The position numbers and the translations under genes are program-made. A DNA stretch of 63,884 nt, the filler included, from Hyphochytrium catenoides (lineage: Eukaryota; Protista; Hyphochytriomycota): NCBI GenBank assembly GCA_900088475.1. It is 9 parts of 9 records of this genome, joined end to end, with 100 filler letters (N's around TTAATTAATTAA, not from the genome) between each part and the next. Parts side by side here need not be neighbours in the genome. Positions count along the whole stretch, not along the records: positions 38,587 to 50,578 come from FLMG01002681.1; positions 50,679 to 55,434 come from FLMG01001586.1; 7 more parts are not named here. One strand, written 5' to 3'. This document shows, one piece after another, positions 1 to 63,884 of this stretch (positions within the stretch are counted from its first letter, which is position 1; each line of letters opens with the position of its first letter). Below the pieces are notes generated by a model, which was not told the DNA's origin, ran no database searches, and saw nothing but the letters and a program-made list of their open reading frames with translations.

Positions 1-1123
1 CTAGACAAAGCAAGTTCTGCAGAGTATATTAGTCTCAAGCTTAACGACATGGGAGCGACGAAGACAAAGTCATACCGTCAATAATGGAGTTTAGCCCCTG
101 CTCCAGCCGGTGCTGGCGCACGATAACTGCTTTGAGTTGGTCATCACAGAGGAAAAGATGAGGTTCCAAAGCATTCTGGAGTCCGCGGGCGATTCGTGCC
201 TCGCAAAAGCTTATATCTTCCGTAGGTGACTCCTCGTTTGACACCTCCTCTTCTCTCTCATCAGAACCCATCATTGTTGCTACCTGAGTTGGGCCCGAAG
301 AACAGAGGCCGCAAGCTTACGCAGAGACGGATGGAAGGTCACGCAGTATCTATATATCCACCGAGCAAAGGTCATATGGGAAGTCCCTTCTCCTCTTATA
401 TACCTTTTGCTTGCAAACTCGTAGGCAGACGTTTGCTTCGACCGATAGATGTTAGAGTTCCGTGCCCAGCCCTGTCACGCTCTTCTAGGGCGTGACTGGA
501 GGAGCCACACTCTTCTATTACTATTCGCAAGCGCCATAGAAGCTGGCCGTGGACGTTGCCACCATTTATTATCTAGCCAGAACTCTTCACATTTCTTCTT
601 TATTTTTTTAATAGCGTCTGAGAGCTGCAGCTGCAGATGAAGATTTGGCTCTTCGATGGCGGTCTGTGCAGATTTTACCCTTCTGAAGCTTATAATCATG
701 CTTTTGGCCTTTTGCTTCTCCCTATCAGCTTCTCTGTAGGAGCAAAAGAGGGTTTAGATTATGGTCTTATTTGGTCAGATAATAATACGTCTTGATTGGC
801 GTCCGAACAGGTAGGATTAATATCACGGGTAGTATTAGTAATAAGAGAGAGGCAAAATTCTGCTTTTGTAACTGCATAATCGGTCTCTGGGGTTGAGAAA
901 GCGTCGGCTACCCTGGGATGGATCCGCTCCCTCTGTATCGTCAGTCAATCAGATGATGGGGCTTGACAGCCGAGGGAGTTTGGCTCAGGGTAGGGAGTGG
1001 AGGCATACCCCACATTACACGAGGCGGTCAGAAAGATCTTGTTTTGACAAAGAAATCCTTTGGCCTGAAGATTCGCTGCAGACAGTGAGAGAGAGAGAGA
1101 GAAAGAGAATATGAGAGAGAGAA

Positions 1124-1154
<31 letters not shown>

Positions 1155-1611
1155 GAGATCGTCAGAGAGAAAGAAGAGAGAGGAGAGAAGAGCAAAAGAA
1201 AGAAGAGAGAGAGAAAAGAAAGAGAGACAGAGGGGAGACAGAGAGACATAAGAGAAAGAGAGCATCAAAGAGTGAACGAGCGCAAGTTCCACTGCTGCAA
1301 ACTGGGGAGAAGGGCCAACGGCCATATTAACATAGGCGCTGAGAGCCCGTCTTCAGACAGCGTTAGCACCCGCACAGTGAGCACCCAGAGATCAGAACAG
1401 CATATTCCAGCTCTTGAGAACGAGCACTGGACCACCCGTTATCCCCGAGCCACGCTCAAGACTTCCTTAACACTGAAAGGCAAAGAAGGTAAATCCGAGG
1501 CATCGCTTCCACCCACCATGTAACGTACGTAAGGCTCTAACTCATGCCTTCTTGACTGCGGGTGATTCTTGGCCTCTGTCTCCTGCTGCCCGCTGCTATT
1601 TTGAAGGCAAG

Positions 1612-4600
1612 ATGGCGACCAATCACTTCGAGGCCTTTGAGAAGAAAATGAAGGCGGAAGGGCTGAGTGATGCCTTTATCCTCGCCTTCAAAAACTCATA
1701 CGACGCGCTCGTAAAGGGAGAGACCGGAATGATTCCTGAGTCCACGATTGACCCAGCTTCCGGTAGGATGATGGCCTCTTTGTCCTCTTCCACTATCTCA
1801 TTTTGATCCTTTGATCTGTTTCGATGCTCTCCGTATCTCGTGTTCGTTCTCCTCATCGTCCTCTCGCCGGTCTTGCCTCTAGGGCTGGCATACCTTGAGG
1901 GAGGCCAAAACTCTATTCGACAGTCAATCAAGAAAGATCCTTCATTGCTAAAGAAGACTGTGGTGCTCAAACTGAACGGTGGATTGGGTACCTCTATGGG
2001 GCTCGATAAGGCAAAGTCCCTCCTGTATGTTAAGCAGGACGACACCTTCTTGGACTTCATCGCCAAGCAGGTGAGTTTTGGTCAGCGCGCCCGCAGCACT
2101 TGCTGCCTACTTTTCTTCATCTACCTACCCTACTTTCAGCTGATTGCCGAGACCTCTTATCTTACCGGGATGTCTCTGTAGGTGATGAGCATGCGGGAGC
2201 AGTACAAGAGCAACATCCGCTTTATGCTAATGAACAGCTTCAGCACAAGCTCCGATACGCTAGAGTTCCTCACCAAGTACCCAGAACTGCATGATGACCC
2301 TGCGCTGGAGTTGATGCAGCACAAGGCACCTAAGGTTGACGCTAGCACACTAGAACCTGCTGTCTGGGAGAAGGACCCATCCAAAGAGTGGTGCCCTCCT
2401 GGTCATGGTGATCTCTATGCTGCGCTTGAGGGCTCAGGAAAGGTAAGAATGCTCTCCTTTCTTTCCGGCCTCCACAACGTAATTCTCTATTCTGTACCAT
2501 ACTGTCTACTCCGGCAGCTCTTGCTCACACTCAGCTTGTGAAACTGCGTTCTTCTTCCTTAGCCATGCCTCATAGCTGCTTTCTCTTTAAAGGACCTTCT
2601 GCTCAGTGTTCCGCTAACATATTCTCGATTTCTCATAATCATTGCTGCGTTTAGTTGGACGAGCTGCTCAAGGAAGGCTACCTGTACATGTTTGTGTCCA
2701 ACTCCGATAATCTTGGAGCCACCCTGGACTTGGAGCTCCTTACCTACTTCGCTCAGTCTAACAGCCCTTTTCTGATGGAGTGCTGCGAGAGATCGGAGAA
2801 CGATAAGAAGGGAGGACATCTGGCAAAAAGGAAGAGCGATGGAAGACTTATCCTGAGAGAGAGTGCGCAGTGTGACTCTAAGGATGAAAAGGACTTCCAG
2901 GATATTTCGAAGCATCGATTCTTCAACACAAACAACCTCTGGGTCCGGCTGGATAAGCTGAAGGCAGCTCTGAAGGCTGCTGGCGGTAAGTAAGATCGTA
3001 ACGTTTCTTTTTTTGCCAAGGGCCCCGTATAGAGCTTAGATTAAGTCTGATGTAAGGCCGATGGCCCAACAACGGGGGACGGAGGAGGGAAAGAGAGAGA
3101 GAGAGAGATTCCACTTGTCATCCTGCGTTCCTGTATGCCTTACCCGATCAACTGTCAGGTATGATCGCACTACCCCTCATCAAGAACAAGAAGACCGTGG
3201 ACCCTAAGGATTCCGAGTCTACTGCTGTCTACCAGCTTGAGACGGCCATGGGCGCTGCGATTGAGTGCTTCGATGGTGAGCCTAGTACAATGCCTGCATC
3301 GTCCGCTCTCTTTGATCTCACAGCCATAAGCGTCTGCTGGCAGTGCCTTACTCTGTCTTCAATATTCTGCTTTTGCGATGTGGTGGTCCTAATCTCTACC
3401 TCTACTTCCGCAGGTGCTGGCGCTGTTGTGGTGCCTCGCACTCGGTTTGCACCGGTTAAGAAGTGCAGCGATCTACTTATGCTGCGATCGGATGCATATG
3501 AGGTGACAAGCGACTACCGTCCAGTTCTCTCTTCCAAGTGCATGAATAAGCAGGGACCAGTTGTGGACTTGGACTCCAAACAGTTTAAGATTGTCCAGCA
3601 GCTTGAGGCGTCGCTTCAGGTAAGATATAGCTTCGTCATCTGTGCGTGATCCTTTTCGCTTTCGCAACTATCCGATGACTCATTACTGGGTCGCTCCGTC
3701 TGCCTCTAGGGTAATGTGCCCTCACTGGTGGGATGCAAGTCGTTAAAGGTGAAAGGAAAGGTTCTCTTCGCGCCCTCTGTCGTTTTGAAGGGAGATGTAG
3801 AGATCAAGAATGAAAGCGATGAGCCTAAGACCATTCCTACTGGCACTTATGAGAACCAGACCGTCACTCTCACTAACAACAAGGGTCTGGGGCCTCTGAG
3901 AGCACACGAAGTAAAGACAAAGCCATACCCTGGGCAGAAGCCAGGGACCTCTGGCCTGCGGAAGAAGACCAAAGAGTTTATGAAGGTAATGAGCGGCTGA
4001 ATGAAGCGAGAGACATTTCAGTGAAGAGATCAGGGCCACGCAGCAGACACTGTTATCTCAAAAAGCCTTGACAAGTAGAAGGGGAGGAGGTGGACGTGAA
4101 CGAAGGGAAGCCTAAATAGCTCCTACAGTCGAATTGGCAAACTGAGGGTCTGCTATTTCATAGGAGAATTACCTAGCCAACTTCGTTCAAGCGACCTTCG
4201 ATGCGCTTGACCCGAGCACAGTATACGGTGGCACGCTCGTGGTGTCTGGCGACGGGCGCTACTATAACAAGGAGGCCATCCAGATTATCATTAAGATCGC
4301 TGTGGCCAATGGCGTCAGACGCATATGGATTGGTCAGGATGGGCTCTTGTCCACACCTGCGGTTTCCGCGGTTATTAGAGGTAATTGCTGCAATATCGGT
4401 CTTCTGCAGAGCTTGCTCCGCATTCCACATTCCAGTCGCTTTCAGTGTCTTTGGCAGCTTGTGTTCTTCTTCCCCCGACTACTGTCTCTAACCTTGCTCA
4501 TATCCCTTACAGAGAGGGAGGGAGGCTTCGTGGCTTTCGGTGCCTTCATTTTGACTGCCAGCCATAACCCTGGTGGGATTGACGAGGACTTTGGCATCAA

Positions 4601-6031
4601 GTACAACTGCGAGAACGGCGGACCAGCCCCAGAGAAGCTGACCGACCACATCTACCATAATACGACCACCATCTCCTCCATCCGCATGGCCAAGGACTTC
4701 CCTGAGGTGGACACTGCTAAGCTTGGCGTCACCAAGATCAAAAGCGACGACGGCACTCGCGAAGTGTCAGTTGAGGTCTTCCCTAGCGCTGAGGATCACG
4801 TCAATCTGTTGAAGAAGGTCTTCGACTTCGGGGCCATCAAGAAGCTAACTCAACGGCCCGATTTCTCCATGGTGTATGACTGCATGTGGGGTGTGCAGTG
4901 CCCGTATGCACGCCGTGTCTTTGTTGACGAGCTTGGCCTCTCTGAAGACATCATTCTTAGTGGCGAGAGCAAGGAAGACTTTGGTGGAGGACATGCTGAC
5001 CCTAACCTTACCTACGCAAAGGGATTGATCAAGATTATGGGCGTGGATAAGAAGGGGAACCCAGTCGATGATGGCCATACTCCCCCTGCGTTCGGCGCTG
5101 CCTGCGATGGTGATGCTGACCGTAACATGATTCTAGGCTCTCGCTTCTTCGTCTCTCCCTCGGACTCTTTAGCTGTTATCGCTGCCAATGCGACGGTCAT
5201 TCCCTTCTTCCGTGGAGGCCTAAAGGGTATCGCTAGGTCGATGCCAACTAGTGGCGCCGTCGATCGCGTGGCGAAGAAGCTTGGCATCGAATGCTTTGAG
5301 ACGCCAACGGGCTGGAAGTTCTTTGGGAATCTAATGGACTCGAAGGCCATATTCAAGAAGAAGGACTACACGCCCTTTATCTGTGGAGAGGAGAGCTTTG
5401 GCACGGGTTCAAACCATATCAGAGAGAAAGACGGCATGTGGGCTGTACTTTGCTGGCTTTCCATCCTCGCAGCCCGCAACACTGACGCGTCTAAGAAGCT
5501 CGTGAGTGTTGAGGATATTATTCGCGATCATTGGGAGACCTATGGCCGGAACTATTACTGCAGATACGACTATGAAGGTGAGTGACGATGGTGATACTCT
5601 TCTTACAACTCATATGAAGATTTCTTACGGTTGGCCTTGTCATGGTAGGTGTGGACAAAGCCGGAGCCCAAAAATTGATGGAGCACGTGCTAAAGACACC
5701 AGTGGATAAAGCCAACTCCATTGCTCAGCCCAACGGGTTCAAGGTTAAGTTGATTGATGAGTTCAGCTACCACGACCCAGTGGATGGCAGCATCTCTACA
5801 AAGCAAGGCGTCCGCATCATTTTCCAGGACGGGTCGCGCATTGTGTTCCGTCTTTCAGGAACTGGAGTCCATGGGGCGACCATCAGAATGTACATTGAGA
5901 AGTATGAGCCTGCTGATGGTAATCTGACACTGGCTGCTTTAGAAGCGCTGAAGCCCCTGATTGATACCGCTTTGGCTATCTCTGACATGGAGGGCTTTAC
6001 TGGCCGTACCGAGCCCACTGTTATCACCTAA
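1612..6031 (+). CDS. UGP-PGM: UDP-glucose pyrophosphorylase / phosphoglucomutase fusion protein (10 exons)
   Basis: Manually spliced exons 1612-1762, 1883-2070, 2182-2442, 2655-2985, 3159-3275, 3414-3619, 3710-3985, 4164-4380, 4513-5577, 5649-6031, all GT-AG and phase-consistent. UGPase motifs [46 protein letters not shown] motifs GTSGLR, TASHNP (catalytic Ser), DGDADR (metal loop), GEESFG, and C-terminal PTVIT. Confidence 0.96.
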
Positions 6032-6642
6032 GGCCTCGAGGTCTAGTCTAACTGTTAATGGTCATCGTCCTTCACTGCCACTGCTCACCTGCTTTCAAAT
6101 GCTCAGTACGGGTACTGATGGTGTAGTATCGTAGAAGATAGTAGCGTGATGACCGTCGGAGCGTGCCCTGCCATGAGAACAGCTCTCCTATCGTCCCTTT
6201 TCCATCTTCATGATTATCTGGATTGTAAAGGTTTACATTTTATAGTAAGGAACGGGGCCTTGAGGTTCTTGTTTCCATGGAAGTGAATGAGAACGGAAAG
6301 GACACTTATTACAGCATTAGAATTTTACCTGGTGGTATGGTCGATGTTTTTCTGTGATGTGAACTTGCAATTGGGAAATTGCAATTCTTCATTCAGAGGA
6401 TAATGCGGGAAGTAGGGATTTTGGACGCTTTTTTCCCCCTGATTCTGATGTCTACTAAAAGATCTCTTGCAATTCTCACTCTTGTTCGTTGTCAAGCTTC
6501 AAGCTGTGGATGATCTTCGAACAGCTCAATTAGAGAAGCTGCGGGACAAGAGAGGTCAATGCTGTACAACACTTTTCATAAAGAGAAACAAGAGAGAAGG
6601 CATAGATCGTAACAAGGAAGAGAAGACAGTGTTATAGGAGTC

Positions 6643-7477
6643 ATGTCCGTGCGTCGTCCACTCGTGTTCGGGATGAGGGCTGGTGCCTTGGCCTTCCAGA
6701 AAAGAGTTCCTCTTGCGTTGGTATGTTACCCTGATACTTAGTGAAAGCCTTGGACAGCTTCCAACAGTGATTCTTTATAGGAGACGTGTTGCCGAAGATC
6801 GAAAAGCACTTCATCAGGGGTAAGAGCTGATTCTTACAAATCGAAGATATAAAGCCTTAGCTGACGTTCACTGACGACGCTGGGCATCACGTCACTCTCT
6901 ATACCCTTGCCGGCACTCCATTTAATGGCGACGTTTCTAGGAAAGACCGTTCCGCGTCCTTGGCGTCCAACAGATAGCCATCGGGGGGCTGGACAAGGGG
7001 CCACTTTCGAACTTATGGACCAACGTCTTTGGAGTCCCCAAGATCGGTCAGTACAAGAGTGAGAAAGAGAACGTCGATGAAGACATCCTTCTCGTGGGAA
7101 AAGGCTCTTTCAGTGTAGAAATCGACCTAATGCAGCCTCTAAACCCCGATAAGGCACCGAAGGTAATGGATTAAGGCATCCCTAAAGTGGGCAGCCAAGA
7201 AGCCCTTGCTAAGAGTTGTGTTGCCTCCTTGTCCTAACAGGTTCATATACCTCCTCTAAATCATATCGGTCTCTGGGTAGATGACCTGCCAAAAGCGGTG
7301 GAATGGCTTTCTTCCTCCGGAGTCCGCTTCGCGCCAGGAGGGATCCGTCGCGGCGCCGCTGGCCACGATGTAGCGTTCATCCATCCAAAAGGAAATGATG
7401 CCACGCCTCTGAGCGGCGAAGGTGTGCTCATTGAGCTCGTCCAAGCTCCGCCTAAGGTTATCGAAGACCTGAGCTAA
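6643..7477 (+). CDS. VOC/glyoxalase-superfamily protein, methylmalonyl-CoA epimerase-like, with probable mitochondrial presequence (4 exons, ~191 aa)
   Basis: Exons 6643-6720, 6781-6819, 6941-7162, 7241-7477 (all phase 0, GT-AG). Core [15 protein letters not shown]...ENVDEDIL...EIDLMQP...[19 protein letters not shown]...[17 protein letters not shown]...[10 protein letters not shown] is a VOC fold. N-terminus is Arg-rich and acid-poor ([21 protein letters not shown]). Absent from the ORF track. Confidence 0.85.
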
Positions 7478-8029
7478 ATTACCTTTCAAAAGCGCTGGAA
7501 GGTATATTGGCAAGCTATTAATTGCGATTTACGCGGCGAAATTTGAAACGAAACACTGACGAGATTGGGATGGCGACGAAATTCGAAAGTTAAATTCAAT
7601 GGCTGCTAACCTCTAATTGAATCAATACTTTCCGTGGCTTGTTAGAGGAAGAATGGTCTGAGAGTAGAAGGCTAAGTGCTAGATGAGAAAAAGCTTCATT
7701 TTGAGATTCGCCTTCTCCGGTGCAGGACAAAAAGAAGAGTTTTTTTCGCGCAGAGTAGTGGCCCGGGACATCTGGGACGACCGAGCTTCTTTTCGCATTC
7801 CAAGGGGTTAACCTCGCGCCTATATTCTTGAGTTATTCTTCCTGCTGTTGAAAGCTCCGTTGCATTGTTCTGCAGCTGCTTCGCTTTCCCTCTTGTTCCC
7901 TTGGTAATCTTCGTCAGCGTTGTCCATCCATCGTCATCACTGCTTCCCCTGCATTTGCGTCGCTTGCTATCATCAGGCCTTCATGACTCCTTCCTCCTGC
8001 TGATAAGAAGAGTAGAGTCCAGGGCATCC

Positions 8030-9598
8030 TCACCTCTCTGAGATTTGTTTTCCTTTTACTATCCCTGTAGTGTCGTGTGGTGCCGACGGCACAACGGCTT
8101 CTATCAGTCGTACTCGCCTCTTAATCATTGCACAGTCACGGGGGTGTTTGAAGGCAGCGTAAAGGATCTTCAGCATGAGAATGGCTACCGTTACTGCTCG
8201 ATTGAGGCCAAAGTCGAGTACCGAGATTCGCCAACCCGGTCGGCGAATCCCCATCGTGTTTTCCACTGCTGCTGCATCACCTTCTTCTCCACCATCTGCA
8301 TCCCAGAAATGGATAAAGTACGAGCACAGCTTGGAGGGCATAAATATATAGACTAGAACCACAGGGGTCACGAAACTCACAAAGCCAATAACGAGCGTCT
8401 TTCGGAGCCCACGTCTTGCCACAATGGGGTAACAGTCATAGAAGACCCAACCGTTGCACACGAAGAGCCAGCAGTTGAAGCATACGAGGAAGCCTGCGAC
8501 AGAAACGCAAAGAGCTCCCCAAAGTGCGATGGCGAAGGATGTTATCTCAGCCAGAAAGAACAAAGTATCAAAAGTCTGCAGGCTGCGCTTTAGTAGACTA
8601 TAGTTGACGAAGGAGGTATGGCTCACGACGCACCAGAAGTTACAGAGTAGGGATACCATGGACCATATAATGGACATCTTTTCATCCCGGTGGAGCGCGA
8701 AGGCGAAGAGAGCCAGGTAGAAGGTCACATACCAGACCACTGTGGCGGCCCAGGTCAGAAAGACCACCAGTCTCTTTCTTTTGAACCATTTATCAGTTAG
8801 AAATGATCCGAAAACTTTCATCATCAAGCTTTGTTGACTCTCCTGCAGAGAAAGCTCCAAATAGGGTTCTACTGCTAACAGTGCCCGACGTTTTGGCCGT
8901 CTAATTGCGTCGGAGCCAGGAGCAGAAGATGTTCCTGGAAACTGTTGTTGTGGGGAACGAGAAGACAACAAGTGGAGCTGTAGTGACGCAGTGGCAGCAG
9001 CGGTGATGGCATTGATGACGGAAAATCTTGGGAGAGGTGATTTTCGCGAGGGCTGAAGATCTGAAGATGGTACAGCGGTGGTCTTCGTCAGCGGCTCTTC
9101 TACAAGCTGCTTGATCAGATTTGTGGCTGTTCTATCTGCCCGATAATCGGGACGGCGCCGGGCGCGATCATCGGCAGTCTCGAATGTCTTACCAGAAGGA
9201 GTGTTGTTGCTACCTTCGATAGAAGGACCATCATCTTGCTGGTCGTCCTCCTCCACATGCATTGGTGGGCTTCTCGTCCACCTATCCTGGAACTGAGGAG
9301 AAAAGGGATGTACACCCTGATGAGTGCTATGGACAGACGAAACTCCGCATCTGTCCTCCATAGTGTTGTTGGTCTTCTTGTCTATAGTTCCCGCCGAAAC
9401 GTGTAAGGAACGGGAGTGCTGGTCGCGTTCTTGCAGAATCCTGTCAATATCCGCACGGGTCTGAGCTAAAACTGCCTTCGTCTGCATCTTCAGGGTCACT
9501 TCCTGCGTAATGAGGCTGGACAGGAATTGGCAGGCGCTAAGAACTGCCATGTCCAGTTGCTGGAAGCTCAGCTCTTCTGCGGCAGGTGCAATCATCAT
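8030..9598 (-). CDS. Hypothetical protein with disordered N-terminal half and about 6 C-terminal transmembrane segments
   Basis: Uninterrupted 522-aa ORF with hydrophobic segments such as LVVFLTWAATVVWYVTFYLALFAFAL, IIWSMVSLLCNFWCVV, LFFLAEITSFAIALWGAL, TLVIGFVSFVTPVVLVYIFM, AVTVAILMLKILYAAF. Confidence 0.7.
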   Translation of the reverse strand: MMIAPAAEELSFQQLDMAVLSACQFLSSLITQEVTLKMQTKAVLAQTRADIDRILQERDQHSRSLHVSAGTIDKKTNNTMEDRCGVSSVHSTHQGVHPFSPQFQDRWTRSPPMHVEEDDQQDDGPSIEGSNNTPSGKTFETADDRARRRPDYRADRTATNLIKQLVEEPLTKTTAVPSSDLQPSRKSPLPRFSVINAITAAATASLQLHLLSSRSPQQQFPGTSSAPGSDAIRRPKRRALLAVEPYLELSLQESQQSLMMKVFGSFLTDKWFKRKRLVVFLTWAATVVWYVTFYLALFAFALHRDEKMSIIWSMVSLLCNFWCVVSHTSFVNYSLLKRSLQTFDTLFFLAEITSFAIALWGALCVSVAGFLVCFNCWLFVCNGWVFYDCYPIVARRGLRKTLVIGFVSFVTPVVLVYIFMPSKLCSYFIHFWDADGGEEGDAAAVENTMGIRRPGWRISVLDFGLNRAVTVAILMLKILYAAFKHPRDCAMIKRRVRLIEAVVPSAPHDTTGIVKGKQISER

Positions 9599-12017
9599 CT
9601 CGCTCCCTGTTGTTCCTGGCTACACTAGCTTACAGTCATGCCAGCGTTCTCCATGACGAGCGAGAATTAAGCGGACGGTAGCTGCGCTCTAGAGGGAAAG
9701 CTCCTGCACTTGTTCAAACTTTTTGCTAATGGCACGACGAAGCAGACTCAAATAGTAGAGTTGGTCTGCATGGCTGGGACATTTGACAGCCAGAGCTGCC
9801 AGCTTCGCTGCTTCCTGCTCGTTGTAGCCTCTACGTCTTCACACATCACTCAGGACAACAACATGAGAGTTGAAGCGTCGTTATTCTCGAGGAAAAGTGC
9901 GATGCTTGTTCGGACTACTTCATTTTGTTGCCTGTTGATGATGATGATGGACCCAACTGATAACACAACGCTCTATACCATTGCGGGCAGCACGACCTCA
10001 CGCTTTTGCTGATTAGTTGTGTGGCCAACGAACAAGCATTAGTGGGTGCAGAGCTCTTCTTCTCTTTTTTGCAGGGACTATCACGCAATCTTCTCGCCGA
10101 CAGTCAACGAAAGATGTAATAACGATGGCGGTCCTGACAAAAAGCAAAGAGGTACAGGCAGCGGTAAAGAAAAAAGAGCAAAGGTTGCTAGAATCCCGGC
10201 GCGAGGAGACTAGGAAGAGTGAGAAGGTAGGTGAGGAGACAACAGTGGTGGCCGTTCGGTCTGCTGATGATGTAGCATGCGGTAATGAGCGGCAGGACTG
10301 TCGAAAGGAGAAGGCGGCGATGAGTGAACAGTTTGTCGCCTGTCTCCATATCGTCGCTAAAGTAGGTGGACACACCGAAGGATGGAGCTTTGCCTTTATG
10401 CGTTGCTTTATAGTGCGGGAAGAAAAGGAGACAACAAGACTGTATGACCTTGACATCAACATCAGGGGAAACGGCCGAAGGATCAGGGGTCGAGGTAAAA
10501 AGCCCATACAGTAGCTCTGTTTCTAACATTTCTTCAGCGCTTGTGGTGGTGTTTGTTTGCAGAAAACTTTCCATTATTATTAGACTATTTGTAACGGAAG
10601 AAGGTTGTTTGGGACCCACTGTGAACGAGACACTGGATATTTCATGGGTTTTAGAGGGTTGTTTGAGGGGTAAAATCAAGTTTTCGCTCCCATGCAAACA
10701 TATTTACCCATGAGTATTGTTTTGTGAGCCCCTGGACGAAAGCTGGGCAGGGGTAATTGAGGATGATGACTCTGGGGTAAACCAAGGGTAATTGCGAGTA
10801 TTTGGGTGGGCGCGGAAGTGCCAAAACACCCTCACGCCATTGGCAAATGGTTCCTTTGAGGCGTGATGTAGGGTTGTAATTGGTAAGTCAATTGGTAATT
10901 GGCGGGTAGTTGGCAGCAGGTGGGTGGGCCTTCAGTACGCTAGTCTCCCTCACACTCTGCTTTCGCTGTCAAAAATAATCATAGTTGGCGGGTAATGGAG
11001 CCCAGCTCCTGAGGTCCCTCTGTAGGGCTCCAAAAATCCTGACAGATCCTGTCTGCGGCATCTTCTTCGCTTTTCTGAGGATGAGAGCGCCTTTACAGAT
11101 GAAGATCTGTTTGTGGAGCAATTGTTGCCGATACCTAGAAGCTAGAAGGGTGGTATGATGGTCTTGATGTTGACTTTCTTCTTGCCTCAGCGGCTTTAGC
11201 TACTGCTTAGCTAGCATTACGAACCCGTTCTTCTAGTAGTACTAAGTCAGGCGGCGAATGGCTGGGTAGATTTGGTTCAAAGGTTGCGATCAGAGGCCTT
11301 CCTAGCTTCACAGTTAGGGAAGAGGTTGGGTGGCTTTCACCATCTTACTGCTATAGAATACGTCTCCCAGGCTCACCTGGCGAGACAGACAGCATCGAGG
11401 CCATTGCTCAAGACCTTCGTACGGGAACGAGTCCAACGAGAGCTACAATGGGCACACATAGCTTCTTCAGACGCAGGACAAGCTTCGTCTGATGGAGAGA
11501 CTTGTTACAATGAGGTGCTAGAGTTTTTCCGGAGTAGTGGAGCTATCCCAGTGCGGAGCTGAGTTCAGGAAGGAGTTGTAAAGAGATGGCGCAAGCATTG
11601 ATAATAAATGGTGGGAGAGAACAAGGAGCGAATAACCGGAGAAGATGGAGAGGAGAGACACAACAAGAAGATGCAGGGCAGAGAGAAGCTTCGAGGGAGC
11701 AGAGTAAGTAAAAGTCGAAGACGACTGGGACGTACTCTGGTGGGAGCGTTCAGAGAAAACTAATATTTTATCCCCCCAGCTTGTTGCCCCAATAGCTGTC
11801 TGCCATTTTATGGAAAGTATCGGGACGACAAGAAATGTATCAACTGTGATGCAGAACGCAACAAGAAGTTAAAGCCCAGACCCTCCAAGGATACTTCTTC
11901 AGGAATGGGAAGCGAAGGCACCGTTCAGCAGGAAAAGAGGAAAGAGAGAGAGGTCCCTGCAGCATATGTCTTCTACTTCTCCTTGCAAGCCCTAATAAGT
12001 TTGCTGCTAACAGATGG

Positions 12018-12388
12018 AAGAATTCGCCTCTTCTTGGTAGGACCGGGACATTGACTGTCTTGTACCTCTGCAGCTCGCCTTTGTTCTTCATAATCCCCTT
12101 CAGCCTCCTCCTCGTCAGCTTCTGAGCAATGATTGATCCTTTCCGCAATTCTCAAGAGGTATTGTGCTGCTGGTTCATTATCGCCAGGCTAAGCTATCCG
12201 TACAAACAACTAAGACCTGCAGCACAATACCTCTGCAGCACAATACCTCTTGAAAATTGCGGAAGGATCAGTTATTGCTTCAGAAGCTGACGAGGAGGAG
12301 GCTGAAGGGAGCTATGAAGAACAAAGGCGAGCTGCAGAGGTAGAAAGACAGTCAATGTCCCGGTCCTACCAAGAAGAGGCTAATTCTT
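12018..12388. repeat. Long imperfect inverted repeat (~150-bp arms) with a 16-nt tandem duplication at the inner end of the right arm
   Basis: 12018-12170 (aagaattcgcctcttcttggtaggaccgggacattgactg...aagaggtattgtgctgc) is the reverse complement, with scattered mismatches and indels, of 12235-12388 (gcagcacaatacctctt...cagtcaatgtcccggtcctaccaagaagaggctaattctt). ctgcagcacaatacct occurs twice in tandem at ~12217-12248. Confidence 0.92.
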
Positions 12389-14522
12389 TTCAGTTATGCG
12401 GATTTGGGAAAAGAGAAGAAGGTATATCTCCTCTTTTACATTGAGCAGGTAGCAATACTTTTTCTGCATTGATACAACGTTAGCCGTCCTGTCGCTCTGC
12501 TTTCTATTCTACTTGCTTCCTGTCTCCTCTACGACAGTCCAGAGTGCGAATGCTCCTGACCTAGAACTTCAAGCACGACAAGATTATTGTCAACAGCCAC
12601 GAGCGACTCACCTATCCCACTAAAGCTTCGTTGTCAATCGTGACAAGTATATCTCCAAACTTGATGGAGTCTGCCTCGAAGTGCTTCAACTAGCAGAAGT
12701 CCCCGACTGTAGGGTCACGAGCAGCAGCGGTATCAACAAGGAGGTGGAAAACACTACTACTACTACTATTATACTGCCTTATTGTTGTCGTCACAGCCTC
12801 CATCATTGTTGGCTGCAGATCTTCTCCTCCATTCCCTTAGACTTTTTGCCAAATGCCACGATAGCGATTGAATAACTGGTAGAAGCATACGACGACAGAC
12901 GACGAGGAGAATAGATCTGACGACTTACTGGGAAGGCCTGCAGGTAGTCTGCACCATCCATGGAGGTATGCTGATGAGCGGCCACATCCATTATGAAAAA
13001 GCACAGTCCACGACGGTGAGGCCCCATTGACTATTATTCTGTCTTTTCGTTGTCCATGATGGAAACAAACCAGATAGAGCTAGCGGAATGATGCTAAGGA
13101 AATAATATGGGCTGCTGATGGATGGTAACAGTATATGAAGCGTAGTACAGAAGGCCGGCAGCTATTATTCAATGCTAGTAGACCAAAGTCACATTGGCTG
13201 CTGCTGCTGATTGCTGCTGCGATGACGCTGAGAGCTAGTAGGAGATGCGGCTGTCAATAATCTAAGAGATTCCTTCTTGATTGCGGTCCATCTTCGTGTT
13301 AGTTCCCTCAGTCCATCGGATCATCAGGAGGATGACTGACGTAACGGATCCTGGCTTCCTACTCGCCGATGAACTACTGAGGAAAATAGCAGAGCATGAC
13401 CGAAAATGAAAAGGGAGAGTTTGTTTGTTAAAATATACTACACTTCAAAAGGTTAACAACGAATACCCCAGTCAAGTAGAGGAAATTGACCTAATTTGAC
13501 GGGACATTGACAGATGGTCGAATCCGGCATTTTCGCAAAATATGGGACGCATGCACGCATGCATCATTCGATTCTATGGGATTAGAGATGGCCAACGGTG
13601 TGTCAAACACCTTCATATCCCTATTAGAACCAGAGATCTGACGTCTCAAAGTTGAGGACCCGGCGACGGTGGGCACGCCTTTTGTTAGACATTTACTATG
13701 TATGTGAAGACAACCTCTAATAAGGCAGCAGAGTTTATAGAGACTTCCAGAGTTTGGCTGTTGTTGCTAGAAGAGAGATCCACGGAGACGACCGACATAG
13801 AGTTCTTTCGGGTCCAGCGGACTGGTGGTGGTTTCCTCCTCCTGACGTTAGGAGGGGATATGTTTTTTAGACGCTTTGAGATTTGTGAAGAGTGAGTTAC
13901 TCCTGGCATTAGGAGGAGGAGGGGATATGTTGGGACGCTTTACTAGTAGGCACCACCCAGAGGACATCATGCTATTAGTATTCTTATCAATGTTGGCTCA
14001 TCGTAGCAGCAGCATGATGAGCAACTGACCGTATGGCTGCTGCTTTCCCACTGCCAACCTTGTTCCTTACTACTTGGTCGGAGATCCCTACTGCTGCGTC
14101 GGCAAAAAAACCTACTAGTACTGAAGGCTCTTAAAGCAGTTCCTGGCTTGTTCGTTGTTGATCTCATCTGACTGTGAAGGAAGCAAGAATTCAACAAACT
14201 GTGTGAGTTCTGGCAGCATAGGGGTCCTTGGTCGTCGAGGAGGCTGACGTGCACCCAGAAAAAAACAAGAAGGGAGCGGCCATCGTGTTTGCAGCCACAA
14301 CAACGGCTTCATCACCACCACCGACCGCTGCTAGTTAGACAAAGAGAAGACAGCGATCTGTTATCTGCAGAAGTCACGTCAGTCCGTCAAGAGCATCAAT
14401 AAACCTAAGAGATCTTTAGTGAGCTGAGATGTCGAGATCTCTTCTTTGTTGTTGGAAGACGGGAAGCTGCTGCTGCGCAAAGCTGCTTCTTCGCGGCTCC
14501 TATCCATCATTTGGGAGTGCAA

Positions 14523-14805
14523 GAAATTACATGGGTACAGACTTGGTTGCAAGGGTTGGTTTGCTGTTTTAGGGCTAACGCGGATAAGGCGTCTCGCAAA
14601 GGTTCGCCTGCTTTCAAGGAAATGATGTCAAATTGTGAACGAAATTACATGGGTTCAAGCTTGGGTTTGCAAGGCTTTGTTTACTGACTTATGGCTAACA
14701 CAGATAAGGCGTCTCGCAAAAAGGTTCACCTGGTAATCAAGGAATTGGTGTCAAACAGTGCATACAATTACCGCATGCAAAGTGGGTTTGCAAGGCTTTG
14801 TTTTC
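14523..14805. repeat. Degenerate tandem repeat, ~120-bp unit, ~2.4 copies
   Basis: Recurring blocks gaaattacatggg, ggtttgcaaggctttgttt, ggctaac-c-gataaggcgtctcgcaaa and tcaaggaa-tg-tgtcaaa at ~120-bp spacing, close to a contig end. Confidence 0.8.
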
Positions 14806-14949
14806 GGATTCAAAGCGTTTGCAGAGAAGGGGAGGTAGGAACATTGGGTGAGTGAGCAAATTGATAAGTAGCAGGCCCGCTGTCGCGGTGCCGGGGGGCC
14901 CTTGGCCTTTTGGTTGAGGGTGCTTTTTACTTTCCTTTCGGACCATTTT

Positions 14950-15049
14950 NNNNNNNNNNNNNNNNNNNNNNNNNNNNNNNNNNNNNNNNNNNNTTAATTA
15001 ATTAANNNNNNNNNNNNNNNNNNNNNNNNNNNNNNNNNNNNNNNNNNNN
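14950..15049. other. Artificial 100-nt contig spacer N44-TTAATTAATTAA-N44 (also at 33353-33452, 38487-38586, 50579-50678, 55435-55534, 57274-57373, 58655-58754, 60188-60287)
   Basis: The same 12-mer, which gives stops in all six frames, sits in the middle of eight equal-length N runs. This is an assembly linker, not biology. Confidence 0.97.
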
Positions 15050-15590
15050 CAAAGGGTATCGCTAGATAGCATAAATAAAAGACCATGGGGTCACATGTTC
15101 TCCAACTGGCCCACATATAATCTCTCACAAGGGACGCGTGTCAACACCTTTCTGTTTCCTTGCTTTGGACCTTGAGGGAGCGAATAGCTGGGGACGTCAA
15201 ACCAATTTAGTCCTGAGCCTCAAAGATATGCAAATAGCTGGGCGGATCTGCGATGCATGGCCGCTTGCGAGATCCGTCAAACCATATAAGTCCTGGGCCT
15301 CAAAGATATATCCATTGTTTGTATAAGATGCGCATGGCTCAGTCTCCTATCTTCTTCCTTGACTTGCCGGATCTGGAGAGGCCCAAGCCTCTAAAGCCCT
15401 CTCTAATCTTCCTCCAAATAGAACCGCGACGGTCCATATCAGAGCCTGCTAAATCTAGGTTAGATGTCGACCAGAACAGAGTTGAGCCCACTTTGTAAGA
15501 TTTGATACTAAGGACTAAGGGTTAGTTTTGCTGCCCCTCATCTTTCTATAGCTTGCAGGTAGCTCTCCCACCGACCAGGCTCTGCCTAGG

Positions 15591-18500
15591 TCAATTAAAT
15601 TTACCTGCAGTGCCGTTGGGCGTATGAATGCCAGAGTGCACAGAGATGACTGGTGATGAGGTCCAGCTTTTTGGGGAAGAGCTTTGCTCCACCAGCAACC
15701 GCTCGTTGTATAGTTCACGTTTCTAGGGATATTTGATCCTGTCAGCTACTCGTTCACTCAATGAAAGGGCACAAAGCCACACAAACGAGCGTTATCGGTA
15801 ATTATAGAGAGCAACAATGGCCATCACAGTATCTAACGGTGCCTCACCTCAGCAAATTTTTCAAACACAATCTCGGTAGGAAGGGCTAGACTAGCTGCAA
15901 GTCCTATCTGTAGACTTCTTTGAATCGGCTGAATCTGGACCTTTCTTCTACCGAGTGACCCAAACCGGGAGACTAAGGAGCCTCCGTACTCCGACTGTTG
16001 ACAGAAGCGGTAAGTACCCAGATACCCACTGTTTCTACACTGGAGAGACTTTGAGGGAGAGAAGAAGATTGAAGCTCAGCGTCGAAGAGGCGCGTCAAGG
16101 CGCATGGCTACCTGAGTCTGAAAGGTGAAGTTCAGCGCATTATTGAAATGATGGTTGAAGACGACATCTGCAATCGCGTCTAGCTCTTCTTCGGCATTTT
16201 CTCCCAAGCCAGCTGTCTCCGTGAAGTGAAACCACTGAGGTAGCATATTCGAGGTAATCAAAAAGCAGCAGAAGCCGACGTTAGACTTCCACAAAAACTC
16301 GAATGACAAGAAGGACAGGAACGACAGAAAATCAGCCGTGATACTCTGTCTAAAGCTCGGAGCAGGACGCGTTACCTCTCCGATGTGGTCTTGAAAGGGA
16401 TATCGCTTGAGGAAGGGGTGCTTCAATAGCTCAGCTGCCGCTGGCCGCTTAGATGGGTCCCGTTGCAAGCACTGCCCAAAATTCAAGCAGCGAAACGTAT
16501 TTCAACCCGAACTCGATCAAATCCTACCAAGTTATTGCGCACGAACCTTCTCGATGATTGAACAGAACTCGGGAGAAAACTTGTCTGTAGGTAGGCGCAG
16601 CATTTCGTCGTCTGCAACAGAGTCCACCAGGCCGAAAAAGCCATCCTGGACTGACAGAGGGTACTTGCCCAACGCAACGCTCATCAAACTCAGTCCAAAT
16701 GACCACACGTCCGCTAGGGAGACAAGGTGTGAGAGGTAAGGGGGATCAAGGCTCCATCTATTATGAGTTGACCTTAAACAATACCTGAGTATGAGTAGTT
16801 TCCTCCTCCTATCCTCTCAGGTGCCATGTAGAGGAGTGTCCCCACAAACGTCTTGGGCTTTGCTACGTCATCCTGCAGCGTTCTTGCCAGTCCAAAGTCT
16901 GAGATCTTGATGTCTCCCTGCCTGTTCATCAATATGTTGTGAGGCTTGATGTCTCGATGGATCATTTTTTGGCCGTGAATATGCGCCAGTGCCTGTGGGA
17001 AATGCGGTCAATATGATGAAGACGTAAGAGAGAATCTGCTTCAGCCGTCGCCCAGAAAGAGCTAAAGCAATAAATTTAAGGCACACAACTTCGAATAATA
17101 AATCTAATATATAAGCCAAGTGAAGCAAACCCGCAGTAAGTAGGGCGGCGAGAGGGCAGGAACTCAAACTCTTGGAAGACTAGTCCTCAATGGCTCTACC
17201 TGCAGAATGCAGTCCGCCATCCTGGCTAAAATTGGCTCACTTTGACACCCGCCTCTAAGTACAAGGTCCTGCACGGACGCAGTGGTTAGCGCAGCCGGAA
17301 TCGACGTCATCTCTTGGTGATAAAAACCTGAAGCGACCCCATGTCCATGTACTCCATCACTAAGCTTACGCAGCCCTTCACTTTGTCTACATACGCGTCA
17401 TAAAATGACACGATGTAGGGGCAGGGCCTAGGGTACAAATCAGCGCATGATCAGACCAGTTTTATGACTAATGCCGGGGTAAATAGGGTAAAGAACTCTC
17501 TATAAGGGAGGCTACACAACGTGACACGACTCAACGAGCAGGACATTCTACTTACTCTGTCACACCCTCGCCCACCGGTGTGCCTCCTGCTGTATCAGTC
17601 CGCTTCCTCTCGTCAGTCCCTCTAATCTTCCCGTCTATGGGCACCAAGTTAGCGTAAAGAGCGTGGAGCTCCCGGACCATTTGTCGCCTATTTCCTTTGC
17701 CATAAGTAGGAATATCCTTGATAGCGACAACCTTCAGGGTCGGCACATGGACACCTTTATGCACCACGCCACTGGCTCCTGAGAGCATCAGGTTTGACGG
17801 TAGTGGAATGAGTATCCGGGGACAGAGAGAAACACAGCTGCAGAAGGGCAGACCCACATATATAGAGGATAGTTAGAATGAAAAGAACTAAGTCCTGATA
17901 GTGGAGCGCTAGAAGACCAGCACCGGTCTGAACAGAGAGGTATGGCCAAGAAAGCTGCTTCTTACCTCTTCCTATCTCCCTGATTCTAGCTAGGTCATGC
18001 TGTAGATGTAAGACAGAGGCATCGGGAGACGAAATCCCTGCTTCTGACACCTCAAAGTTCTTAATTTTGAGCTGTCCCGCGGTGGGTGACCATTCTCCAC
18101 TCATGCTCTTCCTGGCGCCTATAAAGAGACATTTCTCTAAGAAAAGGACGAAGTTGTACTAAAGATGCAGTACGTCGGACGTGGTTGTCCCTCTTCAGGC
18201 TTACAGCGAGGACTAGGTTCAGAATCCGAGCCGGATATGTCAGAGCTGCCTGAGCTCAGAATTAATCGCAAGTCTGCCACGTTGACACTATGTTCCTTGC
18301 TCGGTGAAGATTCATCGGGCACAGGAGACAATGGTTTTGGTACAGCTGTTGGAGAGATCGAAGCGCTTCCGTCTGGTGACATGATAGCTAAGACCTCCCT
18401 GTCCTGCGGGGTCTGTCCAGCGCTAATCGTGGAAGTAGTGCTAGTTCTTCGGCTTCCTGGTGCCCCGATAGCGGGGCTTCCACTAGATATAGAAAGCTGT

Positions 18501-19772
18501 AGCTGCTTCCTTTCTGACTGACGTCTACGGCGCATACTCTTATTGGCTGCATGCTGCGCTAGATCTTCCGCCTGAAACGAAAAATAGGTAAGTCTGGTCA
18601 CTTGCCGTAGTAATGGCGCTACAAAGGAAAGAGTGATCTGTATAGTACCCGTAACCTACCTCCTGCGTAGTGGGCATATCCTCAAGCTTAAGGAGGAGAC
18701 GAGGGCGAGATATCTTGCGATCTAAGGTTTGAACAGAAATGAACCAATGTTCAGTGCTTATGGGGCGGCTCGAGTTGATGCAGGAGGAGTTCATGAGACG
18801 CTAGGTCACGTTACCTGTTAGAGGACTCTCGCTCTGCGTAGGTGAGATGGTACTGGCGCTAGCTGGGGACATAACCTTATTGGATGGCTGTGTTTGCCCA
18901 TTCTTGCTCTCACCCGCCTTTCTTTTATCGAAAGCTCCTTTCCACATCGCCGCTTCCCAAGGTTTTCTCCATGACCTCACCTCTTGAATCCTCAGTGTAC
19001 GGGGACTATTGAAACCGATCGTTTACAGTCAGCTTAGAATCAAGCGGGGGTGTAAAATATGGGAAAAGAGCAAGAAGATAGGAGCGGTTATCACGCTAAA
19101 AGCCTAGCTTCGGCATCCTTCCAATCTGAACACTAGGAGGAAAGACGAGAGCGGTTGCTTGGAGACACAAGGAGAGTAGCCGTGAACTTCTTATGGCCTC
19201 ATGACACAAACCTTGGTGTGTTCTCGAAAAAGGGATGGATTCTTTCTATGCGAATGTATGGCTCCTGGACCTGGAGGAAGATTAAAGGGACCGAAAGCAG
19301 GATCGAGGGAGATGATAAGCTACGCTCAGCGACGCAAACTTGGAAGAACTCTTCTCACCGCTGTTGTGAGTTCGGGGGCACTCAAGGTTCGCTTCAAGGA
19401 AGCTCCAGCTTGATCAATGACGGTAAAGGGCATGCGTAGGTCGGACTGAAGAACCGCTTGATAATTCTCATGCAGTGGGCGGGAGTGGCGGGTAATGACA
19501 GCACCGGAAGTGCTCTCCCTCCTTGAACGTAATGGGAGCATCTTTGGCATTGGAGCACACTTGTTTCCGAGATCTATTCCCTGATGCTCCCGGCATGGAC
19601 ATGGTCCAGGCGAAGCCACAGCCCCCTTATCTGGTGTGATTTCCGCGGCATCTGGCTTTCTGGAGGAGAAACCTGACTGCTCCGCTGCATGCGGCGAGTA
19701 CTCCATCGTTGAAGCTCTTCTCCTCCTCGCCATTGGGGGTACGGAGTGCACCGAATGGGGAGAGTCAACCAT
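15591..19772 (-). CDS. MAP kinase kinase (STE7/MEK family) with long disordered N-terminus, multi-exon
   Basis: Kinase subdomains across exons: EIGRG/ASGVVHKG...VAIKDI, IHRDIKPHNIL...KISDFGL...TFVGTLLYMAPERI, DVWSFGLSLMSVALGKYP, CLQRDPSKRPAAAELLKHPFL. TFVGT..YMxPERI is the MAP2K signature. Upstream exons (19772-19359, 19270-19212 and onward) splice in phase and contain docking-like motifs RKISRPRLLLKL and RKQLQLSI. The exact 3' end is less certain. Confidence 0.9.
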
Positions 19773-20898
19773 CGCGCAGTACGTGGACCAACCAAAGTAG
19801 CCACCTATTGCTCAGAAACTCAGATTCATTGGCAAGGTTGTCCGTCAGGGTCGTCTTCCTCTAAGGACTAGATGACGAGCTCAGCTGGCTCCAATCGCGG
19901 CCATCTACTGAGAAATAATCCGCTAACTCGGGCCAGCATCTACTGCACCGGCGCCTCACTCATGTGAAGGATTCAGAACGGACCCTCTTCAACTTCAACA
20001 GCAACACCCCCAAGTCTCCCCCGGGGCGGAAAGCCCTGGACATGACGATGAAGCGAAAGCCGTTTGTGACTGGCAAGCCACGACACTAAAGACTCATGAA
20101 GAGGGTTTTAAATCTTCATTAAATCTCCATCTGAAGGCGTCTTCGTCTCTTTCCTGTCGCATCTGCAATCTAGAACTTAGTTATAACCGCTTTTTTTAGC
20201 GCAGATTTTCTTTTCTGTATTTCTCCATTTCCGCTGCGACCAATCTGATTTGATGATGAGCTGTTTCCATTTCTTCCCAAGTTTTTAGGGCTTTTTCCCT
20301 ATTTATATGCTGGCGACTCACAAGGGCGTGCGGAAATAGGAAACAGCCCAAGCTCCACCTCCTCTTCCCTCATCCCAAACAGTCAAATAACGGATCTGAA
20401 ACAGTGATATGTGGGCTGACAGCCCTTTAACCCTCCCCACAGAAGGGAACCTCCCCCGTTTTATGTGTCTTTGTATACGCTTCCAATTTGTATTTTCCCG
20501 GGGAGTACTGGAGTTAAGTTGATACGCTAACGTTAACTTAAACGGGTCGTTTTGTGCTATTGAAAAATCAGATTACCAGATCAGATTTCCTACTTTGAAG
20601 ATTCGCATTGGATTTTCTTTGGTGCTTTGCTTGCTTCCAGGTGGGCGCCCTGTTCCTACCTCGCACCTCCTGGGCCTACAGGGCTCTCTGGGTGCGCGGC
20701 GAGCGCAAAGAGTAAGGATGACGTAAGGAGTTCTGGATAGCCAAAGGGAGGTTCGCAGCGTCGCTCTATCTTATGGCAGAATAGTGGTCTGGAAAGTTAA
20801 GTACGAAGAAGCCAAGAGCGAAAGCAAGCACTAGCTCCCTCGCAGTTAGGGTCCTATTCGTGCATTGTACCAGCAAGCTCAGGCCACTGGCAACACAG

Positions 20899-23140
20899 AT
20901 GAGGTCATCAAAGCGCCTGAGTGTCAGGACTTTCCTGGCAGTCGTTATCGCCTTTCCTGCGGCATTGGTCAAAGAATTCCTGCGCAAGGCGGTAACAGGG
21001 GGCCGTCAGGACCTTCGCTTCTTTGAAGAAGTCTTGGTCAACTCGCTAGGGTACGTGCACCAGATCGTGGTTGCAGACTGCTCACATTCTAACGTATCTC
21101 AAATCTCACAGATACCTGAACCGCTCGAGGTTCCACCTCTACTGCCTTTATGGAACCCATTACCTATTGATGGTTGCGGTGAACGTGGTGGCTCTCTTTT
21201 ATGTGTAAGTCCTCTTTGCGCTATAGATTGCACTTCTTGTGACTGGTATCCCCTGGTTTTTCTCATGAAACAGACGTCAGCTGCGTATCAGAAAGATAAG
21301 AGGCCCAAACTTCACGGGTGAGTGAGAGCTTGCACGGTCATTGAGCTAATGCGACTGCCTTCAATTCTAGGCACTGCTAGAGCTTGATAGGAAGGCGGAT
21401 GGGTCTGTCTCTTCTGATTCTTCTTCTGCTGATGTGCCTCTAACAGCTCCGTGCATGTGCATGTCCCGCAGGCCACTGGCTAGGACCAACCAAACCCAAG
21501 AATGTTCTTCTTTACTTCCACGGAGGATGGTCCGTTTCTCTATCGGCGACGTCTCATACTCTGCCAGCAGTGCTTTCGTTATCCTATTCATCCCTTGCCA
21601 TTTTTGCTAGAGGTCTTTTTCTCTCTCGAACGGACCGTCTTAGATCCTTTGCTAACCCCAGCTTGTCGTCCTGGTCTCCAGCTACCTCTTTGGTCACTCT
21701 CTCCAGTATTTACCAGCGATGAATCAGATGATCCAGATCTCAAAGAAGGAAGGCGCCTCTTATGGAATTCTTAGCGTAGATTACCCTCTGGCACCGGAAT
21801 ATCCTTACCCTGCACAGCTTAACGCTGCACGAGCGGTAAGGAGACTTAACTCTAATATTTACGAAGAAAGAGTTTGGATTCTCGCAGTTCTCTCTATGCT
21901 TCTGTCTCGTTGCATTCTCACTCCCTTCCCTTCAATGACTCTTGGAACTCTCCTACTTGTTTCTATTCCTCTCCTTCTGTCTCTGTCTTTGGAGCTCCCG
22001 ACTATGTATTGTTTGCTATGTCTCGGTTTATCCTCACAGAGCGTGATTCCTGTTCGCTGTGTATCCTCGTTGTTGCGGGCATTGCCGCCTTTAGGCCCTA
22101 GAATGGCTTCACAAAGAAGGCTTCTCGATGTCTCAACTTCACCTTGGCGGGGATTCCGCAGGAGCGAATCTTGCCATTGCTCTGACTCTGAGTTTAATGA
22201 AAGAAAAGGCTCCACTTCCACGTTCAGTAGTTGCGATCAGTCCGTGGGTCAATATTCATTCACTGGCAAAGTCAGTGGAGAAGAACAGAGGATGTGACTT
22301 CATCACAAAGTAGGCGATTATCCTTCTTGTTTAGCTGATCGTCCCGGTATAGCTAGCTGTTGGTCAGCTTTACACTTCTTCCTTGTGTCTGCCATCTGTC
22401 GGTACGATCCTTATCGGCCTTTCTCCTAGATCTCAAGCTCACGATGCCTTTCCTGGATGTGCTGTTCTTCCGTTATTATGTCAGTCATTTCATTACCCGT
22501 TGATACGGTTCGCCAATCTCAAGCACTCCCCCGATTGTGCCTTAGCTATGTAACCTGGCTCTAATCCTCGTGGTGTACTGTTCACCGGGTTCAGAGAGAT
22601 TTTGCAGGTTGGGAAAGAGTTCTTCTGCGCCGGCCACTCGGCAGAAGATCCCCTCATCTCGCCACTTTATGCGGATCTTAGCGGTTTTCCAGAACTGCTG
22701 GTAGACATCCTTGGTTTCTGTCCGCTCTTGTGGGAGTACCTCCCAGCAATGGATTCAGCTCTACGGTTCCTCCGCTACTGCATGAAGCCCCTTGTTCCCT
22801 GCTTCCGCTCCCTCACATGTCCTTCTCACATTGACTGTCCTTTCTTGCTGACTCTTCTTATGATACTCTCATTCATTTTTTTAAAGTACTCTTTCCTATA
22901 TGTGGGATGTATCAGGTGAGTTACGGCGGAAAGGAAGCATTCGTGGACGACATCAAGGACTTTCTTCGGAGGTGCCGGCAAGCTAAGGTTAGGGTTGAAG
23001 AGGTCAATCACCCCTCGATGTACCACATCTACCCCGTTCTGGTGCCGTGCTTCCGCTCCAAGATGGCTCAAGAGGGCCTGGAGTCCATCATCAGCTTCAT
23101 GATCTCACGGGCAGCCAAAGACCAGAACCAGATTAGGTAG
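20899..23140 (+). CDS. Alpha/beta hydrolase of the hormone-sensitive-lipase-like (GDXG) family, multi-exon
   Basis: Exon-encoded motifs VLLYFHGG (~21505-21527), SVDYPLAPEYPYPAQL, LGGDSAGANLA (nucleophile Ser), AISPWV, DPLISPLYADLSGFP, GGKEAFVDD and MYHIY. Start codon is approximate. Confidence 0.88.
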
Positions 23141-24331
23141 TTCGTCTCCAGATCGCGTAGGCGCGTGCACTTGGGGCACCTTATAGTACTGCTGCCGCTG
23201 CTTACATGGACTGAACGGCGCAGCTCTTTTCCAAGTCAGAAGCCTCTGATTCCCATTCAATGCCCAGGCAGCACCTCGCCTGTCCGCCACTCTCAGTCTT
23301 TATACCGGCTTCGCTCAAGCCTGTTGGCCTCCAGCATCAGACGCTAGAAAGGATTGTGAGAAGATAGGTAGTCTCTTCACTTGAAAAGCGAGCTCTTCGT
23401 ACAGCATCATCACATAGGTCCTCCTGCTTGAGCTGCTTGTAAACAGCGACTTCAGAAGAGGGCACGTTTAGCCTAAGTTTTAGCGTAACTCGACGCTGAG
23501 AGATTACTTTTGAGGAGCCTCAGCGTCTTCAATTGCTAAGTATTGAACATAGTCTTATTCACACATCTGTCGCTATTACAATGAACAAATATAAGGGCTT
23601 CGATATTCAATCTTCATTGTTGCCCCTCTCTCCCCCTTCTTCTCGGGCCGGCATTGTCTCCCGCATTAGACGAGGACACGACATAGAGGCGAACAGAGCT
23701 CCCCCGACCCTCCTACGCAAGCCCTGAGAGGCTTCCCCTGTTGAAGCATCACAACTTTGCTGAAGGCTTACTTGCGCACATGAGGTCTGGCCGCATCACG
23801 CTGGCAGGCCGATTGGCCTTGCCTTGACAGAAAGCAGACACAGAGAAAGAGTGATGTTGGAACATCAGCCCTTCTCTCTTTCTGGTAGTGTCTGGAAGCT
23901 ATTGTCACGTTTGCGCCATTGCTAGCGTGTGGATGACTCGCCTGCGCCCTTAGCAGCGCCACAATGTCATCCGGTAAGAACATGCTCCTTCTGCTCTACG
24001 GTACGCCAAGAGCTAGCCTCAGACATAAGCTCTTGTCCACTCAGTTGTCTGTCTGTGAGAGAGAGCAAGAAAGAGAGAGAGGCATCGAAGAACAGCCGTC
24101 TTGTTTTGAAGGAGCGTCTTTCTCTGTCCGTTGCAATCTACGAGATAGCTGAGGAGAGGATATGGGTACAGAGAGACAACACATAAACATGCAATGGCCC
24201 AAGAGGCCAACTCTGTTCGGTTTTTGCGTCAAGAGCTGAGGCTATCCAACGACAAATGCCACGAACGAGTGCTCTCTTTAGAGAGAGAGAGCGAGAAAAG
24301 GAGAGAGAGGAAGAGAGCCAGGACCACTCTT

Positions 24332-27245
24332 TCATCCATAATAATTCTCGATCAAGAGCTCCTGGCTCCTCTCTCCAGCCTCCAAGTGGGCAGAGCCTTC
24401 CAGGTAAGCGGCCAACGATCTGAAGCGGTAGCTATAACGTGGATCTGTGTAACCGCTGCGCTCTAGGCACTGGCTTTGATCGAGCCCTGTCACCTCTGAA
24501 GCGGTATCCTGCGACTGGTCCAAGACACTCCTTGATTTGTCAAGGTCAAAGCTCTCTTGAAGCTCTGCATGGACTTCTGTCTTGTCTATTTCCGCAGGAG
24601 GAGGAGCAGGAGGGAAGCTCTCCACTTGCTGCGCTGGCTTGAAAGAAGAGAGTTTGCCGTGCCCTACATTCGTGGGGGCTGTCACACCTGGTATCTGCTC
24701 GAAGCTCTCTCTCCTTCCTGTCGCTTCTCTCCATCTCCTCTCGGAGCCCAGTATAGTAGTATCGCCTAATGGTAGGCTGCCGAAGAAGATGGACTTTACC
24801 GGCAAAGAAGGAGAAGGTGGCGGTCTGACGGTGGAGAGAGAAGCTGATTGTCTGTCAGACAGTAGAGAAGAGGGTGGAAATGACGGAGCGCAGGGTGACG
24901 AAGAAGAAGGGAGAGCAGGAGGAGGATGTTCTTCCAGCTCGTTCAGAGAAGGAAGAGCATCCACTTCAGACATTCTAATCTTATCCTTGACCACTTGAAT
25001 GTTAACCATGGGACTGGTGTTCAGCTTCATGAAGGGGATGTCCATGTGCAGCTCACTCTCTTTGACTCTGCCATGAGGGGAGAAGAAAGGGCTATGGCTT
25101 GCCATTGAGCTCTCACTCCCTCGGTTCTCCCTCTCTTTCCGCTGCATCAAGTTCCCTTCTAGCCCATTCTCTTTCTTCGAAAGGAGAAAACTCTCTCTCT
25201 CGCTGCCTCCGTTGGCCTCTCTTGCCTCTCCGGTAAGCATGAAACTTGTTTCCAGCTGATCCTGCGACCTCTTTCGCTCGGAGAGTCGCTCTTCTTCCTC
25301 AAACTCGTCCACAAAGTCATATTCATAGTCGTCTCCATCAGCTCCTTCTGACATCGTCCCCGAGGATTCTACGCCTGACCGCCCTACGGATGTGAAGACA
25401 GGAGAGAGCTTGAGGGCCTTGGAGCCTTTTCTTTTCTCTTTCTCTTTGTGTGAACCCTCTGGCATGGTTGTTGATTTCTTTCTCTTCTCTCTCCTTTTAT
25501 GACTCTCTAACAAATGCTTCTGAATGGCTGGCCGGTGCTTGGCTTGCAGTGTCTGAATTCTCTCAGATGTAAAGCCCCCTATCCAAGCCTTGTCATGAGA
25601 AGCTGAGACTAAAGCGTCGCACAGGCAGTGATGGGGGTCTCCACTCTCTATCCCCTGAAGTCCACCTCCTTCAGAAAGCGCCGCAGCCAAGCTGTTCCTG
25701 TCAAAAGCTCTCAGAAGCTCATACACCTGGTAAGGACAAGATGAGCGAGCGGTCAGACAACAGAGATACTTTGGTGTCCCAGGAAATAACACCAGATACG
25801 GCTAGGCACAAGTTATGGCAGATGGCCAGTCTAAGTAAGGAAAGGGTCATGCCACGAGAGAGACAGAGACAGCCATAAAGAGAGAAAGGCATGTGGTAGG
25901 ACCAAGGCAACGCACAAGTCCCGCAGGAGCCCGACGCAGACACGCTCTAAGCATTCCTCTTCTCTCTTCTCCCACTCTTGTCTTGTCACCTCTTTCTCGC
26001 TGTCATCAAGTTCGTACCAGAATGGGGTCTGTGGTGCTCAGAAGCTTCTCTTCATTCACCTTCAAAAGGGTGAGACCCACCCGGAAGAGCACTTTGCTGC
26101 CTTCATGAAAGAAGCAGTCCCATATTCTCAGTGTTAAGTCCAAAGGAAGGGTGTTGACGAAGAGACAGAGGAACCACTTGAAGGTGAGCGGCTCTATCTG
26201 CAGGTTCAGAGCGAGAAAATGTGCGTGCAGAGCCGGAAGTCGCTCTGCCAGGAGATCCTGAAAGACTTTTTGGTCCACGTGGCTACCCACCATCACCTCT
26301 GTGTAATAGTCAGGCACCAGATCTTCAACAATAGCTGCCAGCACCCAAAAGGCCTCCTCTTCGTCCATGTGCAGAAGGAGCATGGCAACGAGGAAGTTGA
26401 GGCTTTGACAATAGCCCACTTCAACATTCCTTAGACTATAAGCCAGCAATACCCGGCGCATGTTGGCAATCCCTTCCTCTGTCTCGAACGCCGACATGTT
26501 AGGAAAGGTACGATGCAGATCTTTCTCTATCTCTTGCGCTGCTTTCGGAGGACACTTTACCGCTCTCTCTACAAGCTTTCGATATTCACAACCTCTTGCG
26601 CAAGAGTTCTTGAGTCGTCCAGCCCCGGAACAGAGCCACCACACCCTTCCTCGCAGCTCAGGAGGCACTCCTGCCCGTACAAGCTTGGAGAAATGCCTAC
26701 ATCTCGGGTCTGCCTTCTCACTGATGGTCGCGAGTGTATGACGGACCTGCTGGGATGCTCTGTCTAGCAAGCCGCGATGCTCGGTACCTTCGCCATTCGC
26801 ATCTCTGAAGCGCGCGCGGCTCCTGTGCCAGCGCTGATAGACGGGAAAGAACTCTTCTAAGTCTGGGAGGAAGCCTCCAAACTCTGCCTGGAAATCGTGC
26901 CACTTCTGCCTTTGTCTGGGTATCCAATCGTACTCTGAAGGCCTCAGACCTGTGGCGACGGCCGTTCTGTACAGATTGTCAGCGCTCAGACCTGTCTTGT
27001 TCACAAAGTCCTGGCGCTGGCACGCTCCTTCTTCTGCTTCTCGCTCCTTTGGTGGCTCTGGATCTGGGGAAGAGGAGCGAAGAGGACGGCCAGAGAAAGT
27101 GGGAGAGAATGAGACCAAAGAGAGAGAAAAGAGATATGTCCGGGCAATAAAGGTTAAAAGAAGGAGAGAGTGACCTGATGGAGAGCTGAGAGAGAAACGA
27201 TAGAGGGAGAAGACCTTCGATCGACAGAAACTAGCGCCCTGTGCT

Positions 27246-27308
<63 letters not shown>

Positions 27309-27492
27309 CTTTTTTTTTTCGGCCCAACGGACAACCTCTCTCATTTCTTTCCCTTCTTCTGACTCCCAACTCACCCAGAGCCAGGCATTGAGGTTCTTCA
27401 CTGACAATCGGCTGCAGAGCCGGCGAATAGTCAAAGTTGTCACTGGTGACCATCGAGTCGAAGGAATCGCTAGGTCTCTCCATTCTCGGCAT
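24332..27492 (-). CDS. TBC-domain Rab GTPase-activating protein with long low-complexity C-terminal tail
   Basis: GVPPELRGRVW, EIEKDLHRTFP (Arg finger), GYCQSLNF (Gln finger), EEEAFW, KWFLCLF, RIWDCFFHEGSKVLFRVGL in ORF 26006-27334. A phase-1 exon starting at 27492 splices to the acceptor near 27062. C-terminal exon is within 24332-25792. Extra 5' exons are possible. Confidence 0.88.
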
Positions 27493-28099
27493 CGAGACAA
27501 ACGCACTCGTTAAGCCGGATAGACAGCGGGAGAGAGAGAAGAAAGAGAGAGAGAGAGGATAGAGAAAGAAAAAGAGAGAGAGCTGAGGAAGTATCTACGA
27601 GTGCTTACTTCCTCGCTCTCAGCTGAACCTCTGCTCTTTAGCCTTACGTCTCTTGGTCTTTTCTCTTCATTTGCGCGTCCAATAGCTTGAAGTCTATCCT
27701 CATTCTCAAATGTACAAGAGCCAAAGACATAGAACTGAGGAGAGACAGAGATCCCATGAACAGAGAATGAACTGGAGAGAGAAGAGAAAGGAGAGAGAGA
27801 CCAAGAGAAGACGGAACGTCTTAGGAACTGGCTGATCCAAGGAGAACGAGGCTAAATCACGGCCCGCAGACGGAGAGAGAAAAGAGAGACACAGCCAGAG
27901 AACGAGTCAATAGATGCTGCCAGGAGACTGATGATGTAAAAGATTGAGAGAGACGTCTTCCACGCTGCATTGAGGTGCAGCTCTTTCTGTTTCTGCAGCT
28001 CTGAGTAAGCAAAGCTCTTCCTAGTATCTGAGCGTCACTCACTTGCGGGGCTTCCTTTCTTCCTCTTTACCTTTGGTTTATGTCTTGACGGTGATGGTC

Positions 28100-28338
28100 C
28101 AGTTCTCTCTACTTCTCTGTTTCTCTCTCTCTCTCTCTCTCTCTCTGTTCTCTCTCTCTCTCTCTGTTTATCCCTCCTCTCTGTTTTTCTCTCTCTCTCT
28201 GTTTCCCTCTCTCTCTCTCTCTGTTTATCCCTCTCTCTCTGTTTCTCTCTCTCTCTCTCTGTGTCTTCCTCTCTCTCTCTCACTTCCTCTCTCTCTCTCT
28301 CTGCTTTCTCTCTCTCTCTCTCTCATTGTCTCTCTCTC

Positions 28339-28371
<33 letters not shown>

Positions 28372-28372
28372 T
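28100..28372. repeat. (CT/GA)n microsatellite tract (others at ~1087-1260, 27251-27305, 32290-32378, 58755-58891 and many more)
   Basis: Directly visible dinucleotide runs. They generate the many spurious SL/RE ORFs in the track. Confidence 0.95.
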
Positions 28373-31300
28373 TCGCTTGAAGTAATAAAAGGCCAGTACA
28401 AGCGCCCAAGAGACGGCATGGAGAGAGTATGGCAGCAATCAGTCACTTAGAGAAGCCCATTCGTGAGACAGAACTTGAAAGAGGGCGAACCAGATCAGAA
28501 GACAGAGGGAATTGGAAGGCTGGGGAAGTCTATGATAATGGCTCTCAAAGAGATGGAGTAAAGGGCAGAAAGAGATATGTAAGGAGGGACAGAGAAATAC
28601 GAGAAAAGGAAAGGAAGAAGCAGAACTACTACTGGAGAAGTTCTGAAGTCAGCGTTTTATGTGCTGATTTTATCCAAGTTTTTGCAGTTGATTCAAACAA
28701 ACGGACCATAAGTTTTTCAATATGATTATCAGATTAGTGATTCCGGGATCACTGTTGAATCTGCCCAACGATCTGATAACTGCGCCCGCATGATGAAGAA
28801 ATTTCTGCCGGTTGACGATGAAGATTTGCTGGGTTATTGGTGTTCTTCCGGACATCCATGTTCCGTCTTTCTTTATAATGCGCGGCACTATTAGCTAGCG
28901 GATGATGCTCCTACCGCGGCCGACAACTGGTGATGTGCCGCCGGTGCGATGTGGCCATCTTGCTGCTATAGCTAGCTGCTGAACGAGACTCTTTGTTGGT
29001 TCTTCCTACAAAGAAGACGAGAAGGTTCCGACTTCTCCTCATCATAGGCGACACTAACTGCGGCTACTAGAACCTGAGGCTTTGTTCGTTCTCAAGGATG
29101 ACCGTGCTGACCTATTTCGTTTTTAGAGACCGATGGCTGATGTTGTCATCTTAGCAGGAGCATGATGAAGGCGCGTGACGATGATAGTGGTAAGAAGGGT
29201 GGTTGTTGTCCGCTTACGAGCTCGTCGTTTATCGATAGAACCCATAATAAACAACGTCATCACCACGCTTGTTTCGTTCCAGCACTAACACAATGCTACG
29301 CCGCTTCTCCTCAGGGCCAAACCCCAAGCAACAGTAGGCGGAAGCAGCTTGCTGTTATAATATCGGTCCCAGACAAGTGGAGACCCAGTCCTTGCAGCAT
29401 CATCGATATCAGTCTTGGTAATGTCCTCTCCTCGCCCTCCTCTATGCGATCCTGCTGTTGCTGTATGCCGATAATAACAGATGAGCCTAACAACCAATGG
29501 AAGAATGGGAACTCCTGCTGCCCCTGTGATGCGACTGCTACGACGACGATGGACGATTGACCGCCATTATCGTTGATGCTGCGCACAACAAGCACCACGA
29601 TCTCCTTCTCTTTGCCTACCGATATGTTCCCTTTCCGTGCTCGGTTTTCCTGTCTCTGCATTGCTGCTTCCTTCCGTCTGCTACTATCAATCCTCCTCTC
29701 CTTCTCCAACCATCGATAGTGCTGTTGTTTAGACCATTGTCTTTATTATGTCTTTATTGGTAGGCAGGGAAGGGAAGAAGAAGAAGAGACAAAGTATAAG
29801 GAAAGGAATGGCGCCAGCACTTTCTCCATGTAAGAATTGGCGGCCGCCGTGGCCTTTGCTATAATATCTTATTATCAGAGGCAATACGGAGTAGTGGCAA
29901 AAACCAAACAAGAGAAGATGGAGAAAGGCAGCTAGGTCCAGAGAGGATAAGAATGCCGAGCAAGGAGGACGACAGCTTTCAGCAAGGACAGGCCAAGGCG
30001 TCCATGAACAAAAAGAAGTGCTACCCATCATGAGAGAGAGAGAGGGCCATTAAAAGCGACGGCAAGACCAAAGAGGAACTCTACAAGGGACGGTGCTCAC
30101 CATCACTGTCTTTCTGACAGGTTCTCCTTTATTAGGTGAGGAACCTTGATTCATTGACTGAAGGAAATAAAAGCAGCAACGGCCTGTCAGTCTCTTAGCA
30201 GCCTGTCCTCGCTCCTCCTTCTCCCTTCACCTCACACTCGGGAAAGGAAAGCTGCTGTGAGCCTCTCCGTCGTATTGCCACTGGCCGTCTCCCCTTTGAG
30301 GTGGTTAAGGGAAGTAGCCGACCGCCCTCTTTCTGATTCATCGCTAAAAGAAACGACATCATCGGAAAGCCCCTCCGAGCACCCGGTCACGAGTGGGAGA
30401 TGTAGAATCTAGTAGCGTCCGCGGGAAGGAATATAAGGGAAGATGAGAAAGAAGAAGAGGAATCCAGATAGGACGCACTGGGCATAGGAAGGGAGAACTG
30501 AGGAAGAAGAGGAATGAAGCAAGTCAGGGAGGAACGCAGGGCATCTTCAGTTCTGAACAGCTTCCTTGGCACGTGCAAGACACCACTATTCAGCCGCACC
30601 AGCTCTTTCAGTGGTATGTGGACTGACATAACCCCGTCAATTGCTTGTGCAGGTTACAAGAGGAAAGGTTTGCAGGGAGGCTAATAGAGCCACAGGCACT
30701 CGCAGAGAGGGCAAGGCAGGGCCCTATGAGGTCAATGGCAATAGAGAGGGCACAACGTGGTGTGACGTCAATGCGGCTTGCAGTTGAGATATCAGGTAGT
30801 AGAATTGAATTCAATGAGAAAGATGCTGCTAGAGCGCAGATATCCACATCTCATCTCGCCTTATGCACGAAGGCCAAGTATTCAAGCTAGCTGGATCTTC
30901 CTCAGGTCGTGCAGCTCGCTTCACTAAAGGTTTCAAATCTCTCTTATTGCGCTCTGAAGCGTTTTGAACTAGAAAGTAAGGAGGAGAAACAGATAGGAAA
31001 GTGAACAGAAAGCAGAGAAAGTTCCACAGCAGCTGCAGTTCAGTCAAGAAGGAGAGAGGGCGTGGCTTAGCCACCACGACCAGAGACAACTGTCACCCTG
31101 GTCAACCGTCATTTGCAATCAGACGGCTGTTATACTTATGCTTCTCAGTATCACACGACAAAAGCAGAAAGGAGCAAGCAGAGATGTGCAAGAGAAGAAG
31201 ACGTCAGAGATTATAAGGTAGTTCCCTGTGAGGAACAAAAGACTGAGAGCATCATCACTAGTAGTTGAATTATGAGGGCTACTGAGCTCCTTCTCTCCTC

Positions 31301-32323
31301 GCATGTAAAAGTACCAGCAGAGGGCCTTCCACAACTGGAAGGTTCTTGAATACACTACCAAGTGAAGAGTTATTAACTCTTCTTTCTCTGAGATCCTAGG
31401 TCTTTCAAGTTCTAGATGGAAAGAACTGCCAGACTCCCCTGCCTGCGAGGAGAAGAGGAGAGACACTTTGCAGACCAAACAGAGGCTATTTGCATGTGAA
31501 AGGAGAAGAGAAGGGCCATCGTCTCAGGAGGAAACACTGGGGAAGAAAATAGAAAAGTGATGACGAGCGAGGACTGGAGAATGAAGCTGGGAGAACTTTG
31601 CAGCCAGCGGACAGCGGACGGGCTGGTAACGGAAGTAATATCCATCATCAGCCTTTCTTTTCCTGTTCCGTCTTTCTGCTAATTCCCTGCTTTGCTTCTC
31701 TTAGATTGTTGACTCGAAATCGTCCTTCATCTAGGAAGGAATATGTAAGAAGACCGACGGACGATGATGAAGTACAAGCAGACTGACTGCTGGGCGGGAA
31801 ATGCGGGGTTGTTTGCATAGAAGAGCATGAGAAGGAAGACATTCCGATTGATCGGCCAGCTGCGGTCAACAAGCTTCCTGGCAGAAGTGGAGACAGCGGG
31901 GACGTAGACGACAGGCAGAGAAGGGGCTACCTTAACCTCTCAGGAAACTATGGCCCAGAAAAGCAAGGGCAGAACGGGGAGCCAAAGATGATGAAGGGTT
32001 AAGGACAAAGAGAGCCAGAAAGATGGAAGATTGGCGGACATAGACACTGGGGAAGAGAGAGACAGAGCGAAGCAGAGAGAGGGCGACAAGGCACAATGAT
32101 GATGGTGCCACGTAACCGACGAGATGACAGCAGAAGAGCGAAGGCCATGGTCGGCTATCTTTGCACCAGCACCACGTCAATGCATGAAACAAGGGGAATG
32201 GAGGCAGAGAGTGGAAGAAAAGATAACAAGAGGAAGACAAAGAGAAAGGAGAGAGGAAGGCGAAAGAATGAGAGAAAGGAGAGTGGAGGGAGAGAGAGAG
32301 AGAGGAAAAGAGAGAGGAAGAGA

Positions 32324-32382
<59 letters not shown>

Positions 32383-33452
32383 TTTGTCCGTTGGCGGCCC
32401 TTGATCCACGCTTCTCTTGTACGAATGCTGATCCAAACACAGAGTTAAACCAAACCCACATTTCCATTTCCACATACAATAAGCTCCTGAACACAAAGTA
32501 AACCGCAACTAGAGGTGTGTGTTTAGTGGGGCTTCTGAATTTTACAAGATTCGAATCAGAAAAGCTGCCTAGGCTTTTTCCCGTCTTCTTGGCTAAAATT
32601 CTCAGAGTGAAAAGATATATTTAGCCTCCCTAGGTTTGAGCCAATTGGCGATTAGGATTTATCGATTTCAAATGTCACAGTGGCCACAACGTCCTTTGGC
32701 CCTTTTGGCCCCTGGGCCTGTTGTAGAACTTTCGCCCGTGCCTCTTTAGGCATTTGGCCCATGTCGGTCCGATATCCACTGGGGTATGGACCTATAGAAA
32801 CCTACCTCAAAGGCCAACGCCCCATGAAAGCATATACCCATGAATAGAGCTGTGAAATTATTATTATCTGCAGGCTATTTTGGACACGGTCTTGGGGGTT
32901 TTAGAGTGTACGGGGCAGTAGTAATGCCTGTCTCGTCCCCATAGAAAAGGTGATTTAGGTGAGACTATTCGCTAAAGTTCTATGTATGGCTTATTGGGCC
33001 TTTGGGCCAGCCACACAGCTGGTGACCCGTTTACGCAAGTTCTACAGAAGGTCAAAGAAATAACGAAGGGCAACAGACATATGAAAGACAGAGCGAGAGA
33101 GAGAGGCAAATAGAGATACAGTGCGCGGATAGTTTTGCAGGGTAATAGTGCAAGACAGAATAGAAGAGAGATGATCTGAGAGAGAGAGTGATGGACACGA
33201 AGGAAGAAGACAAGGTATCCGCTGCGCTCCTCCTCCTCCTTCCTCCTCTTTCTCCTTCCTCTAAGGAGCTTATCAGCTGTGCTTCGCCGCCTTCGCTCTT
33301 GGACGATCTTCAGAAAGCAGCCGCTTCTTCTTCTCTTTTCTCTCTCTCTCTCNNNNNNNNNNNNNNNNNNNNNNNNNNNNNNNNNNNNNNNNNNNNTTAA
33401 TTAATTAANNNNNNNNNNNNNNNNNNNNNNNNNNNNNNNNNNNNNNNNNNNN

Positions 33453-37299
<3,847 letters not shown>

Positions 37300-37975
37300 G
37301 TAAAGATAGCCTCTTCTGGCATGTTAGCAGTCTGTTAGGATCTGACCTAGCGTAGGAAATGAATATATTTGCGTGACCAGCAACGAAGTGAAACATCTAG
37401 TTAGCTTCTCCCCTCAATCTATCCCGCTGTCGCTTGTCTCTCATCTCTCTCCGTCTCGAACTCCCTTTTACCTCTTCTTCTCTCGCTTTGTTTGCTTGTC
37501 TCTCAAGTCTCTCCCTCTTAATTCATGATACGCTGTATGTCTATTCTTTTTGTTCCTTCCTACTAAGACTTCATAATCTCTCTCTCTCTCTTTTTACTCT
37601 TCTCTCTCTCTCTCCTCCCCCTCTCTTTCTCCTCTGTCGGTAAGTCTCTCCCTTGTTCTACAACGGTTGATCTGTCAAGAAGACGAACAAATAGCATTCA
37701 ACCTAATAGAGAAGTATACCACCTCGGTACTGGCTGAGATAGAGAGAGAGAGAAAAGAGGATCAAGAAGGGGTTTGAATGTACACTGAGCTTGTCTACAC
37801 CGCGAAAGAGAACACACAGAAACGCTCCCGAGTATCGACAACACAGGCGGGCACACGTCTGAGAGAGGGAGTGTGGCGCCTGGTGGAGACTTGCTATTCA
37901 AAGAACGTGGGAGGACGAGAGAGGAAGAGTTAAAGAGAGCGGCGCCGTCTTGCATTTTTCCGAGAGAGGTGTGAG

Positions 37976-38437
37976 TCAGCAGCAGTAGATGTCAGGATCC
38001 TTCTGATACTCCAAAGAACGGGCCTTGAAGTCCTTGAGAGAGGCAGCAGGAGAACAGGGCAGTAGAGAGTGAGGCCTTACGTACTTCGTCTCTGTCTCTC
38101 TCTCTATGTGTGTGTGTCTCTCTCTCTCTCTGTATGTGTACTTCTCTTCTCCCTTCTCTGTCTTTTCCCTTCTTGGCCCTTCTTTGTCGCCCCTCTCTCT
38201 CTCTCTGGTTCGACCTTCCCTTCGGTTCTCTCTCTATAACTCTCTCCCAGCTCACTCTCTTCCTCTCCCCCTGCTTCCTTCTCCTTGCTTCTTCTCTTCA
38301 ACGCGATTTCCCGTTGTACCTTTGTGGTGAGCGTCACAATCCTCTGAAGAATGGAATCTGCGCCAATTTCGACTTCCTCTTCTGTCTCCTTGAGCTTCTT
38401 GGAACCATCACCAGCGCTGGCACCGGTGCCATCCATC
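37976..38437 (-). CDS. 3' exons of an unidentified gene ending ...KDPDIYCC*
   Basis: Exons 38437-38320 (MDGTGASAG...ILQRIVTLTTK) and 38032-37976 (DFKARSLEYQKDPDIYCC*) join in phase 0 across a CT-rich GT-AG intron. Anything further 5' is lost in the spacer. Confidence 0.5.
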
Positions 38438-39718
38438 CTGAAGAGGAGAGAGGAGTGTGGTGAGAGAGAGAGAGAGACAGAGAGAGNNNNNNNNNNNNNN
38501 NNNNNNNNNNNNNNNNNNNNNNNNNNNNNNTTAATTAATTAANNNNNNNNNNNNNNNNNNNNNNNNNNNNNNNNNNNNNNNNNNNNTCAACACCGTCGAG
38601 CTCAGCCGTCGCGAGAAGACAAGCAAGAGAAGGGTCCAGCTGTTCAGAAGGAACGCGCTTCAAAATTTGAAGTGCATTTTCTTCGTGAATGGCCAAAGAC
38701 ACTCGCGTGTGAAGAATTTTTCTGTTGTATGTTGTACAAAAATAATTCCTTACTAATGGTTCTGCTACAGTATACAAAAAATAAACACGGAAAGGCTTGC
38801 AGAGCGGTGAGGAAATCTTGGTAGAGCTGCTGATGTTAAGAGAGCCATTTCAAATCATCTGCTCCAGCAGCTCAGTGACCATTTCTGCCCATGCAAACCT
38901 TAGCGTTTCCCGCGAACTCACCTTATGCATTTATTTATTTCCTAGATTCCTACACTTACGAGGGGGGCCAAAGGGGGGCACTTCCTAGATTCCTACACAT
39001 AATATTGGGCAATATTCTATGGACTGCGTACTGGTCGGTAAAGAAATGCTGTTAAAATTTGTACTCGTACTGTTCTCGTACTTGTTGGACGGACTTTTCT
39101 TGAGAGAAGAAGCCAGAGCTGTCCTACGTCCGCGGGCTTGTCATTGATTGAGATTATGATCAGCGGGTTCATTGGGGATACTCCGTATCATCTTTCCCTC
39201 CTCCTTTGTTGTTGTTGGCTCTAGCGATGACTGAGGAGCCTCGATGGCCAATGCTTTGCTTTGATAAACAAAGGGCTATCGAACTCTTTCCTAAATTGTG
39301 CTCCAGCACCAGAGTCCAGGAGCGGAGGGAAGGAGCACCCCGTTATGACTGCCCTTCCTTTCCCTCCGATAAGTCAACATACAGCCATAATATTCCTCGG
39401 AGATATAACATGACCTACCGCAATAGCACCACGAGGAGGGCTTACAGACACAGAAGAAGTATTGACGGCTGGCGATGGCCGCCACCAGTCGTCGTCTATC
39501 CTCTTCTTCTCCATCAGCAGGAGGAGTGCCGCCGTCGTCACCATCGCCATCGAAAGAGGAGCCTTGAGTCATACATCATTACAGAGGAGGTCTCAATCTC
39601 ATCATAGTTCATTACCTTTGCATCAGCATATCGGCTGCTAACCGTAGTCGTAGTAGGACGATTGAATCGCGCAGAGACACAACGGCAGCTAGTGGGTGGT
39701 AGCTAGAGTAGCAGAAGG

Positions 39719-40582
39719 ATGCTGCTTCTTCGTCTCACCATTAGCCGTATATTGCTCGCTTTATCTTGGTGGCTGATCCATTTTTTGGGCGACCACACTG
39801 GAGAAGCCACAGGTTACGCCGACCTCTATAAGTGTCTCAACCTACTACAAGATGCAGGCCCTGGAAGACCTGGAGAACCCTATAGCATAGGTCCGCAGTC
39901 GACGGTGTTGTTCCTCCAAGACCCCGTGAAGTGGAGCGCTTTTGCCCCCGCATGCTGTCTGGATGAATTACGACGTTTGGGACTAAACAGGGGTGGCTCC
40001 TATTGCTGTGTGACGAAGGAGGCTCAATACTTCGTATCTTCGCCTTCCGCTTGTCCGACGTATAGCGAAGTGCCGATATGCTATCGATCTGCCAATCCAA
40101 GCTGGTACATTCCTCCCTCATGGCAAGGATTCTATAAACCGCCTTCTGAGCACCAAATCTTAGCGGCGCCTCGGCAGGACGGTACGCCAGCGCCACCGCC
40201 TATGAATGCTATTGTAACAACGCCAACAACTGTCAGAGGCCCAACATCATTCCCCCAACCATCATCCACACCAACAACGTCAGTGCCAGAGGTCGAAAGA
40301 AGAACAAACCCGAGTCCAACCAGCTCAAAGGTTACAGAAGAGCCAACAACAGCATCAGCATCATCTAACCCAGAAAACGATATGGCCACGACGACAATGT
40401 CTCCTGTCGCTCCATCGAAAGCATTGGCCAGTCAGCCGACAACAACGACGGTTGTATCGACAGCACCTCCAGCGCCGGATGCCTCTTCCTCCGCAGCAAG
40501 ACGTTATGCTGCTCAGATGAGCTTGGTGCTGTTGGCTTCGGTAGCGTCACTTTTTCTAATAATGCTCTCTGACAGTAACTGA
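39719..40582 (+). CDS. Probable secreted, GPI-anchored cell-surface protein (Cys-rich head, Ser/Thr/Pro-rich stalk)
   Basis: Intronless 287-aa ORF: hydrophobic N-terminus, domain with 7 Cys (including ACC and YCC), mucin-like PTTT/PSST stalk, then SSSAA, a spacer and a hydrophobic tail SLVLLASVASLFLIML. Confidence 0.78.
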   Translation: MLLLRLTISRILLALSWWLIHFLGDHTGEATGYADLYKCLNLLQDAGPGRPGEPYSIGPQSTVLFLQDPVKWSAFAPACCLDELRRLGLNRGGSYCCVTKEAQYFVSSPSACPTYSEVPICYRSANPSWYIPPSWQGFYKPPSEHQILAAPRQDGTPAPPPMNAIVTTPTTVRGPTSFPQPSSTPTTSVPEVERRTNPSPTSSKVTEEPTTASASSNPENDMATTTMSPVAPSKALASQPTTTTVVSTAPPAPDASSSAARRYAAQMSLVLLASVASLFLIMLSDSN

Positions 40583-43500
40583 GGATTCTAGCGATTTGGT
40601 GAAGAAGCTAATAAGAGCAGACTTGACGGCTCCACTGATATCCTTGTTGCCTGGCAGCACCTGGTAACGAGGAAAAGCTCTACGAGTCTGACTTTCTTCG
40701 GCTCGGTCAACTCCACCTAACGATACATAATCTACTCGCCTGCCGCCCAGCGCCGCCATTATTGTTGTCTGCATTATTCCATCATGTGGCCTGATCGACT
40801 TGACGGTAGGTCGTCCCTTAACAGGTGGGCCCTTAGCGTCCCCGCCGAGTACTCGCCATAACAGAGCAAGTGCCCTTGTGGAATGGAAAGAAAAAAAATA
40901 GCAGCGGATAGGCTAGCTACTAACAAAGTCTGACAAGATAGATTCAATTATCTTCGCCTCCACCAAGTGAGTGAGATACCTTGCTGTGCAATAGAAAGTT
41001 CTTCCTGTCATCGAAGAAGAGACAACATTAAGTGCCACAGACGCCTTCAAAAGAGAACAAGAAGCCAAGAACGAGTTGACAAGGTGGTACACCAACCTCT
41101 CCACAGAGCACTGCTTCCTCAATAATGCCCCTCTGCTTAAGGCGTCTGTGCCTACTTCTTCTTACTATGTCGAATCCATAAACCTCCAGCTGGAGGATAA
41201 TCATCTGCCGTACTCCATCTCTTGCCCCAATAAGGTAGCACATGCCGCTGCTGCTGCACCACTAGTTGCATTACATCCCTTTAAAGTGCTGGCTTTCACG
41301 TGTGGCCTCCTCCTTACGTACATGATGAACGTAATGCTTACCTTACACGTGCAAGATCATACAGGTGGGTCTCTCATTGTTGCTCTTGGAGCTCAGACGA
41401 TCATCCATGTGCTTAAGGCACACCTGCTGATGAATATTTGTCTGCAGACACTCGATGCTTCATTTTCTTCCTAGCTGAAAGGGTGATGATGTCCGTCATC
41501 ATCAATGTCAAGATTATCTGTTCTTCGGTCTGTTCACCCTCGTTTAGCATTAGATATTGATGCTTCCACATCCATCCCCTTATTCTCTGGCAGGAGGAGG
41601 TGTCCGGAGTGACGTATCGTCATTAGTTCTCCAATAATCGCTGTTGTTTGTAGAGGAGGACGAGCTCATCATCTTCTCCGTCCTCTTGTTGTCCTGCTGT
41701 TGTCCTGTTTAGCCGTCGTCTCAGATCTCAGATGAACAGTTGATAGGAACAACTGTGTCAGTGGCTTGTCTCTTCCTCCTTCTGCTCCTGAATGATGATA
41801 ATATGGTGGAGCAGCTCTTTCGGAGTTGGTTATGGGCTGATACAAAGCTGACGGTCTGATGGGTGTATTACATAGCTGGGCCCCGTAGCGAGCTGTCCTC
41901 CATCCCATGCTTGACACAGCAATTTTCTATGTCCTTTCCTTCCAATCGCCTGTTCCATGCACAGGCGTGACATATTCTTGACACAAGTTCCTTCTTACAT
42001 TCCGGCTTCCCTTCAATTCTAGCACAAAAAAATTGTAGTTCCCCGCTTCTCATGCCAAGCCTCACAAGGGCGCGGCGCTTTCCCTGTTTTTCTGCTCTGC
42101 CGGAACAGGATGGGGCGAGCGCAATAATAAAGAGGAAGCTGAAGGGGAAAGTAGTAGGAGGAAGTGGGTCTGTGCCCAGTTGCCCAGTCTGGTGGTCGAG
42201 TGTTAGGACCGCGGAATGGATGACCCTCTCTTCTTAGCTGCTTCTCAGGTACGGCAAAAGCCATCGCATCAGGGAAATGAGCGGCGAGAGCATATAAAGC
42301 AAGAGCAGAGAACAGGTCGGCAGAAACCCGGCGAGCAGGTAATCGGCACGGAGGAAGGAACTTTCCTCCTGCTGACGACAATGGAGCGCAACGCGAGACG
42401 GGGAGAAAAAAAGAGAGAGAGAGACCGAGGGGACAGAGACCTAGTGAGGAAAAATGGACGATTCAAAGCGCAAATACACTGAAGAGAGGAAAACAAAGAA
42501 GAGATACGTATTATGCAGAGGAAACAGCCACAGCAAAAGGCTCGGTTGGCCTACGTTTAGTCGGCAACCCTTACCATGACCGACGGGATGGCTTTAGTTA
42601 TCGCACACGGGCTTATCGCCGGTTATGAGGTAGAAAGATAGGCTCTGGCTGTCATCAAACGGTGGACAACAAGTCACAGATGCGGGATACTCTCAAGATC
42701 CTGATACCTACCATAATGGCCCTATCGCTCGACTGCTCTATGATGTTCTCATTCTTACTTTTCATAGTCCCTTCTAGTTACGTGAGGCCGCCGTTGGTTG
42801 TTCTAGGTGATAACTTGTTATCATCCTTCCTTTCAGCTTCTTCCTATCCAATCTTTCTCACCTCTGATAAAAGTAGAGACTCTGAGATGGACATGATGGA
42901 TGATGATGAAGAAGCTGCTGGCCGTGAGCAGTACGGGCGGCCCTTGTCGACTCATGAAGATACTTATTATAGAAGGAAAGCTAGCGTTTAATACTACTAA
43001 TGTCCATTGGTCAGGCAAGGACCTAACAGAAGCTTACCTTATCCTTCTGGTTGCTCATCGCGAGGGTGTTGTCGACGATGGTTAGATGATAAAATATGGT
43101 GGTTACCTGCTACTGCTACTACTACTAGGGTGCTGATAATGTCCCTACTGCTGGCCGTGGTACTGCTGTTGCCGGTGGTGCTGCCTGTGCTGGTGCAGCT
43201 GCTGCCGCCGTAGTGCTTGTTGTGCAGCTGCTGCTGGTGTCAGGATCATGTTATCCTTCTGTCATGATATAGAGGATTTGACAGGTTGCCACTCAGTGTT
43301 CTCCGGTTCCGCATCTAACTGCACTTTTGCTAATGCTGCTGATGCTGTCCCTGCTGTTGGCCGTGGTACTGCTGTGGCTGGTGCTGCTGCTGATAAACGC
43401 GAGCAGCAAGCTCTGGAAGAAGTGATGTAAGTTCCTAGATGATGGAACCAGAGAAGAACAATGAGTGCAACTCGTGAATTTGGTATGTTGTGACAGAGGG

Positions 43501-43936
43501 ATTGTATGATCCTGGGGGATGTGTGTGGATCACCCGTCTTCTACTGTACGAATCTCTGCAAATGATCTTCATAATGAAGCTTTCTTTCTCCGATGATCTT
43601 CATCTTGAACCAGCAGAGCTCGAAGACGTTGAAGCAATTTCTTATCGCGCCCTTCTGACAACCTAGAAGAGGGCGCTAGCATCTTGCCGTCCCATAGCAC
43701 AGAACAGGGACTCTCTACAGCGAGGACAGGTCGGATTGGTTAGGGTCCTTTTTGACCTCTCCCTGACGGACCTTCCTCTAGGACCCCGCTCATCGACTAA
43801 CGCGAGGTCGTGCACGGGAGATTGAGCTCTGTTGCTGAAGTGGAGCCATTGTCAAGACGAAGCTCTCAGTCGAAGGACCTTCTATTGGGACTCCTGACGT
43901 AGCGTTGCGCACAAAAGCTAGGACGAAGATAGTAGA

Positions 43937-45010
43937 ATGGTAGAATGCATGCCTTTCTTGAACGTCTGCTTAAGGCTGTCCATGCCACACTGCTGGTGCC
44001 TCTGTCTCAATGCTACTGGTCCTCCTCAGTGCTAATTTGGTTAACCGCTAAGACGTCTGACAGTAGTGGCATCTCAGGTCCCATTTCTAGAATGGGGCGT
44101 CCTAATCTTCTGCATGTCCCTCTGCACTTCCCCTGTCGTTGACTGCTAGGAGCAGGTTGATCTTGAGCAGGTTCCGGGGCAGACTGGCACCCTAGTGATA
44201 GGCCCAGACTACAAGGTCATAAAGGTCAGGATGTGAGCCTCCCCGTTCTCTCTGTCTTCTCTTTCTCTCTGTGTCTTCTTTCTGTCTTCTTTCCTCTCTT
44301 CCACGCCTCTGCGCTCCTACCTCGATCTATGAAGACCTCGATCTGCCTACTGGAGACCACTTCCGGCCAAATAAAGTGTCTCATACTCCTTCCGCGTTCG
44401 CAGTGCCGCTTCTCGCCAGTCTTCGCGTTTTTGCTTAACTTCTATAATCTTCCCTTGCCGCTTGGCTTTGTGCTATGTGAGATGGTGACCTTACGTCATG
44501 GACTCTCTCTTCCTCTCTTGTCCATACCACCGTGGATGTCAGGCGACAGGCTCCTTATCAGGGAATAACACAGAGAGAGTGGCTGATATTGTCACTCAGA
44601 TGCTTCAGGTACTACGGAACTCCTTCCGTCCGGTCCGGCAACTCTCTCTTTCTCTTTCTCTCTCTCCCTCAGCTGCTGCTCCCCACAAATCCGTCTCTCC
44701 TCCCCTCGTTCTCGCCACTCTTCGTGCTCAAATTTTCTTCCTCTTCTCCTGATCTCTGATGACAACCTCTACTCTTCCTCATAGGACACAGCTTTGGCGT
44801 TGAAGCAGTCAAACAATAGTTCGGGTTTCCAAAAGCTTACAGGTCAAGCGCTTTATTCCGTGGCTGACCTCGCTTCCCTTATATATTTGTTCACATATCT
44901 CTCCTTTCTCTGCCTCTTTGTTTTTAGTGAGCTTCCCTGCCTACAGCCTAATGGTCACGGTTTCTGGCAGCAACATCTACGTCGTCAGAAAAGAAGAAGG
45001 CAGTGAATAA
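43937..45010 (+). CDS. LAMTOR4: Ragulator complex subunit LAMTOR4 homologue (5 exons, ~94 aa)
   Basis: Exons 43937-43939 (ATG only, least certain), 44150-44224, 44543-44608, 44785-44842, 44928-45010 give MEQVDLEQVPGQTGTLVIGPDYKVIKATGSLSGNNTERVADIVTQMLQDTALALKQSNNSSGFQKLTVSFPAYSLMVTVSGSNIYVVRKEEGSE. This parallels human LAMTOR4 as I recall it (LERIPDQLGYLVL...SGDL...FKRLSVVF...LLVTVSGQRVFVVKR). Confidence 0.82.
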
Positions 45011-45451
45011 GGAGAAAGTCTGGACTCTAAGAGGGGCGTTGCTTTTCTCCAGAAGATGATATGTGCCCAGAGGCCTTTCAAAAAGAGAAAGAAAGGAGAG
45101 AGACAGAGAGAGAAGGACAGAGAGAGAGAGAGAGAGAGAGGAGAGGAGAGAAAGAAGAGAGACAGTTTGGATGTAGAGAGGGAGGGTTAGAGCTACGAAG
45201 GATGATGGCAACTGGCTGTCTGGTGTTCTTCGGAAGTGAAAGTAGAGGCGTAAGATTGAAAATGGCGGATGACGTGCTGGGCAAGTCAGAGGATTGAAGG
45301 CACAGACTCCTGGCGTACTCTCAGGTGAAGAAGAAGACAGTCACAGGGAGAAGAGGAAAGCAGAGAAGACCAGCTGCACGCTCTTGTCTATGACTAAATA
45401 TTGACTCCCCATTAGTCTTCCTCCTACCATGCATTTGATCTCAATAGCGTC

Positions 45452-48400
45452 TTACTCCTCCGCCATCACCGATGCTTCTCCCTCGTCCTGCCCTTCTTCT
45501 TCCTGTGGCTCCTCTCTCCCATTCCCTTCGTCTGCTGCCTCTGTCTGTCTATGGTTCGGTAGAGTCTCCCACTTGGCTGTCTGCAGTACCAAGGGAACGA
45601 CCAGAAAGCGTTCTTCTCCTGCTGTCTCCTGTGTCTTTAGTTCCTTCTTTTCTTCTCTGGCCACCGTCCTAGAAGATCCTTCTATATCCTCATCCGTATT
45701 CTCTGCGGCTCTGATCTTGCCACTCTCCTTTCTGTCACTCTTCTTGGGTCTCTTGTCTCTCTCTTCTAGATCCTCTTTTCTCTCTCTCCCCATCATCCTC
45801 CGTTCTCTTTTCTGATAATCTGTGGCGATCTCTTTCAAGAGAAACGGCAGACCGTGCGCTTTCATTGGGAAGAGATTCGAATCTGATCGATAACATAAGA
45901 AGACAAAGAAGGCAAGTTCAGCAGGGGAGAGAGATAGAGAAACAAGGAGAAAGGCACACACCACAGAAGAAGGGAACACCAGGACCTCAAGGCTCAGGGT
46001 AAAAGCTACTAGGAGGAGGGAGCAAAGAGAGAGAGAAATGGAGAGAGAGAGAGAGAGAGAGAGACAGCGTGACAGATTGAGCGAGAAGATGACGGAAAAA
46101 GAAAGTAAGAGGGAAAGGCTTTCTGAAAGGTTTCGTCCAAAAAAACTGCTTGAACGATGAGGAGACAGCCATTTGACGTCTACCTGCTAATGCCAGTGCG
46201 CCCAGGGCCCACAGAGCCGCCTGCCCTGCGTCCTCATAGTCCACGTAGAGGAACTCTTCCTTCTCTTTCCCTCTTCTCTTTCTACCTAACGCCCTTCTCT
46301 CCTCATCCTCTAGCATGACCAATCGACTGTCCCTTAGAATGCGTATCAGAGTGGGAATAACTTGATCTCCGCAGTACTTCGCCGATGGAACTGGCGGGAG
46401 AGCACCAGACGGGGACAAGGGCACCGAGAGGGCAAAGAGAAGAGCATAGTAAGTAACAGCCAAAGAGATGCCGAACGATAGAAAAGTGAGAGAGATTGAG
46501 AAGAAATAGTGTGAGAAGTCGGGGAGGGAAACCCAGAGGTTTTTGACAAAAAGTGCAGGGAAGGAGGAAGGAAGATAAAGTCAGGAAGAGAAAATGAAGG
46601 GGATCTAGTCGAGGGAGAAAGAAGAAAGAAGATGCATGCTATAAGGAGAGGGAAAGAGAGAGAGAGGGCTTATGCGGACAGAGAGACGTTTCATCAGAAG
46701 ACGCTGTGCCAGAGGGTTCTGAGGAGGAAGAAGAGAAGATAGAGTCGAAGAGGATAGTTGACTCACTATCTCTGGCAAACGCCGTGATGATCTCTGCAAA
46801 CAGAAGGTACACCTTTGGCTCTGTGGGGTGGCGCTCCGCCCCAGCGACTAGGGTAGGGAGAAAGTTCTGATGCTTTATCCGACTGAGAGTGTCCTCTGTT
46901 ACAATGAGAAGGAAGAGAGAGAGAGAGAGAGAGGAGTCGTGGGAGCAGGGATGTGAGAGAGAAAGGGAGAAAGAGAAACAGAGCGAAAGAGGAGCAACTG
47001 GTAAGACAGAGAGTAGGCAGGAATAAGGCGGGAGATCAAAAGGAAGACACAACTGTCATGAATCTTTTCTCTGGGGACTCAGACGCCCAAGCCAAGAGAG
47101 CAAAGAAGGATGGGCGGCAAGCTGTACAGATTAACACTAGCGAAGGGACAGAGACAGACCAAGAAGAGTAAAGGAGGACAAAAAGGTGGACGAGCAAGAG
47201 ACAGAAAGAGATACAGAAAAAAAGAGAGAGGGAGGGAGCGAGAGAGGGAGAAAAGAAGAGAGATAGCTCCTTGAAATAGCTCATGGGTGGGTTGACAACA
47301 TAAAAGTGGGCGGGCCGAACAAGAAGGAGAGAGAGATTTCTCCCTTATGGAGAGACCAGAGTCGTAAGCTCACCTGGGTCCTTCTCTATCAAAGCCAACA
47401 GCTTCTTCATCCCTGCGATCTGAACCTAGAGACAGAGAGGTAAGGCAACCAAAGATGAGAAATTGAGAGGATCGATGCTCTTCCCTAACTCCGTCTCTCC
47501 CTCTGGGTTACCTCCTTTGCTCTCTCTGTCTGTCTGTCTGTCTGTCTCTCTCTTTCTCTGTCTCTTTCTCCCTCACAACACACACATCATATTCATTCTC
47601 TCTTCTCTCTCCTGGTCTATCCCTCACACTTCTGCCACTCTGTCACGCTGCTTACATTTACAAGGTCAACGCAGTCCTTGAGGATCTTCTCCATCTCTTC
47701 TTCTGCCTCTTGGAATGCTTCAATTCTCTCCACTGGGTAGTTTCCTCTGTTCATCCCTAGGTTTACGTTACAGAGAGAGGAGGATCACAAAAGAGAGAGG
47801 TAAAGAGAGAGAGAGAGAGAGAGAAAGAGTAGCAGTAAGAAGAGCTGCTGAAAGACAGAGAAGACGTCTACCGAGCAGGAGCGAAGAAGTGCAAAGTGTC
47901 CTTCTTCCTGCTCTTCCTATCGTGCTCACTCTGTTATCCAACATATTTCTCGATGATTCTCCTTCCCCAGTTCCGCTTTTTCTCTCTCCCTCTCACGTCC
48001 TCTCTTTTTCTCTCTCTCTCCCTCTCGCTCTTTACCCCTCTCTCTCTTTCTCCCTCTTCGTTCCGTTATTCTCGCTTCTCTGTCTGTCTCTGTCTCTCTT
48101 CTCCTTTGCTCTCTCTCTCTCTTCCGCAACGTTTGTCTCTTCTCTTTCTTTGTTGCAACGGCTCTCGTCGTTGCTTGTTTTCCTTCTTCTCACCCTGTAC
48201 GACCATGTTTATATATTTCATAATGGGCTCATCCAGGGCAAAGGCTCGCTGGAGCGTGTGCAGTGTAAGTCTCAGGGTCCGGTGACGCGGACGACAAAGG
48301 GAGCGAGCGCCTTTCTTGCTGAGAGAAAGAGCAGCCAAACCCAGCAGTGCTGATCTGGGAAGAGGAGAGTGAGAGAAAAAGACAGATAAAGAGAGGAGGA

Positions 48401-49890
48401 GAGACACGGAGGGAGAGAGAGAGGAGAAAGGTATACTGAAAAAGGGAAAAGAAGAGTTAGGATGCAGATTAAAGAACTAGTAGGGGATAGGTCTCAGCAT
48501 TAGCAGAGAGAGAGAGAGAGAAAGAAAGAAGGGAGAAATAGAGAGAAAGAGAGGAAAAGAGAGAGAGAGTGAGAGAGGCGGCGTCTGATAAAGCTGTGCT
48601 TCAGTACCTGAGGATCTGAGTGTGATAGGTCTCAATGTCTCGTCGCTGATCTGTATAGTCATAGGGACTCTATTATAAGATAGCAGTCGGGAGGAGAAAA
48701 CCTTCTTAGATGACAGACATGGTTGAATGGAAGAAAGATAGAGAAACAAGAGGAGCGTCAGGCAAGAGGAGAGAGNNNNNNNNNNNNNNNNNNNNNNNNN
48801 NNNNNNNNNNNNNNNNNNNNNNNNNNNNNNNNNNNNNNNNNNNNNNNNNNNNNNNNNNNNNNNNNNNNNNNNNNNNNNNNNNNNNNNNNNNNNNNNNNNN
48901 NNNNNTCGCCTCGCTATTTGAAGTCTTTTTCTTCTGTCTCTCTCTCTCTCTCTCTCTCTTACCGTCACCCTTCGCCCTCGCTTCTTCTCCCAACCTCACT
49001 CTTTCTCCTCAAACCCACGCTGCTTCTCTCCTTTTTGTGTACCATCCGCTCGGTAGAATAAGCTCTTCTTTCCCTTACCATGATCACCCTTCGTCGGAAG
49101 AAGCCTCTCTTCTCTTCTCTCTCCTCTGAAAAGGGCTCTAGCTCCTTATATCTTGAAAGAATCGGTATCAGAGTGTCCGCCACGGAATAATACTTAGCCA
49201 TGCAGTCTAGCTGATACTCAGCAACATGCCGGTTATGAGCATCATCTCCGAAGTAGTCAGATATCAGGACGTGGGCGGCTACGCGAACGCCGTGCAAGCC
49301 TGTGATCCATATTGGGCAGCAAGCAAGTAAAGAAAGAAAGAGAGAGAAAGGGAGAGAAGAGAGAGCGAAAGGGGAGTGACAGAGAAGACGAAAGGAAGAG
49401 AGAGAGAAGCGCAGTAATCAGAGGAGCGCCGAGAGAGAGAGAGAGAGTATTGTGACCTCACGTCCGTGAATGAGGGAAGTGACAGAATGATGCGAGAACT
49501 GGACTCTAGGAAAACAAAGAAGTGTGAGGGATGCTGGCAAGAGACATAAGGAGACAAGAGAACAAAGCTGCCGGCATCAGGACAGGACAGAACAAGATGC
49601 AAAAGCTGGCACCCGGTAAATCAAGGTGACAGGAAACTTATGAGAGAGAAAGAAAGAGATGCAAGGAGCCCATGAGTCAGCAAGGAGGAAGACATACACA
49701 CAATGCGGAAGGAAAGAGAGACAGAGAGAATCGTCGGGTCCATATCTAACCTTCATTGACGGTCTCTATGTACCAAGGCGTCTGCCTGAGGTAGCGGATA
49801 CACCATCCAATCTTTTTATAAGGCGCCACCTCCGCATCGCTGGTGGGAGCCACGGAGACCGTCAGACAGCTCCACATCACTGCCTGCAAT
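45452..49890 (-). CDS. Multi-exon hypothetical protein, probably ARM/HEAT-like helical repeats
   Basis: Short coding-like blocks between CT-rich introns: VQIAGMKKLLALIEKD, FLPTLVAGAERHPTEPKVYLLFAEIITAFA, VIPTLIRILRD...GQAALWALGALAL, MKAHGLPFLLKEI, SALLGLAALS. Boundaries are approximate and there is an internal N gap. Confidence 0.55.
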
Positions 49891-50699
49891 GTGGGGGAAC
49901 AAAGCCCAACAAAGACAGGAGAAAGTGGCGAAGACCAAGGAGAGAGCCACAGAGACAGTGCCAGAAGGAGCCGAACGAGGGAGAGGGAGAAAGTAAGAGA
50001 GACACAGCCGAGACAGGAAGAGAGAGAGAAAGAAGGTGCGTGGAGGAAGGAGAAGAAGGGGGAAGACACTTTGTAGAGACAGAAGCTGAGGTGAGAAGGG
50101 TATATACGTCGGTGCTGCTGCTTCTGCGCAGCATGGAGGAAGGAACTCAGAAGCAGAACGGAAGGAAGAGAGAGGCAGCTCCCTCCGTATCATGTCTTCT
50201 CTTTCACCATCTGTCTCTGTTGTCTCTCTCTTCTTCTTCGCTTCCCTCTCTCTCCTTCTTCCTCCTCGCCCCCGTCTCTCATCTGCCCTTGCCTATGAAT
50301 GAAGGAGAAGAGACGCGACTGGTTCTCTTCTCTCTCTCTCTCTCTCTCTCTCTGTCCTTTCGTATGTTTCTGGCTCTCTCCGTCACCTCCCCAAATAGCA
50401 GGAGGGCCCTGATAACCAAGAAGCAGAGTGACGGACGGACACACACACACACACGCAAGGATAGAGAAAGGGGATAACTAACAGCCGCCTTTCTTAGACA
50501 CTTAGACTTGGGCCGTTACAGAATCAACGAAAGATTTTATCAGGCTTGATTAGAGTCTGATAACTGGTTTAACCCCCCNNNNNNNNNNNNNNNNNNNNNN
50601 NNNNNNNNNNNNNNNNNNNNNNTTAATTAATTAANNNNNNNNNNNNNNNNNNNNNNNNNNNNNNNNNNNNNNNNNNNNGTGAAAGTTGCAAGACAAGTA

Positions 50700-50945
50700 G
50701 AATAAGTAGTTGTACAGAACAGATACTTGGAGTTGAGGATCCACCAAGTCCGTTTCACTTACCGAGCTATCAGGTTCGGTTTCCCTCCACAGAGCGAGTG
50801 GTAGACCTCGAAGGTCCACTGCTCTGGATATTTGCGCTGCCTACTAAACGGCGGCGGCGGTGAAGAGGGGGAGGTTGGGCTTGTGCTGTGATCAAATTTA
50901 AAAGCTGAATATTAGAGACTTCATCGCCGCCACCATTATTGACTC
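50700..50945 (-). ncRNA. Candidate Fanzor omega-RNA scaffold
   Basis: Four stems directly 3' of the Fanzor stop codon: 50934-50919 pairing with 50865-50850 (16 positions, one mismatch, one G-U), 50826-50790, 50780-50761 and 50754-50718. The location matches where TnpB/Fanzor omega-RNAs are encoded. The ends are not defined. Confidence 0.6.
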
Positions 50946-50946
50946 T

Positions 50947-53900
50947 CTACTTTGGCAAAGCAATGTCCTCACCTTCATCTTGTTGTAGGGCATCCGTCGC
51001 TTCTGCCCTTCCCCTTCTTCTTCCCGTCTCTACCGGCGGCCTTGCTGTTCCCATTGAGGAACCTGCTGGCCGCCTCCGCCGCCGCCTTTTGAAGGCAGGG
51101 GGCCGCTGTGGTGAACGGGCAATGAAAAGAATATTCTTTGCCGCATTCACATCACGTGACAGCAGATGTCTGCCGGAGGCCTTGCACGCGGTGGACCGAC
51201 ACCGGCGAAGTCCTCGGACTGACTGCCAAGCAGTGACCATCGTCTATGAGCAAATGTGGGAAGGACGGCAGAGGTTAGAATAGTGTCTGTGCATTTTATC
51301 GTTTACACTGCTCACCTCCCCTTCGACGCCTCTGTCAATCCTTGGCTGGATTCCTCCTCTCTGCTGTCGCATCGTGCCCGCGACCCCTTGAGACCTCATC
51401 CTCNNNNNNNNNNNNNNNNNNNNNNNNNNNNNNNNNNNNNNNNNNNNNNNNNATCGAAGCACAGAGAAGCCAAGAACCTATCCACTGTGCGCCGCTTGTT
51501 GATGTAAACATCGAACTTTGCTCTGGCCACACGGCGCTTCCGGACGTGAGACGTTATCGCTTCCCACTTCACGCGAACGACCCGGAGATAATCCACAAAC
51601 TCCTGAAGGGTAGCGGCTGCATGGTTGAACAGCATGAGGATTTGGGTATAGAATCTTATTGTAGAAGCCAAACGTCCACACCAAGATGACAAAGAGACAA
51701 GACAAAATGGAGATCTCAAGGTGGTACTAGGGGCCTTTCAAACTTAGATAGATCAGAGGTTCCACATGTTTTTGTTGATGATAAAGATTAGCGACGAGTA
51801 CAAGATGAATGGGGGAATAATCAAGTGAAGAAGAGGTACCAAAGCTTAAAGATAAAGAAGAAAAGCTAGCTGAAGATGCTCCACCTTTGGCCCTGCGCTG
51901 AGAGAGCGCTTGGATGGCCGAAAGATATTCCTCCGAAGAGGCATCCCATTCAGCCATCTTCTCCCTGCTCAAATTGCGGTGACTTTCCTGCAGGTATTGT
52001 CCTCGGGACAAATTGTACACATGCCCCTCGTCATCAATTCCACAGAACATGTTTGTCCTCCCCGGATCGACACCAATTACCCGAGGATGTTCAACTGGAT
52101 AGCGGAGGAGAAAAGGGGAAAGTTTAGGATCATTTAGAAAGTAAAAAGGACCGTCATCAAGTTGCCCCGATGACAAACGACTTACCAGGGGATAGATGTT
52201 TATGCGGGGTCCGCTGTCCCCATTGGCGCTGTCCTCTCGCAGTCGCTGGAGTTGTGGCTCTACGGCCTGTCACAACGTAGTGGAAGCTACCTGTGACGCC
52301 ATCCGTCTCAAGGAGTTCTTGAGGTGGAATTTCAAAGAAGAGGAGAAGAAGTCAACCGGTGGCTGAGGTCAAGGATCACCTCCTCAGGTTTCGATAAATA
52401 ATAGAATAAGATGTTACCTCCAAAAACCCTCGGACCGACCTCACCCAGCCGATCTTGCTTCAGATCAAAAACTATCTTCCACATGTAGTGGCCATCTGCA
52501 ATATTTCCACCATGGTTGCAATAGGCTCTCACTGCATCTTCCCAGTTCCTGTTGAAACCAGCAGGATCGGCTCTACTGCAGGATTGTATAATTCCGCTGG
52601 GTTTAAGGCAGGCGGGAAAGGCGAAGGGAGAAGGGCGGCGAGCAGGAGAGAGAACACAGCAAATGCCGCGCAAAAGTTAGCTAGGTAGGTTAATGACTGA
52701 GCAGACATTCCAACTGGCTGTCGAAAGGGAACTACCGCGATCAAAGAGGTAACCACCTGTTCCGTACCTCAGGACTCTACTGTCCACAAACACGTTATGC
52801 CTCCCAAAGGAGGGCAGAGGCGCTATGGAGAAGCGCTTCGCGAGACTCCGACCATTGGCTGTTCTAGTCGGAGTACGCAAGTTGCCCTCTTCATTTCCTC
52901 CACCCCGCTGCCGGCGATTCCGCTCCCTCCTATTTGCTCTCTTCCTGTATCGCCGCCTCCGCCTCCTAACAACATAATAAATGCAAACGTTAGTGTACCA
53001 GAGGGCATCAACTACTTGGTATGGAAAGACAAAGACAGAAGACGGTGTACAAAGAAGAATGCCAGCGATCTCAATCAAGAGGGAATGGTTAACCCACCTT
53101 TCTCTCAGTTCTTGCGCGGTGCGTTGAGGATGANNNNNNNNNNNNNNNNNNNNNNNNNNNNNNNNNNNNNNNNNNNNNNNNNNNNNNNNNNNNNNCCTTT
53201 CCCTTTTCCTGCGTCTTCCCCTTTGATCGCGAGGTCGACGTTCTCTGGGTCGAGGAGGAAGAAGGTGGCCTTGCGGACCTCCCTGCTGCTGCACCAACCC
53301 GTCTAGATACTGGGAGATTACAACTTGATATCTCCATAGCACATGTACAAAGTGATTGGGATGCTTCCTGATTAATTTCTTTGTAATCGGCTCCACCTGT
53401 GAAGTACACTAAACGTGGGGTCTCAGCATAGAGGTGGACATAAAGCATACTTGAGGAAGCGCTATTGAAGATGGTAACAGCAGACGAGTCTTCAATCCCT
53501 TGGTCCAAGCTGATTTTCAAGAAGGAGCACACATGAAAGGCGAAGCTAGACGAGAACAAGGCTTTCAGGATCAGAGACAGAAAAAAACAGAGTTGACGGA
53601 AGAGAAATGAAGATAGAGATAAGTGCCTCATCAAAGAGATCTTACCCTCTCCCTATCATTCGTGTAAGCACAGAGTCTGGCCCTCTCCTGTCTGATGTAC
53701 ACTTGCACATCATCTGGGAAGACATCTAGAGGTTGAGTATCCTCCTCCTCTACGCCCTCGTCCTCGTTCTGCCAAGTTGCCGCAGCAGAGGAGTTGGTAG
53801 GACAGAACAACAGTCAGTTTCATCTACCAGCCCCAAATCTACTGTTGAGTAGATACCTCCTCCGCGTCAGCGTCTTCTGCCACTTTGTCGGGCCAGTTAT

Positions 53901-55226
53901 TCATTTGCTTTCTGATCGCCAGAAGTGTCCGCTTACTCAGTCCATGATGCCGAAGGGACACGCGCAGGTAGTCCAGCTGACGCTGGAAAAAAGGCTCCTA
54001 GTGGTTCGTGGTCGTAATACGTAGATCAAAAGCATTAGAAACCTTTCGAACATAAACTGTTTCACCAAGTTTGACAGAGAAGGGGGATCATCAACAGCCA
54101 AGATCCCACATCAATAGTGGGCCACCCATTATAGGCAAAGCACAGGAGGATGCCATTTCTTATTATGAGACTGAGTGCCAAAGTCGATGAAGAATGAAAT
54201 CGTAGGGTCATCCTCCACGTTCAGCTAAAAATAAAGGTAGGGGTACCAACGTCACAATGAACAGTAATAGCAGACATACCGCTAGATGGTTCATGAAGTT
54301 GGTTTGGAGCTGTAACCCAACTTGGGTGATAGAGTTGGCGTCCCCAAGCCTTCTTTCAAATTTCTGGAGAAGGCGGTGGGAAAACCCCCCGCGGCCCGCA
54401 CGAAGGGCATTCTTAAGGAGGTTTGCAGGAATGGGCGGGCAATATTAGACTATTATATGAGAGTAGCTGAAAGACACGGTAAATGGTAGAGACTGAGCGA
54501 TGCTGCAAATCAGTACTTTCCGGTAAAACGCTAAAGACAAGAGTACACTTACCACGAATGTTGTGAGCTCCGCACTGAGCTCCATTCGCCTACGCCTACC
54601 CCTCCCAGCCGGATCTTCAGCCTCCTCACCGCAAATAAGGACCAGATGTATGAAAGTGTTGGCCTTCGAAAGATTGGCCAGCGGGTTCCCATTTTGGAGG
54701 GCCCAGAGCAAATAGAGGTTTAACGCTTCCCCCCCTGCTCTATAGGCGTTGGAGACCGCGGTAACGCGAGCCTCCAGCTCGTTTTTGAAGCCCGTCCGCA
54801 GGACATTCCGATCAGGCTCCGGCAGAGCCCAAACTGTTTTGCCTGGNNNNNNNNNNNNNNNNNNNNNNNNNNNNNNNNNNNNNNNNNNNNNNNNTAGCTT
54901 GTCCCTCTGTTCTTCCATACTTTTGTCATATAATCTCTCCTCCACGGTTATTACATACCAGACAGATCGCCATCTAATCCAGCTGTAGTGGCTGGCTGTC
55001 GCGCATTGAGTGTGTCGATGTGTTCTTGAAATCGCTGTCGACTTCCTGACCGTCTATGTTGTCTCCTCTGCGATGCCTCCTCCACTCCACGCGCGTCTAA
55101 AATCAATGGATGATAAGATACGGTTTCTTGGCACATCCACTACGATACTATCAAGAACTAGTAACACCGAAAGCAGCAGAGAAGCGATAGAAAGAGCACG
55201 ATGACATCACCAGCTGAGGACGTCAT
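50947..55226 (-). CDS. Fanzor: Fanzor1-type RNA-guided endonuclease (eukaryotic TnpB descendant), intron-rich, with three internal N gaps
   Basis: Spliced exons 55226-55211, 55096-54959, (gap)54846-54553, 54363-54280, 53997-53857, 53768-53646, 53396-(gap)-53098, 52965-52768, 52596-52418, 52317-52186, 52094-51885, 51616-(gap)-51316, 51243-50947. Motifs in Fanzor1 order: VTAVSNAY..GGEALNLYLL, GDANSI...TNFMNHL-EPFFQRQ, RFSIAP.....NVFVD, W..VFDL, FGELLETDG, RuvC-I VIGVDPGR, bridge-helix-like KFDVYINKRRTVDRF, VRGLRRCRSTAC (Zn ligands), RuvC-III SRDVNAAKNI. Confidence 0.9.
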
Positions 55227-57531
55227 AGCAATGATTCTTCAATCATGCGTGAGTGAGGCCCCATAGCATCATTGATTCTTCTGCCCCAGCTCTTCGCTGA
55301 TCGGGAGCCAAACTTTGATTTGTTACTTGTCTTTTTCGGGAAAATTGTAAAATGATCTGTATGGTGCCCAGGGTTCTCCCTCCGGTTCTTGGGTTCGTGT
55401 CCAATCTGTCGCTCCCGAGACTCTTAAATCCCGCNNNNNNNNNNNNNNNNNNNNNNNNNNNNNNNNNNNNNNNNNNNNTTAATTAATTAANNNNNNNNNN
55501 NNNNNNNNNNNNNNNNNNNNNNNNNNNNNNNNNNTCCACTGAAGGACTCCCAAACTAGCGGCACAAACTGCAGCCCCAATAGCTGGCATGGATTGCTGCA
55601 TCGGAAAGGGTTCTAGATTGCATTGAATCCGTAACGGACACATCAAAGGTCGTGTACTTGTACCGATAAGAAATAAAGGAAGCTGTGAAATAACAAAGCT
55701 TCTGGCTTCTGATCAGAGCCCAGAAGAAGGTGGCGAGGTTCACGGAAGACTTGAGCCCAGAGTCCCGAAAAACTGGAAGAGAACGTCTTGTACGCGGCGG
55801 TGACGCTGAAGGCATTTATGGAACCCAAACAAGGCTGGCACGAAACAGGAGTGCAAAGCAGAGGGAAACCTAACAACCATCACAACGTTAAACCAAAGGA
55901 GAAGAAGTAAGCTTCAATTGCAGCCAGGGTCTAGAACCAGTCCGAAGAAAAGCCCCTGCGTCGTACGAGAGAGAAGTAGCGCGTAAGCGAGCCTCGGAAC
56001 GCAAGTCCAGGGTCAACAGAAGACAAAAGGACCTGGGCAGCCGTCGCCGTCCAAATAAACAATCGAGACGGCAGGTGGTACCGTTGCAGCAGCTGATGCA
56101 ACTCTTCTAACGACAAGACGAGGTAAGGGCAGGCTCTCAATCCGTCCGCTTCGTGAACATCATTGGCATGCCGGAAGGCGTCGAGCAACTGGTCGGCCAA
56201 CTTAGGAGAGTATGGCTCGACATCCGGCAAACGCGAGTTGACGCCATCAACATGGCCGAGGAACCAACAACAGAATAAGATACGCAAGAATCGTGAGGGA
56301 GGAGGCAGACGCTAGACCAAGGCCACCCACCAGGTCCGAAAGGGTTAGGAAGTGGCTTGCCGCCAACCCAGGTCCAAGACGGAAGCAGATCCAAGAGTCG
56401 AGCGAGAAATCCGCGTACTCCGAGGTCAAACTGAGAGCAAAGAGAGGCCACCTGAGAGGGAGGACAGCCGCGTAACTGGATCTTGGCAAAGCCTAGACAC
56501 TCGCGAAAGAGACAAATTTGTGTCTGAGAGGAGACAAAAGGAGCATTGCATCAAGTTCACTTAGATGAGAGAGGACAGAAGAAGCAAAAGAAGCGACGAA
56601 GAAGGCAGAATTAATGGGTGCGTCTTATGTAAGAGTTCCACACCCTTCACCACTGGTTGAGAAATTGCCGCAGAGAAAGATGGAAGTCACTCAAGGTTCA
56701 TACGGGGGTTCCAAAGCTCGCACATGTCCAGGATGAGCCTAAGCCCATTCTGTGGGCTGCGGTCTTCTTGAAGGAGGGCAACCAGGGGCCGTCGGTAGCG
56801 ACAACCTCTCCAGTGCCATCATTAAGGTACCACACGTGGAGGTCAAGAAAGGTACGGACGCAGCAATGTCGGTGGCAATAGGATGAGAGAGCTAACGCGA
56901 GAGCACCGGACAGAAGGGTCATCTTTCTGGACTCCGTAAAAAGCAGCGACGAGGAGAGCAGAGCCATAGAAAAATGGGATGGGGTGGATTAACAAAAAGA
57001 GGCCCGAGGAAGAAGAGTAGGAGAGAGTGATCACGGGCGCCATCCAAAATAGCAAAGAGCTGATCGGTGGACAGTTGAAAGGAATCTTGCACTCAACCTT
57101 CAGCAAGGGCTGATCCTTGTCGTCACTCAAGTCATCAACGACAGGCAGTAGAAATTCACCTTCTCCACCAACAGGGAACGCTGTGCCCCGCCTGAAGCGC
57201 GGTGAGAAGAGAGACAGAGCCTGGGACTTCACTATGTCACAGGAGCACTTGGACACTAATCGACAAAGAATTTNNNNNNNNNNNNNNNNNNNNNNNNNNN
57301 NNNNNNNNNNNNNNNNNTTAATTAATTAANNNNNNNNNNNNNNNNNNNNNNNNNNNNNNNNNNNNNNNNNNNNTTCACCATCATATCTCCTTCTCCTGAC
57401 CATTGTCGGGTTAATCTCTTTGAGTTTGCTTCTTCTTCAGCTCTTCATACACTGATGGTGAAGATGCTGCTAACTCACCTTGGCAGTCCTTCTGATACAT
57501 TCTCTTTTTGTCGCCCTTGATACCCTTTCCA

Positions 57532-58250
57532 GGCTCACAGTCCATACAAGAGGCAGAGACTCTGCTGCTTCGCACACTTTCTCTAGCAGACCTGACTTTG
57601 GGTCCTCAGCATGCGGACCGCTTTATTTATGTAAGGAATCTGGCTGCCTTCTACGAGAAGATGAACAGATTGCAAGAAGCCGCACTCTGGACCGAGAGAG
57701 CGATTGAAGGACGGACGGTAGGGACCCAGAATGGGAGTGGACCTAGAACAGGTTGCGATGCAAAGACAGTCCATCATCTGGGGAGACTGTACCAGAAGCT
57801 AGGGAAGCTTACTGAGGCGGAAAAGTACCTGAGACTGGCCGTCGAGGTTGTCAAAACTCAGCTCTATCCTTTACTATAATTGCTGTCCGTTCAGTGCCTT
57901 TTAGTTGATAGGTCCGTGGGTGTGGCGCCCTTGTATGATACATCCTTTTGTTTCTGTCGCCCCTCCATCAACCGATGACCCTTGAAAGACAAGTCCCTGC
58001 GTGCTTGGTAGCTCTAACATATACGTGGCTTGCAGGAACGCAGCCGGTCTCTAGGGGAGAGCCACCCGGACACCGTGACGACACAGCTAAATCTAGCGCA
58101 GGTGCTAGAGGGCCAGGATAAGAGTGACGAGGCAATAACGCTCTATCAGCTTGTTCTCTCGGAAAGAGAAGGCACCCTTGGGCCTGAACATCCGAAGACG
58201 CTTAACAGCTTAGAAGCGCTAGGACTTGCCTTCTTCAGGGCAAAAAAGTT
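57532..58250 (+). CDS. TPR-repeat protein fragment (kinesin-light-chain/nephrocystin-3-like repeats)
   Basis: Repeats LGPQHAD...NLAAFY, HHLGRLYQKLGKLTEAEKYLRLA, LGESHPDTVTTQLNLAQVL, LGPEHPKTLNSLEALG in two exons. The contig is short and the gene is incomplete. Confidence 0.8.
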
Positions 58251-59189
58251 AGTGCGAATGACCTCTCCTCTAGTCTCTCTTGTTACCCACTATAAAAATC
58301 TATACTTCTTCAGGGCGTGCCAGCAAAGCATAGATGTTACTGCGCCTCTTCCGTCTCTCCGCAGTCGCCCTCTTTCTACTCCTACGTGGCCTCCTCCGTT
58401 CCGCAAGTGTGTCTCCTTATTCTTTCTCTGCTCCATCACCATTGCGTAAGCATAGGACGGTTCTTCGCTCGGACGTGTTTTTCATAACTGCGGTATCCTC
58501 GTCTTTGCTCCTCCTTTCATTTGAAGGCTGCATTGTCTTCGTCGAGGTTCATTACATGCGTTCAACATCAAGTCTCTCGTAGAGTCAACCCCACTTGCTA
58601 ATGCCTCCATTTGCGCCCTCAGCTACTCGCAGGCGGACAAGCACCTAGAACGTCNNNNNNNNNNNNNNNNNNNNNNNNNNNNNNNNNNNNNNNNNNNNTT
58701 AATTAATTAANNNNNNNNNNNNNNNNNNNNNNNNNNNNNNNNNNNNNNNNNNNNGAGAGAGAGAGAGAGAGAGAAAGAGAGAGAAAGAGACAGAGAGAGA
58801 GACAGAGAGACAGAGAGAGAGACAGAGAGAGAATGACAGAGAGAGAGACAGAGAGACAGAGAGAGAGACAGAGAGAGAGACAGAGAGAGAGAGGAAAGGG
58901 AAAAGAGAGATAAGAGTAAGATCTAAGGAGTGGAGGGTTACTAGGTTCTCCTTAGAGAAAGGATGCCGGTTGAGTGGAGACTGGACATAGGAAGAAAGAG
59001 AGAAGGGGCCCGATGGAGCGAGTGATAGGGAACCCTGGACAGTCTGAGCATCGGGAACAACGGTAAAAAGAGAGAGAAAGCGCGAGGTGTGTGTGGAAGG
59101 AATGGGCAAAACAGAGTTATTTAGGGCAATAGGCGGAGAAACTAGCAAGAGGGACTGCCTCTTGCGAAGAAAAGAGAAAGCTAAGCAAC

Positions 59190-59640
59190 CTGATTGGCAC
59201 TCAAGGTGACAATGAAAGTGCCGTCGACAGAGATATCCATCGTCTGCACACCGTGCTCATGGGGCCGGAAGATGGTAGAGATTGGATTTCCAGTGAGTCC
59301 ATCCCATACAACGATTAGGGACTCAGGACCAGAATCCGCCGTCACAATGAACCTTTTGTCACGACTAACGGTAAGACAAGAGATCGGATTACAATGGCCC
59401 TGCAGCAGCTTCTGCGTGCGGTGCTGGTAGTCGTAGATAATTGCTGTGTTCGAGGAGACGTAGACTATGGCGTTGCGCTGACAGAGAGATGTCAGAGTCA
59501 ACCTACTCAGCGGATGCACAGAGAATAAAGACATCTTTTACCTCTTCAGTGCATAAACTGTGAACTGCGCCAATGAGATTTTTGCTAAAGCCGAACCGCC
59601 AGCTCAGCGTAAGGGCTTTCTTTGGCTTCCCAACTGGCAT
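59190..59640 (-). CDS. CFAP251: Cilia- and flagella-associated WD40 protein CFAP251/WDR66, first two exons (3' truncated)
   Basis: Exons 59640-59542 and 59477-59190 give ALTLSWRFGFS...AIVYVSSNTAIIYD...LQGHCNPISCLTVSRDKRFIVTADSGPESLIVVWD..TGNPISTIF, matching the WDR66 N-terminal WD region as I recall it. Confidence 0.8.
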
Positions 59641-60839
59641 CCTTGCTACAGTGCGACTTAGCCGCCTGAGCAAGCGGCTTCTCCTCTAACGTGACCCACC
59701 CTCTAGTTAGAGTAGCTCTTCTCCGAAGGTCAACCTCTAACAAAGGCAGCTCTATTCAAAGACGTCAACCTCTAAAGGAGCCAGGTTTACTGCCAAGAGC
59801 GCTAGTGCTCAGAAGAGAGCCGCAGACCGCGTGAAGAGCTTCAGACAAAGATCATTGCGTCTCTTTTTGTAGGACCTCCAAACTCAACATTGGCGGCTCA
59901 ATATTGAGGGCGTTACAGCGGGCAGCTTGTGATAATCAATCAAATGATTCCTTAATATGATCCTCATATCAATTTTGTGATAAATCAGTCATTCCACATG
60001 CGCCATCTACCAATCCAACCGACATAAAGCCGATAAAGGCTCCAAAAGCCGCAGAGGTTTCCCAATGATCTTCATTAGCGTCTCCGAGTCTTCACCGCAG
60101 CAGAAGCCCCAGCTCACCGCTTCTTGGTAGTTGAGATCTTATAGAGACTTGATAAGGTCTACTCGTGAGTAGGCTAGTTGGTTTACTNNNNNNNNNNNNN
60201 NNNNNNNNNNNNNNNNNNNNNNNNNNNNNNNTTAATTAATTAANNNNNNNNNNNNNNNNNNNNNNNNNNNNNNNNNNNNNNNNNNNNGCTTGCCAGCTTG
60301 TAGGCCACATAGCTGTGCCCTCAGACTCCAACAGTTCCTTCGCAAAACTCTCGGTGGAAGCGCAAGAGAGACGAAGAAGAGGAGGATGAGAACCAAGAGG
60401 AGGAGGTTGGGGCAGAAATAGACATTGAAAGCGCTGAAAGCGACTTAGCAGCTGGGTCTGATGAACAAGAAGAAAGGAGGGGAGGTGAACACATGCGAGA
60501 GGTTGAAAGAGACAATCATAGCACGAGGGCGAGCACACTTGCTGCTTCTGCCGATTCTTCTTCTTCTTCTTCTTCTTCATCGATAGATCTGAACGGAGGT
60601 GGTGACGAAGAAAGAGACGCCCACAATTCACAGCAACAGACGAGGAGACCAGCCGAAGCAGAAGAAAGAGGAGGACTGTCAGTGCCTCGTCCACGAAAAA
60701 AGCAGCGCCGGCAATCTCATCACGGGCTAAGCTTGCCAGAGGTAAGGAAGTCACAGCGCCTACAGCAGCAAAAAAGGAGAATGAGCAACAAGAAGAAGGG
60801 GAGAAGATCCTTGCAGAGGTCAGTGTAGAAGAGACATGT

Positions 60840-60913
60840 TGCAGGAAGAATGAAGGTAGTAGTGCTGCTATTTTAATGCAGGAAGAATGAAGGTAGTAGT
60901 GCTGCTATTTTAA
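60840..60913. repeat. Perfect 37-bp direct tandem duplication
   Basis: tgcaggaagaatgaaggtagtagtgctgctattttaa occurs at 60840-60876 and 60877-60913. Confidence 0.93.
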
Positions 60914-62617
60914 TTCTGACAGGTGAAAAGCTCTACAAAAGTGTAACGGATCACTTAGTCTATACATTTATACAATAACTTCTTTGCCCTAGAGAGTAGA
61001 AGATTCTAGGGACAATTGCTGGAACCCCTTCAAAAATAGGGTCTTCTGTCAGCCCTTACATCTCAGCTCACAGACCGTGATAGCTAAAATCCTCATGAGG
61101 TGTGCTAGATTTCACTCTCTTCTCCAACTCTTCCATTAGAAAGTTTTGTCGTATCTCTAATACCATTGGCGATATTCCCGATATCATTTTGATCCTAGTA
61201 ATTGTCCTTAGAACTAGCTGTTGCTCGGGATAAATGTAAGTGCTTACGTAAATAGGAACATGAAAGGGGGGTGAAAAGAAGCCAAAAGGACTTTGAAAAC
61301 AAATGCAAACGTCGTTAATTCTGTGATTGGTCAGTTTTTCTAATCACCAATAATCAATTCGTCGAAAGCATATTGTTCGTCTTGGGTTCATTAGTTCATT
61401 CTCAAAAACATGCCAAAGGGTGTATATGTTGCACGAAAGGGGGCAGGTTTCGGTACTGTATAGTCCAATCGTACTGTAGTTCTTTTTGACGCTGTACTCT
61501 GTAGTCGTTGTTCCGCTCTTCCCTATTCCCCATACTATACTGAGGAACCAAATCCACTCCAACTCCTCCCTGTCGTGGTTGTATTTATATAGCTGTTATT
61601 AGACCTACCGGCTATTGTTATAAAACATATATACCCGGTTACTATTCCAAATAAAAACAAATATACTCGGTTATCAATAGCTTTAGGCTGCGCCTAGGCC
61701 TCGCCCGACGTTACTAGTGCGTAATCCAGCCTTCGGCTGTATTATTAGTGGAAGATGCTTGGATCACTGATTTAGTTGTACCTGTAACACCAGGAGCTCT
61801 TCATTCCTTCTACAACATGTACTCGTAGAACTCCCTAGAACTAGTTCTATCAGTATTTTCTGGGTAAGGCACACTAAAGGATCTCTCTACTCGTTCACCC
61901 ACGCTTCCTACAGCGGCGTAGTAGTGAGGGAGTGAAGTGCGAAACTTTCTCAACTCTCGACTGCTGCAGGAGTCGCGTGACTTGTCTCCTCCACCCTCAG
62001 CTCCTACAGCTAAAAATACACGATTGTAGGTGATGCGTCTCAGGTAATATGAGGTTACAACACATTCGCGTAGACGCACGCGATGTGTCTCGGTTATGGT
62101 GATTCGTCTCGCGTTACAAATTCGATTTATGTTCATAGAAACCCTTTCGCTTCTGCTCTGACCCCTTCAAAAGGTTTATATCTCCAAAGTACACAAACAA
62201 AAGATTCAAACCCAAAGAAAAGCCCAAACAGTGATTAGTGAAAATCCAAATAGTGAAATTTTGATCACAAACACACACACAGACACACAGACAACACGAA
62301 AAAGTCCATTTGTGCTGAAGCCCCTGTGGGTTGAAATTGAGGCTCGCCCTTCGCCCTGGCAATATTCATCAAATCTCAATGTGCTGCGAATAATAGTCTC
62401 TAAAAAGAGGCTCCACTCTAATAAATAAGGGAGTACTATAGTCTAAATCCTGGTTGAGCAAGTAAGTACGGTGTACTCGTACAAAGAATCCTGTCGGTCA
62501 AGGCTGGATTACCCCTATCTAAAAGGGCGAGCCCTCAGGCTTGCCTGCTGTATTGATATATACCAGGGTTTTCCCTCTGCGTCGTCCGCTGTACACTTTT
62601 TGGTTTCAGCGTCGATT

Positions 62618-63396
62618 ACAGTTCGACACAAGGCACGTCTAGTCGCTCTTGGCAATCGACAGAAGCAAGGGTATCGACTTTAACGAGGTCTTTGCTCCAG
62701 TGATGATAGGGCATGACACCGTCCGCTGCCTTCTCTCGCTCGCCGCCACGCTGGACCTAGAAGTGCATCACGTCGATATCAAGACCGCCTTCCTGAACGG
62801 CAATTCGACGAACAGGTGTACATGGGCCAACCACCGGGCTTTGCAACCCCTGGACAAGAAGATCACGTCTGGAAGTTGAAGAAGTCGATATATGGTCTCC
62901 ACCAGAGCCCCAAGATGTGGAATGACACGCTGCATCATTATCTGATTGAGCAAGGGTTCCAGCGCAGCGTTTGTAACTTTGGGGTATACGTCAAGCGCCA
63001 CTCCTCTTCGAGACCTGAGGACCTTGAGATCGTCGGCTTCTTCGTGGACGACATGCTCCTCTTGGCTCCCACCACCGGACAAATTGCAGGGGTCTCAAGA
63101 CTATGCTGTCTGCTCGTTTCTCCATCACCAATCTGGGGGAGTTAGAGTACTACTTGGGCATCCAAGTAAAGCGGGATCGAGCTGCTAGGAAGATATACCT
63201 TCGACAGTCGAAGTATATTACCGAGATCTTGGAGCGCTTCAACCTACTTGATGCCTACCCCAATCCTATCCCCGCGGTGCCTAAGACGTATTTGCCCAAA
63301 GCTTCTACCATTCCTCTTTCTGATGATGACGCTGACCAGTTGGCTCGCACCCCTTATCGTCAAGCAGTGGGTTCCTTGCTGTACGTCATGGTGTGA
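62618..63396 (+). mobile_element. Decayed Ty1/copia LTR-retrotransposon reverse transcriptase fragment
   Basis: KARLVALG..QKQG/IDFNEVFAPV, HHVDIKTAFLNG, VYMGQPPGF, KLKKSIYGLHQSPKMW, FVDD, YYLGIQV, PYRQAVGSLLY. These lie in four offset ORFs, implying at least three frameshifts, and end in a premature stop. No gag, integrase, RNase H or LTR seen. Confidence 0.92.
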
Positions 63397-63884
63397 GCCA
63401 ACACGTCACTACCTTCCGCCACGTTCACTGGGAGGCTGTCAAACGTATCTTCTGTTGGATTATATGGGTTGATTGGACAATGTCATTAGATAAGACTGCT
63501 CTACTATAAGCCCAATGGGGGTCCCATAATCTAGAGCTATTCTGACTATGCCAACTATTCCTAATAAACCCTAAGATATTCAGTCATAGAGAAATCCCTG
63601 TCTAGAATAGTCAGTCCTGAAGGTATTTCGGGGTCCTGACCATAAGCCATAGATTTAAACAGGGGCATTTCGTTTGCTTCATATTCGGCTTATACTGGGA
63701 GTTTGGAGCTGGAACTTGGGTAGTTAAGCTTGCCTGCATGTGTTGAGTGCTACAATGTTCGTAGTCAGTAGTACAGTAGTCACTCTCTATACACACCTAG
63801 CTCTCACGGACAATGACGTTACGGGTACACCTGTGTTATGGGAAAGAGGGATGTGAGAAGAATTTCCAGAACACAGGAGCAGCA

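Follow-up and report, generated by a model that had tools for sequence, protein, structure and literature searches.

A Fanzor1-type gene on the minus strand

The window, by which we mean the whole 63,884-nucleotide stretch of Hyphochytrium catenoides DNA that was analysed, contains a piece at positions 50679–55434 whose readable sequence is almost entirely filled by a single gene on the minus strand. Six-frame translation and tblastn of relatives placed homologous exon blocks at about 54277–54435, 52764–52847, 52229–52342, 51880–52128, 51462–51668 and 50950–51240, split by short introns whose ends are GT...AG and whose branch sites resemble CTAAC. This intron-rich gene runs from a proposed start at 55136 to 50947, with the stop codon TAG at 50947–50949. 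The exon block at 51880–52128 carries the RuvC-I motif VIGVDPGR. The aspartate of this motif is present, as VIGVDPGRTN (about 52090–52060) aligns with the invariant VI.VDPGR of the relatives and, via a profile of these relatives (A2), with the IDPNK motif of SpuFz1. The last coding block (50950–51240, minus strand) contains the second Cys pair of the TNB zinc finger, which is the only pair that is readable, followed by the RuvC-III motif SRDVNAAKNILF and a basic tail, KRRRRRR, that has the appearance of a nuclear localisation signal. The TNB/RuvC-III region (GLRRCRSTAC...SRDVNAAKNILF) was matched to A2 by hhalign with 95.2% probability, and a weak match to PF07282 was also detected (E 0.023).

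The exons were aligned by tblastn to the relatives P0006, P0002 and P0008, and comparison with the alignment of these proteins (A2) by hhalign gave probabilities of 98.6% and 95.2%. The A2 profile in turn matches the solved structures of SpuFz1 (8gkh, E 8.3e-8) and GtFz1 (9cer, E 3e-4). Direct phmmer searches of the solved structures returned nothing, and the gene is therefore tied to the characterised Fanzors indirectly, via the profile alone. The full-length relatives P0006, P0002 and P0008 themselves match the PF07282 TNB family weakly. The closest relatives of the protein are metagenomic fragments and giant-virus genes, and when the RuvC-I exon served as query in an exhaustive HMMER search, just eight relatives were retrieved, the best of which was a 67-amino acid fragment with 57% identity. 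The C-terminal ORF had no match among 5.8 billion proteins, not even to itself, the ORFs of this genome being absent from that collection. A metagenome scan with the C-terminal exon found nothing, and neither the protein nor its 3' tract is present in the supplements to PMC10432273. Judged from its motifs and profile matches, the gene is a Fanzor1-type TnpB homologue of a poorly sampled lineage, in agreement with the identification made in an initial, sequence-only reading of this DNA.

Three DNA runs of the organism (X1, X2 and X3) contain the stretch, and their Logan contigs were compared with it at a likeness of at least 80%; such contigs show presence rather than absence and can miss sequences. 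The runs of N in the gene are masks over real sequence and not gaps, since between 51403 and 51453, where the stretch has 49 N, the contigs read 208 letters, and between 54846 and 54895 (the N run at 54847–54894) they read 114. The N run at 53135–53195 is probably also a mask. The codon for the RuvC-II glutamate lies under the mask at 51404–51452, with the readable text restarting at RMRSQ, the residues that follow the DE of the relatives. Because of this mask, the integrity of the nuclease and the reading frames across the masks are not readable from the stretch.

At the 3' end of the gene, a possible 68-nt intron can be read on the minus strand at 50905–50972, with a GUGAGG donor at 50972, CUAAU at 50915–50911 and a CAG acceptor at 50907–50905. 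Its removal would excise the stop codon together with the 5' arm of the first downstream hairpin (see below) and would add about 50 codons to the ORF, which would then end at a UAA near 50764. The putative extension has no similarity to the C-termini of the relatives.

Copies of the gene and ends of the element

Paralogue contigs that are about 90% identical cover 51512–51961 and 53230–53643 at about one third of the main depth, and many further paralogue variants cover 53700–55434, that is the 5' half of the gene and its upstream sequence, including a 109-nt replacement at 55201–55311. The gene is thus a member of a repeated family, and its 5' half seems to have more copies than its 3' end. 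A comparison of copies had been proposed in the sequence-only reading as a means of delimiting the element; the Logan contigs provided paralogues elsewhere in the gene, whereas run X1 showed none of 80% or higher likeness over 50838–51155, which takes in the C-terminal tail and the first half of the 3' tract and where the depth is that of the single main contig (49.8). This absence argues weakly against a conserved multi-copy 3' end.

The Logan contigs of X1 and X3 both begin exactly at 50718, which is the base of the last predicted hairpin downstream of the gene. This position was considered as a repeat or copy-number boundary and rejected, as the depth in X1 is equal on either side (about 49 versus 49.8). 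Position 50836 is a G in the stretch and in X3, a T in X1, and both in X2. The contig starts at 50718 and the variants at 50836 may reflect strain or haplotype differences in the 3' tract. In each of the three DNA runs, a contig that matches the stretch from 53878 upward has TTAGGG repeats before this position, and this junction is that of a truncated paralogue, comprising the gene's 5' half, located beside telomere-type repeats.

A search for a terminal inverted repeat between the two ends of the piece yielded nothing beyond a 10-mer within the range of shuffled sequence. A candidate left end at 55323–55333 was contradicted by paralogue variants that continue beyond it. The contig may end before the element does.

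Predicted structure of the 3' tract

The contig extends 268 nt beyond the stop codon. This tract lies directly 3' of the Fanzor stop on the sense strand, as had been recognised from the sequence, and this is the site at which Fanzor guide RNAs are typically encoded (PMC10432273, PMC10530073, PMC10711439). The four stems proposed for it in the sequence-only reading are all present, and so is the A/U-rich tail of about 39 nt that had been put forward as the candidate guide; its positions (50679–50717, minus strand) are unpaired, have a G+C content of 36% and extend to the contig edge. Folding bore out only part of the multi-hairpin structure. Hairpins 1 and 2 clearly beat shuffled sequence, with energies that were reached by none of 200 shuffles, but stems 3 and 4 are weak.

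Hairpin 1 (50847–50937, minus strand) begins 10 nt past the stop. Its arms (50847–50865 and 50919–50937) are 19 nt each and 84% complementary, and they form a stem of 18 bp that includes one G-U pair, is interrupted by one mismatch and closes a 53-nt A/U-rich loop. Folded alone it gave z scores of −5.7 on the sense and −4.2 on the antisense strand, and of −3.6 with its flanks; as for every hairpin folded alone here, the limits were fitted to the hairpin, which flatters the values. Hairpin 1 is the sole strongly non-random structure of the tract. Its G-U pairing had been thought to work on the sense strand only, a claim that did not survive closer inspection in that, on both strands alike, the stem contains one G-U pair and one mismatch, and its antisense form is the more stable. 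The arms consist in part of (GGC)n and (GCC)n repeats. The (GCC)n of the 3' arm (50846–50860) is 93% complementary to the (GGC)n codons for the arginine run of the C-terminal tail (51076–51090), and in a fold of 562 nt the 3' arm pairs with the coding (GGC)n at 51072–51086 in preference to forming hairpin 1. No duplicated word flanks hairpin 1 in the sequence of the tract.

Hairpin 2 (50790–50826, minus strand) is a bulged, G+C-rich stem-loop of 14 bp that is comparable on the two strands (−15.8 kcal/mol and z −3.4 sense; −16.2 kcal/mol and z −2.6 antisense) and that is retained in the centroid folds of both the tract and a longer context. A metagenome scan with a gapped DNA pattern of this hairpin found nothing. 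Hairpin 3 (50761–50780, minus strand) is weak, with 5 bp on the sense strand (−4.5 kcal/mol, z −2.2) and 8 bp on the antisense strand (−10.0 kcal/mol, z −4.6). Hairpin 4 (50718–50754, minus strand), also weak, has G-U pairs that favour the sense strand (−10.5 kcal/mol and z −1.4, with 13 of 200 shuffles as good, compared to −7.5 kcal/mol and z −0.4 antisense). The strand preferences expected for these two stems, antisense for stem 3 and sense for stem 4, were thus borne out, unlike that for stem 1.

When the tract was folded as a whole (50679–50950, 272 nt), the sense strand reached −79.2 kcal/mol with a z score of −2.09 (5 of 200 shuffles as good) and the antisense strand −87.4 kcal/mol with a z score of −2.10. 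Since the two z scores are equal, folding gives no preference for the sense strand. The part that contains hairpins 2–4 (50705–50832, 128 nt) had z scores of −1.36 sense and −2.08 antisense, and its minimum-energy fold on the sense strand differs from three separate hairpins. In 150-nt sliding windows the tract is no outlier within the piece, with sense z scores of −0.7 to −1.7. Rfam searches over the whole piece gave no match in the tract, and two sub-threshold chance hits elsewhere.

A two-stem element at the stop codon of viral relatives

Giant-virus relatives of the gene were found by a scan of viral contigs. Three of these, L007, L009 and L011, share a block of about 95 nt that begins within the last codons and ends some 95 nt downstream of the stop. 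It contains a first stem of 8–10 bp and a second, long-range one of 11 bp, with compensatory changes. The resulting two-stem element spans the stop codon (L007 3544–3655, L009 3553–3672, L011 3518–3632), has the loop word CAUUUUAAAU and terminates in ...GGUGUA. Weaker forms, also across the stop codon, were found in L002 (2006–2109), L010 (3498–3615) and L018 (2812–2892). Detection over the stop of the eukaryote-like loci was weak, both in L002 (15 bits, E 0.27, and 0.073 in another search) and in L018 (13.6 bits). In an alignment that includes L002 and L010 (A7), 92% of the cells are paired and 16 pairs show changes at both positions, counts that are flattered by the fitting of the alignment to the model; no shuffled or slid control reached these values. 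The two-stem element is a likely omega-RNA of this clade.

A covariance model built from the relatives (R1) had its best match to the tract at 2.2 bits (E 1.2 in 562 nt searched), which is not significant, and a second model (R2) gave no match within the tract. Neither model detected the element in L001, the closest full-length relative, whose 3' flank has no alignable similarity to the tract. The contigs L002–L004 represent one locus in three runs, so their comparison yields no boundary. The proposal of an omega-RNA downstream of the gene is backed by a covarying element at the same site in relatives, but not by a significant match of the R1 or R2 model to the tract.

Hairpin 1 resembles the element of L007, L009 and L011 in its site relative to the stop and in the long-range stem that closes an A/U-rich loop. 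The word UUUUAAAU of the two-stem element also occurs in the loop of hairpin 1, with 50893–50903 corresponding to L002 2083–2093; in the tract it lies 30 nt from the 3' arm, whereas in the viral element the loop word adjoins the 3' arm. The first stem of the viral element has no counterpart in the tract. The word shared between the hairpin 1 loop and L002 is the 11-mer UUUUAAAUUUG (50903–50893; p about 0.03 among six comparisons). The first 14 nt of the tail (50717–50704) agree at 13 of 14 positions with a motif of L001 that directly follows a long stem in its 3' flank, and 10 of 300 shuffles were as good (p about 0.03, six targets tested). Both words were considered as evidence of homology and set aside, as neither is significant after correction, and they serve as leads only.

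The core 7-mer of the motif shared with L001 is over-represented in the piece. This core resembles the outer part of a mariner inverted repeat. The likeness was also rejected as evidence, as the orientation would be wrong for a right end and the partner repeat is absent. The long stem in the 3' flank of L001 (2047–2150) is G-rich on one side and C-rich on the other and has the same 9-nt word, CCTGTACAA, on both sides; this arrangement has the look of a small foldback insertion bordered by a target-site duplication.

Among the relatives, P0002 is encoded directly downstream of a 477-amino acid serine recombinase (PF00239) on a contig of 83.8 kb, a layout like that of IS607. P0013 has a DDE_3 fragment of the Tc1/mariner type upstream (L018 513–758). 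Members of the clade seem to be carried by transposons of more than one kind.

Interpretation of the tract and its alternatives

The tract shares with the omega-RNAs or reRNAs of characterised Fanzor1 systems (SpuFz1, GtFz1, PpFz1 and the Fanzor1 of SfAV) its sense-strand site 3' of a Fanzor1-type ORF, several stem-loops with an unstructured stretch behind them that might act as the guide, and a gene that belongs to a repeated family. It differs from them in that neither a terminal inverted repeat nor a target-site duplication was found for it, and in that the known RNAs were defined by conservation among copies, small-RNA reads and co-purification, the candidate tract by sequence and folding. 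The most likely reading, to which we give about an even chance, is that the tract (50679–50960) encodes at least part of the omega-RNA (reRNA or fRNA) of the nuclease. This reading draws on the identity of the gene, the position of the tract, and the precedent of the relatives and the literature, rather than on direct evidence from the tract. The tract would then be the 3' non-coding end of a Fanzor1-type element. The omega-RNA would be transcribed in the sense of the gene, and the protein would bind the structured scaffold through its RuvC/TNB and WED surfaces. A guide of about 15–20 nt, read from past the right end of the element, would direct cleavage of matching DNA next to a TAM. We infer the transcription of the tract, its processing, its binding by the protein and the end of the scaffold. 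The same logic, with a scaffold at the 3' end and a guide from the flank past the right end, holds for the TnpB omega-RNAs of IS200/IS605 and IS607 elements, and the locus is a plausible candidate example of a textbook arrangement.

The size of the RNA is constrained by known systems. The omega-RNA of SpuFz1 has a 75-nt scaffold, which lies in the 80 nt or so that separate the stop from the right inverted repeat, and a guide that reads 14–15 nt into the flank (PMC10432273). Fz1 omega-RNAs of 75, 90 and 150 nt have been described, with a first stem-loop of 7 bp and one to three more (PMC11423790). The reRNAs of Fz1 have a three-stem shape, include the TIR and TSD, and extend about 15 nt past the TSD (PMC10711439), and fRNAs can reach about 200 nt beyond the ORF (PMC10530073). 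The scaffold first proposed for the tract (about 50945–50718) is out of line with these lengths, at about 230 nt compared to the 75–150 nt total of Fanzor1 omega-RNAs, and its end at 50718 was set by the base of the weak stem 4 only. Two shorter layouts fit the literature better than a scaffold of four hairpins. In one, the scaffold would be the last 110 nt or so, with hairpins 2–4 and an end near 50718–50705, and the guide would be the final 25–39 nt or so, which fits the three-stem form reported for Fz1. In the other, the scaffold would be the first 100 nt or so, with hairpin 1 and an end near 50845, which fits the element of about 95 nt in the viral relatives. An unusually long omega-RNA of about 230–270 nt, with four hairpins from the stop codon to 50718–50705 and a guide in the last 25–39 nt or so, seems to us quite unlikely; it would be about double the length of any Fz1 guide RNA characterised so far.

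Several of the observations made here are also those expected of an ordinary 3' UTR, or of DNA internal to the element, with fortuitous or regulatory hairpins, the omega-RNA lying beyond the contig edge or this copy having lost a working one. The tract as a whole has a z score of only −2.1 that is symmetric between the strands, it is unremarkable in sliding windows, no conservation of it was detected in paralogues or relatives, and the contig ends just 268 nt past the stop. Moreover, its A/U-rich stretches and an AAUAAU soon after the stop, as read from the sequence, would suit polyadenylation signals. We nevertheless consider this explanation unlikely, albeit a serious possibility, given that structured RNA begins at or just past the stop in every characterised Fanzor and in the viral relatives of the clade and that hairpin 1 is well beyond chance. 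The energies of hairpins 1 and 2, which were matched by none of 200 shuffles, also speak against the view that the stems are functionless and merely what a sequence of 50% G+C with (GCC)n runs would be expected to contain. That view is in keeping with stems 3 and 4, which are inside the shuffle range, and with the partly trinucleotide arms of stem 1 with their competing partner in the coding region, yet for the tract as a whole we regard it as very improbable.

A role at the level of DNA, in which hairpins 1 and 2 would be subterminal repeats recognised by the element's own transposase or recombinase, or else a small MITE-like foldback insertion, would be consistent with hairpins 1–3 folding equally well or better on the antisense strand, as DNA palindromes would. 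It is in keeping with the long stem of L001, flanked by a repeated word in the manner of a target-site duplication, and with the serine recombinase and the DDE_3 fragment adjoining relatives. The stems of an RNA are also palindromic in the DNA that encodes them, so the strand symmetry is compatible with an RNA as well, and the piece has neither a matching repeat at its other end nor a duplicated word around hairpin 1. We therefore think a DNA-level role improbable.

Confirmation of the omega-RNA would leave the known picture of Fanzor action unchanged. It would add the guide RNA of a Fanzor1 lineage that is remote from those characterised so far and whose gene is heavily divided by introns, would help to map how scaffolds have diverged in the family, and might yield another compact editor.

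Structure within the last coding exon

Bacterial TnpB scaffolds overlap the ORF extensively and contain a pseudoknot, whereas Fz1 RNAs have been reported to lack one (PMC10711439). As with these ORF-overlapping scaffolds, the strongest predicted structure of the piece is located inside the last coding exon, at 51029–51228 on the minus strand, with z scores down to −4.9. In terms of the predicted fold, this structure could be the 5' part of a TnpB-like omega-RNA that overlaps the ORF, or it could be a by-product of composition. It includes a 13-bp hairpin that is formed by the codons for NAAKNILFIARS.

Follow-up and report, generated by a model that had tools for sequence, protein, structure and literature searches.

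Fanzor1 proteins are eukaryotic nucleases that cut DNA under RNA guidance and derive from the TnpB of bacteria. To our knowledge, Fanzors are the only eukaryotic RNA-guided DNA endonucleases, and their use as compact genome editors has attracted interest. Intron-bearing Fanzors have already been described in large numbers, with intron densities of up to ~9.6 per kb (PMC10530073), and intron-bearing multi-copy Fanzor1 genes are known in protists, fungi, plants and giant viruses (PMC10432273, PMC10530073). The catalytic site of Fanzors is rearranged, in that a Gly or a Pro replaces the canonical Glu of RuvC-II and an alternative Glu lies ~35-45 residues downstream; the canonical Glu is kept in TnpB1 (PMC10530073).

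The DNA analysed here (the window, 63,884 nucleotides in all) comes from Hyphochytrium catenoides, and one of its pieces (4756 nt, FLMG01001586.1) carries a minus-strand, multi-intron gene that is a diverged member of the Fanzor1 family. The closest described systems are SpuFz1 (8GKH), PpFz1 (9CF0) and GtFz1 (9CER), with which the gene shares its domain order, namely a WED/REC N-terminal region, a split RuvC domain and a zinc-ribbon tail. Its family also shares with them a Gly where RuvC-II canonically has its Glu, and an alternative Glu in a D/N-E-x-x-T-S/T motif. The family profile and the predicted fold of the relative P0008 match these three proteins over nearly their full length, but the likeness of the window copy to them is at the profile level only. 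As its exon pieces match no Fanzor1 structure directly, the window does not encode a characterised protein or a close paralogue of one. Unlike the three proteins, the subfamily formed by the window copy, P0007 and P0008 contains a long insert, rich in Arg, that precedes the WED strand, and in the window copy the zinc ribbon appears to be missing its first Cys pair. Introns, NLS-like runs, the presence of several copies and, at the level of the family, the rearranged site are features in common with the intron-containing Fanzors of Jiang et al. 2023 (PMC10530073), such as Fanzor1c of Chlamydomonas reinhardtii.

Gene model

We found 12 visible exons on the minus strand, from 54918 to 50947, which can be connected through 10 visible introns, all of them GT..AG (10/10), in phase and 72-282 nt in size. 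The exons, the assembly gaps and the 3' flank are as follows.

54553..54918, minus strand: exon A, proposed start ATG at 54918; N-terminal WED/REC part; includes gap 3, with frame f0 open in the contig-end letters on either side of it; the A3 profile alignment starts at model residue 63
54847-54894, minus strand: gap 3, true length 114 nt (X2 contig)
54280..54411, minus strand: exon B, ends ...QTNFMNHLA; REC-like helix; family motif GD-x-...-YQTNF-x-N; donor GTATGT, phase 0
53857..53997, minus strand: exon C, starts EPFFQRQLDYL; the spacing across B/C is the same as in P0003, P0008 and P0009 (15 residues from N to F/Y-L)
53646..53768, minus strand: exon D, an acidic stretch then DDVQVYIRQERARL; profile positions ~190-207; similar to EDVQDLINNERREL of P0008
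53098..53396, minus strand: exon E, a helical part, then the Arg-rich insert; includes gap 2; covered by tblastn with P0008 residues 245-431
53134-53195, minus strand: gap 2, true length 62 nt; three contigs (X1, X2, X3) span it at equal length
52768..52965, minus strand: exon F, Arg-rich at first, followed by the WED strand KRFSIAPLPSFGRHNVFVDSRVL; phase 2 at its acceptor (TTAG) and at its donor (GTACGG)
52418..52575, minus strand: exon G, ends ...MWKIVFDLKQ...RVFG; aligned to the profile motif W-x-x-v-F-x-l
52186..52317, minus strand: exon H, LLETDGVTGSFHY...HLSP; its TDGV motif is nearly invariant across the family
51885..52094, minus strand: exon I, RuvC-I motif GVDPGR at 52074-52057, catalytic Asp codon 52068-52066; 54.6 bits by itself against the A1 profile
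51453..51616, minus strand: exon J, ATLQEFVDYL...KRRTVDRFLASLCFD; helical RuvC insert; abuts gap 1; 42 bits by itself; I/J spacing gap-free against the profile
51404..51452, minus strand: gap 1, 49 N for 208 real letters; bridged by the X2 contig
51316..51403, minus strand: exon K, a loop in the zinc-ribbon region, with GVEGE as its last residues before donor GTGAGC; the sole frame open to the donor
50947..51243, minus strand: exon L, RGLRRC-RSTAC, RuvC-III, a basic run and the stop TAG (50949-50947); 40-45 bits by itself against the family profiles
50679..50946, minus strand: 3' flank, the expected site of a Fanzor omega RNA scaffold and of the transposon right end, by analogy with SpuFz1 (PMC10432273)

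Exons A to J provide 641 stop-free codons and exons K and L another 127, so that ~770 visible codons of the spliced gene contain neither stop codons nor frameshifts, and the visible splice sites are all intact. The exons have a GC content of 55.1% vs 44.0% for the introns. When the introns from A/B to I/J are read through in the frame of the exon, a stop is met inside eight of the nine, that between E and F being open. The ~2.5 kb of coding sequence contain at least 11 introns, or ~4.4 per kb, a density within the published range (PMC10530073). Exon K by itself has no homology support.

An earlier note on this DNA had proposed about 13 exons and 12 introns, beginning at 55226. The exon count stands approximately, with the 12 visible exons, the 10 visible introns and at least one junction hidden in gap 1, but we did not retain the start at 55226 or any exon upstream of 54918. 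Exons in the region 55226-54950 were rejected because they have no homology support and no in-frame join: a piece in frame f1 ends at a GTATGT donor near 54960, and its joining, the only one possible, would involve a 39-nt intron followed by a stop at the gap edge. The three junctions quoted in that note are all in the sequence and in phase, namely NHLA/EPFFQRQ between exons B and C (phase 0), RVFG/E/LLETDG between G and H (phase 1) and LSP/V/EHPRVIGVDPGR between H and I (phase 1). Three of the motifs that it described as created by splicing occur at the exact spacing of intronless homologues, and the family profile supports the spacing across B/C, G/H and I/J. Its statement that the visible exons are free of stops and frameshifts is borne out by the ~770 clean codons. 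Two other splice sites were considered and discarded. The alternative acceptor TTTTTTCCAG/CGT for exon C would drop five residues common to all homologues; as for the donor TTTG/GTACCT of exon I, the shorter form of this exon is collinear with the profile without gaps.

The lengths of the assembly gaps were taken from public DNA contigs (runs X1, X2 and X3), in which only 26-30 nt per gap edge are readable. For gaps 2 and 3 the lengths agree with the reading frame, as 62 + 1 nt make 21 codons and 114 nt make 38. In contrast, the two sides of gap 1 do not form one continuous exon: with exon J closing in phase 0 and one additional base required by exon K, the resulting 209 nt are not a multiple of 3. 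Gap 1 thus needs a hidden intron, or else contains a frameshift. About 70 profile positions are missing there in the A3 alignment. The coding part expected from the family is ~40 residues, which leaves ~65-74 nt, a typical size for the local introns and the right length class; frame and length therefore point to an intron, whose predicted length is 2 mod 3. Gap 1 should also harbour the AYG segment (the former RuvC-II position) and the alternative catalytic Glu. The contig ends read PGGTGERLRR after CFD on one side and, in the frame of exon K, HEETTSFLV followed by G or R on the other.

Membership in the Fanzor1 family

The A3 profile was built from 34 homologues, none of them from the window. 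Against it the spliced product scores 255.4 bits (E 5.5e-80), vs 200.5 bits against the A1 profile, and the alignment is collinear over exons A-J and L, with exons A-H at profile positions 41-330. An alignment of the exon pieces as separate rows (MAFFT, A2) misplaced short, weakly conserved exons, for which it was excluded as evidence. When the PDB was searched with the A3 profile, only Fanzor1 proteins gave significant matches: PpFz1 (1.5e-27), SpuFz1 (9.3e-25, profile positions 8-579) and GtFz1 (2.4e-16), the link to the PDB thus being made by the family profile rather than directly from the window product. In searches of the PDB and Pfam with single exon pieces, which are too short to be informative, the only matches were the RuvC-I motif of IscB (E 0.44) and PF07282 (E 0.023).

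The structural comparison was made with an AlphaFold model of P0008, the closest full-length relative (pLDDT 75, pTM 0.73). Its top matches in Foldseek, which hold for this relative's fold and not for the window product's, are seven Fanzor1 entries with E values from 1e-15 to 1e-13; Cas12f (3e-4), Fanzor2 (1e-2) and TnpB (2e-2) come far behind. Superposition of the P0008 model with SpuFz, PpFz and GtFz aligned 810-940 columns with a target TM of 0.51-0.67, again a property of the relative's fold. The model thus supports a Fanzor1 layout with a long N-terminal WED/REC region. TnpB (ISDra2), Cas12f and Fanzor2 have the RuvC core and the TNB zinc ribbon (PF07282) in common with the family of the window copy, but they are devoid of the long N-terminal region and their match is marginal only, with a profile E value of 0.13 for TnpB in the PDB search (not significant) and the Foldseek values given above over ~300 columns. 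The identification as Fanzor1 made in the earlier note therefore holds for both the profile and the P0008 fold.

Catalytic residues and zinc ribbon

The protein would consist of an N-terminal WED/REC part, a split RuvC domain (with an Asp in GVDPGR, a Glu in x-E-x-x-T-S and an Asp in R-D-x-N-A-A), a C-terminal zinc ribbon (TNB) and basic NLS-like runs. Two of the three catalytic residues are visible in the window copy. The RuvC-I Asp of GVDPGR is invariant in 34/34 relatives, as is the R-D pair of RuvC-III, found here in SRDVNAAKNI (51159-51130, Asp codon 51153-51151). At the old RuvC-II site, all 34 relatives have the Gly of AYG and 33 have the alternative Glu, which matches the rearranged Fanzor site (PMC10530073). 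Both RuvC-II-type positions of the window copy lie inside gap 1, where HEETTS is seen in the contig ends only; its Glu, in an x-E-x-x-T-S motif, is the probable catalytic residue.

The second Cys pair of the zinc ribbon is present (CRSTAC, 51201-51184), so that both C-terminal motifs reported in the earlier note, CRSTAC and RDVNAAKNI, were recovered. Pfam PF07282 matches exon L weakly (E 0.023) and is found in 28/34 family members. After HEETTS, the contig ends read F-L-V-G/R-R-M at a place where 21-25 of the 34 relatives have C-x-x-C. The first Cys pair is thus apparently absent, with V and M at those positions. One of the zinc-ribbon Cys ligands is also missing from 5-9 of the 34 relatives, and P0009, for instance, has no first pair. 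A basic, NLS-like run, FKRRRRRRP, is found at 51093-51067 in exon L.

State of the gene and copies in the genome

Our preferred reading, which we hold with moderate confidence, is that the window contains one of several copies of a Fanzor1 gene with introns, in which at least 12 exons encode a product of ~840 residues and which is probably still coding. On the model of SpuFz1 and GtFz1, this protein would take up an omega RNA produced from the 3' end of the element, and guide-paired double-stranded DNA beside a short TAM would be cut, which would help the transposon that carries the gene to persist. Fanzor1 omega RNAs are expected at, or overlapping, the gene's 3' end, with their guide past the right end of the transposon. 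Transcription and activity of the window copy are likewise predictions. The description 'possibly still functional' in the earlier note is weakened by gap 1, which does not read through as one exon, by the apparent loss of the first Cys pair and by the long branch of this copy in the tree.

It is conceivable, if somewhat doubtful, that the gene is a decaying, non-functional pseudogene copy of the same element, in which case its identity would be right but there would be no active nuclease. The 209 nt of gap 1 fit a frameshift as well as a hidden intron, but the leftover expected there has the length of a typical intron. Similarly, the apparent loss of the first Cys pair would agree with decay, but it is shared by some relatives. 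The very long branch of this copy in the tree also speaks for decay, and in a diverged paralogue one extra base in the run of C at 54356 shifts the frame of exon B, which indicates that Fanzor1 copies do decay in this genome. Nevertheless, the intact visible codons and splice sites, the two conserved catalytic Asp residues and the Glu motif in the contig ends argue against a pseudogene.

In another reading, the locus would be a Fanzor1 element that is active and proliferating at present. It would carry a subfamily-specific Arg-rich insert, its nuclease would function although the zinc ribbon has no first Cys pair, and intronless genes of giant viruses would be among the nearest relatives of its lineage. 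We regard this combination as unlikely. If true, it would offer a natural variant to probe the contribution of the zinc ribbon and to trace the passage of Fanzor1 between viruses and hosts rich in introns.

The read contigs contain several copies at 99+%, 95-99% and 90-95% identity, introns included, and structural variants were seen among them. These several near-identical and diverged copies look like a mobile multi-copy element, a poor fit with the description of the gene as 'long-resident' in the earlier note. They also make it very improbable that the gene is a long-resident, intron-rich host gene with a single function, domesticated from Fanzor1 and freed from the mobile element and its omega RNA, as repeated copies with introns and structural variants are not the pattern of a single host gene, and the catalytic residues have been kept. 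The many introns would be in line with domestication, and so would the absence of terminal inverted repeats and of a transposase or other second gene within the 4756-nt piece. No structured 3' RNA was detected either, as Rfam gave no match in the 3' flank and folding of the 3' 322 nt gave a z-score of only -1.59. Finally, we can dismiss both an accidental series of ORF fragments and contamination with a bacterial TnpB or Fanzor2: single exons have no significant match in Pfam or the PDB, but ten of them match the family profile in collinear order (255 bits in total), spliceosomal introns exclude a bacterial origin, and both the profile and the modelled P0008 fold favour Fanzor1 over TnpB or Fanzor2 by more than 10 orders of magnitude.

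Relatives

In the tree, the window copy groups with P0007 and P0008 (support 98/92) on a terminal branch of 2.29 vs a median of 0.52, and its best identity is 32%. A protein search with P0007 or A1 as the query returned only three proteins, probably because words from the Arg-rich part swamped the candidates. With exon I, the closest database match is P0001, at 57% identity, and none of the cluster representatives among 1.84 billion proteins exceeds this value, which is consistent with the gene being unannotated, as the earlier note had supposed, without establishing it. The window provides a worked gene model for a locus probably missed by automatic annotation. It leaves the knowledge of the family unchanged and adds to it a Fanzor1 lineage that is strongly diverged and has 11 introns or more.

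Intronless relatives were found on metagenomic and giant-virus contigs (L001-L072, e.g. L067, a GVMAG contig of 242 kb). They are 25-33% identical, score 150-514 bits against the A1 profile and have the invariant D, G, E and R-D motifs. Each of these genes is one uninterrupted ORF of 570-700 residues and lacks the Arg-rich insert, whereas the window copy has at least 11 introns and a long branch. The window ties a diverged, intron-rich lineage to intronless relatives on giant-virus contigs.

Gene structure

Every long ORF fragment with TnpB-like motifs lies on the minus strand within 50679-55434. We joined the fragments manually, with each boundary verified by script, into a gene model with 12 visible exons:

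54918-54553, minus strand, exon A
54411-54280, minus strand, exon B
53997-53857, minus strand, exon C
53768-53646, minus strand, exon D
53396-53098, minus strand, exon E
52965-52768, minus strand, exon F
52575-52418, minus strand, exon G
52317-52186, minus strand, exon H
52094-51885, minus strand, exon I
51616-51453, minus strand, exon J
51403-51316, minus strand, exon K
51243-50947, minus strand, exon L

All ten visible introns (72-282 nt) have GT...AG ends and keep the frame throughout, with phases 0,0,0,0,2,2,1,1,1 from A/B to I/J and 0 at K/L. Exons A-J hold 641 codons and exons K and L together 127, with no internal stop in the visible sequence, and GC content is 55.1% in exons versus 44.0% in introns. 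In-frame read-through meets a stop within eight of the nine introns from A/B to I/J, intron E/F being the sole one to stay open. The splice junctions and motifs from which the earlier note had proposed a Fanzor1 gene were all found where it had placed them.

Homologues and family membership

Single exons were too short for assignment against Pfam or PDB. When exon I was run by HMMER against all 1.84 billion cluster representatives, seven proteins came up, P0003 (578 aa) and P0007 (541 aa) among them, and identity to exon I nowhere exceeded 57%. A further search brought in P0008 (813 aa) and P0009 (652 aa). In tblastn of these relatives against the piece carrying the gene, the matches are collinear and fall on the proposed exons. 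A pattern scan with a first family alignment, A1, identified 65 metagenomic and 7 viral loci whose ORFs run without interruption over 570-700 residues; several lie on giant-virus contigs. We then used 30 non-redundant ORFs and four proteins, the window sequence being excluded, for a second alignment, A3. With the A1 profile the spliced model reaches 200.5 bits, and with A3 it reaches 255.4 bits (E 5.5e-80), the latter in one alignment through exons A-J and a second for exon L. The spacing of the homologues is reproduced exactly at three junctions, namely N-x-L-x-x-P/T-F...F-L at B/C, F-x5-T-D-G at G/H and the S...L-x-x-F-x-x-Y-L segment at I/J.

The gene belongs to the Fanzor1 family. The A1 profile has a single match in PDB, SpuFz1 (E 2.3e-10), and the A3 profile matches the Fanzor1 proteins of Parasitella (1.5e-27), Spizellomyces (9.3e-25, profile positions 8-579) and Guillardia (2.4e-16), with E above 0.1 for ISDra2 TnpB and Cas12 proteins. 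Pfam PF07282 (Cas12f1-like TNB) is present in 28 of the 34 family members. P0008, modelled by AlphaFold from the A3 alignment (pLDDT 75, pTM 0.73), retrieves Fanzor1 entries as its top seven Foldseek matches in PDB (E 1e-15 to 1e-13, 810-940 columns), followed by Cas12f (3e-4), Fanzor2 (1.2e-2) and TnpB (1.7e-2). Across the family, the RuvC-I Asp, the Gly of A-Y-G, which takes the place of the RuvC-II Glu of TnpB, and the R-D motif are invariant, and the Glu of D/N-E-x-x-T-S/T is nearly so. This set of motifs is the catalytic-site rearrangement known from Fanzors (PMC10530073), and the equivalent residues of SpuFz1 coordinate the two magnesium ions (PMC10432273).

Fanzor1 genes are established in protists, fungi, plants and giant viruses (PMC10432273), as are, for Fanzors, intron capture reaching about 9.6 introns per kb, acquisition of an NLS and multiple copies (PMC10530073). 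Judged by its sequence, the locus is a new, strongly diverged Fanzor1 member, distinct from the characterised proteins since its exon pieces match none of them directly, and it is probably without annotation, as the 57% ceiling on identity to exon I suggests indirectly.

In exons E and F (52965-53396), a long Arg-rich low-complexity insert separates the REC helices from the WED strand. The window, P0007 and P0008 have it in common, and it is absent in P0003, P0009 and the viral ORFs. It has a pLDDT below 50 in the P0008 model and may serve as an NLS or in nucleic-acid binding.

Gaps in the gene

Contigs from three sequencing runs on DNA of this organism (X1-X3), placed on the piece, gave the true lengths of the three stretches of N. 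Contigs of all three runs cross gap 2 (53134-53195, exon E) with exactly as many letters as the stretch of N has; its 62 letters and one codon-completing base make 21 codons, which is compatible with the reading frame. The same holds for gap 3 (54847-54894, exon A), which has 114 letters rather than 48, or 38 codons, and contig-end letters open in the exon A frame on both sides.

Gap 1 (51404-51452), drawn with 49 letters, really has 208. With exon J closing in phase 0 and exon K requiring one extra base, the stretch comes to 209 nt, which three does not divide, so a single exon spanning J and K is impossible. The edges are readable for 26-30 letters on each side, giving PGGTGERLRR after ...SLCFD and, immediately before exon K, HEETTSFLV(G/R). 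About 70 positions of the family profile are absent here, and the family leads one to expect about 40 coding residues from the end of exon J to the Glu motif. The remainder of roughly 65-74 nt resembles the neighbouring 72-nt intron in size and falls in the length class, 2 mod 3, that the frame demands, which favours a hidden intron. A frameshift would also account for the length, but a hidden intron is the more economical reading.

Condition of this copy and possible mechanism

Two of the three catalytic residues, the RuvC Asp codons at 52068-52066 and 51153-51151, are kept in the gene itself; the Glu motif is seen in the contig ends beside gap 1. Together with stop-free visible coding sequence, intact visible splice sites and a basic run, FKRRRRRRP, downstream of the nuclease core, they would speak for function. 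Several points would count against it. In the contig ends, V and M stand where the zinc ribbon would have its first Cys pair; of the 34 relatives, 29 carry C or H at the one position and 25 carry C at the other. Gap 1 requires an unseen intron, and the listing of sequencing runs contained no RNA run. The branch is long: in the tree, the window falls with P0007 and P0008 (support 98/92) on a terminal branch of 2.29 versus a median of 0.52, with a best identity of 32%.

By analogy with characterised Fanzor1, the 3' end of the element would give rise to an omega RNA, which the protein would bind before cutting guide-paired DNA beside a TAM (PMC10432273). The piece (50679-55434) gave no support for this: it has no inverted termini and no Rfam match, and its 3' flank folds with a z-score of only -1.59.

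Among the relatives, L066-L072, L009, L012 and L019 are intronless members on giant-virus-like contigs of 62-344 kb from aquatic metagenomes, one named GVMAG. The ORF is split in L036 (2254-3366 and 3339-4088) and L038 (28-711 and 684-1433), and likewise lies in two overlapping or adjacent ORFs in L032, L035 and L055. The splits look like frameshifts, so that decay also affects copies among the intronless relatives.

Copy number and variants

The gene is not single-copy: contigs from the reads at 99+%, 95-99% and 90-95% identity cover exons and introns alike, with structural variants. As the introns are common to the copies, the element multiplies as DNA. The copies differ structurally, since others (X2, X3) have a 40-nt A-rich stretch replacing 109 nt of the 5' flank (55201-55311), and a 117-nt skip (52481 to 52599) and a strand-switch joint (52784/52965) also occur.

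An approximately 90%-identical paralogue in X1-X3 shows, in exon B (54411-54280), an in-frame 3-nt loss and a +1 insertion in the C run at 54356. This copy is probably a frameshifted pseudogene, or else the insertion is a homopolymer error common to the three runs. Some contigs of X1, X2 and X3 diverge at 53878, inside exon C, where the plus-strand letters before it are three TTAGGG units and, ahead of these, unrelated sequence. Such contigs resemble a copy that is truncated or rearranged beside a short telomere-like repeat. At 50836, X1 and X2 have T at all contig depth versus G in the window, and X3 contigs agree with the window.

A few percent of the sampled words recur in one soil metagenome and in one rhizosphere metagenome: the soil set (X5) has about 5% of those of 51453-53133, and the rhizosphere set (X4) a 213-nt contig with 5 differences, wholly inside intron I/J (51632-51844). 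Either soil is a habitat of this organism or of a close relative, or intron I/J harbours a separate repeated element.
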